DNA from: a virus
DNA: 39,184 nucleotides
Direction: 5' to 3' (one strand)
UHGV virus genome: UHGV-1367746
In this document: positions 1-39,184 of the stretch, one piece after another
Numbering within the stretch: position 1 is the first letter of the stretch
Layout: each line of letters begins with the position of its first letter
The notes under the pieces: model-generated
Database searches by the model: none
Seen by the model: only the letters and a program-made list of their open reading frames with translations
What the model was told of the DNA's origin: nothing
Made by a program: the position numbers and the translations under genes

Positions 1-52
1 GTGACTTATGGTTGTGACTTATGGTTGTGACTTATGGTTGTGACTTATGGTT
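1..52. repeat. Tandem array, 4 perfect copies of 13-mer gtgacttatggtt at window start (terminal repeat region)
   Basis: Direct reading: positions 1-13, 14-26, 27-39, 40-52 are identical; same unit repeated at window end. Confidence 0.9.
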
Positions 53-485
53 ATACAGATAGAGACTCAGAGGCAGACCAATAGTCCCTACCTATCGTCT
101 CCACCACCACCGATAGTCATGACCTATCGTTGACTTGAGGTATTTACAGCCGGTCCAACCTTATGATAGACTGGGGTAGGGCCTTGGTCTGGACTTAAAG
201 AGGGCCTATGGGGAGACTTGAGGTTCTTGAACTGTGAGATGTGGTCTCAAACTTTTGGTCCAAAACTCATCGTCCCTCTTAAGGAGCCAGCTACTGTAGG
301 TCAAGGACCGTAGGTCTAAGACCATCGGATGACGACCAGTGAACCAATCAGTAGGTAGACCAGAGGTGAGAGCCTGAATGGTGTTACCTAAAGTCCTTGA
401 CTACAGTAGCTAAGGTCAGTAGAGTGAGTCTTTATCCACTTACTGACCTTAGGTCTTCCGCTCATGAATCGTTACCATGATTGCG

Positions 486-644
486 TTAATTACACTGAGA
501 GACCAGAGAACATACGAGAGTCTCGACCCACCCGACCCACTGACTTCCATCAGTAACGCCAGCAGCAAGTAGAACAGCAGCAAGAAACCTGTATGTAGCT
601 CGATTGGTCGCCAGAGCTTTAAGTACAGCTTTGGTCTTTGCCAT
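486..644 (-). CDS. Small hydrophobic protein, gene 19.5-like position (about 52 aa)
   Basis: ATG at 644-642 with AGGAGG about 10 nt upstream; hydrophobic stretch FLAAVLLAAGV; lies downstream of large terminase and the phiOR-like promoter as T7 gene 19.5 does; not in supplied ORF track (below 60 aa). Confidence 0.3.
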   Translation of the reverse strand: MAKTKAVLKALATNRATYRFLAAVLLAAGVTDGSQWVGWVETLVCSLVSQCN

Positions 645-823
645 ATGCTACATACCTCCTGTATCTATGGTCGGTGACTATCTGTATTGGAGGTATTATG
701 ATTAATATCACCTCCTTCCATCGGTGCAAGCCTTAGGTAAGAACTCGGAGTCTGCCTCCTAAGGTCTTGCATAAAGTCTGCATATGTATATTCACTACAG
801 TAATACTATAAGTAACCGGGGGT

Positions 824-846
824 CTTCCCTATAGTGATAGTTAAGT
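824..846 (-). promoter_or_regulatory. Phage RNAP promoter (phiOR-like), +1 at 829
   Basis: Minus-strand sequence CTTAACTATCACTATAGGGAAGA; matches the 11-member promoter family; T7 also has a promoter after gene 19. Confidence 0.75.
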
Positions 847-940
847 CTAAACTCCTTGTAAAACAGTAGGTTAGACTGGTAGTAACTATAGGTTACTAAC
901 TGCTTATTCATGCAGCTTTCACCTATAGTTATTCATTCAG

Positions 941-2707
941 CTAGTGAAACGTAACGTAGGCCCCTAGTCCCAGCTCGTCGTCCGTATCGTGAGTTACTCG
1001 GACCCCATTGTCCCAGAACTCAGTGTGGATGGACTCGAAGCCTTTCCGTGGGTTCTCCATCTGTTCCTCCAGCCACTCCTCAGTGACTTCACGTTCGCCT
1101 TTGTTGGCATCCTTAGCCATAGACTCAACGAAGAACTGTACACCGATAGCCAGCGCATCAAGTCGGTCATCGTGTGCCAAGGCTCCACGTTCACGAGAGA
1201 TACGGGTCATCTGGTAGAAGAGAGAGTAGATAGGGTTACGAACACCATCCTTATCAGAGGCTGACTGGTAGTCTTGGACGATAGCAGCAGCGTTAACGAT
1301 AAGTCTGTGAGACCCCATGATAGGCTCCAGAACGTCACAGATGCGGAGTTCCTTCTGACCCTTACTCTTCACTTCAGTTACAGCCGCAGGATGGATACGG
1401 GCCGCTACAGGCTTGAATAACTCAAGGTACATACCATCACCGAAGTTACCCTCAATGACGTATTCGTTGACCTTCCACTTACGACCAATCTTAGCCAGAG
1501 CTTCCAGAGTAGAGTCTTCATAACCTCCACGCATACCACCAACTTCCATAGCGAAGATGTAGCCGTTGAGCTGGTATAGTACCGCATATCCAGTTTCATC
1601 CTTACCACGACCACTAGGGTCAATGACCAGAATCTTCTGGGTGTACGAGCTGAAGGCAGAACCTACAGTCTGATACGTGTGGTATGAGTCACCCATGAGT
1701 CCAACGTTAGGAACGTCCTCACGCTTGTTCTGAGGGTTAGGAAGCCATTGGTAGACCATTGGGCTAGACGCTGGGTCCAAGTCTGCTACGATAAGGTCAC
1801 GGAGCTTCAGAGGGTACTTCTCGGCATCACTCAGGTTAGGGTTAAGCATGAACTGTAGAGCGAAGCCAGCTTTACCATAAGACAGCTCACGTTCCTTCAG
1901 GTCCGTATCATCGAATCGTACTTCATCGGTAGGACGCCAGTAGAAGGACTCAGGGTCCTCTTCCAGCTCTGCCTGAAGCATCGGTGCCAGACGGTCGCCG
2001 TAAGACTGCCAGTCCTTCTTATCACGTGGATAACGAGCAGGCCAGATAGTAGTGGTGTATCCACGGCCTTCCAGCTCACGATACAAGGTCATCTCGTTCT
2101 GAGGAGTACCCAGATAGATGATTGTACCTCCCGGCTTCAGGATAGCGTCGAACTCTTTCACAAGCTCTGACAGACGGTCTCTGGCAGCCTGAGTCGCTGA
2201 GTTGTTCGGAACCTCCACGTCATCGGCAATCAGGATGTCAGCACGACTACCAGTCAACTGACCAGTGATACCAACAGACTTAACCGAAGGTGAGTGGTCT
2301 GGCTTGGCTGGCCCAACGTCGAAGCTAATAACCGCATCTCGCTGTCCCTGCTTAGGTTTGAGTTCCTGAAGCTGAGGCATGAGGTCGATGATTCGCTTGA
2401 TGAAGATGGAGTTCGCATCGGCTCGTTCCTTTGAGGCCGACACAATCATGAACTTCAAGTCTGGGTTGTTCCATAACTTCCAGACCACGAAACCACAGGT
2501 CAGAAACGACTTGCCGATACCACGGAAAGCCTGAAGGATGAAGCGGCGATTATCCCCAGCAGCCAGCTTCTTACACATATCTATCTGGCAGCGTGTTGGA
2601 ACCGGAAGGCTAAGAGCTTTCCAGAGAACGAAGATGAAGAATACGAAGTCGTCCCTCATCCTTCGGGTCATTTCTGCCTGTCTTTCAACAGGTGTTTTCT
2701 TAGACAT
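941..2707 (-). CDS. Terminase large subunit (T7 gp19-like, DNA maturase B)
   Basis: 588 aa; extended identity to remembered T7 gp19 ([96 protein letters not shown]). Confidence 0.95.
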
Positions 2708-3137
2708 AGAGTCCCTCCAGCATTAGGTCCCGGACAGAGATAGCCTCCTCTAAAGTAGGACGTGTTGTTCGCATATAGACATTCCCGCGTTTAACCTGAA
2801 TCCTATAACCATTCTGGTGACGGGTAACGCACTTCACTCCCGTCTTAGAGTCATAATGGCTACCCGTATTCCAAGTGTTCTCAGCGGCAGTAACGAGCCG
2901 TAAGTTACTTAAGGTATTATTGCTGGGGTTCCTGTCGATGTGATCTATTTGCATACCATGTGGTATAGGACCATTGGTTAGTTCCCATATCACGCGATGT
3001 GCCCGCTTACTGCCTAGACTTCGTGTCTGTACTATCCAATATCCCATCCGACTTAATGTCCCCACAGGCTTTCCAGTCCTAACGGAGACCAGACCGGATG
3101 GACTCGCCTGGTCCACTTTGTAGTAATCACTTAACAC
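2700..3137 (-). CDS. HNH homing endonuclease (free-standing)
   Basis: 145 aa; HNH motif region [41 protein letters not shown]; inserted between spanin and large terminase genes and overlapping both ends by a few nt. Confidence 0.85.
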
Positions 3138-3564
3138 CTTGGAGCCTCCTTATTGTGTCCTGAAGCGCCTTCTCCTTAAGGTCTGCCTCCTGAGTTATTC
3201 GGATAAGACTTTTAGAAGTTTCTGGGTGTAGTTCGACTCTACCATTAGGGAAGCATCGACTGACATCTGACTCGGTGAGACCTGAGGTGTTGACCTTGAC
3301 GCGCAGCCGCTTATTGTCAGACTTAAGGTCAGCAATAATCCTATCAGTGCTGCCTTCCAACGAGGACATTTCGTCCTGAAACCGTTTGGACACTTTGTTG
3401 ACTTCAGCTTGGACAGCAAGCCTTGTATCTTCCGATGCCTTAAGATTCGAGGTGTATTCTGCATTGACCTTAGCCTCCCACTTATTGTTAGCGGTGTGGT
3501 AGCCACCAGCAAACATCACTGCTGCAAGTAACCACGGAGCCGCTCTCTTTAAAAATTCGAGCAT
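3127..3564 (-). CDS. i-spanin (Rz-like, T7 gp18.5 homolog)
   Basis: 145 aa; N-terminal TM segment; similarity to T7 gp18.5 (MLEFL..., LEGSTDRII.DL.SDNKRLRV.V.T, ALQDTIR.LQ). Confidence 0.85.
   Translation of the reverse strand: MLEFLKRAAPWLLAAVMFAGGYHTANNKWEAKVNAEYTSNLKASEDTRLAVQAEVNKVSKRFQDEMSSLEGSTDRIIADLKSDNKRLRVKVNTSGLTESDVSRCFPNGRVELHPETSKSLIRITQEADLKEKALQDTIRRLQGVK
3195..3419 (-). CDS. o-spanin (Rz1-like lipoprotein) embedded in +1 frame of the Rz gene; start uncertain
   Basis: Embedded frame encodes hydrophobic signal plus lipobox LTISGC followed by short mature peptide; no ATG or GTG near the signal peptide, TTG at 3419 is one candidate (ORF track uses ATG at 3512). Confidence 0.4.
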   Translation of the reverse strand: MLSKLKSTKCPNGFRTKCPRWKAALIGLLLTLSLTISGCASRSTPQVSPSQMSVDASLMVESNYTQKLLKVLSE

Positions 3565-3627
3565 AGTTGCCCTCCCGGTTTATCAGATTTCACGTAGAGT
3601 CGCCTCCACTAGTTAGTGTTAACCATA

Positions 3628-3654
3628 AAGGCCACTACATATAGTAATGACCTT
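3628..3654 (-). promoter_or_regulatory. Conserved RNA hairpin (candidate RNase III processing site, R18.5-like) between small terminase and spanin genes
   Basis: Minus-strand RNA AAGGUCAUUAC-UAUAU-GUAGUGGCCUU forms an 11-bp stem with 2 G.U pairs; member of a 4-copy family with the same stem core. Confidence 0.5.
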
Positions 3655-3665
3655 GAGTCTAACAC

Positions 3666-3929
3666 TTATTGAACACCATACCCTGTGTCATTATCCTCAG
3701 TCGCTGAAAGCACCTTATCGTACTCTGCGTTCAGGGCCTCCATATCAGCCAGCGTCTTCTCGTCAACAGACACCTTGCTTAACACAAAGTTGTGACGAGC
3801 AAGCAGCTTCTCAATGGCGTTGTAGAGCTGAGGTGAACGCTTAGTGTCATCCCGCAAGTCTTGCAGCATGAGTCGAGCACGTTCAGTATCTAGCATTAAG
3901 AGGAACTTCTCTAAGTCCATCTGCGTCAT
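3666..3929 (-). CDS. Terminase small subunit (T7 gp18-like, DNA maturase A)
   Basis: 87 aa; similarity to T7 gp18 (LEMLDT, RSPQLYNAI.KLL.RH.F); synteny. Confidence 0.85.
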   Translation of the reverse strand: MTQMDLEKFLLMLDTERARLMLQDLRDDTKRSPQLYNAIEKLLARHNFVLSKVSVDEKTLADMEALNAEYDKVLSATEDNDTGYGVQ

Positions 3930-4120
3930 GTTTTACCACCTCCTTTAATCGTTTTGTAGACTAGCACACCAATCTGGACAACGGTGTACGCGATAGCTGC
4001 AACGTAGAACCATTCGTTCAGTGTAAGTCCGAAGAAGAACCGACTGGCACCATCAGCCGCAGCGGTCCCAACGATAGGAGAGGCTTTAAGGACCTCATTC
4101 TTGAAGTCTAACTCAATCAT
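3926..4120 (-). CDS. Holin, class II (T7 gp17.5-like)
   Basis: 64 aa; near-identity to T7 gp17.5 core (KA.PIVGT, FFGL.LNEWFYVAAIAYTVVQIG). Confidence 0.9.
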   Translation of the reverse strand: MIELDFKNEVLKASPIVGTAAADGASRFFFGLTLNEWFYVAAIAYTVVQIGVLVYKTIKGGGKT

Positions 4121-4162
4121 AAAACCTCCAGTTTAAAGCGGGTCGTCCTTGACCCAAAGTTG

Positions 4163-6163
4163 TTACCAGTAGTACCAATCACCTTTCCTACTTCTAATTA
4201 GAACAGAGCAATCGGCAACGGGTACTGTAGATACCCCACCAATCCTTATCTCATATAATTTACTGGGTAGTCTTTTCTTAGTTAGAGATGCTTTAAAATC
4301 TGTACCGGTTACAGTGATATATTCTGTCCCCTCCTCACTAGCTATCTGTAGGTCCAGACCACTGGGACTTGCTGGCAACTTAACATAAAGCTGCTGTTCT
4401 GCTGTACTACCGGCGAAATGACCGATAACGGTAGTTGTCCACTCACTCAAAGTCAGCCCTGAGCGCACAAAATCTACATTAAGGGGTTCCTTAATAAGTG
4501 CAGCAGGTGCGTTGTAATTATGCCCGTTAAGTACATAGTAGTTGCTGCTACCAACCTCTACTGTGTCTGCTGTGCAATAGGAGTGGAAGGTTCTTGAATT
4601 ATCAAAACGATAAAGACTTCTGATTAGCACACGCTCTTGATTACTTCTGGTTAAGATACCACAACCAGCAGATAGGTGAAGTGTAGAGATGGTAAGTGTA
4701 TGACTCTCGCTGTTAGCCTTAGACGACAATAATGATACCTTCGGCTCACCCACCTGAGTGAAGTCTTTACTGTTGCCCTCGCAGTACATAACCCCAATGT
4801 CCCACGCAGCAGGGTCCATTGTTACCACACCAGCACCAGATGTATTCTCAGAGCAAATCACACCAACACTAGTAGATAAACCACGACCTAAGATAATACC
4901 AGCACCTATCGTATATTTACTCGCATCATCTGTGATTGGGTCATAACCTAGTCCAGTAGACTTATCTGTACCCCATGCACTAATGTGAGGGAAGTGTGTA
5001 GCATTTACATAGGTATCCCCTTGCTCACCTTCCGTTGAATAACCTAATGCCACGCCCCTTGCACAGTTGTTTGCATGGAGAGTACCCATTTGAAAATACC
5101 AGCAAGCAAACATTACAATGCCATATCTATTAGCATTATATGCATAGATACTACCCATCTCGGATTCTGCACACATTAGTCGTGCGTAAAAACCATACGA
5201 TGCAATGTCTGCACAGTCTATGTTAAGACTGCCAATCAAACGTAGCCCTCGTACTTGGTTCTCAGTATTAGCTACATCAACGGTTTTGGTTCCAATAGGA
5301 AATTTACTAACACGAACAACAGATTTTAATGCAGGCCATGTTGGACCAATTGCTTTAATTGTTGCCCCATTTAGATTCCCACGTAGGTAAGAGGGGATAA
5401 CAACCTCATCTGTTACGTGGTAGGTAGCCTTGCCATCAAGGTTTAATGTGCCTGTAGCTATGGCCAATTTTATAGCAGGTAGACAGTCAAAGCTGGGGTC
5501 GTTCGGGATTGCCCCAAAGTTCTCAGGTGAGTGCTCATCAAGCCCATTCAGCTTACCTACGTTAGTCCAATTGGAATCAGGGGTTGAACCTGCAGGCACT
5601 GTTTTTGGGAGAGCACCATCCCAGCGGTAATAATAACCATCCTCTTCCCTTAGCAGGACCTCGTTCCATAGTGTAACGGTGAAGCCTTTCTCGAAGGAGC
5701 TACGGGTAATATAGCCAATTAGACCAGCCTCCCTGATACTCGAAACTATTCGTCGTGCTTCGTCCTCGCTATCCTTAGCGCTGCCAGCAGAGTTACCAGC
5801 AGCATCGGCATATTCCTTCGCTAAGTCAACAGTTTGGTCTCGCCCTTCTTCTGCAATATGGATAGCCTGAAGCTCCGAATTGGTCAGGTCACTAGCTGTC
5901 AACACTGAGCCATTCCTGAAGTCTACCACTAAGTCAGTTCCAGTCTGACGGTGAATACGAACGACGTCGAAACCTGATTGGTCAGCCAACATCTCAATCA
6001 TCGTTGGATTAAGGAATCGGTAATCTCGACCAACTTCTAGTACACGGTTCAGGGCAGGGTTAGAGCTATTCACCAGCGTAACAACAACAAACGTTCTGGC
6101 TAGGTAGTCGAACTCAATCCTGTACCGAGTGTTTCCTGAAGGGAATTGTGTAATCGTGGACAT
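4163..6163 (-). CDS. Tail fiber / tailspike (gp17): T7-like N-terminal adaptor domain with divergent C-terminal receptor-binding domain
   Basis: 666 aa; N-terminal about 150 aa matches T7 gp17 (F.YLAR.FVVVTL, DYRF, D.T.GS.L.A.DL); remainder lacks T7 shaft repeats and looks like a beta-helix tailspike (inference). Confidence 0.9.
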
Positions 6164-6209
6164 TATGCCTCCTTTGTGATTTAAATGGAGACCTATGGTA
6201 GCGCCTCCA

Positions 6210-6232
6210 GTTTCCTATAGTGATAGTTTAGT
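6210..6232 (-). promoter_or_regulatory. Phage RNAP promoter (phi17-like), +1 at 6215
   Basis: Minus-strand CTAAACTATCACTATAGGAAACT upstream of tailspike gene with AAGGAGG RBS. Confidence 0.75.
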
Positions 6233-9200
6233 CCTTGATGTGGATGCCTTGCTCCTCAAACGTTCCAAGTAACAGCTTCTGGGTAATTGGGTCGTTCGGA
6301 ACCAGTTCACGGAACGTATTATACATCCCGGTCATGTAGTCACGCTCGTTGACGCGAGTATCAGCCTTGAGGTAGCCAGCCAAGTTGTAAGCCGAAGCGC
6401 CAACGTTAGCAGCATATCCGAAAGCTGGAACCTGCTCCAAGAAGTTACCAACAACATTCATAACAGGGTCACTTGTAGCCGCACCATACGCGATGGCACG
6501 TTCAGGCTTCTCTGTAGGCGAACGAGGTAGGATAGACGAACGGAGCATCTTAGTGTCCTCATACCCAGCGATGCCACCCAGAATGTTAGCTACCCCAAGT
6601 GGACCACCCAGATGTGAACTACGGGACAGAGCCGCATAACCAATCATCGTCGGGTCAAGAGCTTGCTTGAGGTATTCACGGTCTCTGCCATCCTGCATAG
6701 CGTAAGCCTTGACGTGAGCCTGAGCCATGTAGTAGATACCAGCCAGACCCATAGACATCACGGTAGATAGAGCAGCATCCATCGCTCGGTTGTTCTTCGT
6801 GGCGTTATAGAAGGTTCGCATGGTACGTCCATTGATGGACTTGATGACGAAGTTCTTAAACTGAAGGACAGTCTTAGCGAGAGGACCATAAGCCTTGGCA
6901 TCCATGTTTGACAGCTTGTGGGGCCGGAGTAACGTTTCGTCAGCGATGGTGTCACCCATACGCCACAGGTCCATAGCCCTTGGGTCCTGACTGAACGCCC
7001 TCTTATCCTTGATGGTGTACTTCCCGTCTGGACCACGAGTCACTGACTCACGGATTAATGACTTAATGCCCTTCCACTGCTCGTCAGATATACCAGCGGT
7101 CTTCAGCCAGCGGTCATCGAACTTACGCTTACTACCAGTCAGGCTATGCTCCACGATGTCAGACAGGAAGCCTTGACGTCCAGCATCTAACAGGTAGTTG
7201 GTCGTACCGTTGAGAACTTTAGTGAACGGAGAGCGTACTGCAAGTTCACCAGTGTAATACTTGGCAGTCCCCAGAGCTGTAGCTGTACCACGACCGAGGT
7301 CACTGTAAGACCGCAGACGGTCAATGACATCCTGTTTAGATGGGCGTATTGAGTCATCAAGTTCCTTACCAAAGATAACATTGTGCAGGTCCTTAATCTC
7401 TGAGGCCCCAACCTTCTTGTTACGGAAGGCTAGGTCACGGAAAATTGGGACTCCATGCAGCATTGCACGAACGTTACCACGGGCCAGCATACCACCAATC
7501 TCCGTTAAGTTCTGAACACCCATATAGGCATTCTTAGCGAAGAACGATAGGTCTGTCATTGTGCGCATCACGGTAGCGAAGGCTGCATCGTCAGCACCAT
7601 CACGTCGAGCACGACCAGTTAGAATCTTAAGTGTGTCACGCAAGGTAGATACTTCACCTTTCAACTTTCCGTCATCACCAGCCTTGTTCATCATGGTCTC
7701 AACCAAGTCCTTCATTTCTTTCGTTGTCTTGCCTGTACCAGCCATAATAGCAATGTCACCATTAACTCGACGGTTGTATGCCGGGACAATCTTGTCCATG
7801 TCCCACTCACGCAGGTTGTTGACACTGAAGGTTTGACCATTAGGAAGAACTATTGACATATCGCTGTCGAACAGGTTACGAGCCTCAAGGAAGCTGTTGT
7901 TCTCCAGACCCACCAGACCATTGATGTTCTCTTCCATTACGGATGAACGCTCGAACTGCTCGGTGTGAGAGATACCATAAGCCTTATCGTTGGCGTACTT
8001 ATCTACCGCAGCCGCAAGTCCTTCTGGAGTCAACGTAGGGTCAGCCTCTAAGAGTGCCTCGTCCACACGTTTCTTGACCTCAGGTCGAGACGCATAGCTG
8101 GTCAACCATGACTTCTTGATGGCCTCCTGTAGTGCCTCTGGACTTCCAAGTTCCTTGATGTACAGCTCCTTCATCTGGTTGCTATATACATGTGGGACGT
8201 AGGTTCCCTTGAATCGGCTACCCGGAAAGATAGACTGAGCGTCTGGACGACCAAACATCGCCGGGTTCTCCATCATCTCACGCTTGGCGTCAAACTGGTT
8301 CTTCAGCAGGTCATAGACTTTCAGTTCTCCCGGAGTCAGTTCAGCCTTCAGGTTCCCACTTCCGTCTTCAATAGCCATAGACACACGCTGGTAGATGTCC
8401 TGACGGAATGCGCCAGAGTCTCTCCAGAATGCTGTCTGGAAGTATGGGTCCTTGAGCGCCTCAGTAACCGCGTCGTCGATGTCGTTGTAGAACCGATGGT
8501 CCACAGCACGAAGTCTCTCGAATACGTCTGACGCAGTGGTCCCGATTTTACCTGAGGCCCCTGACTGCATACCGGTTGGTGAACGCACTAAGTCGGCAGC
8601 GACTCCACGAATCTCAGGGTTCTCAGACCGAAGCAGCTTCAGGCCAATCTCAGTTAGTCCACCAAGGTTCACACCAGCAGCTGCACGTTCAGGCTCAATC
8701 ACTTCGTCAAAGACCTTACGTGTCTTAGGGTTCAGAGGGTTCTCACCAATCAGTATTGAACCATCTTCAAGTCGTACACTACCCGGCTCATTCGGAACGT
8801 CAGCTAACTTAACGCCTTGATGACTAAAGGTCTCCTCACCTTCTTGAATAGGTAGACGAGACAGGTCCTGACCATCAACGTTACGGGCTGTCTCACGAGC
8901 TTCCAGACGTGTGGCTGGACCAGCGAACTCGTTAGTGTTACGACCTAAGGCTCTGCCTAAACCATCAGCGATAGCAGTCATACCTCCACCGAAGAGAGCA
9001 CCGCCAAGGATAGCCTCAGCCACATGAGCATCACCGCCAGCCACTGAGGTACGGGCCATCTCGGACACACCAGCCAGTGCTCCAGATTGAGCAGCCACGG
9101 TGAACATCTTGTTTACTAGCTTACCACCTTTACCAACCTGTCCAGCTATAGGAACGTAGGTCAGCGGGTCTACACCAGCACCAATCACACCAGCAGCTAA

Positions 9201-10115
9201 CTGAGCACCAATCCCTGCCTTGGCCTTCTCTTGGTCCAACTTCTGGTTCTCAAGCGCCAAGTTAATAAGCTCGGTCAGGTTCTGAGGTGAGCCACCAGTA
9301 ATGACCCCGTAATACTGAGGAAGAACTCCAGCGTTACGAATCTGGTCCAGCTCCTCACGAGACCACTTATGGTTGTTCCATCGCGTCGGGTTGAACACAT
9401 CGCCAATGACATCCAGTGAGTCCTCAGTCTGACCAGCGCGGATAGCCACGCCGACCATAGAGTTCTTCACTTCAGCTTCTGTAGCCGCACCAAAACCAAA
9501 CCACGTAGAGCGGTCTTCTCGCTCCTGCATGGTCTTGCCAGTAGATTTATAGAACATCTCACCGAACGATTCGTTTGGAGCTTCAGGTGCTTGACCCTCA
9601 ATATTCAGACCAGCAGCGGTCGGAAGGTTCTCACCCAGAGCTGCTTTAGGTTTAGCCTTGAGTCCTTCCGTGAGTGCGTCAAATACGTTAGCGCTTACTG
9701 GTGGAGTCTTTGGGCTAATGCCATTGAGTGCTCGTGCGACTCCCTTCTGATAGACTTCAGGGTCGTACCGGGAGCCTGTCTCATGGAAGCTGATAGCTTG
9801 AGCCAGAGAAGACAGGGTGTCAGGGTCCGATAGGTCGAGACTCTGGGTAGCTGGAATACCAGTTGCAGCCACCACTGAGTCAATATAAGCCTTAGTGTCG
9901 TTCTCGTTAGGAGGTGCCCATCGGTTGATAATCTTCTCGATGGAGTCATAACCTCGGCGACCGTAGGACAGCAGGTTTTTACCTAAAGCTCGGACGCCAG
10001 ACTCTGGACTATCGAAGGTGACGAATGCGCCATCATCTCCAGTCATTCCTTCCCATTGGTCCTTACTTACCCGGATGTTACCCGGATTGTTATTGCGAAT
10101 ACCACGAGTCGCCAT
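6228..10115 (-). CDS. Internal virion protein D (gp16-like) with non-SLT N-terminal domain
   Basis: 1295 aa; long colinear similarity to T7 gp16 from about residue 200 onward (GA.L.AG.IGAGVDPL.YVP, RLEARETARN, VRSPTGMQSGASGK, NPA.FG, GTYVPHVY, SRPEVK.RVDE, GDIAIMG.TGKTTKE, RSPWTK.LNGTTNYLLDA); N-terminal about 190 aa unlike T7 transglycosylase domain. Confidence 0.9.
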   Translation of the reverse strand: MATRGIRNNNPGNIRVSKDQWEGMTGDDGAFVTFDSPESGVRALGKNLLSYGRRGYDSIEKIINRWAPPNENDTKAYIDSVVAATGIPATQSLDLSDPDTLSSLAQAISFHETGSRYDPEVYQKGVARALNGISPKTPPVSANVFDALTEGLKAKPKAALGENLPTAAGLNIEGQAPEAPNESFGEMFYKSTGKTMQEREDRSTWFGFGAATEAEVKNSMVGVAIRAGQTEDSLDVIGDVFNPTRWNNHKWSREELDQIRNAGVLPQYYGVITGGSPQNLTELINLALENQKLDQEKAKAGIGAQLAAGVIGAGVDPLTYVPIAGQVGKGGKLVNKMFTVAAQSGALAGVSEMARTSVAGGDAHVAEAILGGALFGGGMTAIADGLGRALGRNTNEFAGPATRLEARETARNVDGQDLSRLPIQEGEETFSHQGVKLADVPNEPGSVRLEDGSILIGENPLNPKTRKVFDEVIEPERAAAGVNLGGLTEIGLKLLRSENPEIRGVAADLVRSPTGMQSGASGKIGTTASDVFERLRAVDHRFYNDIDDAVTEALKDPYFQTAFWRDSGAFRQDIYQRVSMAIEDGSGNLKAELTPGELKVYDLLKNQFDAKREMMENPAMFGRPDAQSIFPGSRFKGTYVPHVYSNQMKELYIKELGSPEALQEAIKKSWLTSYASRPEVKKRVDEALLEADPTLTPEGLAAAVDKYANDKAYGISHTEQFERSSVMEENINGLVGLENNSFLEARNLFDSDMSIVLPNGQTFSVNNLREWDMDKIVPAYNRRVNGDIAIMAGTGKTTKEMKDLVETMMNKAGDDGKLKGEVSTLRDTLKILTGRARRDGADDAAFATVMRTMTDLSFFAKNAYMGVQNLTEIGGMLARGNVRAMLHGVPIFRDLAFRNKKVGASEIKDLHNVIFGKELDDSIRPSKQDVIDRLRSYSDLGRGTATALGTAKYYTGELAVRSPFTKVLNGTTNYLLDAGRQGFLSDIVEHSLTGSKRKFDDRWLKTAGISDEQWKGIKSLIRESVTRGPDGKYTIKDKRAFSQDPRAMDLWRMGDTIADETLLRPHKLSNMDAKAYGPLAKTVLQFKNFVIKSINGRTMRTFYNATKNNRAMDAALSTVMSMGLAGIYYMAQAHVKAYAMQDGRDREYLKQALDPTMIGYAALSRSSHLGGPLGVANILGGIAGYEDTKMLRSSILPRSPTEKPERAIAYGAATSDPVMNVVGNFLEQVPAFGYAANVGASAYNLAGYLKADTRVNERDYMTGMYNTFRELVPNDPITQKLLLGTFEEQGIHIKD

Positions 10116-10120
10116 TATGT

Positions 10121-12403
10121 TTACTCCTTACCGATTAGTACGTTTGCGATACCCTCCAGTGAGACGTCATTGTACATCCCACCGCGCTTCTCGATGTCGG
10201 CCTCTCGGTCAGCTCGACGTTTATCACCAGCAGCTTTAGTCCCGACGATACGCGCTCGCTTGTTAGCGTCACGTTCTGCCTGAGCGTATGCGGCATCCTG
10301 TGCCTTCTGCTGTTGTTCGCGGTAGAGTTTACCTACAAGTTCTTTATCGTAGCGAATACGAATAGTACCTGTAGCGTCTTGGAGGAAGATAGAGCCGTTC
10401 TGTTCAACAACGGACAACTGAGAGTTCACTACCCAAGGGTTGGCCTTAATGAGCTGCTTACGGGCGGTGTCGATAATGTCTCGACCTACCTGCCACGACT
10501 CAGGGTTATCCCCGACCATAAGCTGGTGCTTGGACACCATGCCGATGGACTTACCGTCAGAGCCTTCAGACTGGAACGTTACGGTATTTTCATTCAGCCA
10601 TCGTTGAGTCTGCTGAGTTGCAGCGTCAGCGTTACCTGTACGATAGTACCATGAGTCCCAGACCTTACGAGCACTTGAGTCCAGAGACGTAGGAAGACGC
10701 GAAAGGTCCTTATTCCGAGAGTCGTTCTTCAACTCCTGCCACGCCTTGTCTGACTCCATGCGCATCTCACGGCTTTGACTTGCAGCTTGCTTATCAGCTT
10801 CAATCATCGTCTGAGGGTCCAGACCCATCTTGTCCATCTGGTCGAACGTAGAGAACAACTGAGCTTGGTCAGGATACAGAGCAGCGAAACTTGAAGGGTC
10901 CTGAGTGTAGGCACGACGAAGAGACTCGAAGCGCTTCATCTTGTCTGGGTCGTACTGTCCACGGATGACCGCAGCTTGCCACTCACCAGCAGCGTCCTGA
11001 GTAAGCGTCTGGAAGGCATTACGGAACGGACCGTTGTTAGTGTCAGCTCTTAACAATGCCACCTTCTGAGCGTCCTTAGCAGCCTCAGGGATGTCCATCT
11101 GGTCAATCTGCTGTAGCTTGGCAGACGCATAGTTGTTCATGTCTGAACGCTTGAACTCTCCTGTAGCTTCAGAGACCGGAAGGTCCTCATAGTTGGTGGA
11201 CACGTTGTCCCCAGCCAGACGTCGCTGATAAACTTGGTCGATGACCAGTTGCTTGTTCTGGGTCTGGATTAACTTAGTGTTCTCCTTTGCCTGTTCAGCA
11301 GACTTACGCTTGACCGCTTCCAGTAAGCTGGCTTCGGCATTAATAAGCATCTGACGCTGAGGAGTGAGTTCTTCACCCGGCTGAAGCAGGTTGTTCTGCT
11401 CCTTGAGTTTCTGAATCTGGGCAAGACCAATGGTTGGGTCATCCTGAAGAATCGCAGACTGAACGCCTAACGCTAAGTCTTCCTGATACTTAGCCACCAG
11501 CTTGTACTCAGTTCCTTGTGCCTCAACAATAGCAGCGTTGAAGACATCAGGTCCTACAATCTCTTCGACTGTAGCGTCCACACCGTTAAGGGTTATTCGC
11601 TCGCCTCGTACTTGCTGTAGGAAGTTTGAGCCTCCTGACTTCTGGATTGCGTCACGGACCGTCTGGGTGATGACCTCTCGTGCTCTCTGGTCCGAAGGTA
11701 TAGCAGCAGTCGTCAGTCCATCCCGAAGGTAGGCCATGAAGGTCTTTCCAGACTCAGGCGAACGCATCAGGTCCCCATCGTTAAGGAACGAGTTCAACTC
11801 AATACGAGTGTTCAACATTGCTGTCTCTTCAGACTGCTTGCTGAAATACTTATTGAAGGACCCGTAGATAGCGATGTTTCGGTCCGTGATGTTATCGTTG
11901 AATCCACGCTGGAAGAACTCGTCGGTAGGGTTAATACCTGCCTCTTCAGCATAGGACTTAGCGGCATCCTGAAGTCGCTGGTGGCGATATTCTTCCATTT
12001 CCTGACGTGTGCGGAACTCACCGTTCTGAATCTTAACGTTAATCTCGTCGTCTACAGCAAAGGCAGCATTACGACCAGTCTTGACTCGAAGTGCTTCCAT
12101 AGCGTAAGGGTCATCCTGATACAGCAATGTGCCATTCTGGATAGCCTCACGTCTCTGCTGAGGTGTCAACTTACGGATAATCTCGTTAGACCGCTCGTCA
12201 GCTCTGGTCTTCTCATCGTCCTTGAACTGCTTGTACAATCCTGTCCCAGACTCAACGAAGTTAGTTAACGCACGAGCCAGACCGGAGTCACCAGTTGGAG
12301 CCTGAACGCTGGCTGCTTGATAGTTGACGGCGATAGTTTTACCCGGCGCTCTGCCACGACCCATAGTCCGATTAGCCAGAGCTGATTCAATATTACTAGC
12401 CAT
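10121..12403 (-). CDS. Internal virion protein C (gp15-like)
   Basis: 760 aa; similarity to T7 gp15 (ERSNEIIRKLTP.QRREA..NGTLLYQDDPYAMEALRVKTGRNAA, EEMEEYRH.RLQ); synteny. Confidence 0.85.
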   Translation of the reverse strand: MASNIESALANRTMGRGRAPGKTIAVNYQAASVQAPTGDSGLARALTNFVESGTGLYKQFKDDEKTRADERSNEIIRKLTPQQRREAIQNGTLLYQDDPYAMEALRVKTGRNAAFAVDDEINVKIQNGEFRTRQEMEEYRHQRLQDAAKSYAEEAGINPTDEFFQRGFNDNITDRNIAIYGSFNKYFSKQSEETAMLNTRIELNSFLNDGDLMRSPESGKTFMAYLRDGLTTAAIPSDQRAREVITQTVRDAIQKSGGSNFLQQVRGERITLNGVDATVEEIVGPDVFNAAIVEAQGTEYKLVAKYQEDLALGVQSAILQDDPTIGLAQIQKLKEQNNLLQPGEELTPQRQMLINAEASLLEAVKRKSAEQAKENTKLIQTQNKQLVIDQVYQRRLAGDNVSTNYEDLPVSEATGEFKRSDMNNYASAKLQQIDQMDIPEAAKDAQKVALLRADTNNGPFRNAFQTLTQDAAGEWQAAVIRGQYDPDKMKRFESLRRAYTQDPSSFAALYPDQAQLFSTFDQMDKMGLDPQTMIEADKQAASQSREMRMESDKAWQELKNDSRNKDLSRLPTSLDSSARKVWDSWYYRTGNADAATQQTQRWLNENTVTFQSEGSDGKSIGMVSKHQLMVGDNPESWQVGRDIIDTARKQLIKANPWVVNSQLSVVEQNGSIFLQDATGTIRIRYDKELVGKLYREQQQKAQDAAYAQAERDANKRARIVGTKAAGDKRRADREADIEKRGGMYNDVSLEGIANVLIGKE

Positions 12404-12414
12404 TAGTCCTCCTC

Positions 12415-13002
12415 TTAGCTATGACCTGTAGGTGTGCCTTTAGCAGCACTAATAGGTGCAGAACCACCAGAGCTTGAAGTCCCGGCGATAGACTTACCAG
12501 CAGCGTATCCCTGCATCCCGGCGCTGGCAACATTAAGTGCATGAGCCAGTGGGCTGGTCTTGATGATTCTACCTTGACCACGGATAGCAGACTTTGTGTT
12601 CTCAATGTTGGCGATACGGTTCCCGAAGATAGCCGCATAATCGCGGTTGTAACTTTCGGTAATCCCTGCTCGCTCTTTGACTGTATCTCCTTCTACCTGA
12701 CGTTCAATCCTGTCCATAGAGTTACCTTCCAGTCCGGACTCAGCCACCGCAGCTCGGACCATGCCCTGATTGCGGATACCGTTGAGCGTGGTCTCTGTCA
12801 GTTCAGCCATCTGCTGCTCCTTCAGGTCTCGCTCCTGCATCTTCAGGTTGGCGTCAGAGTAGTTCATCTGCTTAACCATTTCCTGAGCCTGTCGGTTCTG
12901 AGCGTCAATTGCTGCACCTTCGGCCTTGGCCTGCTGGGATGCGGACATAGTGGCCCCGGCTACAGCCATGATACCCATGCCGATACTTACGGGTTCACAC
13001 AT
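12415..13002 (-). CDS. Internal virion protein B (gp14-like)
   Basis: 195 aa; starts MC like T7 gp14; motifs LEGSSMDRI, NYRRDY.AIF, API.AAKGT.TG; synteny. Confidence 0.85.
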   Translation of the reverse strand: MCEPVSIGMGIMAVAGATMSASQQAKAEGAAIDAQNRQAQEMVKQMNYSDANLKMQERDLKEQQMAELTETTLNGIRNQGMVRAAVAESGLEGNSMDRIERQVEGDTVKERAGITESYNRDYAAIFGNRIANIENTKSAIRGQGRIIKTSPLAHALNVASAGMQGYAAGKSIAGTSSSGGSAPISAAKGTPTGHS

Positions 13003-13457
13003 ACGTCCTCCTTAGAGATAGTGAATAATTGAAAACGCTCACCAGTTACCGGGCTGATAGTCCAATCATCATGGAACTTAGCCCCAAGCAACTTCAAGAA
13101 TTTAATGTGAGACTTATTGCCTGACCACACGTAGTTCCAGATGGTCCCGTATTGGTCTAACATTAAGTCCCTGTACTCAGAGATACGCTTTATGAACTCT
13201 CGCTTCTCTTTAGGTCTCAGCTTGTGGACCAGACCAGAAGTCAAGAACCATACGTTATCCCCTTGGTTTCCACCATAGGCAAACACTTCACCTACACCGT
13301 TCGTTAAAACCACAGATGATGGGGATAGGTGCTTAAGCAGTCTCTCAGAGAGACCCACGGTTGACCCATAGTTTGCTTTGCACTCATTAACATCATCTGC
13401 TGAAAGATGCCACAGAAAGTAGTGGACATCTGGTTCCGTAGCCTTGCGAATATACAT
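12987..13457 (-). CDS. Internal virion / assembly protein (gp13-like by position)
   Basis: 156 aa ORF between tail tubular B and gp14 homologs, preceded by phage promoter; assignment by synteny only. Confidence 0.6.
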   Translation of the reverse strand: MYIRKATEPDVHYFLWHLSADDVNECKANYGSTVGLSERLLKHLSPSSVVLTNGVGEVFAYGGNQGDNVWFLTSGLVHKLRPKEKREFIKRISEYRDLMLDQYGTIWNYVWSGNKSHIKFLKLLGAKFHDDWTISPVTGERFQLFTISKEDVCVNP

Positions 13458-13486
13458 AAAGTCTCCTTATAACCTTAAGGGCCTAT

Positions 13487-13509
13487 AGTCCCTATAGTGA
13501 TAGTTAAGG
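13487..13509 (-). promoter_or_regulatory. Phage RNAP promoter (phi13-like), +1 at 13492
   Basis: Minus-strand CCTTAACTATCACTATAGGGACT; flanked by 12-bp inverted repeat aagggcctatag / ctataggccctt. Confidence 0.75.
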
Positions 13510-13533
13510 TAAATCTATAGGCCCTTCAATAAG

Positions 13534-15891
13534 TTAGACGGAACGAGCTTTCTTAGCGTATGACGCCTCCCAGCCACACCCAACGATTGACACTGGGGTA
13601 GGATAGTCGGACTCTAAGGTTAGACTCGTGGTTAATGCGTTACCATTCATAGCGAAGCGATACTGCCCGTCACCAATGTTTGTAGTCCCGATGGTTTGCT
13701 GACCAAGGGTGTACCCGTTGAAGGTATTCACGAACTCCCGCTCACCATTTCTGACAATGAGTCTCAGAGCGCCAGTGTCTTTGTAGTTGACCCAAGCCCG
13801 ACGAAGCTGTAGACGACCAGTGTCTTCCGACTGAGTGCCCCTATCATCTTCAATCTTAATCAGGAACCGTGAGAACTTGTAGGACATCAGATAGGGCCGT
13901 CCGATGAACACTGTGCGTCCTGACCAATCGCCGTTGAGGGTAACCACAGTAGAGATACTAGTCAAGTCCCCAAGGTCCACATAAGCACCCTGACTGTCAA
14001 TCAGATAGTACCGACCGGGAGACGGAGCGTTGCCACCATAAGCAGCACCAATGTCAACCGTAGTCTTATGTGTGTCAACGTTGTATGAGCCAATTGGTAT
14101 TACCATAGACACCTTGGAGTCAACGTGGAGTCTATACGGCTCTAATGGAAAGTCAGTTGCCTCCTTGATGAACTTAAGGTGCTCAAGGTCCACGCCGCCT
14201 TGGTGCTGACGAACAATGAACATGGTAGAGCCAATCGACGCAGACGCCAGAATCTTATCAGCTTTAGGGAACTCCCAGTGCGACCAAGAGGCTTGAAGCT
14301 GTATGCCGTCCTTAAACAAGAACTTGTAGAGGTAGATTCGGTTGTATGAACCTGTAGAGTTGACGCAGATGTAGTTCTCAGTCCCTGTTCCCTGAATGTC
14401 AAACACCCCGTTAGGGATATAGGACAGTACGTGACCAGTGGTATCATCGGCATCCTTCACGTCAGACACATCTGCTACAGCGAAGTATCGCTTAATGCTG
14501 GTGAATGACCCACGAGGTGCTGAGAAGAAGACTGAGCGTCCTACAGCGAACGGTCGGGCATTATCTCCTAAGGCAAACTCTGAGCCTACATCAAGCTGGA
14601 TAGACTTCGAGGTAAGGACCCCTGAGCTTGTCATCACGAACTGCACCTCATCTGACCAAAGTAGTAGCTGCTCGCTAAACGGAACGGCATACTTAAGGAT
14701 TGAGATTCTAGGGTGACTTACAGCTACGTCAATAGGATCATCATCACCTAATGTCGCCACACTCTTAGGGAAGAACGCAAAGTAGCTGGCTGAACGGCTC
14801 ATGATTACGTTCTCGCCTGACAAGAACCCCAGCCTATTCCTGTAGAAGAACACATCGTTAATTGTAGCATCCACGAAGCTAGGCATAGGGTTTGTGTCAT
14901 CATTACCAGCACCACGATTAGACCAGTCCAGAGTCTTGAACTCAAAGGAGCCATCAGGCTGTCTGACCAGAGCATGTGGCATTGTGGTGGCATCGAAACC
15001 AGTGACAACTCCCGGCTCCACTGTCTCCTTCCACGTCTTAGTGTTGGAGTCATACATCACGTAGTATTCATCGGCGCTACTGTTTGTCTCACCTTGAATC
15101 TTAATGATATACCCATTAGGAGCTGCAAGAGGTAGTTTAGAGATTGTCTGCACAGTGTCTAGGACTGGGCTTATTAGCTGGTTAGCGTAGCCATCCTCCG
15201 TCTCCACTGAGTTAATGTCAGTCCCTGAAGGAGCTGTGATTAGCAGGAATCCAGACCCAAGGTCGAACGTGAAGGTAGGGTAAGCAGCAACAAGAAGGTC
15301 TCTCAGAGCCGCACCGATAGCCTGAGCATCAACCTTAGGAGGGTCATTCTCGGCATCATTACCTGCTGGCAACTTATGCTCTACCTTAACGCCTCCATTT
15401 ATTCCTACCTTAAGGGTGCGACCATACTGTCCACCACGCAGGTTAATTAAAGCACGAGCTTTACGATTATAACCAGAGTGTGCCTTCTCGCTCCCACCTT
15501 TGACGACAACCTTACGGTTAACGACGAACGTATAGTCTGCCACGGTAACGACACGGATGTCATCTCGTGGGTTGGAGGACTTAACGTAATCTACCGCACC
15601 GGACACTGAGTATTGATTGCCACTCAAGTCAACTACCTGAATGTTGGACCCATTGAACACGATGTAATACTGCTCATGCTCGTCACGGTTAATCAGGTGG
15701 AACTTAGGGTTACTCCCAACGTCGATGTTAAGACGTCTCTTGAAGACTGTAGGTGGGCGCTTCTGGAGGCCATCACTCTCGGATGACCAGCAGTTAACCT
15801 GTGCCTCGCCTTGGTCTGAGAACCTCAGTATATCAGGCTGCTGGCTAATGCCACCTTTAAGGTTCTTGATTGATTGAGTAATTAGTGGCAT
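13534..15891 (-). CDS. Tail tubular protein B (gp12-like)
   Basis: 785 aa; strong similarity to T7 gp12 (SQSIKNLKGGISQQPDILR, GLQKRPP, HLINRDEHEQYY, RMVTVADYTF.VNR, LRRAWVNY, GCGWE). Confidence 0.95.
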   Translation of the reverse strand: MPLITQSIKNLKGGISQQPDILRFSDQGEAQVNCWSSESDGLQKRPPTVFKRRLNIDVGSNPKFHLINRDEHEQYYIVFNGSNIQVVDLSGNQYSVSGAVDYVKSSNPRDDIRVVTVADYTFVVNRKVVVKGGSEKAHSGYNRKARALINLRGGQYGRTLKVGINGGVKVEHKLPAGNDAENDPPKVDAQAIGAALRDLLVAAYPTFTFDLGSGFLLITAPSGTDINSVETEDGYANQLISPVLDTVQTISKLPLAAPNGYIIKIQGETNSSADEYYVMYDSNTKTWKETVEPGVVTGFDATTMPHALVRQPDGSFEFKTLDWSNRGAGNDDTNPMPSFVDATINDVFFYRNRLGFLSGENVIMSRSASYFAFFPKSVATLGDDDPIDVAVSHPRISILKYAVPFSEQLLLWSDEVQFVMTSSGVLTSKSIQLDVGSEFALGDNARPFAVGRSVFFSAPRGSFTSIKRYFAVADVSDVKDADDTTGHVLSYIPNGVFDIQGTGTENYICVNSTGSYNRIYLYKFLFKDGIQLQASWSHWEFPKADKILASASIGSTMFIVRQHQGGVDLEHLKFIKEATDFPLEPYRLHVDSKVSMVIPIGSYNVDTHKTTVDIGAAYGGNAPSPGRYYLIDSQGAYVDLGDLTSISTVVTLNGDWSGRTVFIGRPYLMSYKFSRFLIKIEDDRGTQSEDTGRLQLRRAWVNYKDTGALRLIVRNGEREFVNTFNGYTLGQQTIGTTNIGDGQYRFAMNGNALTTSLTLESDYPTPVSIVGCGWEASYAKKARSV

Positions 15892-15900
15892 AGGCCCTCC

Positions 15901-16128
15901 TTAAATCATACTCATTAGGACGTATCCTTCAGCGATGTCACCAACGTCAGCAATGTGGACAACCTTACGCGCTACCTGTTGTCCAGTATACCCGTTGTCC
16001 CATTCATTCAGGATAAGCCAATCGCCAACCTTAAAGTCCCGGTCGTTAAGTCTCAGCTCTGCTGTCTTTAGACCTAGCTGTACCGGACCAAAGTGCTGGC
16101 GGTGAATCTTCAGGTTGTGACTAGCCAT
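15901..16128 (-). CDS. DUF3850 / ASCH-like small protein (accessory gene between tail tubular A and B)
   Basis: 75 aa; pattern H.LKI....F..V..G.KT.E.R.NDRDF.VGD.L.L.E.D...YTG matches my recollection of DUF3850 proteins; no T7 counterpart at this locus. Confidence 0.6.
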   Translation of the reverse strand: MASHNLKIHRQHFGPVQLGLKTAELRLNDRDFKVGDWLILNEWDNGYTGQQVARKVVHIADVGDIAEGYVLMSMI

Positions 16129-16694
16129 TAGTCCCTCCCGATGTCTGACATCATGTTGTAGCGACCAGTGTCCATCTCGTACTCCATAACCTGCTGATAG
16201 AGTTCTGCTTCCTGCTCACGAAGGTATAGCTCTGACTCTGGGCTACCGAAGAACTTAGCGTTGAACTCACGGCTAGCTTTAGTGACGATGTAGTCCCTGA
16301 AGACCACAGGCATCTCGGAGAATGGCTTCATCTCCACAAGCTCTACCGTGATAGGGGCAGTGAAAGTGGTTGACTGAGTGGACAGGTCGTACAGGTATCC
16401 ACCCATGTTGCTGTAGTAGCTGGTGGCCCCAGCAGTCATTACACGAAGGTATGACGGAAGGAATCGAATCCTATTGTCTTGGACATCAGGTGTCAGGACA
16501 GCAGCTTCGTTGATGTTAAAGTTCCAGCCTTTAGCTTGGACCTGACGATTGACACGATGCAGTATACGTTGAGCGTTCGAGACATCAGCGTTCCCCTCGT
16601 CAAGCTGTAGGACTGCTGGTTCACCGATAGCAGCTAACATATCGTTGATGGCGTCTAAGTCATCGTTAGCATTCAGTGGAATGTATTGAGCCAT
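16128..16694 (-). CDS. Tail tubular protein A (gp11-like)
   Basis: 188 aa; similarity to T7 gp11 (IGEP, NA.RIL...NRQ.Q..GW.FN, EMP..FR.YIVTKASR.FN..FFG.PE, MEYEMD.G.YNM). Confidence 0.9.
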   Translation of the reverse strand: MAQYIPLNANDDLDAINDMLAAIGEPAVLQLDEGNADVSNAQRILHRVNRQVQAKGWNFNINEAAVLTPDVQDNRIRFLPSYLRVMTAGATSYYSNMGGYLYDLSTQSTTFTAPITVELVEMKPFSEMPVVFRDYIVTKASREFNAKFFGSPESELYLREQEAELYQQVMEYEMDTGRYNMMSDIGRD

Positions 16695-16696
16695 TA

Positions 16697-17128
16697 CTAA
16701 TCTCCTTTAAGGTAGCGTATAGCGTTTGCAATATGCTCTGGATTCTCACTTAGGAGTCCTATGGCACAGTTGCACCTCTGACAAAGCACGCCTCGTATTT
16801 CACCAGTGGAGTGACTGTGGTCTACAGCCAGTGTTCTACCAGATGTCTCTACTGTTCGCGAGCAAATCTCACAGGCCCAACCACGAGACTCCATAAGGGA
16901 GAACCACTCGTCATATGTCATACCGAACGAGCTTTTAAGTTGGTAGCCTTTAAGTCTTTCCGCTGAGTATCGTGATTTGTTGGGAGCTTCCTCTCGTATG
17001 GCAGCCTGCCTTGAGTTCTCGCACTCTCGGCATCTGCTTCTGTATTTCTGTGTGCCCTTACATGTCCTGCCATTTGGCGTGAAAGACCCCAAGTCCTTCT
17101 CCGTGTGGCATCCTATACATACCTTCAT
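16697..17128 (-). CDS. HNH homing endonuclease (free-standing), immediately downstream of Tphi-like terminator
   Basis: HNH motif DHSHSTGEIRGVLCQRCNCAIG plus N-terminal Cys cluster; start placed at ATG 17128 with GGAGG 4 nt upstream because the longer ORF (to 17182) would run through the terminator hairpin. Confidence 0.8.
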   Translation of the reverse strand: MKVCIGCHTEKDLGSFTPNGRTCKGTQKYRSRCRECENSRQAAIREEAPNKSRYSAERLKGYQLKSSFGMTYDEWFSLMESRGWACEICSRTVETSGRTLAVDHSHSTGEIRGVLCQRCNCAIGLLSENPEHIANAIRYLKGD

Positions 17129-17138
17129 TAATCCTCCG

Positions 17139-17176
17139 AAAAAAAACCCCTCAAGCACCCGAAGGCACCCAAGGGG
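17139..17176 (-). terminator. Tphi-like terminator for phage RNAP (also intrinsic-terminator-like)
   Basis: Minus RNA CCCCUUGGGUGCC-UUCG-GGUGCUUGAGGGG followed by U8; closely resembles T7 Tphi (AACCCCTTGGGGCCTCTAAACGGGTCTTGAGGGGTTTTTTG) and sits right after the 10B stop. Confidence 0.8.
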
Positions 17177-17182
17177 TTTCAA

Positions 17183-18357
17183 TTAGTTGTTGGACTCAGC
17201 CAGTTTAGCGGCCCTGTTCGCAGCACGAGTACGCGCAGCTTTCTGTTGAGGAGTTAGAGTCTCCTCTTCAGGTACAGCCGCTACAGTAGCGACGTTAGGT
17301 TGGCTAAAGGCGCTTACATCGCTGGGCTGAAAACCAGTGCGCCCGCCGCTTCAGGACGCAGACCACCGTGACCCATAGCGTACTTACCAACAATCAGGTC
17401 ACCCTGAGCATCGACATCACGGTCACGTTCCAGCGCCAAGTCACGCAGTTTCACAGTACCCACAGCAGAACGGTGAGAGAACAGGCCCACAACGTTGTCA
17501 ATAGCAACTTTAACGTCGCCAGCAGTAGTCGCTGGGAATGCGTGTTTCTGACCGGAAGCGATAGTGATACCATCGGCACCACGGGTCTCACCAGCACCAC
17601 CCTGTACCAGATGCGGAACTTCAACAACAACGAAGCCCATCACGTTACGGATGTTACCAGTCTCTGGGTCAATCAGCGCAGCATAGTTAGCAGCGTTAGG
17701 CATCAGAGCCGCGAGGATTGCAGAGTAGTTGTCCGGTGTGGTGTAGAAGTAACGGTCGCCAGCAGGAACGTAGTTGGAGGTCAGCTTCGCACGAGCAATG
17801 GTCAGTTGACCGATGATTGCTTCGCCCAGTTTAGCCGGGGTGTCGAGGTCAGCTTTCTTACCAACTTGCAGTACGGAAGCAGTTCCAAGACCAGCGATGT
17901 TCTCGTTGGATGCAGCTGGGAGGTTACACAGGGTAGCCATTTCAGCCAGAACCGCACCATCAGCAGCGATAGCCAAAGCTTCACCCAACTGGTTGGAATA
18001 CTCACCAGCCACGTCGTAGTGGTTCATCGCGTCTTCAATGTCGAAAATCATCACATCGGCAGTCAGCAGACCATCAATGGTAATCACCTTCTCAGTATGT
18101 TTGATACCTTTACGCTTATCGGACAGTCGCTCACCCGGAGCCAGATACACACCAGAGGTGCGACCCATGACCGGGAACTGAGCAGACTTACCGTTCTGAA
18201 TGGTACGGACAATATGCTTGTCAGCAGTTACAGAGCGGCGAGTGAATGCGGTCAGGACTTCACCAGCAAATACCTTCAGGAACAACGCCAGAGCGTCGGA
18301 ACTGGATTTGCCTTTACCTTGGTCTGTACCAATTTTCTGACCCGGAACGTTTGCCAT
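17183..18357 (-). CDS. Minor capsid protein 10B produced by -1 ribosomal frameshift near the 3' end of 10A (predicted)
   Basis: Slippery G GUU UUC at 17329-17335 as in T7 gene 10; the -1 frame stays open for 48 codons to TAA at 17183-17185 just before the terminator. Confidence 0.55.
17314..18357 (-). CDS. Major capsid protein 10A
   Basis: 347 aa; very high similarity to T7 gp10A (LALFLKVF.GEVLTAF, KSAQFPV.GRT, KHTEKVITIDGLLTADV, DIEDAMNHYDV, YSAILAALMPNAANYAALIDPE.G.IRNVMGF.VVEVPHL, HRSAVGTVKLRDLALER, KYAMGHGGLRPEAAGA). Confidence 0.95.
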   Translation of the reverse strand: MANVPGQKIGTDQGKGKSSSDALALFLKVFAGEVLTAFTRRSVTADKHIVRTIQNGKSAQFPVMGRTSGVYLAPGERLSDKRKGIKHTEKVITIDGLLTADVMIFDIEDAMNHYDVAGEYSNQLGEALAIAADGAVLAEMATLCNLPAASNENIAGLGTASVLQVGKKADLDTPAKLGEAIIGQLTIARAKLTSNYVPAGDRYFYTTPDNYSAILAALMPNAANYAALIDPETGNIRNVMGFVVVEVPHLVQGGAGETRGADGITIASGQKHAFPATTAGDVKVAIDNVVGLFSHRSAVGTVKLRDLALERDRDVDAQGDLIVGKYAMGHGGLRPEAAGALVFSPAM

Positions 18358-18459
18358 ATGATAATTCTCCTATTCAATTGAAAGATAAAGTTTATTACTT
18401 ACTGTATGCCCAATCCGTATGGACTGAAGTAATAGGGGAACCTTGAGTCTATCTCTTGG

Positions 18460-18482
18460 TCTCCCTATAGTGATAGTTTAGT
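18460..18482 (-). promoter_or_regulatory. Phage RNAP promoter (phi10-like, capsid gene), +1 at 18465
   Basis: Minus-strand ACTAAACTATCACTATAGGGAGACCA; -7 to +8 identical to T7 phi10 (CACTATAGGGAGACCA); 5' leader can form a stem. Confidence 0.85.
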
Positions 18483-18483
18483 C

Positions 18484-19368
18484 CTACAGGCTTGAGGCAG
18501 CTACCTTAGCGCGAACTTCCATCGTGTACTTAGCGTCACGCAGGTATCGCGGGTCACTCATAGCCTTAATCATGTCAGACTTGGAGCTGAATGCTTCGGT
18601 CTGAGGAGCCTTAGGTGCGACCACAGGTTTAGCCTGAGTGGTGATGGTACGCTGAGGTTTAACACCCACAGCTTTACCCAGAGTCTTGCAAGCCAGATTC
18701 AGCAGAGCCTTGGTAGTCGCAATGTCCTTACGAACGATAGCAGCTTCCAGTGCTTCACGAGTTGATGGGTCGTTGGACTCAAGGTGTGACAGGATGCGAT
18801 TAAACTGTTCAGCACCACCAGCGTAGCGAACCACACCAGCAGCATACTGTTCAGCCAGAGCTTCCTGACCACGGACAAACGAATCTACGAAACGCTTGGT
18901 GTAACCTGCTTCCTGCAACTTAGCGTAGGATGCATCAGACAGCTTACCGTCCTTGGCGTATTCAGCCTTGATAGCGGTAATTTCATCAGCAGTGACCTTG
19001 CCAGCTTCTACAGCAGAAGACACCATGTCGTCGAATGCAGCTTCGTTTTCATCCAGAGCGGTGACACTTTCGGTCAGCTCTTTTGGTGCATCACCCAGTT
19101 CGATGAACTCAGGCTGCTCACCATCGGTCTCAGACTCTTCGTCATCGGACTCGTGGTCTTCTTCACCTTCAGTCTCTTCGACGTTCTCGTCTTCTTCGGT
19201 CGCCTCTTCGTTTTCGGCTTCCAGTTGCTTGAAGGTAATAGCGTCGTCGCCATCACGAACAGCTACGTCCTGTTCAAGCATAGACTTCTGGTGTTCGTTC
19301 AGGTCCTCAACGGAACCAGTGATTGCATTAGAGCTAACGCCGAACTCGGCATAAACTGATTGAGACAT
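18484..19368 (-). CDS. Capsid assembly scaffolding protein (gp9-like)
   Basis: 294 aa, acidic; similarity to T7 gp9 (VYA.FGV.S, ARDGDDAI, EIGYTKAF.DS..RGQEAL.EQY, IKAMSDPRY); synteny. Confidence 0.9.
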   Translation of the reverse strand: MSQSVYAEFGVSSNAITGSVEDLNEHQKSMLEQDVAVRDGDDAITFKQLEAENEEATEEDENVEETEGEEDHESDDEESETDGEQPEFIELGDAPKELTESVTALDENEAAFDDMVSSAVEAGKVTADEITAIKAEYAKDGKLSDASYAKLQEAGYTKRFVDSFVRGQEALAEQYAAGVVRYAGGAEQFNRILSHLESNDPSTREALEAAIVRKDIATTKALLNLACKTLGKAVGVKPQRTITTQAKPVVAPKAPQTEAFSSKSDMIKAMSDPRYLRDAKYTMEVRAKVAASSL

Positions 19369-19465
19369 TGAGTCATTCTCCTTTAAGTCGTTAATAGGTA
19401 AACACCTACTTGTAGTGTGGGACTAACGGCTACCATATGGTCGGCTTAGTCACTCTTACTTTCGG

Positions 19466-19488
19466 TGTTCCTATAGTGATAGTTTAGG
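19466..19488 (-). promoter_or_regulatory. Phage RNAP promoter (phi9-like), +1 at 19471
   Basis: Minus-strand CCTAAACTATCACTATAGGAACA upstream of scaffold gene. Confidence 0.75.
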
Positions 19489-21052
19489 CTTGAGCCATGT
19501 CCTCACCAGCTCCCTGACCTACAGCAGCACCCATGTTGGCACCAGCAGCAGACGCACCGTTGACCACAGCTCCTTGAGCGGATTGTTCAGCAATACGTTG
19601 CATCTTCTCGTCCTGAGTCAGCAGAAGACCAGCGGTGTCGATACCCAGAGCGTTCAGAAGTCGCAGCTTAAGGGTCGGCAAGTTGATGTCTGGGTCCTGA
19701 GAGAGCTGCTGAAGACCAGTCATCATGTTGACTGCCTGAGTCAGCTTCTCCAAGTCCTGACCACGACCTAACGCTTCAAGACCTGTGGATACCGTAGGCT
19801 CTACCGCTTCTTTCGGAAGGTCAGGAATCATGCCAGCAGACTGAAGCTGGTTCATCAGCACACGGACGATAGGTAACTGAAGCTCTTGGGATTGTACTGA
19901 GTACACGCCACCTAAGGTCGCCTCCAGTTCTCCAGCAACATAACGAATCTCTTCAGCAGTCACTCGCTCAGCATTACGCTGAACAGCACTATTAAGAAGG
20001 AAGGCCCAGCCTAAACGTTGCTCGATAGCGTCAGCTACCGACTTGGCAATCGTAAAGTCCTGACCTTTCGTCAGTTGCAGGAAGTTGATGTCCTCAACGC
20101 GACCGGCCACGAACTCACCTGTAGCCGCCTTGTTCAGACGACGAGGTTGCGTGATACCGTTCGGGTTAACGAGGCCCACCACCTTGGAGGCTACCTTAGC
20201 CATTTTGGTGATAGCTTCTGTAATCGTCTCCAGCGAGTTCAGGTCCCCAAGATACTCCTCGCAATAAGAACGACCATAGTCTTCACCGTCCAGTCGAACC
20301 ATTCGAACCGGGATGTACGGACAGGCAGTCAGTGGGTAAGAACCATCGGTCCCTGCTACCTCAATGCCTTCCACTTCCTCGTAGCGCAGATACTCGTCGT
20401 CCTGACGGTAGATGTGCGTATACACTTCCAGCTCGGTGTCAGGCTCATAGTCGTCTGCGTTGAGTTGGGACTTAACGTCTTCCGGTAGAGCACTAAACGC
20501 TACCTTGTCGAGAGTCACAATCTGCAAGATATTACCGAAAGCATCACGTTGAACAACGTAGGACACTAAGCGGTACATTCGCATAGGACTGTAAGTACCC
20601 TGTTCAGGCTCTGGAATGTAGAGCAGACAGTTACCGGAGACGATAAGCTGCTTCAGAGCTTCGAACAATGGCACACGGAAACTGTTAGTCTCCATGTAGG
20701 CCATCAACACACGCTCGACCATAGCAAGCCCTTCGTCAACACGCGCAGCAGCCTCTGAGTCCTGACTCAAGGTCTTGGCCTCATATTCGGAGACTGTCAG
20801 TCGCATCCACGGTGACTGAGGGAATAACGCCAACATCAGCTTTGCAGCCAAGTTGTTCAAACAGCGAGCACCTACAGCTTGCCACGGAGTTGTGTACTCA
20901 GTAGACGAGTTGTCGGACTCCTTAGGAAACAGTGACGGGATAGTGACAGCAGCACAGTTCTGAGCGCGTGTCTCATATGGCTGTCTACCGTTCTTCAGTC
21001 GGTCATAGACCGCTTTGGCTCCTTCAGCAGCGAACCCTTCACGTTCAGCCAT
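19484..21052 (-). CDS. Portal (head-tail connector) protein (gp8-like)
   Basis: 522 aa; strong similarity to T7 gp8 (YETRAQNCA, TIPSLFPK.SDN.ST.Y.TPWQAVGAR.LNNLA.KLMLALFP, YRL.SYVVQRDAFGN.LQ, RLDGE.YGRSY.EEYLGDL). Confidence 0.95.
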   Translation of the reverse strand: MAEREGFAAEGAKAVYDRLKNGRQPYETRAQNCAAVTIPSLFPKESDNSSTEYTTPWQAVGARCLNNLAAKLMLALFPQSPWMRLTVSEYEAKTLSQDSEAAARVDEGLAMVERVLMAYMETNSFRVPLFEALKQLIVSGNCLLYIPEPEQGTYSPMRMYRLVSYVVQRDAFGNILQIVTLDKVAFSALPEDVKSQLNADDYEPDTELEVYTHIYRQDDEYLRYEEVEGIEVAGTDGSYPLTACPYIPVRMVRLDGEDYGRSYCEEYLGDLNSLETITEAITKMAKVASKVVGLVNPNGITQPRRLNKAATGEFVAGRVEDINFLQLTKGQDFTIAKSVADAIEQRLGWAFLLNSAVQRNAERVTAEEIRYVAGELEATLGGVYSVQSQELQLPIVRVLMNQLQSAGMIPDLPKEAVEPTVSTGLEALGRGQDLEKLTQAVNMMTGLQQLSQDPDINLPTLKLRLLNALGIDTAGLLLTQDEKMQRIAEQSAQGAVVNGASAAGANMGAAVGQGAGEDMAQA

Positions 21053-21063
21053 TCGTCACCTCC

Positions 21064-21312
21064 TTAAATAGAAATACCGCCACCAGAGGTACGAGAGACC
21101 TGAAGGCTACGCTTACCGGAACGCTTCACTTTCTTCTCGTCAGATGCGGCTGTGTCAGTATCCACATCCTCCACTTTGTCGTTCGGTACTTCCACTGGTG
21201 CTGCTGGGGTCTGAGCCTCAACAACCTTAGGCGCGTCATCAGAGCCAAGACCAACGGTCCCTAACGCACCTTTTACTACTTTCTTGAAAGCCTTACTGAT
21301 TGATTTACCCAC
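21064..21312 (-). CDS. Tail assembly / virion protein gp7.3-like
   Basis: 82 aa; lysine-rich N-terminus and C-terminal SGGGISI matching T7 gp7.3 terminus SGGGINI; synteny. Confidence 0.75.
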   Translation of the reverse strand: MGKSISKAFKKVVKGALGTVGLGSDDAPKVVEAQTPAAPVEVPNDKVEDVDTDTAASDEKKVKRSGKRSLQVSRTSGGGISI

Positions 21313-21709
21313 GATTAATCTCCTTAGTTGTTACGATGTCTACCGACCCAGAAACATGCTTGACACGAGAATACCAGCCAAGACCCCAACGCTTGCACTC
21401 TTCGTCTATGATGTGCCTGACAGTCTCAAGAACCTTGCGGGAGGACTGCGAGTCACGACGAATAGCGACGATTGAAAGGTCAAGACCGGGAGTCGGTCGG
21501 TGCCAAGATGCGGTAGCCAGCATGTAGAGATACGCTACTGGTTGACCTGAGACATCGTAGATTGTGTATTCTTCACCGTCGAACTCGTCAGCCATACGGT
21601 AAGTATGAGCCTTGAAGTCCTCGAATGACTTGAAGTTAGACTGCCCGTCTTCCCAGAGGCGACAAGCGCACATGTGGCGACCTTCGCGTGAGTTGAGATA
21701 TGGTAGCAT
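21305..21709 (-). CDS. Virion protein gp7-like (by position)
   Basis: 134 aa ORF at gene 7 position, size similar to T7 gp7; synteny only. Confidence 0.55.
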   Translation of the reverse strand: MLPYLNSREGRHMCACRLWEDGQSNFKSFEDFKAHTYRMADEFDGEEYTIYDVSGQPVAYLYMLATASWHRPTPGLDLSIVAIRRDSQSSRKVLETVRHIIDEECKRWGLGWYSRVKHVSGSVDIVTTKEINRG

Positions 21710-21713
21710 TGTC

Positions 21714-21938
21714 TTACCCCATGTTGACGCCAGAGGCTCGCATAGCGCGGCTAACTGACGATTTATCTTTAGGTGCAGACTCCTTCTTGACCTTCAGGTC
21801 TTTGATACCTTTGGTCTCGTTGGTGTCCACATCAGATTCAGCCCCGATGTCAACTGACGCAACTTCCTCACTCAGAGGTGCTGGTTCAGGTGCTTGGACC
21901 GAAGGCTTCGGAGTGCTAATCTTTGGACTGAAACACAT
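21714..21938 (-). CDS. Virion protein gp6.7-like
   Basis: 74 aa; N-terminus MCFSPKI.TPK and EPAPL match T7 gp6.7. Confidence 0.8.
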   Translation of the reverse strand: MCFSPKISTPKPSVQAPEPAPLSEEVASVDIGAESDVDTNETKGIKDLKVKKESAPKDKSSVSRAMRASGVNMG

Positions 21939-21952
21939 AGTCCCTCCTACAG

Positions 21953-22225
21953 TTAATCGAACTGAACGGTATCTTTCAGCTCACGACGCATAGCAATCGC
22001 AGAGTCGAGAGTGTCAGAGCAATACTGGAGACCCTTGATGAACCCTGCAATGAACGCATCGCTGTAGCCCTGCTGCTTGAGGAGACTGATAGCTCCCATC
22101 TTCTCAGCGTAGCTTGCGTTGAACAATACGTGCAGGAACTGGATGGCAGATTGGGAGATGTTCGGGACATCAAGTCTTTCTTCTTGTAACTGCTTAACAA
22201 CGTTTTCAATAGCATTAATCGCCAT
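21953..22225 (-). CDS. Hypothetical protein (gene 6.5 position)
   Basis: 90 aa ORF downstream of a phage promoter with AGAGGAG RBS; synteny only. Confidence 0.5.
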   Translation of the reverse strand: MAINAIENVVKQLQEERLDVPNISQSAIQFLHVLFNASYAEKMGAISLLKQQGYSDAFIAGFIKGLQYCSDTLDSAIAMRRELKDTVQFD

Positions 22226-22286
22226 CTTGAATCTCCTCTTTAAGTTAAGACTAAAGTCTATCTTATAGTCATATCTTAGGTCCTAA

Positions 22287-22309
22287 AGTCCCTATAGTGA
22301 TAGTTTAGT
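22287..22309 (-). promoter_or_regulatory. Phage RNAP promoter (phi6.5-like), +1 at 22292
   Basis: Minus-strand CTAAACTATCACTATAGGGACTT. Confidence 0.75.
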
Positions 22310-22361
22310 GTTTCACCTATGGATGACTGTTGGATTGATAGGATATGACTATCGGCTAGAC

Positions 22362-22454
22362 TCAGTGTTTAGGACGGTTGTTCGACCCGAACCACTTGTA
22401 CATGCAGTAAAGGGCCAGAAGTCCGACCCAGTAAATTACATGGATGGTGTCCAT
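22362..22454 (-). CDS. Small membrane peptide (about 30 aa; gene 6.3-like position)
   Basis: ATG at 22454 preceded by AAGGAGG at 7-nt spacing; hydrophobic peptide MDTIHVIYWVGLLALYCMYKWF...; not in ORF track (below 60 aa). Confidence 0.35.
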   Translation of the reverse strand: MDTIHVIYWVGLLALYCMYKWFGSNNRPKH

Positions 22455-23356
22455 AGGATGACCTCCTTGGACTTAGGGTCATAGTCGGAGGCTCGACAAA
22501 TACGAGCGACCTGAGCTTGGACCAGAAGTTCCTCCTCGGTCATGCCAGCCTTAGCAGCCAGTGTAACCATGCAGTCCCACAACGTCATGTCCTCTCGCTT
22601 AGGATACTTCTTCCACTCAGTCTTAATCTGGCCTTTGTTCTTGCCAGTCTTAAGCTCACGGCTCTCCTGCACGAAGTAGTACGGCTCGTCAAGGAACGCA
22701 CGAGTTGTGTCCTCGCCCATCCCCGGAATCCCACCGTAGCCATCTGTAGTGTCACCCTTGATGGTCTGCTCCATGTGCCAGTAGTCTGCCTCGGCAGTCG
22801 TATGACTTAGGATTTCACCAGTGGTTAACCAGAAGAACTCACAGTTCGGGATGGTCTTGAAGTCCTTATCACAGGACACCAGAACCGCATGGTCACATCC
22901 GACAATCTGAGGTCGGGTCCCGATGATACCCATACAGTCATCGCCCTCAAGCGTAGGACGTAGGAAGCTGTTGAACCGTGGGTCAGCCATCACTTCGGCT
23001 ACGAACTTCTTGTAACCTACAGGCTTGCGAGAACCTTTACGGTTGGCCTTATAGGTAGGCAGAACGTCCTTACGCCAGTTGTTATCGTCAGTAAAGCACA
23101 TCACAATCTTAGCGTCTTTCCACGCCTTGCGCTTCTTAACGATTTCAGCGATGGTGTTCTCAAGGATACGACGAGCCTTCTCATGGTCGCAGATAAGGGT
23201 CCAGATGTCATCACCCCAGTCTGTCTCGTCCTCGGCAGCAGCCATAGAAGAGAACACTAAGTAGTCACCGTCCAGCACCAGAGCTATTTTCTTTTCGCTC
23301 ACAGGCAGCCTCCGTGTTGGTTCAGGAACTTGGTGCCAGAAGCTGTAATCTCCCAC
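22436..23356 (-). CDS. 5'-3' exonuclease (gp6-like)
   Basis: 306 aa; similarity to T7 gp6 (DGD.LVF..M.AAE, CDH.KAR.ILE, NWRK...P.YKANRK...KPVGY, LEGDD.MG.I, SCDKDFKTIPNC.F.W.TTG, TIKGD.TDGY.GI.G, GKNKGQ, TLWDC, AKAGMTEE); start at 23356 overlaps gp5.7-like gene by 57 nt. Confidence 0.9.
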   Translation of the reverse strand: MGDYSFWHQVPEPTRRLPVSEKKIALVLDGDYLVFSSMAAAEDETDWGDDIWTLICDHEKARRILENTIAEIVKKRKAWKDAKIVMCFTDDNNWRKDVLPTYKANRKGSRKPVGYKKFVAEVMADPRFNSFLRPTLEGDDCMGIIGTRPQIVGCDHAVLVSCDKDFKTIPNCEFFWLTTGEILSHTTAEADYWHMEQTIKGDTTDGYGGIPGMGEDTTRAFLDEPYYFVQESRELKTGKNKGQIKTEWKKYPKREDMTLWDCMVTLAAKAGMTEEELLVQAQVARICRASDYDPKSKEVILWTPSM

Positions 23357-23508
23357 GCACCGTTGTTACGCCCATCCATAGACAGGCAGCTTAGATGTCC
23401 ACGACTCGCAGCCTCAGCCACAAGCGCAGCGTTGTTGCGCACATAGTTGGACTGAAAGGTCTTCGGGCAGGACTTAAGGGCCGCAAGGACCCGAAGGTAT
23501 TCACTCAT
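23299..23508 (-). CDS. gp5.7-like protein
   Basis: 69 aa; near-identity to remembered T7 gp5.7 (MSEYL.VL.A.KSCPKTFQSNYVRNNA.LVAEAASRGH.SCL, GAWEITASGT.FL). Confidence 0.85.
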   Translation of the reverse strand: MSEYLRVLAALKSCPKTFQSNYVRNNAALVAEAASRGHLSCLSMDGRNNGAWEITASGTKFLNQHGGCL

Positions 23509-23789
23509 TGCTTGACCTCGAATCGCAGGTTGGACACACCGAACTGGCCCTCACCAAAGGAGTCTACCAGCTCTTCCTTGATGTTCTTCTTGGCGACAAT
23601 TTCAAGGGCAGACTCAGGGCCTGACTCGATTGCTGCTTTGACCAGAGCCAACTGAAGCCCATCCAACTTCTCACCATCAGCGTAGGCTTTAGTCATCTCA
23701 GCCAGTTGGCGACACACGGTCTCTTCTTCCTTTGAGTTAATAACCATCTTCAGGTCGAAACTTACACGAATACGTTTAGTAATAGCCAT
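23505..23789 (-). CDS. gp5.5-like protein (T7 gp5.5 binds host H-NS)
   Basis: 94 aa; N-terminus MAITKRIRVSFD resembles T7 gp5.5 MAMTKKFKVSFD; synteny. Confidence 0.7.
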   Translation of the reverse strand: MAITKRIRVSFDLKMVINSKEEETVCRQLAEMTKAYADGEKLDGLQLALVKAAIESGPESALEIVAKKNIKEELVDSFGEGQFGVSNLRFEVKQ

Positions 23790-23794
23790 TAGTG

Positions 23795-24193
23795 TTACTC
23801 CTGTTTAAATTGTCCGTACTTCTTGTCAGACGTTAAGTTTATACACATAGAGGTCTTGACTCTAACCTCTTCAGTGAACGGTATAAGCCAGAGGAAATCC
23901 TGATAAACAACCGCTAGTAGGTCGATGTCTCCAGGACTGTAAGTCGGCTTACCACATCCTCCCAGCCTTACCTGTATGCTATTACAGTTCTTCAGCTTCG
24001 TTCCGGTCTTGACCTGAACCCTCGTAAGGGTCCCGTCTATATCGACCACCAAGTCTGCCTTTGACTGCGTGAATGCTGGGAGGAACACTTGATGCCCATT
24101 GGCTGTCAGCCTAAAGCTTGCATATAGCTCACTAGCAGCACCAGTGAAGTGCTGGGACTTTCCGTCAATGGCATTCTTTCCACGTTGGTCCAA
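23795..24193 (-). CDS. Hypothetical protein, possible PD-(D/E)xK-type nuclease (gene 5.3 position); predicted TTG start
   Basis: ORF continues from DNAP 3' overlap; GGAGGG RBS 5 nt upstream of TTG at 24193; motif D-x-D...VQVK suggestive of a restriction-endonuclease-like fold (weak inference); ORF-track ATG start at 24307 would overlap DNAP by 143 nt. Confidence 0.45.
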   Translation of the reverse strand: MDQRGKNAIDGKSQHFTGAASELYASFRLTANGHQVFLPAFTQSKADLVVDIDGTLTRVQVKTGTKLKNCNSIQVRLGGCGKPTYSPGDIDLLAVVYQDFLWLIPFTEEVRVKTSMCINLTSDKKYGQFKQE

Positions 24194-26336
24194 TCTTACC
24201 CTCCGTATCAAGCTCACACTTGAAGTTATAAAAACGTCCGACCTCACGCATTGCTTCTTGTGCAATACGGACGACTTCTTCGGCAATCTCCTGAGTACGA
24301 CACGCAATCTGCAATTCGTCGTGAATCCAAGCCATTAGCGCAAAGTCCCCATCCCAACCGTTACCATAACCAGCCTCCTCAAGTTTCTTCTCCGTCAGAA
24401 CCATCCAGTGCTTACAGACTACCGCACCATCACCTTGAAGTAATGCGTTCAGTGCTGAGTGCGGCGACCGGATGTGGATACGGCGACCATCAAGTCCACG
24501 CAACCAACGGCGTTTCCACTTGACGATATTCTCACCGTCCACCCACTTAGAGTCTGAGATTAACGTATTACTCACAGCTTCCCTGAGGTCTTTGATGGCT
24601 GGTGTACCCTCAATGAATTTCTTCATGAGAGCTGAACCTTCCTTCTTCCCACCGCCTACTATCAGTCCAATCTTAGCGGCCCCTGCACCATACAGGAACG
24701 CATAGATGAACGTCTTAGCGTTGTCACGGAAAGCATCATGGTCGTGGCTCGACTTATCGCGTGGGACGTTAGGTGCTAACCCAGCGTTTACTGCGTTGGC
24801 CCAGTGGATGTCACCTTCGACCACAGTCTTCGCATATGCACCACCATCAAACGGAGCCGCTCTGTTCCCAAGACAACGAAGCTCAAGACCTGAAGCATCC
24901 ACACCCACTTGAATCCAAGGGTCTGGCTTACCATCCGTCTTGTTCCAAGCTGCACCGAAAGCACCACGGCAAATCTCACCATACGGAGCACCGTTAGCAG
25001 GGACCTGAGCCATGTTTGGTGAACTGTGAGTCGCACGTCCGGTTACTGCCCCGCATGGGTTGATTGAACCGTGCATACGTCCGTCTGGACCTACAAGTTT
25101 CAACCATGCGTTCTTACCTTCAGCCGCCTGACCTATGCGCTTCTGGACTACCAGATACTCACGGACCAGCTCTACGCAAGCCTGAGCCTCTGCGTCTGGC
25201 AACTTAACGTGTTCTAACGTCTCGTCATCGACTACAGGTTTCCCTGTGTCAGTGAAGTCCACAGGCTCCCAGCCCCGCTCCATCAAGACTTTCGCTAAGT
25301 GGTCTCCGCTTCCCGGATTAAACTCAACGTAGGTGATAGGTGTGAACGGTGCTCCCTCCATCGTGTCTCGCGTATCGCGTTCACAAGGTTCAAGACCTAA
25401 GCGTTGAGCTTTGTTCTTCGGCTTCTTAAAGATGCCACCTACCTTAGGGTACACGACTCGCGGATACTTCGGAAGGTCCTTGCCTGTCCGTGGGTGCTTG
25501 AAGAACTCCTTGCCTCCCTTTGGTGCGTACCAGCTACCGAAAGTCGAACGCAGCTTGTCCAGCAACTCTGCACGTTTGACGGTGAGTTCACGATATAAGC
25601 CTTCGACCATCTCGATGTTCATCGGATATCCGTTACGTTCCATCTTCGCACAGGTCCACGCAGCATCATGTTCCAGACGCAACGCATAAATCTGGTCGAA
25701 AGCGAACTGTTCAGACTGGAAGTAATACTTGTCAGTCAGGAACTTCTTGAACAAAGCCAGTGTTACCACAACGTCTTGAACGTTATAGTCCAGCATCTCC
25801 TGAGACGGGAACAACCATTCGTCCCCAGCCTTATATTTGATACCTTCAGCCTTGCATTTGGCAACGTAATCATGCTTGTACTCACCCTTCATCTCACCAA
25901 GACGATAACCCCAAGCCTCAAGAGACTGGCGTCCCATCATCTGAGGCGGCAGACGACCAGCTTTCACCGCTCCCATGTCTGAGAACTTGATGTTTGGATA
26001 CATCAAGCGTCCCAGCACCAATGTATCAATCATCTTGTGTTTCGGGAAGTTAAAACGTTTCCCAAAGTACAGACGCTTCAGCTTGTCGATAGCCGGTACG
26101 TCATAGTTGATACCGTTGTGAAATACCAGCATACCATCAGGCGATGCGGCAATCTCTTCCACTTTATGAACATACTCTTTGAAGCCACCGACGATACCGA
26201 CCATCGGAGCTACCCCATACTTAAGGGTCTCATTCGACTCGGCGTTAATCAGGACCCCACAGTGAAACTGGGAGACTGTATCAAGGAGACCGTTGGTCTC
26301 GATGTCAGAACCCCAGATACTCTTAAGGTCAAACAT
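24165..26336 (-). CDS. DNA polymerase (gp5-like, family A) with thioredoxin-binding loop
   Basis: Strong similarity to T7 gp5 throughout (DIE.N.LL, YNVQDVVVT, SWY.PKGG.E.F.HPRTGK.LPKYPR, KVGGIFKKPKNKAQR, GAVTGRATH, PWVQ.G.DASGLELRCL, DNAKTFIY.FLYGAG, VHDE.Q, LDTEGK.GP.W..CH); start set at ATG 26336 (GGAGG RBS) rather than the ORF-track start 26372. Confidence 0.95.
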   Translation of the reverse strand: MFDLKSIWGSDIETNGLLDTVSQFHCGVLINAESNETLKYGVAPMVGIVGGFKEYVHKVEEIAASPDGMLVFHNGINYDVPAIDKLKRLYFGKRFNFPKHKMIDTLVLGRLMYPNIKFSDMGAVKAGRLPPQMMGRQSLEAWGYRLGEMKGEYKHDYVAKCKAEGIKYKAGDEWLFPSQEMLDYNVQDVVVTLALFKKFLTDKYYFQSEQFAFDQIYALRLEHDAAWTCAKMERNGYPMNIEMVEGLYRELTVKRAELLDKLRSTFGSWYAPKGGKEFFKHPRTGKDLPKYPRVVYPKVGGIFKKPKNKAQRLGLEPCERDTRDTMEGAPFTPITYVEFNPGSGDHLAKVLMERGWEPVDFTDTGKPVVDDETLEHVKLPDAEAQACVELVREYLVVQKRIGQAAEGKNAWLKLVGPDGRMHGSINPCGAVTGRATHSSPNMAQVPANGAPYGEICRGAFGAAWNKTDGKPDPWIQVGVDASGLELRCLGNRAAPFDGGAYAKTVVEGDIHWANAVNAGLAPNVPRDKSSHDHDAFRDNAKTFIYAFLYGAGAAKIGLIVGGGKKEGSALMKKFIEGTPAIKDLREAVSNTLISDSKWVDGENIVKWKRRWLRGLDGRRIHIRSPHSALNALLQGDGAVVCKHWMVLTEKKLEEAGYGNGWDGDFALMAWIHDELQIACRTQEIAEEVVRIAQEAMREVGRFYNFKCELDTEGKIGPTWKECH

Positions 26337-26354
26337 GGTTAATCCTCCGTTTAG

Positions 26355-26379
26355 TCTAATCATAAAGGCCACTCTATGT
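26355..26379 (-). promoter_or_regulatory. Conserved RNA hairpin (candidate RNase III site) upstream of DNA polymerase gene
   Basis: Minus RNA AAGGUCAUUC-ACAUA-GAGUGGCCUU, 10-bp stem; same stem core as hairpins at 3628, 33421, 37443. Confidence 0.5.
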
Positions 26380-26399
26380 GAATGACCTTGAGTTTAGAC

Positions 26400-26564
26400 C
26401 TATAAGTCTGTACGCAAGAAGTGATACATAAACTTACGGTTAGCTTTCTTCCATGCCTTAGAGTCGAACCTCTGGTCTCCCAGAATGTTGGACAGGCAGG
26501 TTGCTGCGTCGCTCCACCATTTGTACATGAACCGATGGTAGCGAGCTTTAAGTTTTCTTAGCAT
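26400..26564 (-). CDS. Small hypothetical protein (54 aa) between primase-helicase and DNA polymerase
   Basis: ATG at 26564 with CAGGAG RBS 6 nt upstream; the longer ORF-track form (to 26639) overlaps the gp4 3' end. Confidence 0.5.
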   Translation of the reverse strand: MLRKLKARYHRFMYKWWSDAATCLSNILGDQRFDSKAWKKANRKFMYHFLRTDL

Positions 26565-26617
26565 TATTTCTCCTGTCTGAATCGTTGAGTTCTTGCCACT
26601 CGTCGAATGACTCCCAG

Positions 26618-28602
<1,985 letters not shown>

Positions 28603-28626
28603 TGAGTTGTTCTCCTTTAGAGTTTA

Positions 28627-29085
28627 TTAACCACGGTCGGAAGTGACCAGTTCGTTGGTAGATAGCCAGCGTTGCAAGTCAAAACTTGGACACGCCTTCG
28701 GTGCCACGTCATGGTGTGCTTTGATTTCTGCCTGAGGATACAGGACCTTCAGGTCAGCCAGCTTGTTGCGCAGGGAGTTCATCTGGGCTGGAGTGAAGTT
28801 AGCTTCAAACTGACCCTTAGCGTCTATTCCACCTACAAGGCAGACGCCTACAGACCGTGAGTTCCAGTCCTTAACATGTGACCCTACGACATTGACCGGG
28901 CGGCCCTCTTCCACAGTACCGTCACGTTTGATGATAAAGTGGTAGCCTACGTCCAGCCATCCTTGCTGCTTGTGCCACATACGGATGGTCTCTACCCCGA
29001 TGTCCATCTCTGGCTTGGTAGCCGAACAGTGAACGAAGATAGCGTCAGTACGGGACCGTGGGTTGAACTGTACCTTACTTACCAT
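28627..29085 (-). CDS. T7 lysozyme-like N-acetylmuramoyl-L-alanine amidase (gp3.5-like)
   Basis: 152 aa; very high similarity to T7 gp3.5 (VQF..R..TDAIFVHCSATKP, WH..QGWLDVGYHFIIKRDGTVE.GR, GVCLVGGID.KG.F.ANFTPAQM.SLR, AHH.VAPKACPSFDL.RW...NELVTSDRG). Confidence 0.95.
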   Translation of the reverse strand: MVSKVQFNPRSRTDAIFVHCSATKPEMDIGVETIRMWHKQQGWLDVGYHFIIKRDGTVEEGRPVNVVGSHVKDWNSRSVGVCLVGGIDAKGQFEANFTPAQMNSLRNKLADLKVLYPQAEIKAHHDVAPKACPSFDLQRWLSTNELVTSDRG

Positions 29086-29533
29086 TGTACACCACCAATT
29101 CTACGACCACCAGATTCAGGTGCTGGGTGAAGCGTTGTGCGTCCGTGGTGTGCATCTGGAGACGCTTATGGTTGAAGACGTGTGAGTTGCTAATCTTCAC
29201 GTAAACTTCTTCAGGCTTTCCGTGGACGATGAACGTCTGACCTACACCAATCTTGTCGATTGTCAGGACTTCACGCTTCACAGTCACAGGCGGTACGCTA
29301 GAAGCTGGCAGGACCTGAGGCTGTTCAACAACTTCTACACTGTAGGTCTCGTGACCATTCCAGCTGGTAGTCTCCCCAATGTAATCCTCAGGATGCCACC
29401 CCTTCTCCACAATTACGCTATGGTCTTCTCGCTTTTCAAAAACAGCATCAGTGAATTGGGGGTTATTCATCAGTGTGTTCTTTGAGAATCTGTAACGTGT
29501 TCCAACTTCAAGGTCTTTACAGGTAATCATCAC
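29075..29533 (-). CDS. Hypothetical protein (ORFan inserted between endonuclease I and lysozyme genes)
   Basis: 152 aa ORF filling the gene 3 / gene 3.5 junction, which is not occupied in T7; no recognised motif. Confidence 0.6.
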   Translation of the reverse strand: MMITCKDLEVGTRYRFSKNTLMNNPQFTDAVFEKREDHSVIVEKGWHPEDYIGETTSWNGHETYSVEVVEQPQVLPASSVPPVTVKREVLTIDKIGVGQTFIVHGKPEEVYVKISNSHVFNHKRLQMHTTDAQRFTQHLNLVVVELVVYNGK

Positions 29534-29982
29534 TTAACTCCTTTCTTCTTAGGGATGAGGATGCCGGAAGGAAGACGTACAGTCACCTCCCTCAGCCACT
29601 CAACTGGGATAAACTTGTCGGCAAACTTAAAGCCGTTCTTTTCGCACCATGCGCCATACGTGGTCGGAGACCCTTTGTATAACTTGGAGCGGGAACTTGA
29701 GAACACGAACCGTATGTCCAGCTCAGGGTGTTGTTCTCGTACCAGAAGGTGCTTCTTACGGTCATCACTATCGAAGATACCTTTGGTCTCCACGATGATA
29801 CCGTTAGGAAGGATAAAGTCTGGTGTGTACTTGTGGTCGGAAGCCGGAATCACATAGTTGATATAATGGCTTTCGTACTCCGCTTTGACGCCGTTCTGTT
29901 CCAGCCACTGCTGGTTCTTGGCTTCAAGTCCAGAGCGGTAGGCACCCACAGAGTGCCCCCGTTTTGCAGACCATTGGGCCAT
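29530..29982 (-). CDS. Endonuclease I (Holliday junction resolvase, gp3-like)
   Basis: 150 aa; strong similarity to T7 gp3 (GAFRSGLE, YVIPAS.H.YTPDF.LPNGI.VETKG...SDDRKKHLL.REQHPELDIR.VFSSSR.KLYKGSPT.YG..CEK.G.KFADK.IP.EW). Confidence 0.95.
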   Translation of the reverse strand: MAQWSAKRGHSVGAYRSGLEAKNQQWLEQNGVKAEYESHYINYVIPASDHKYTPDFILPNGIIVETKGIFDSDDRKKHLLVREQHPELDIRFVFSSSRSKLYKGSPTTYGAWCEKNGFKFADKFIPVEWLREVTVRLPSGILIPKKKGVK

Positions 29983-30680
29983 TAGAAGTCGTAATCGCCA
30001 CCAGAGTTAGAGTCGTCACCACCTTCGGAACCATCGTCACCGAAGTCATCAGACCCGAAGTCACCATCGGTTGACGCTTTGTAGCCAGTACCGAGGTCTT
30101 CATCATCACCCCAGCCACCATCGCCACCAGCACCATCACCTTTCCACTCCTTCAGTTCTACCAGAAGGCATGACTCAAGCTGGAGCTTAACGCTTGCACC
30201 AGTCGCAGCGTTCCACTTGAACGGCAGGACTTTAAACTTGACCTTCAGTTTGGAGCCAGCGCCAATATTCGGGACGTCACGGATTAACTTAGCATCGGTG
30301 TCGTAGAACCGTAATACTATAGGCTCTGACTTACCATCCTTCAGGTAAGACGCAAAGCATTTAAACTTCAGGGTAACAGTACCGTCACCATTCTCAATCC
30401 ACGGCATGTCGCCTTCTCGTGGTTCAATAGGCTTCTTGCCACGCTGAACCTGAGGTGGGTTCTTCTCGTGGTCTGCGAGTGCTTTCGCATACGCATCGTC
30501 GTGAATCTTCTGTAAGACATCAATCATCTTACGGACCTTCGGGTTGCTCAGGTCGAACGTCAGGTTAACCTTATGCTCACCACGCTCATTAAACTTGGTG
30601 TCTGCTTTGTTCAGCCATGCGTAAGGCTCAACGATACCAGCTACCGGAGTGGTGAAAGTCTTCAGTTGCTCTTTAGCCAT
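29982..30680 (-). CDS. Single-stranded DNA-binding protein (gp2.5-like)
   Basis: 232 aa; similarity to T7 gp2.5 (EPYA, NPP.V.RGKKP, EGDMP, NGDGT.T.KFKC.AS, GSKLKVK, VGASVKLQLES..LVEL) with acidic C-terminal tail ending in F. Confidence 0.95.
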   Translation of the reverse strand: MAKEQLKTFTTPVAGIVEPYAWLNKADTKFNERGEHKVNLTFDLSNPKVRKMIDVLQKIHDDAYAKALADHEKNPPQVQRGKKPIEPREGDMPWIENGDGTVTLKFKCFASYLKDGKSEPIVLRFYDTDAKLIRDVPNIGAGSKLKVKFKVLPFKWNAATGASVKLQLESCLLVELKEWKGDGAGGDGGWGDDEDLGTGYKASTDGDFGSDDFGDDGSEGGDDSNSGGDYDF

Positions 30681-30719
30681 TGGTGTAAATCTCCTAATTT
30701 AAAGTTACGAACTGGACGT

Positions 30720-30742
30720 CTGTCCTACAGTGATAGTTTAGG
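30720..30742 (-). promoter_or_regulatory. Phage RNAP promoter (phi2.5-like), +1 at 30725; single mismatch at -3
   Basis: Minus-strand CCTAAACTATCACTGTAGGACAG upstream of SSB gene. Confidence 0.6.
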
Positions 30743-30896
30743 CCTCAGGACGAATCCGTCCGACCACAAACCCAGCGTCCTCATACTCTTGGGACTTCAA
30801 GGTAGCCTCTTCGAGAGACTTTGCGTACACCGGAACCTCGAAGGACTGAACGCGACCCTCAAGCTCCACGATGTATTTCTTCTCAACCTCAGTCAT
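30738..30896 (-). CDS. Inhibitor of host RNA polymerase (gp2-like)
   Basis: Similarity to T7 gp2 (SFEVP.YA..L.EA, AGF.V.R.RP); start placed at ATG 30896 with AAGGAG RBS (52 aa); ORF track extends to a GTG at 30974. Confidence 0.75.
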
Positions 30897-30974
30897 AAAC
30901 CGCGCTCCTTCCATTGGTTGTATAACGTAATGTAGTCCGGGTTGAGAGTCTTCTCGTACATCTCCCGGCACCAC

Positions 30975-31415
30975 TCACTCGGAATCATAGCATTTACCCT
31001 TATGCAGGTCGAACAGCTCCTGATAGAAGGCCGCTTTGTTCAGGTCCTTCTCCATAGTAGCCAGCTCGGACTTCTTGCCAGCTCGTAGTCGATACTTCAG
31101 GACGTTACCCATGCAGAAACCACGGAACTCGCTGACAGTCATGGACCGGGCGATAATCTCAATGGACTCTACGCCGTCAAAGACCTGATAGTGGGATGGC
31201 TTGCGTACAGCGTCGTCACGGACTTCTGGTTTGTCCTGAACAGTATTGGTGATAATTAGTGCGGCTTTACCGTGTTTAACTGGCTCAATAAGCCCAGGCC
31301 ATTTCACCTCTACTGAGTCCCCTGAGTTACATACGCTAAGAACCTTACCATCATAGCGGCCAATAAATTGACTATGCGTCCCAGCGTAGCGAACAACATC
31401 CCCGACCTTAATCAT
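30975..31415 (-). CDS. Nucleotide kinase gp1.7-like
   Basis: 146 aa; C-terminal half closely matches T7 gp1.7 (KPSHY..FD..E.IE.IARSMTV..F.G.C.GN.LKYRLRAGKKSELA..EKDL.KA.FY.ELF..HK.KCY). Confidence 0.8.
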   Translation of the reverse strand: MIKVGDVVRYAGTHSQFIGRYDGKVLSVCNSGDSVEVKWPGLIEPVKHGKAALIITNTVQDKPEVRDDAVRKPSHYQVFDGVESIEIIARSMTVSEFRGFCMGNVLKYRLRAGKKSELATMEKDLNKAAFYQELFDLHKGKCYDSE

Positions 31416-31668
31416 TGACCACCTCCTTCACGAACTCAACGAACAGACGAACACGAGGCCATTTAGTGTAGACCACGGGTACGTTGGTCTCACGCTTCTG
31501 GCGAGCCTCTTCAGCTTTACCCGGAGTAATCAGAGCGAAGACTGTAGGTGACAGCTTAACGGCCTTCCCGAAGTAGCCCAGCTTCTCGTTGCGCTCAATG
31601 CAAGCGAATGGGTTGTTAGACAGGTGGAATGTACTGGTATAACGATTGAACATTAAGTTCTTAAACAT
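31408..31668 (-). CDS. Hypothetical protein (gene 1.6 position)
   Basis: 86 aa ORF directly after a phage promoter with AAGGAGG RBS; synteny only. Confidence 0.55.
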   Translation of the reverse strand: MFKNLMFNRYTSTFHLSNNPFACIERNEKLGYFGKAVKLSPTVFALITPGKAEEARQKRETNVPVVYTKWPRVRLFVEFVKEVVND

Positions 31669-31695
31669 GTCGGCCTCCTTAGGTCGAAGTTATGG

Positions 31696-31718
31696 TTGTC
31701 CTATAGTGATAGCTTAGG
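31696..31718 (-). promoter_or_regulatory. Phage RNAP promoter (phi1.5/1.6-like), +1 at 31701
   Basis: Minus-strand CCTAAGCTATCACTATAGGACAA. Confidence 0.7.
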
Positions 31719-31740
31719 GTCAGGCTGGTGGCCCAGACGA

Positions 31741-31781
31741 TAGCTAGCTAGCACAAAGCAAAGAAACCCAGCAGTCCGAAG
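31741..31781 (-). terminator. TE-like early terminator (intrinsic) after the ligase gene
   Basis: Minus RNA CCCAGUGGUC-UUCG-GACUGCUGGG (10-bp stem, UUCG tetraloop) followed by UUUCUUUGCUUUG; location matches T7 TE after gene 1.3. Confidence 0.7.
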
Positions 31782-31801
31782 ACCACTGGGTTGACGTTTA
31801 G

Positions 31802-32893
31802 TTAGCTCTTAACGGTTGGATTGTCTTCCGTTCCACGCCAGCACTTGAAGCTGGGATGACGGAGTGAGCCATCCGGGAACCGCTCCATGAATAGGACTTC
31901 ACACTGCCAGCCGTGGTAGGGGTTGGTGTCTTCAGGTTCAGACCCGAAGTCTTCAAAGTCCTCACGGAAGCTAATGGTCTGTTTAACCTTAGCTGTGAAC
32001 TCGTCCTTCTGTTCTTCAGTCAGACCACAGGCGTTAACCACCATGCCATCCTCAAGCAGCACCTCGAAGCCAATCACCTTACCTTCGTTCGCCTTACCAG
32101 GAGTCCCCCACACGAGGCCACACACGGTCCCGTCGATGGTCTCCTCAGGCTTCATTTTCCACATGCCAGACTTCTTGCCACGCTTGTATTTACCCAGCGG
32201 GTCCTTGACTACCAGACCCTCATGTCCTTCCAGACGCTTCTGTTCGTACAGGGAGTTGAGCGACTCAAGGTCATAGACCGTGTGAGACTCAGACAGAACC
32301 CAGTCGATTTCCGGGAAGTATTTCTGGAGGAGAGGGACAATAGCTTCGGCCTTCAGGCGAGTGACGCTATGGATGGGACCTTCGGCTTTCGGGTCGTTGA
32401 TGACGTTAAGGTCGATGACCCCGTAGACGACCACTTGTAGGAACTCAGGGCTAATCTGGAATGGAACCTTGTTAGACTTCTTGGTCTCCATATCGGCCTT
32501 AGGGTTAATGTTCCACTTGTAGTTCTTGCGGTCAGACCACATGGTGCGGATAAGACCTGAGGATGTGTTGAAGTCTACACCCTTGACCATCACCTCTCCG
32601 TCAATCATCAGGCCAGAGACTTCATGTCCTGCTTGCTTCAGGAACCATCGCCAGTCGGACGCACGGCATGCTCCGATGTCCTGACCAACTGTTGACAAAT
32701 GGTCTAAGGCCGGAAGCGTCTTTGACTCACGGCTTAACCATTCAGTTCGCCCATCAGGGAAGACCGGAATATTCAACCGCACACCGTCATACTTAACTTC
32801 AGCTTCCAGAGACCCGGCAGCAGCCAGCGCCTTCTTAACGCCAGACTCAGAGTAATCTACAGCGCGGTGCGGGTTAGTTTTGATAGTTGTCAT
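31802..32893 (-). CDS. ATP-dependent DNA ligase (gp1.3-like)
   Basis: 363 aa; strong similarity to T7 ligase (IKTNP, E.KYDGVR, WLSR.SKT.PAL.HL, DGE.MVKGVDFNT.SGL.RT, YFPEI.W, LYEQKR.EGHEGL.VKDP...YKRGKKSG.WKMKPE, GLVWGT.G.ANEGKVIGFEVLLE, PDGSLRHPSF..RGTEDNP). Confidence 0.95.
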   Translation of the reverse strand: MTTIKTNPHRAVDYSESGVKKALAAAGSLEAEVKYDGVRLNIPVFPDGRTEWLSRESKTLPALDHLSTVGQDIGACRASDWRWFLKQAGHEVSGLMIDGEVMVKGVDFNTSSGLIRTMWSDRKNYKWNINPKADMETKKSNKVPFQISPEFLQVVVYGVIDLNVINDPKAEGPIHSVTRLKAEAIVPLLQKYFPEIDWVLSESHTVYDLESLNSLYEQKRLEGHEGLVVKDPLGKYKRGKKSGMWKMKPEETIDGTVCGLVWGTPGKANEGKVIGFEVLLEDGMVVNACGLTEEQKDEFTAKVKQTISFREDFEDFGSEPEDTNPYHGWQCEVLFMERFPDGSLRHPSFKCWRGTEDNPTVKS

Positions 32894-32910
32894 CGTTAAT
32901 GTCTCCAGAA

Positions 32911-33198
32911 TTAAAGGAATCGACCAGTGTAGTCGTTGAACTGTTTGTTAAACCAAGTGGCAACCGCTACGGTCTGCACGTCTTCGTCATGAATATTCGG
33001 GTACTCCGTGAAGTCCTTCTCGATTAGGACCTCTTTCGTATGGCTGTGGACTATAACCACCCGGACGCAGTGCCTGTTCATCACTGGGTCAAACCAAGTG
33101 CTGACCTCTGCATTGTATTCCGTCTCGGTCTGCCAGTTGTGGATGGCTGTACGCAGAGTGTTCAGGTTGCCGCTATGCGCTCTTGAAAACATGCCCAT
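32911..33198 (-). CDS. gp1.2-like protein (T7 gp1.2 is a host dGTPase inhibitor)
   Basis: 95 aa; weak similarity to T7 gp1.2 (N-terminal SGNL, internal HDEDV) plus synteny. Confidence 0.65.
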   Translation of the reverse strand: MGMFSRAHSGNLNTLRTAIHNWQTETEYNAEVSTWFDPVMNRHCVRVVIVHSHTKEVLIEKDFTEYPNIHDEDVQTVAVATWFNKQFNDYTGRFL

Positions 33199-33200
33199 GT

Positions 33201-33381
33201 TTATGCTCCTACGAAGTATTTCTCTTGGTTGACCATAGAGTCTTTGCCTTCAGCGTTACGGAAAGCACCTTTGACACCGCCTCCACGCTTTGTCTTGTTC
33301 AGCTTGCGGCCCTTCGGAATGTAGCCTTCAGTCTTCTGACGTTCACGGATGCGCTCGAAGTTGATAGTGTTCTGATACATG
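33201..33381 (-). CDS. gene 1.1-like small basic protein with apparent frameshift (possible pseudogene or sequence error)
   Basis: ATG at 33381 opens a frame that stops after 12 codons; the adjacent frame encodes ...FERIRERQKTEGYIPKGRKLNKTKRGGG... (matching T7 gp1.1 GRKLNKTKR) but has no in-frame start; removing one C of AACCTTC would fuse them into one 59-aa ORF. Confidence 0.4.
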
Positions 33382-33420
33382 TTGTAGCTCCAGTTGTTTA
33401 GGTTATAGGGTTAATCATGA

Positions 33421-33445
33421 AGGCCACGACTTTAAGTCATGACCT
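33421..33445 (-). promoter_or_regulatory. Conserved RNA hairpin (candidate RNase III site, R1.1-like)
   Basis: Minus RNA AGGUCAUGAC-UUAAA-GUCGUGGCCU, 10-bp stem with 2 G.U; immediately downstream of the promoter at 33457. Confidence 0.5.
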
Positions 33446-33451
33446 TGAGTC

Positions 33452-33474
33452 TAATCCTATAGTGATAGTTTAGG
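33452..33474 (-). promoter_or_regulatory. Phage RNAP promoter (phi1.1-like), +1 at 33457
   Basis: Minus-strand CCTAAACTATCACTATAGGATTA. Confidence 0.75.
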
Positions 33475-33548
33475 TCAACCTCTTCTGCGTTGGATTAAAG
33501 TGAATACTGCTAGTGCTCCCAGCCACAAGGCCAGTAACTGTAGGTGTG

Positions 33549-33764
33549 TCATTTGGTCTGCTCCAGCTTGGACACTGCGTCTTTCAGGTACTTCTCGTGG
33601 CTGGATTCCACAAGATAGACGAGGGTCTTGAATGGGACGTTAAGCTGTTTTGACATCTCGGTAGGAATGACAGTGGTCTTCACCAGACCCTTGCCGTTGT
33701 GTTCTGTTACGGTCACGATTTGAGTCCCGCCCTTAACTCCAGCCTGCTTGTGTGCAAAATTCAT
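33549..33764 (-). CDS. Hypothetical protein (early/class II ORFan)
   Basis: 71 aa ORF downstream of RNAP gene; no recognised homolog. Confidence 0.5.
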   Translation of the reverse strand: MNFAHKQAGVKGGTQIVTVTEHNGKGLVKTTVIPTEMSKQLNVPFKTLVYLVESSHEKYLKDAVSKLEQTK

Positions 33765-33774
33765 AACTCTCTCC

Positions 33775-34005
33775 TTATCTAATCATAGGGAATGACGGAT
33801 ATTGAGTGCGCTCGTCTTCCCTCCACGCGTTAAGCACTTCATCAATCGAGGCTATAAGGTTGTACTCGTTAGGTTGAATCCACCCAGTCACACCTGCTTG
33901 TAATCTTTCGCGGAGAATGACTAAATCCTTATAAGTAAGCTCTACATGGCAACGTCCTGACCCATCGTTGAATGCCTTGTTGTGTGCTACAAGTTTCATT
34001 GACAT
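33775..34005 (-). CDS. Hypothetical protein (early/class II ORFan)
   Basis: 76 aa ORF immediately downstream of RNAP gene; no recognised homolog. Confidence 0.5.
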   Translation of the reverse strand: MSMKLVAHNKAFNDGSGRCHVELTYKDLVILRERLQAGVTGWIQPNEYNLIASIDEVLNAWREDERTQYPSFPMIR

Positions 34006-34020
34006 ATACTTCTCCTGCTG

Positions 34021-36702
34021 TTAAGCGAATGCAAAGTCTGAAGACAAGATGTCCTCGATATTCAGTTTACCTTTCTTCGGAAGCTCAGGCAACTTGTCGC
34101 GCTGGCTCTCGTGAAGCTGGTATTCAAACTGCTCGTAGAAGTCAAGCAGCACATCGTTGTCGCGGTAAGTCTCTACCATCGTCTCACGGACGCCACGGAA
34201 CAGATACTCAGCGTCAGCCGGGATGGTCCCGAAGCTATCGTGAATCACTGCGAATGACATCACGCCATACTTGCGGTGAGTGTGGACTACAGTCTTTCGG
34301 AGGTGGCTACCATCTTGTGAGTGGACGAAGTTCGGGCTAATGCCTGACTCCTGCTTGTGCTTGTCCAGCTCTTTCTTCGTGCCTTTGTTGACTGTAGGCT
34401 GAAGGTTGAATGACCCTAAGAACATCAGGTTCAGACGAGTGGTATCCTTCTTGCGGTATTCCTGCCATACCGGGAACCCATCAGGTGTGACCCAGTGTAC
34501 CGGAAGACAAGGCTTCAGGATTTCTCCAGTCTTCTTGTCCTTCACCTCAGCAGCCAGCAGCTTGGCAGCACCTTGAAGCCACTTCATCGCGTCAACCGCA
34601 GCAACTACTGTCACACTCACAGCTTCCCAAATCATCTTAGCCATGAAGCGAGACGCTTGGCTTGGTTCAGTGAACATAGCGCCAGACCCTGAGTCAATCG
34701 CTGGCATCACGATGTCCTCGTATACTTGGTCTGCGAAGCCGTACTCTTTCGACCCGTAGGCCAGAGTCATGACCGAACGCTTAGTGACCTTGCGTGACAT
34801 ACCGTAGGTCAGCCACTGACGGGCCAGCTCTCGTGTCCCCAGCTTGAGACGCTCGGTAATCTCACCAGTTTTCTTGTCCTCGTGAGTTGCCATCTCGTTG
34901 TCCGTACCGTTAACCAGCAGGACTTTGAGTTCCTCCTCAATGCGGTCAGACACAATGCGATAGATGTCTTGGACCTTACCGGATGGCGTTAGGTTTACTG
35001 CATGCCCACCGATGTGGTCACGAAGCATCGCGCTGAAGTGCTGAATCCCAGAGCAGGACCCATCGAAAGCTATCGGCAGCGAGCAGGAGTAAGACAAACC
35101 GTGGTGCATTACGCCAGCATACTCGAAGCAGAACGCTAGGAAGCAGAACGGAGAGTCTAACTTACCCCACCACTCAATGCTGTCCATCGGTGCCTTAGCG
35201 GTAGCCATGATGTTGTCGTGGTTATCTTCCACCCACTTGATGCGCTCCTCGAAGGTTACTTTATCAATACCCGCACAGTTTGCACCGTGGACCTTCAGCC
35301 ATTTGAAACCATCAGCACCAATAGGCTTACCGACTGCCAGAGTCAGGAGACCCTTTTGCATGTCGTTACCCTGAGGGTTGAACATCGGCACAGCGTAGAC
35401 GCGACCGCGCCAGTCCATGTTGTACGGAAACCAGATGGCCTTGAACTGAGAGAACTTGTTCGCTTGGTTAACGATAAAGCTCAGTGACAATCTACGTGAC
35501 TGCCGGGCCTTCTCTCGGCGGTAGATACCAGCAGCAGCCTTCTTCCATGCCTTGAGTTCCTCTTCAGTCTCACCCGCATAGTCTTCAGGCTTCAGTGGCT
35601 CCATCTGAGGGATGTCATCAATAGGTGTGTTGTTCAACTTCTCGACCATGTTCACCACGTCCAGCACCTTCTTGTTCACTTTCCAAGGTGTATTCTGGAT
35701 GATATTCACAGCGTCATAGACTTCAGGCATGTATACGTCTTCATAACGTGCCACCGCTGACTTAGACCCTAAGCGAATCAGGGGCAGCGGTCTGCGACCT
35801 TTGGCCCAGTACCCACCGCCTACGACACCAGTCCACGGCTTAGGTGGAACGACGCAAGGCTGGTAGACTGGAGCGATACCCGCAAGGCTGAATCCTCGTT
35901 GTGCCATCTTCTTGACCCAGCAGTCTGACAGGTGGACCATCTCTACGTCAGCCGCTGCATTGCCAGCACCGTACCGCTTAAGCTCGACCAGTTGTGTTGA
36001 CTGGATGACAATCTCAAGCATCTTGATGCCAACGTGGACAGCCTCTGTAGGACTCCAAGTCCCCCACGCATCTTCCAGTTGGCCTTGCTCCAGCATGGAT
36101 GCCTCGACCGCTTGCATGTAGGCTTTCTTGTAGGACGCCCCGGCCCGCTTATTCAGGTTATCAGCTATCGCCTTCTTGAAGTGCTCTTTCTCCTTGTCAC
36201 GGATGCGGCCGAAGCGGATTTCGTCCTCAAGTGTGCGACCTATCGCGGAGGCCATCGGTGTAATCGGTATCCCTTCAGGCTTGACCAGCTTGGAGAGTAT
36301 GACCTTCAGTATGATAACCGCAGCAGACTCACATGAGATGCGCAGAGAGCGGTCCTTGACGGCCTTCTCTTCAGTGCTCAACATGGTGAACGCCACGCTA
36401 GGACGAGAGGTTGACAGCTTCCCGTCTGGCCCTTCATGCCACTCCCTTACGGCTTGCGCAATCTTAGGGACCAGAGTCTGCATCAAAGGCTTGGCGACCT
36501 GATTGTCTGCCAGTTCCCCGCGCTCAGTCTGGCGCTCAAGGTTCTTGATGAAACGTCGCTCGCCTTCAGTGTATGCCTCGTGCTCAAGCTGAAGCTGTTT
36601 GACTGCAAGGTCTTGCCCGTAGTGGTCAGCCAGCAGGTTAAACGGCTCAATGGCGTTCGACACATCAGAGAAGTCGTGTTTTTCAATAGAGATGACGCTC
36701 AT
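34021..36702 (-). CDS. Single-subunit DNA-directed RNA polymerase (T7 RNAP-like, gene 1)
   Basis: 893 aa; extensive identity to T7 RNAP (DFSD, PFN.LADHYG, IWFPYNMDWRGRVYAV.MFNPQGNDM.KGLLTLA.GKPIG, WLK.HGANCAG.DKV.F.ERIK..E.NH.NIMA, DSPFCFLAFCFEYAGV.HHGLSY.CSLP.AFDGSCSGIQHFSAMLRD, RSVMTLAYGSKE.GF, HDSFGT, C-terminal FAFA). Confidence 0.98.
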   Translation of the reverse strand: MSVISIEKHDFSDVSNAIEPFNLLADHYGQDLAVKQLQLEHEAYTEGERRFIKNLERQTERGELADNQVAKPLMQTLVPKIAQAVREWHEGPDGKLSTSRPSVAFTMLSTEEKAVKDRSLRISCESAAVIILKVILSKLVKPEGIPITPMASAIGRTLEDEIRFGRIRDKEKEHFKKAIADNLNKRAGASYKKAYMQAVEASMLEQGQLEDAWGTWSPTEAVHVGIKMLEIVIQSTQLVELKRYGAGNAAADVEMVHLSDCWVKKMAQRGFSLAGIAPVYQPCVVPPKPWTGVVGGGYWAKGRRPLPLIRLGSKSAVARYEDVYMPEVYDAVNIIQNTPWKVNKKVLDVVNMVEKLNNTPIDDIPQMEPLKPEDYAGETEEELKAWKKAAAGIYRREKARQSRRLSLSFIVNQANKFSQFKAIWFPYNMDWRGRVYAVPMFNPQGNDMQKGLLTLAVGKPIGADGFKWLKVHGANCAGIDKVTFEERIKWVEDNHDNIMATAKAPMDSIEWWGKLDSPFCFLAFCFEYAGVMHHGLSYSCSLPIAFDGSCSGIQHFSAMLRDHIGGHAVNLTPSGKVQDIYRIVSDRIEEELKVLLVNGTDNEMATHEDKKTGEITERLKLGTRELARQWLTYGMSRKVTKRSVMTLAYGSKEYGFADQVYEDIVMPAIDSGSGAMFTEPSQASRFMAKMIWEAVSVTVVAAVDAMKWLQGAAKLLAAEVKDKKTGEILKPCLPVHWVTPDGFPVWQEYRKKDTTRLNLMFLGSFNLQPTVNKGTKKELDKHKQESGISPNFVHSQDGSHLRKTVVHTHRKYGVMSFAVIHDSFGTIPADAEYLFRGVRETMVETYRDNDVLLDFYEQFEYQLHESQRDKLPELPKKGKLNIEDILSSDFAFA

Positions 36703-36771
36703 ACTTAAAGTCCTTGTTATTAGTCTTTCACTTAAAGTCTCTTTGGTCTTTCACTTGGAGTCTTAGACCTT

Positions 36772-36794
36772 GAGTCCTATAGTGATAGTTAAGT
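36772..36794 (-). promoter_or_regulatory. Phage RNAP promoter located directly upstream of the RNAP gene, +1 at 36777
   Basis: Minus-strand ACTTAACTATCACTATAGGACTC, 75 nt upstream of gene 1 ATG; full match to family core CACTATAGG. Confidence 0.65.
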
Positions 36795-36799
36795 CATAA

Positions 36800-37126
36800 T
36801 TACTTGCATATCAGAGGGTTAGCGTGAAGATGACTGAAGTCACCGTGAGTCGTGTGCTTGATGGTTGACCGTTGGTCTATCGCCTTCCAGCCTGAGACCA
36901 GAAGTTTACCATCGTCGGTGATTGGTCGTCCACCATACGCCAGACACATCAGCTCGGACTTATGGCCCTCTGCCCTGAGTCGTGCCTGTAGTACACGGTC
37001 CCGCTCCTGCTGTTGACGTGCGGTGTGACTTGACGTTCCGTGACGATACCCGGTAGCCAGTAGGCTTAACATGTTCATTTCTGCGTCCATAGAGCGTACC
37101 AAATTAATCCCGTATGACTTGTTCAT
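36800..37126 (-). CDS. Hypothetical early protein (ORFan)
   Basis: 108 aa ORF between ocr and RNAP; start ATG abuts stop of upstream ORF; no recognised homolog (T7 has 0.7 kinase here, which is absent). Confidence 0.6.
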   Translation of the reverse strand: MNKSYGINLVRSMDAEMNMLSLLATGYRHGTSSHTARQQQERDRVLQARLRAEGHKSELMCLAYGGRPITDDGKLLVSGWKAIDQRSTIKHTTHGDFSHLHANPLICK

Positions 37127-37323
37127 TACAGTTTGCTCCCAAGAGTTGCTATATCCCAGACGTTCGCTAAGTTACGCGCGAATCGCCCATTAGGTTGGCG
37201 TACAGTCCAGCGGCCCAGACGTGCATAGTTGAATTTATAGACTTTACGTGCCTTGTTGATGTCTCTCATCAGCATGTAGGCGATAAGTCCATAGCCTATG
37301 GCTATCAATAGTTCGATACTCAT
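37126..37323 (-). CDS. Hypothetical small membrane protein (early ORFan)
   Basis: 65 aa; N-terminal hydrophobic helix IELLIAIGYGLIAYMLM followed by basic region. Confidence 0.55.
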   Translation of the reverse strand: MSIELLIAIGYGLIAYMLMRDINKARKVYKFNYARLGRWTVRQPNGRFARNLANVWDIATLGSKL

Positions 37324-37442
37324 AGTGATTTCCGTTTAATACAATCGTATATCCCATAACCTATCATCCAGATAACTGGCGCTAGGCATACCAAATATCC
37401 CACACTCATAGTTAACCCCTATCAATGTAAGTGATAATCTTT

Positions 37443-37468
37443 GAGGCCACCTATCAGTCGATGACCTC
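37443..37468 (-). promoter_or_regulatory. Conserved RNA hairpin (candidate RNase III site) in early region
   Basis: Minus RNA GAGGUCAUC-GACUGAUA-GGUGGCCUC, 9-bp stem with 2 G.U pairs; same stem core as other family members. Confidence 0.45.
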
Positions 37469-37611
37469 TCGTTTATCACTCAGTATCCACCTGTCAGCGT
37501 TATGGTCAAGCTATGGTGATTAGCCACGTAGCAAGCCCCGCGCTTCATCATCTCGTAGCACCCATCGTAGAACGCCTGTTCACTGCTATAAGTTATCTGG
37601 TACATTTCTGC

Positions 37612-37845
37612 TTACCCTTGGAATCCTACAGTGTTAGGCCACAGCGTAACGGTCCTACGCTTGGAGGTGATAAGGTCGGTAAATGATATCCGATATGCTG
37701 TGCCCTCAGGTGCTAGTATGTTGCCCTCATAGACCGCTTTCAGGTGGCGCATAGTCGCATCGTGGTTTAACTGCCCGGTCTTGACCATAAGCCGGGCGTT
37801 GGTGACGTGGTGCTGGCAGAGACCATAAGTCACTATCACTCGCAA
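37612..37845 (-). CDS. Hypothetical early protein (ORFan)
   Basis: 77 aa ORF immediately after ocr; start may be internal (overlaps ocr 3' end by 10 nt). Confidence 0.5.
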   Translation of the reverse strand: MRVIVTYGLCQHHVTNARLMVKTGQLNHDATMRHLKAVYEGNILAPEGTAYRISFTDLITSKRRTVTLWPNTVGFQG

Positions 37846-38180
37846 TCCTCCTCGTCTGCCTCTTCATCCTCAAACCAGACCACATCCGAGCTATTAGACA
37901 CGTCGTTATAAAGCGCCTCATAGATGCGGGCTTGCAGTATACGCGTTACATCCTTGGTTTCAGGCATCAGCCCAGAGTCCTCAAACTCGTGGTCTATACC
38001 ATCAGCAGCCATTACCGTGAAAATCTCGTGGTAATAGTGCGGAACCATATAGTCTACGACTTCATGCAGCGCATCGTAATAATCATCGCCTTCAGCTATT
38101 TCGTCGTACTGAATACGCTCATTGAACAGCTCAACGGTTGCAGCCAGCAGGTCATAGTATGCGTTAGCGTTACGTTCCAT
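37836..38180 (-). CDS. ocr: Ocr-like DNA-mimic anti-restriction protein (gp0.3)
   Basis: 114 aa, highly acidic; similarity to T7 Ocr (N.R.QYDEI...DD..DA.HE..D..VPHYY..IF.VMA..GID.EFEDSGLMP.TKDV.RILQARIYE, acidic C-terminus); first early gene position. Confidence 0.9.
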   Translation of the reverse strand: MERNANAYYDLLAATVELFNERIQYDEIAEGDDYYDALHEVVDYMVPHYYHEIFTVMAADGIDHEFEDSGLMPETKDVTRILQARIYEALYNDVSNSSDVVWFEDEEADEEDCE

Positions 38181-38261
38181 ATTTATATCCTCTCAAAGTT
38201 AATTGTGTGTATGTTAGTGACTATCAATCAGGCCGCTATGAGTCTAACGACCTGTAGTTAA

Positions 38262-38438
38262 TCACTGGCAATTGAACGCATGGTTCAGGCACTTATTGAA
38301 CGCGTCCTGCGCTTGCTCACGGCTATCCCACTCAGTCTTAGACAATCCGTAGATTATCACATGCTTAGTGCGATACTTATAGTCGTTAGCCGTATACCAG
38401 ATTACGCCCAGTTCTTCGTTCATCGCTATGATTTTCAT
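38262..38438 (-). CDS. Small hypothetical early protein (58 aa)
   Basis: ATG at 38438 to TGA at 38262-38264; preceded by the same leader element (hairpin plus TTGATAGTCACTAAC) that precedes ocr; not in ORF track (below 60 aa). Confidence 0.35.
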   Translation of the reverse strand: MKIIAMNEELGVIWYTANDYKYRTKHVIIYGLSKTEWDSREQAQDAFNKCLNHAFNCQ

Positions 38439-38619
38439 AATGTTACCCTATTTAAGTTAGTGACTATCAGTCAAGGCCTTCAGATGTAGACTCAAAGACC
38501 CTGTAGTTAGTCGCTATCGGCGCACATTAAGAGTTTATCCAGATTGTTAAAGAGCATTCGCGTTGGCTGTCGTCGCCGTGCTATCCCGTTTCAGTGTTGG
38601 GACTCACTGTCGTTTCGAT

Positions 38620-38656
38620 GTGGTACAGCTTACAGCTTTTAAAGGAGGCTGTCAAC
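38620..38656 (-). promoter_or_regulatory. Candidate host sigma70 early promoter (T7 A3-like)
   Basis: Minus strand TTGACA-N17-TAAGCT then GTACCACATCGAAACGACAGTGAGTC, which closely resembles my recollection of the T7 A3 promoter start region. Confidence 0.5.
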
Positions 38657-38766
38657 CTGTTATTCTTTTATGCGGTGAGTGACCGAATTCGACTCACAGC
38701 TGGTGCCTTATCCTTGGCTGGTCTCGGGCAGGTTTCTCGGTTCCTATCCCTACGCCATCTTGCTAC

Positions 38767-38804
38767 GTGGTACATACTACTTTAAGTCGGTACAGCTTGT
38801 CAAC
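38767..38804 (-). promoter_or_regulatory. Candidate host sigma70 early promoter (T7 A2-like)
   Basis: Minus strand TTGACA-N18-TAGTAT followed by GTACCACGTAGC; shares downstream motif with promoter at 38620. Confidence 0.45.
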
Positions 38805-38906
38805 TGCTTCTGTCATCTGCCTGTTGTTCGTATGACTTATCAGGCTGTCTACTTAACCGGGATGACCCGGCGTCTTCACTATCGGTTGTTGCCGTGTCGT
38901 GTTGAC

Positions 38907-38943
38907 GGAATCTATTAAGCCATAGTCTAGACCTGTAGTCAAT
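38907..38943 (-). promoter_or_regulatory. Candidate host sigma70 early promoter (A1-like)
   Basis: Minus strand TTGACT-N17-CTTAAT; most upstream of three tandem candidates at the genome left end. Confidence 0.35.
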
Positions 38944-39080
38944 AGGTAATTTGAAATAATATTGAGTAAGCTATCGTCGGCCCCATGGTGTAAGAGGATA
39001 TAGTCTTTGACTAACATGTCTTTGACCTTAAGTCTATAGCTGTGTGTCGATTAACTGTAGGCCTTTGACTGTAGGCGTTG

Positions 39081-39184
39081 GTGTCTTATGGTTGTGACTT
39101 ATGGTTGTGACTTATGGTTGTGACTTATGGTTGTGACTTATGGTTGTGACTTATGGTTGTGACTTATGGTTGTGACTTATGGTT
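39081..39184. repeat. Tandem array of 13-mer gtgacttatggtt (7 perfect copies plus 1 variant gtgtcttatggtt) at window end (terminal repeat region)
   Basis: Direct reading 39081-39184; same unit as positions 1-52, so both genome ends carry the array. Confidence 0.9.

Follow-up and report, generated by a model that had tools for sequence, protein, structure and literature searches.

The window analyzed here, i.e., the full 39,184 nt of the virus genome UHGV-1367746, is a whole Kayfunavirus genome (K1F-like, T7 group) given as the reverse strand. Its stretch from 36800 to 37845 is the standard set of "class I" early genes for this genus, and many Kayfunavirus records match the early region with 88-93% identity. 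The initial annotation had placed this cluster in the early region of a T7-like phage between ocr and the RNA polymerase gene (gene 1), and these boundaries are borne out (Table 1). We confirmed four minus-strand ORFs between them (37612-37845 if the first is read from its TTG codon, the others as listed), which are accompanied by a 29-aa ORF and a hairpin. On its downstream side only, the cluster is bounded by a phage RNA polymerase promoter, which is found in 10 copies across the window compared to 0.03 expected by chance. An R1-like hairpin ahead of gene 1 had also been considered for the place of this promoter and was unsupported (z 0.07). If T7 and T3 serve as a guide, the early region would be transcribed by the RNA polymerase of the host from left-end promoters via ocr to gene 1, and RNase III would then cleave the long early transcript at hairpins including the one inside the cluster.

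Table 1. Features of the early gene cluster and of its boundaries in the window.
Feature	Position	Strand	Basis or remarks
ocr (gene 0.3), upstream boundary	37836..38180	-	Pfam PF08684 ocr, E 9e-32; 52% identity to T7 gp0.3
75-aa in-frame fusion (first read as 77-aa ORF from TTG 37845)	37612..37839	-	gp0.4-family N-terminal part plus tail of 66-aa gene
Deletion junction	37723..37732	-	imperfect direct repeat CTATGA(G/A)GGC; 134 nt lost vs relatives L009-L013
41-aa conserved small protein	37480..37605	-	phrog_33188
R0.5-type putative RNase III hairpin	37428..37482	-	lower stem, internal loop, upper stem; by fold and alignment to T7 R0.5
29-aa hydrophobic peptide gene	37320..37409	-	annotated in EPr2, Peacock, and Baskent; Shine-Dalgarno AGGGG
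65-aa T3 gene 0.6 family protein	37126..37323	-	N-terminal hydrophobic helix (by hydropathy) and basic C-terminal part
108-aa "gp0.38" family protein	36800..37126	-	phrog_7066, E 3e-46
Phage RNA polymerase promoter between cluster and gene 1, downstream boundary	36775..36792	-	TTAACTATCACTATAGGA
RNA polymerase gene, far side of cluster	34021-36702		

Comparison with the early regions of related phages, which the initial annotation had proposed, revealed that the ORFs of this cluster are conserved and under purifying selection. Each of them displays more synonymous than non-synonymous change, with pN/pS ratios of mostly 0.1-0.4 that are based on few substitutions. All belong to recurrent families with 130-765 phage records per family, so none of them is an orphan, the earlier description as an "ORFan cluster" does not hold, and the layout of the module is retained.

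For the first ORF, GTG 37839 is the most likely start codon, which results in a product of 75 aa rather than 77. This codon overlaps the TGA of ocr and is found 6 nt past GAGGAGGA, and JGI had called the same GTG start for the identical protein P0134. By its sequence and position, the ORF is a homolog of T7 gp0.4, with 39% identity over 38 residues (BLASTP E 1e-5) and a probability of 89% (E 2e-6) in a profile-profile comparison of both families with hhalign. P0134 as the exact protein carries Pfam PF26807 (PF26807.1, Phage_T7_GP04) like all T7 gp0.4 relatives; this assignment was precomputed on P0134, while our local copy of Pfam does not contain the model and the local scan was therefore empty. 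In addition, reciprocal PHROG cross-matches link phrog_5058, phrog_7202, and phrog_25044, and the gene is placed straight after ocr and upstream of the R0.5 homolog.

Only residues 1-39 (counted from the GTG) belong to the gp0.4 family, while the C-terminal 35 are those of a neighboring 66-aa early gene and match P0135 / phrog_16587. The protein thus departs from the usual gp0.4 format of ca. 50 aa that form two antiparallel helices only, given that it has 75 aa with residues 40-75 from the phrog_16587 family. This chimeric nature had been missed in the initial annotation.

For T7 gp0.4, alanine substitution of V15, V22, W28, M32, L35, or Y39 abolishes toxicity, and W28 is essential with both W28L and W28A being inactive (PMC13423816). 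Five of these six FtsZ-contact residues are identical in the fusion (V15, V22, M32, L35, and Y39), whereas W28 is replaced by histidine, and four of the five shared residues are invariant across 26 Kayfunavirus homologs. Most likely, the gp0.4-family protein would use a surface like that of T7 gp0.4, i.e., the T7-type helical hairpin, to bind monomeric FtsZ and block cell division. Against this reading stand the histidine, which is found in this family in place of the essential W28, and the fusion, which swaps the native C-terminus only two residues past Y39, the last mapped contact, and could thereby destabilize the second helix.

Infection with K1F is known to mislocalize FtsZ and to cause filamentation of the cells, and the same 2022 paper stated that K1F lacks gene 0.4 although FtsZ is mislocalized (PMC9372555). 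Our assignment corrects this gap in annotation and literature because the gene of ca. 50 aa after ocr in K1F-type phages is recognizable as a gp0.4 homolog, which makes it a likely culprit behind the mislocalization. Given that this post-ocr gene carries most of the FtsZ-contact residues, the "unknown K1F division inhibitor" can be reduced to a one-gene test.

How the fusion came about can be read from its junction, at which both parental sequences were identified. The order ocr - gp0.4 - 66-aa gene is common to relatives L009-L013, and blastn against L013 (the relative in which the offset was checked) aligns two collinear blocks with an offset of 134 nt and an overlap of 10 nt. Loss of these 134 nt between short imperfect repeats would have replaced the last ca. 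12 gp0.4-like residues with 35 of the adjacent gene. A metagenome contig is the single source of the fusion, which may consequently be a crippled allele in a dispensable region or an artifact of assembly, i.e., a non-functional by-product through which both genes are effectively lost. We view this as possible but rather unlikely. It would agree with the fusion forming a cluster of its own among 15 billion proteins and with the junction being covered by no GenBank phage record and by no other sequence in the searched databases. Furthermore, relatives show other odd in-frame fusions (P0158, P0143, P0146, and an orf29::gp0.6 C-terminus fusion in ZG49), which suggests that deletions are frequent and tolerated. 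A precedent may exist in T7, for which Studier and colleagues reportedly described in 1979 that early-region deletions form between short direct repeats and that the affected genes are non-essential. However, the two genes are read in different frames and a loss of 134 nt (2 mod 3) is exactly what joins them in one, the complete Pfam-recognized core is kept together with every mapped FtsZ-contact position, and neither the start codon nor the Shine-Dalgarno sequence is damaged. The fusion is an example of how short-repeat deletion remodels dispensable early genes.

The 65-aa ORF can be assigned by sequence to the family of T3 gene 0.6, with 42% identity to T3 gp0.6 (E 1e-10) and matches of both proteins to phrog_2385 (E 2.6e-30 for the window protein and 9.1e-30 for T3 gp0.6). 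It is 88% identical to "gene 0.6" of K1F, and the family is represented in 765 phage records. A literature search on the function of T3 gp0.6 found nothing functional. The transmembrane helix that had been noted for this ORF stands as an N-terminal hydrophobic segment with a hydropathy maximum at residues 3-19, for which the hydropathy window is the sole basis, and the product would be located in the membrane by the same measure.

The initial annotation had viewed the 77-aa, 65-aa, and 108-aa ORFs as three unrelated genes that replace the T7 0.4-0.7 module, and it had been unable to assign any of them. All three exist on the minus strand as it had listed them, but the first two now have families, and what is replaced is only a part of the module. 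By sequence comparison, the 0.7 kinase and the T7-type 0.5 and 0.6 genes are truly absent: On the coding strand, no ORF from gene 0.3 to gene 1 exceeds 108 aa, hhalign of the gp0.38 family with T7/T3 gp0.7 gave a probability of 0.2-0.9%, and the comparison of T7 gp0.5 and gp0.6A/B with the ORFs of the cluster gave no BLAST match better than E ~1, with different PHROGs and no cross-matches. In contrast, a gp0.4 relative, R0.5, and the overall layout are retained. We therefore consider it very probable that 36800-37845 is a K1F-type early block with a gp0.4-like fusion, a T3-type 0.6 gene, an R0.5 hairpin, and gp0.38, from which the 0.7 kinase is missing.

The original proposal that these ORFs are unrelated orphans replacing the T7 0.4-0.7 module and encoding novel inhibitors of host processes or defense systems is improbable by comparison. 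Host-directed functions would fit their early position, the kinase and the T7-type 0.5/0.6 genes are indeed gone, and the remote homology searches and fold predictions that had been suggested left the 41-aa, 29-aa, and 108-aa products without a relative in Pfam, in the PDB, or by fold. However, the membership of the first ORF in the gp0.4 Pfam family and of the 65-aa ORF in the T3 gp0.6 family, the match of the hairpin to R0.5, and the recurrence of all families speak against this proposal, which is already refuted for the 77-aa ORF, the 65-aa ORF, and the hairpin.

Two smaller genes complete the middle of the K1F-type block. The "possible" 41-aa ORF of the initial annotation qualifies as a real gene by its conservation, with a family of 133 phage records (41 of them with at least 99% identity) that include Klebsiella, Pectobacterium, and Rahnella phages and a pN/pS of 0-0.24 from few substitutions. 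The 29-aa ORF, which had been overlooked, is open in every relative examined. In phage Peacock, the peptide retains its length and hydrophobic profile despite a clearly different sequence, and its hydropathy suggests that the product is probably a membrane peptide. An alternative ORF of 47 aa over the hairpin and orf29 (in the frame of CR44b gene 0.41) was rejected because neither CHX131 nor the loci that carry an inserted gene keep this frame open.

The hairpin had been called conserved from the start, and this is well supported: It is 90-96% identical in 12 of 12 Kayfunavirus loci, and its fold (-27.7 kcal/mol, z -5.4) is matched in stability by none of 200 shuffled sequences. Across the alignment, pairing is kept in 96% of the cells compared to 30-45% when the partners are slid. 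We identify it by sequence and layout as the counterpart of T7/T3 R0.5 and thus as a putative RNase III site, at which cleavage would be expected by analogy; a scan of 36500-39184 against Rfam returned no matching family. A transcription terminator, attenuator, or other regulatory element could likewise appear as a strong conserved stem-loop within an intergenic gap, but this is highly improbable given that no U-tract follows the hairpin, that a terminator scan of 36500-39184 yielded 0 sites, that transcription must pass the hairpin to reach the genes downstream, the polymerase gene among them, and that the R0.5 region of T7 can be aligned with the flanks and the upper stem while the layout matches R0.5 of T3.

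The 108-aa protein belongs to the gp0.38 family, which is restricted to Kayfunavirus-like phages (144 close homologs, mostly on contigs of ca. 40 kb) and encoded directly before the polymerase gene in every locus inspected. Its best matches in BFVD are EcoDS1 Gp0.38 (B3VCS9) and a CR8 protein (W6PUN3), and AF2 models it with a confident helical core. Searches of the PDB and Pfam with single sequence and profile gave no match or fold relative, an HMM search with this profile through all of 1.84 billion representatives retrieved only 14 clusters that were all from its own family or spurious, and the literature on gp0.38, gp0.35, and Kayfunavirus early genes yielded nothing functional. There is hardly any chance that this protein is what remains, in degenerate form, of the N-terminal part of the 0.7 kinase and that its C-terminal GDFSHLHANPLICK goes back to GNGHFSAAYSHPLL..VIKV of the kinase, because the repeated alignment of GDFSHL with GHFSAA by BLAST and hhalign, which together with the slot directly ahead of gene 1 had raised this idea, is not significant (BLAST E 2.6; hhalign probability 0.2%), turns into a different alignment with the kinase profile (0.9%), and faces AF2 helices where the kinase N-lobe would have beta strands.

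The truly unexplained early genes of Kayfunavirus are thus narrowed to four small proteins (the 41-aa, 29-aa, 65-aa, and 108-aa products), and experiments would best begin with gp0.38. Of the six residues that T7 gp0.4 needs to trigger the CapRelEbc defense, five are different in the window protein, which predicts a natural escape from this system. As a tentative and rather speculative proposal, gp0.38 in the slot of the T7/T3 0.7 kinase may be a new kind of early host-takeover or anti-defense effector with a helical core of no known fold relative, which would act via its invariant C-terminal T-x-x-GDF-x-HL motif. Independently of this and equally tentatively, Kayfunavirus gp0.4-like proteins would inhibit FtsZ yet escape CapRelEbc-type sensing because their sensor-contact surface has diverged.

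Compared to known systems, the window protein shares with T7 gp0.4 the PF26807 family, the place after ocr and before R0.5, a Y-G-L motif, the turn glycine, and V15/V22/M32/L35/Y39, but it differs by the change of W28 to histidine, by 35 foreign residues instead of the native C-terminal ca. 12, and by its length of 75 aa compared to ca. 51 aa. Close counterparts are gp0.35 of K1F and the unnamed 49-aa ORF after gene 0.3, i.e., the Kayfunavirus gp0.4-like proteins, with 73-95% identity over residues 1-41 at the same position; these canonical proteins end in ...AVYEGRKRIHDSLHAEDK, while the window protein departs after AVYEG.

The hairpin shares the CUGAGUGAUA...AGGUC...GUGGCCU...GAUUAUCACUU framework of T7/T3 R0.5 as well as the two stems with an internal loop between them, and annotated T3 R0.5 has the same succession of lower stem, internal loop, and upper stem. 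The sequence of the upper-stem loop is different, with both partners exchanged in three pairs of the alignment. R0.5 of T7 is intergenic and downstream of the gp0.4 gene, as is the hairpin of the window, but here the 41-aa ORF lies in between, while T3 lacks gp0.4 and has R0.5 directly after gene 0.3. Like the 65-aa protein, the T3 gene 0.6 product has 65 aa, an N-terminal hydrophobic helix, the motif R-(F/W)-TVR-x-(P/R)-NGRF, membership in phrog_2385, and a gene downstream of R0.5; the genes that come next are 0.65 and the 0.7 kinase in T3 but gp0.38 in the window. T7 gp0.6A/B, an MreB inhibitor, is unrelated to this family despite the common number. Finally, gp0.38 of EcoDS1 and CR8 (phrog_7066) occupies the same slot before gene 1 and shares the invariant C-terminal T-x-x-G-D-F-x-H-L, while the N-terminal 25 residues vary among members of the family with forms of 83-139 aa.

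The 39,184 bases of the window represent a complete T7-group phage genome in reverse-strand orientation, and the 1.5 kb around its early gene cluster match dozens of Kayfunavirus (K1F-like, Studiervirinae) records with 88-93% identity over 81-94% of the length. All four ORFs described in the initial annotation were recovered between ocr and the RNA polymerase gene at the positions it had reported, together with a fifth ORF. The observation behind that annotation is therefore real, while its interpretation is right only in part. The ORFs had been regarded as ORFans, but each matches a PHROG family and is represented in 130-765 GenBank phage records; they had also been called unrelated to the T7 module, but two of the three larger ones are homologous by sequence to named early genes of T7 or T3 (gp0.4 and T3 gene 0.6, respectively). 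Compared with 11-12 related loci, synonymous exceeded non-synonymous change in every ORF of the cluster (small counts), with typical pN/pS values of 0.1-0.4 against a yardstick of 0.03-0.09 for the polymerase N-terminus.

Features of the early region in the window
Feature	Position	Strand	Remarks
ocr	37836-38180	-	Pfam ocr E 9e-32; upstream edge of the cluster
First ORF (77 aa)	37612-37845	-	
41-aa ORF	37480-37605	-	
Hairpin	37428-37482	-	
29-aa hydrophobic ORF	37320-37409	-	not listed in the initial annotation
65-aa ORF	37126-37323	-	
108-aa ORF (gp0.38)	36800-37126	-	
Phage RNA polymerase promoter TTAACTATCACTATAGGA	36775-36792	-	follows gp0.38 and immediately precedes gene 1 (polymerase gene)
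RNA polymerase gene	34021-36702	-	downstream of the cluster

The likeliest start of the first ORF is a GTG at 37839 that lies 6 nt after GAGGAGGA and gives a protein of 75 aa, the same as the JGI start call for an identical protein (P0134). Residues 5-42 of this protein share 39% identity with residues 6-42 of T7 gp0.4 (pairwise BLASTP E 1e-5), the two proteins cross-match through phrog_5058, phrog_7202, and phrog_25044, and PF26807 (Phage_T7_GP04) is precomputed on the exact window protein and its Kayfunavirus homologues as well as present on every relative of T7 gp0.4. The homology is further apparent from a profile-profile comparison that joined 26 Kayfunavirus homologues to 24 T7-type gp0.4 sequences (probability 89%, E 2e-6, 40 columns). 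As in T7, the gene directly follows gene 0.3, and in the window the stop codon of ocr and the start codon overlap. Sequence comparison thus identifies the 77/75-aa ORF as a gp0.4 homologue.

T7 gp0.4 folds as a hairpin of two helices and sequesters FtsZ monomers; its toxicity is abolished by V15A, V22A, W28A/L, M32A, L35A/P, and Y39A, while A12, T14, L16, S19, R23, and K36 are needed only for activation of the CapRelEbc defense (Zhang et al., Nat Microbiol 2026, PMC13423816). The window protein has five of the six FtsZ residues in common with T7 gp0.4, against 10 of the 31 remaining aligned positions (one-sided Fisher p = 0.03). Equivalents of V15, V22, L35, and Y39 are invariant across the 26 Kayfunavirus homologues and that of M32 is methionine in 23 of them, whereas W28 is replaced by histidine in this family (24/26) and the window protein shares just one of the six CapRel residues. 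From this pattern we lean towards the view that the fused window protein would act on FtsZ as gp0.4 does, and the canonical Kayfunavirus form is the likelier of the two to do so; CapRelEbc is probably not triggered by the window protein. This homology bears on a published puzzle, i.e., that K1F mislocalizes FtsZ and filaments its host although it was said to be without 0.4 genes and showed no BLAST similarity to gp0.4 (Dhanoa et al. 2022, PMC9372555). A 49-aa ORF following gene 0.3 of K1F is 73% identical to the core of the window protein and belongs to the same PHROG.

Canonical Kayfunavirus gp0.4-like proteins comprise 49-58 aa and end in ...AVYEGRKRIHDSLHAEDK, but the window protein departs from this sequence after AVYEG, and the 35 residues at its end correspond to the C-terminus of a 66-aa protein (P0135/P0136, phrog_16587). 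Five metagenomic relatives show the order ocr, gp0.4 (53 aa), and 66-aa gene, followed by the 41-aa, 65-aa, 108-aa, and polymerase genes where gene calls show them. The window is collinear with one of these (L013) apart from a 134-nt gap; the two blocks share a 10-nt overlap, with breakpoints between ...GTCTATGAGGGC and CGCAAG in gp0.4 and between ...AGCTATGAAGGC and AACATA in the 66-aa gene. Because the two genes lie in different frames and the loss of 134 nt equals 2 modulo 3, they are joined in frame, and the first ORF is a chimera of both. Early-region deletion mutants of T7 arise via recombination between short direct repeats, and these early genes are dispensable in the laboratory. The cluster of the fusion protein has one member among ca. 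15 billion proteins, and no record among 50,697 phage records searched for the junction covers more than 53% of the fusion ORF. This allele may be active or crippled, or it may be an assembly artefact.

Besides the chimera of gp0.4 and the 66-aa gene, further early-gene fusions were seen in relatives. P0158 has gp0.4 joined in frame to the C-terminal half of gp0.6, while P0137, P0143, and P0146 carry gp0.4 with other tails; P0146 joins an internally deleted ocr to gp0.4. In phage ZG49 (ca. 2270-2420), the 29-aa ORF is fused in frame to the gp0.6 C-terminus. Many breakpoints of Kayfunavirus early-gene fusions coincide with the point where the gp0.4 core ends in ...AVYEG(R). Relatives of the 66-aa gene, apparently a mobile small gene of the early region, occur just before the 0.7 kinase of the T7-like Klebsiella phage KA1-1 (1420-1614) and also in ICP1, an unrelated Vibrio phage (1159-1371; 49% identity over 51 residues).

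The 65-aa protein is a T3-type gene 0.6 protein: its identity is 88% with K1F "gene 0.6" and 42% with T3 gp0.6 (likewise 65 aa; E 1e-10), and both it and T3 gp0.6 score about 1e-30 against phrog_2385. It is unrelated to T7 gp0.6A/B. Its N-terminus is predicted to form a hydrophobic helix, and its tail is basic; a literature search found no functional study of T3-type gp0.6. The family spans 765 phage records, many from Klebsiella, Pectobacterium, Yersinia, and Erwinia phages, where its gene can directly precede the 0.7 kinase. The 41-aa ORF, initially listed as possible, is strongly conserved (41 records at least 99% identical) and also adjoins gp0.4-like genes in Pectobacterium, Rahnella, and Klebsiella phages. 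EPr2, Peacock, and Baskent have the 29-aa ORF annotated, and it is open in every relative examined; in Peacock its sequence has visibly diverged with length and hydrophobic profile kept.

EcoDS1 and CR8 records call the 108-aa protein gp0.38, and CR44b calls it 0.42. Its family is narrow, with 144 close homologues mostly on ca. 40-kb contigs, 224 phage records, and just 14 representative clusters recovered when 1.84 billion proteins were searched exhaustively with its profile. Conservation centers on residues 25-108, and the C-terminal T-x-x-G-D-F-x-H-L is invariant even among members of 30-50% identity. AlphaFold2 with a diversified alignment (mean pLDDT 71.7, rising to about 90 in residues 40-80) placed helices at 9-25, 33-52, 56-63, and 71-88 and left the conserved C-terminal peptide without confident order. 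Our best guess is an early effector that would bind a host protein via this peptide. A remnant of the 0.7 kinase N-terminus found no support by comparison. An unannotated 65-aa ORF with a GTG start in K1F (NC_007456, 2271-2468) corresponds to the conserved core of gp0.38 and sits in the stretch left "empty" between genes 0.6 and 1. In Baskent_phicoli_1, a 141-aa gene annotated as "endonuclease VII" (2205-2630) lies between gp0.6-like and gp0.38-like genes, and the usual ocr position is taken in ZG49 by a gene of 174 aa (983-1507) whose GKGAF motif resembles a glycine loop.

Between the 41-aa and 29-aa ORFs lie 70 nt whose fold comprises two stems, a lower one and an upper one of 9 bp, with an internal loop between them (-27.7 kcal/mol, z -5.4; no shuffled sequence was as stable). 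As initially noticed, this hairpin is conserved, with 90-96% identity across all Kayfunavirus loci regardless of flanking genes. It can be aligned to the region separating genes 0.4 and 0.5 of T7 through common blocks CTGAGTGATAGAC, AGGTC, GTGGCCT, and GATTATCACTT; 96% of alignment cells are paired versus 30-45% with slid partners, and both sides changed in three pairs. The equivalent element of T3, annotated "RNase III recognition site R0.5", has the same fold, and the window hairpin is the R0.5 counterpart, which RNase III would cleave. A terminator scan found no U-tract terminator at the hairpin, Rfam held no matching family, and there is no convincing hairpin (z 0.07) at the R1 position of T7/T3 before the polymerase gene. 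Two minus-strand stem-loops (38200-38262 and 38445-38512; z -3.9 and -1.9) with the ACAGGUC...GGCCUGA core of T7/T3 R1-type RNase III sites lie on either side of a conserved 58-aa ORF upstream of ocr (38262-38438, phrog_20418) and are probable R0.3-type processing sites. Gene 0.41 of CR44b (1333-1551), probably a mis-annotation, starts inside the R0.5 hairpin, and its frame is broken in other relatives.

The phage-polymerase promoter occurs in 10 copies in the window versus 0.03 expected, with none inside the early cluster, in keeping with the transcription by host polymerase that T7/T3 biology would suggest for it. CR44b has a predicted promoter annotated at the same place before the polymerase gene. 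The window ends (ca. 39085-39184) within a head-to-tail array in which GTGACTTATGGTT is repeated about seven times and which presumably adjoins the left terminal repeat of the genome.

Replacement of the T7 0.4-0.7 module, as initially proposed, holds for the 0.7 kinase and the T7-type 0.5/0.6 genes, which are absent, but not for the overall layout of 0.3, 0.4, R0.5, small membrane protein(s), and eventually gene 1, which is kept. In T7 the membrane peptide gp0.5 comes after R0.5, and in the window the 29-aa peptide and gp0.6 do. The 41-aa, 29-aa, and gp0.38 genes that distinguish the window from T7 are all standard in Kayfunavirus, and only the fusion of gp0.4 to the 66-aa gene is peculiar to this genome.

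Follow-up and report, generated by a model that had tools for sequence, protein, structure and literature searches.

The window analysed here, the whole 39,184-nt stretch of viral DNA deposited as UHGV-1367746, matches Kayfunavirus (Autographiviridae, Studiervirinae; the phage K1F group) at both of its ends, with 91–96% identity. Terminase, close to the start, and RNA polymerase and ocr, towards the end, are all encoded on the minus strand, so that the window is the reverse complement of a conventional T7-type map; the gene-sense strand is accordingly the minus strand throughout. Read in gene sense across the two window ends, the features follow one another as a phage promoter (844–823), gene 19.5, two to three CCTACAGT-type short repeats, the terminal repeat (239–61), the motif ATCTGTAT (60–53), a tandem array (AACCATAAGTCAC)n that runs from 52 to 1 and then from 39184 to 39094, the single unit AACCATAAGACAC, two CCTACAGT units (39080–39054), and the early promoters and genes. 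In this order, 8 bp separate the array from the terminal repeat, on whose inner (left-end) side it lies.

The array itself is split between the ends of the window. Exact counting finds 11 perfect copies of the 13-mer GTGACTTATGGTT, starting at 1, 14, 27 and 40 and from 39094 through 39172, and Tandem Repeats Finder reports a period of 13 at both places (1–52, 4.0 copies, 100% match; 39081–39184, 8.0 copies, 98% match). In gene sense, the part proximal to the terminal repeat (1–52, minus strand) holds four perfect AACCATAAGTCAC units, and the part proximal to the early genes (39094–39184, minus strand) holds seven. Next to these, at 39081–39093 (minus strand), stands the one-base variant GTGtCTTATGGTT, or AACCATAAGACAC in gene sense; most relatives (CR44b, BDX03P1, LNA3, MT1B1P3, CHX131, EcoDS1 and others) have it too, conserved as one unit at the end of the variable array. 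Two degenerate units, GCCTACAGTC and GCCTACAGTT, which carry the commoner core CCTACAGT, end the short-repeat region at 39054–39080 (minus strand). Direct reading, Tandem Repeats Finder and counting thus agree with the sequence-only reading, which had described four copies at 1–52 and eight at 39081–39184, the first of these a 1-nt variant. With up to one mismatch allowed, the 13-mer has 13 matches in the window against 0.08 expected from 100 dinucleotide-preserving shuffles. The two blocks are in phase, prefix and suffix of the window being identical at lengths of 13, 26, 39 and 52, and joining them end to end yields the 12 units and 156 bp that had been anticipated. The only other near-copy, an isolated 12/13 match on the opposite strand in the early-gene region (37821–37833), is probably due to chance.

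The direct terminal repeat lies at 61–239 (minus strand) as 179 bp of unique sequence in a single, assembly-collapsed copy, recognised by its homology to mapped repeats; it is 94.5% identical to the repeat of SH3, 85.8% to that of CR44b and 85.0% to that of EcoDS1. The SH3 repeat (183 bp) had its ends mapped by run-off sequencing of virion DNA, the repeats annotated for Citrobacter phage CR44b and for EcoDS1 measure 183 bp and 178 bp, and that of K1F has been reported as 179 bp. The segment begins with TCTCACAGT, as in T7, and finishes with GAGTCTCT, its edges on the gene-sense strand being the TCTCACAG end and the ...GAGTCTCT end, and its array-side boundary is uncertain by at most 3 nt (58–61). 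Judged by homology to experimentally defined repeats and by their end motifs, 61–239 qualifies as a terminal repeat and the array does not. Homology to annotated and mapped ends would put the physical ends of this phage at the borders of 61–239. A second copy of 61–239 was not found in the window, where direct repeats of at least 30 nt comprise only the array and the phage promoters. Short-read assemblers are known to merge the terminal-repeat copies of T7-like phages, and the single copy indicates that the window is a circularised assembly in which both copies were merged and which was then opened inside the array. Two earlier proposals find no support: in place of a terminus built from a 13-mer there is a unique-sequence repeat, by homology to CR44b, EcoDS1, SH3 and T7, and the window boundaries do not fall inside the direct terminal repeat, since the array starts 8 bp outside it.

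Between the terminal repeat and the array sits the junction motif ATCTGTAT (53–60, minus strand; ATACAGAT on the plus strand). CTATCTGTAT is invariant across all relatives fetched by similarity, and the EcoDS1 record annotates a 'concatemeric junction' at the equivalent spot (177–184). The motif matches the class II pause signal of T7 RNA polymerase at six of seven positions (ATCTGTA here for ATCTGTT), and T7 carries ATCTGTT at the equivalent position, 161–167. On the non-template strand, ATCTGTT is the class II signal at which T7 RNA polymerase stops 6–8 nt downstream, and a natural copy is present at the T7 concatemer junction. The two systems are alike in having ATCTGT directly after the terminal repeat, on the non-template strand, with a promoter upstream of the right end; they differ in the seventh base, A instead of T, and in the lack of a U-run here, and the likeness concerns 53–60 and not the array. 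A change at any base of the class II signal reportedly makes it ineffective for T7 RNA polymerase; recognition of the candidate signal ATCTGTAT by the Kayfunavirus polymerase is plausible. The pause has reportedly been linked to concatemer processing, in work of Lyakhov, McAllister, Zhang and Studier. The phage RNA-polymerase promoter at 823–844 (minus strand) is identical to an annotated CR44b promoter; in concatemers, transcription from it would pass gene 19.5, the terminal repeat and ATCTGTAT and enter the array. Beyond the far edge of the terminal repeat, and in the same orientation, lie the short repeats GACCTACGGTCC and GACCTACAGTAG (286–325, minus strand), where Tandem Repeats Finder reports two copies with a period of 14 (296–323); with only two to three same-strand cores, they may form a weak counterpart of the right-hand short-repeat region of T7.

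Comparison of independent assemblies shows how the array came to occupy both ends of the window. Exact-protein look-ups identified the window as the JGI metagenome contig 3300045988|Ga0495776_009939 (39,204 bp) minus its last 20 bases, all of which are array. The JGI contig and the window share their first base; in the contig, the array extends over 52 bases at this end and over 111 perfect bases, followed inward by the variant unit, at the other. An independent MEGAHIT contig from a near-identical phage, k141_199275 (ENA ERZ27272137, 39,300 bp), likewise has both of its ends inside the array, with 40 and 85 bases. On the terminase side its flank is 100% identical to that of the window and the JGI contig over 2.1 kb; on the early-gene side the 1,456 bp adjoining the array are 100% identical and another 2,763 bp are 99.96% identical, bar the swap of one small gene. 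The two assemblies thus end at different array offsets while their unique flanks are 100% identical, and since physical ends would not differ between assemblies, these ends are breakpoints. The suspicion that an assembler had collapsed or broken the genome at the array, leaving the copy number uncertain, is borne out by the collapsed repeat, the 20-nt difference from the JGI contig and the offsets of 52/111 versus 40/85. Simple circular closure with a k-mer overlap was considered and rejected: the maximum possible terminal overlaps are 46 nt (JGI) and 34 nt (ENA), neither a usual k-mer size, which suggests that the contigs were broken and not closed. The 20-nt trimming, which leaves both array blocks exactly in phase, has the look of automated trimming by a circularity or terminal-repeat detector, which took the self-similarity of the array for a minimal overlap of the ends. 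As for copy number, we infer at least nine perfect units; the phase allows 9–12 in the JGI contig, or more if the array was collapsed, and the window as joined has 11.

As in false calls of terminal repeats or circularity in metagenomes, prefix equals suffix here too, because both contig ends lie within one periodic array; what sets this case apart from false circularity calls is that the genome is nevertheless likely to be complete, given its gene order from the early region through terminase and a length that matches those of relatives. The mature genome is predicted to measure ~39.34–39.38 kb, with the second copy of the terminal repeat included. A parallel comes from Sparklingdew, a Kayfunavirus described in 2026, whose SPAdes contig has identical tandem loci of the 15-bp unit AACCTACAGTCCTAC at both ends, with a high-coverage terminal repeat beside one array and a sharp drop in coverage 85 bp beyond the repeat (PMC13298934). 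Its authors conclude that packaging is of the headful (pac) type and that the terminal repeat measures 212 bp (PMC13298934). Given the conserved T7-type end motifs in relatives, and an assembly broken in the 15-bp array, this packaging call may be affected by the array. The small-gene swap that separates the two near-identical assemblies lies after ocr, where a 75-aa gene of the window encodes a Phage_T7_GP04 domain (PF26807; ~37600–37840) and k141_199275 is arranged differently (1456–1581), with a 66-aa gene; this is mosaicism of the early region between near-identical phages.

An array at this position is familiar from T7. In the T7 record the terminal repeat runs to 160, ATCTGTT occupies 161–167, and CCTAAAG-type cores follow from 175 at spacings of 13, 13, 12, 13, 13, 10, 18, 13, 13, 13, 13 and 13 bp, a degenerate array of ~13 CCTAAAG units with a 13-bp period beside the terminal repeat. 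We take this array, next to the left terminal repeat, to be the region named SRL, its counterpart on the other side being SRR; both are said to have been named and originally described by Dunn and Studier in 1983. The literature we searched on SRL/SRR and on the sequence requirements of T7 packaging states no function for these short-repeat regions. The contrast drawn earlier with T7 therefore holds in one half: T7 does have a unique repeat of 160 bp, but a degenerate 13-bp-period array of ~13 units adjoins it.

The array of the window corresponds to SRL in several respects. It lies interior to the left terminal repeat, within ~8 nt of the ATCTGT motif behind that repeat, as in T7, and consists of about a dozen direct repeats spaced ~13 bp apart, with a conserved core of 7–9 nt in one orientation. 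In both phages the array has a 13-bp period and a single orientation and is non-coding and upstream of the early promoters; the number of units is about equal (~13 in T7, 12 + 2 here), and related cores occur inside the terminal repeat as well, the first of them at position 17 in both. The differences are ones of sequence and homogeneity. T7 units are degenerate around CCTAAAG, whereas here at least 11 identical AACCATAAGTCAC copies have been homogenised; the window array breaks short-read assemblies and the T7 array does not; and the putative right-hand counterpart is far weaker here than SRR, with two to three cores. The T7 core CCTAAAG is absent from the window array, whose core is CCATAAGTC (the genus-typical core being CCTACAGTC), so that this is the Kayfunavirus version of the region and not the T7 sequence family; the T7 and Kayfunavirus terminal repeats are themselves only 59% identical. 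The array is thus the Kayfunavirus form of a repeat region known since the T7 genome was sequenced, in an unusually homogeneous, high-copy allele.

Variation at this site across Kayfunavirus was surveyed in deposited phages, IMG/VR contigs and one metagenome contig, an allele being defined as the stretch bounded by CTATCTGTAT and the conserved block that follows it. The survey returned 35 distinct alleles of 83–205 bp, with units of 13–16 bp in 2–9 copies, most of them perfect or near-perfect tandem arrays that differ in their units. The 16-bp unit AACCTACAGTCTCACT is found in KE14 (8.9 copies), MT1B1P3 (7.8) and LNA3 (5.2), a 15-bp unit in ZG49 (7.1) and SH3 (5.2), and a 14-bp unit in EcoDS1 (3.6). 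The 13-mer of the window occurs once each in BDX03P1 and Monomax, twice in CHX131 and three times in the metagenome contig QZMF01000205; in the last two its copies stand directly after ATCTGTAT and are read through internally. No other public sequence among those examined has more than three copies of the 13-mer, and scans for two tandem copies returned no hit in IMG/VR, none in GTDB genomes and one in metagenomes. At 196 bp as joined, the window allele lies inside the length range of the others and has the highest copy number of the alleles surveyed. Across alleles the core reads A-CC-(T/A)-(A/T)-(C/A)-AG-T-C, at a core-to-core spacing of 13–16 bp, and positions left unfixed by the search pattern are 83–85% conserved. 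The locus is hypervariable: no other non-coding site near the genome end varies as much in length within the genus. Compared with other Kayfunavirus arrays, the window array has the same homologous site, core family and flanks (CTATCTGTAT upstream; AACCATAAGACAC and CCTACAGT downstream), with a different unit amplified. Such lineage-specific, homogenised units are what minisatellite slippage or unequal exchange would be expected to produce.

Several functions that a repeated unit might have at this place were considered and rejected. The unit is not a promoter decoy, for the promoter TTAACTATCACTATAGGGAAGA shares only TCAC with the window 13-mer; the 16-bp unit of some relatives shares CTCACTA with the promoter, and that unit is absent from the window. 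Nor is the array a structured RNA, its predicted fold having an energy of −15.4 kcal/mol over 209 nt (z = −1.9), and a search of the whole window against Rfam at the gathering threshold gave no match. A coding repeat is contradicted by stops in every frame on both strands: TAA (sense) or TGA (other strand) occurs in every frame within each 39 nt of array, and no listed open reading frame of at least 40 aa overlaps it. Both ocr and the first sigma-70-like site are located further inward, with the array, itself non-coding, upstream of them. T7-type primases recognise GTC-based sequences, and GTGTC is found on the plus strand of the variant unit only, not in the perfect units.

Taken together, these observations make it very probable that both blocks are one array just inside a 179-bp terminal repeat, the counterpart of SRL, and that assembly broke within it. 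That the array is instead the true direct terminal repeat, or part of it, so that virion DNA would end in 13-mers, would account for the identical array at both window ends, and a collapsed assembly alone does not reveal where terminase cuts. We nevertheless regard it as extremely unlikely: both conserved T7-group end motifs bound 61–239, with its 94.5% identity to the mapped SH3 repeat, the array lies outside this segment and after ATCTGTAT, and relatives with deposited physical ends (CR44b, EcoDS1 and SH3) carry their arrays at the left end only, inside the repeat boundary. The stops of the two assemblies at different array offsets argue in the same direction, as does the high-coverage repeat of Sparklingdew, which lies beside its array and not within it (PMC13298934). 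A different doubt concerns length. The long array could be an artefact of assembly, one to three real units having been extended by looping in a de Bruijn graph; short-read assemblers commonly mis-size tandem repeats, the closest alleles that are spanned have two to three copies of the 13-mer, and the scans of IMG/VR and GTDB genomes yielded no contig with even two tandem copies. Against this, an uninterrupted run of 111 perfect array bases is joined to unique flank in the JGI contig, and the terminal 141-mer of the k = 141 contig takes in the variant unit together with 85 perfect array bases and 43 bases of unique sequence, so that this whole stretch must derive from reads. Relatives, moreover, have perfect arrays of 8–9 units of 16 bp that are spanned internally. 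The 111-base run, the read-derived 141-mer and the arrays of relatives make inflation from one to three units unlikely, and we consider an artefact of this kind very improbable.

Harder to set aside is the view that the array is real and adjoins the terminal repeat, yet has no function, being a neutral minisatellite or spacer in a non-coding leader that expands and contracts by slippage and owes its core to common descent. The free variation of copy number (2–12), unit length (13–16 bp) and total length (83–205 bp) among close relatives fits such a view, as do the stops in all frames, the lack of significant RNA structure (z = −1.9) and the absence of an Rfam match. It accords less well with the persistence of core, orientation and position from Kayfunavirus to T7 although the repeats are 59% identical, with the occurrence of cores within the terminal repeat too, at position 17 in either group, and with the resemblance, lineage by lineage, of the in-repeat core to the array core (CCTAAAG in T7; CCTCAAGT, CCTACAGT and CCATAAGT here). 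On balance we hold the neutral account to be less likely than not, and only slightly less likely than its alternative. The alternative is that a phage DNA-binding factor acts at the packaging junction and has the units (core A-CC-W-W-M-AGTC) as its repeated sites, with copy number only loosely constrained; we entertain it tentatively, at not far below even confidence. It draws on the conserved core and orientation, on the fact that cores flank the terminal repeat on either side and also occur within it, and on the way in which the cores of T7 and Kayfunavirus have changed in parallel. Outside the array, the 900-nt junction zone holds six same-strand cores against ~0.45 expected from the rest of the genome; this strand-specific count, from which the array was excluded, replaced a test for enrichment of ACTKWWGG that was significant and dominated by the array. 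The spacing of 13–16 bp and the range of 2–12 copies argue against a helically phased protein assembly that depends on copy number, and a neutral minisatellite fits them equally well.

Under the favoured reading, of a single array inside the terminal repeat at which assembly broke, the following sequence of events may be proposed. A single type of unit, of which relatives have one or two copies, would have been amplified and homogenised, most probably by replication slippage or unequal exchange. In concatemers, polymerase starting from 823–844 would run across the terminal repeat until it reached the class II-like ATCTGTAT and would pause 6–8 nt after it, inside the first array unit; that the stall would fall there follows from the direction of the promoter at 844–823, which points through the terminal repeat to ATCTGTAT. 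Such a pause could mark the right edge of the terminal repeat for processing by terminase, as has been proposed for T7. During short-read assembly, the two copies of the terminal repeat would have been merged into a circle that was then broken inside the array, and a break there leaves array at both contig ends. We also considered whether the short-repeat regions beside T7-group terminal repeats might be a fast-evolving satellite of binding sites for the packaging or junction machinery, concertedly homogenised, which would reflect co-evolution with a DNA-binding protein and not drift. This is improbable, and were it true, copy number might tune polymerase pausing, terminase recruitment or the DNA end that is ejected first.

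The array is thus ordinary biology combined with an assembly breakpoint, and not an unusual chromosome end. Its locus makes short-read assemblies of Kayfunavirus break beside the real terminal repeat, and the end-to-end identity that results can be taken to show a terminal repeat or a circular genome, leaving true ends and copy numbers wrong in databases; this calls for caution in end-calling and in judging completeness. The variability in length (35 alleles, 83–205 bp) could make the locus a strain marker, and the window allele is a further, cleanly homogenised instance of the short repeats next to terminal repeats of the T7 group, which have long gone unexplained.

Other features of the window were recorded alongside. 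The phage RNA-polymerase promoters form a family with the core CTAAACTATCACTATAGG (CCTATAGTGATAGTT(A/T)AG on the plus strand), all on the minus strand, at 812–845, 13475–13508, 18448–18481, 19454–19487, 22275–22308, 30699–30742, 31684–31717, 33431–33474 and 36776–36822, and these sites supply a transcription map of the genome. A 49-nt direct repeat, 84% identical between its copies at 3614–3662 and 33406–33454, contains the short-repeat-like cores AACCATAAAG and GACCTTGAGTC, and its second copy abuts the promoter at 33431–33474. In the packaging module, a 145-aa open reading frame with an HNH_3 domain (PF13392; 2700–3137, minus strand) lies upstream of the terminase large-subunit gene and overlaps its start; relatives either have an annotated HNH homing endonuclease at this spot or lack one, and the frame looks like a mobile insertion.
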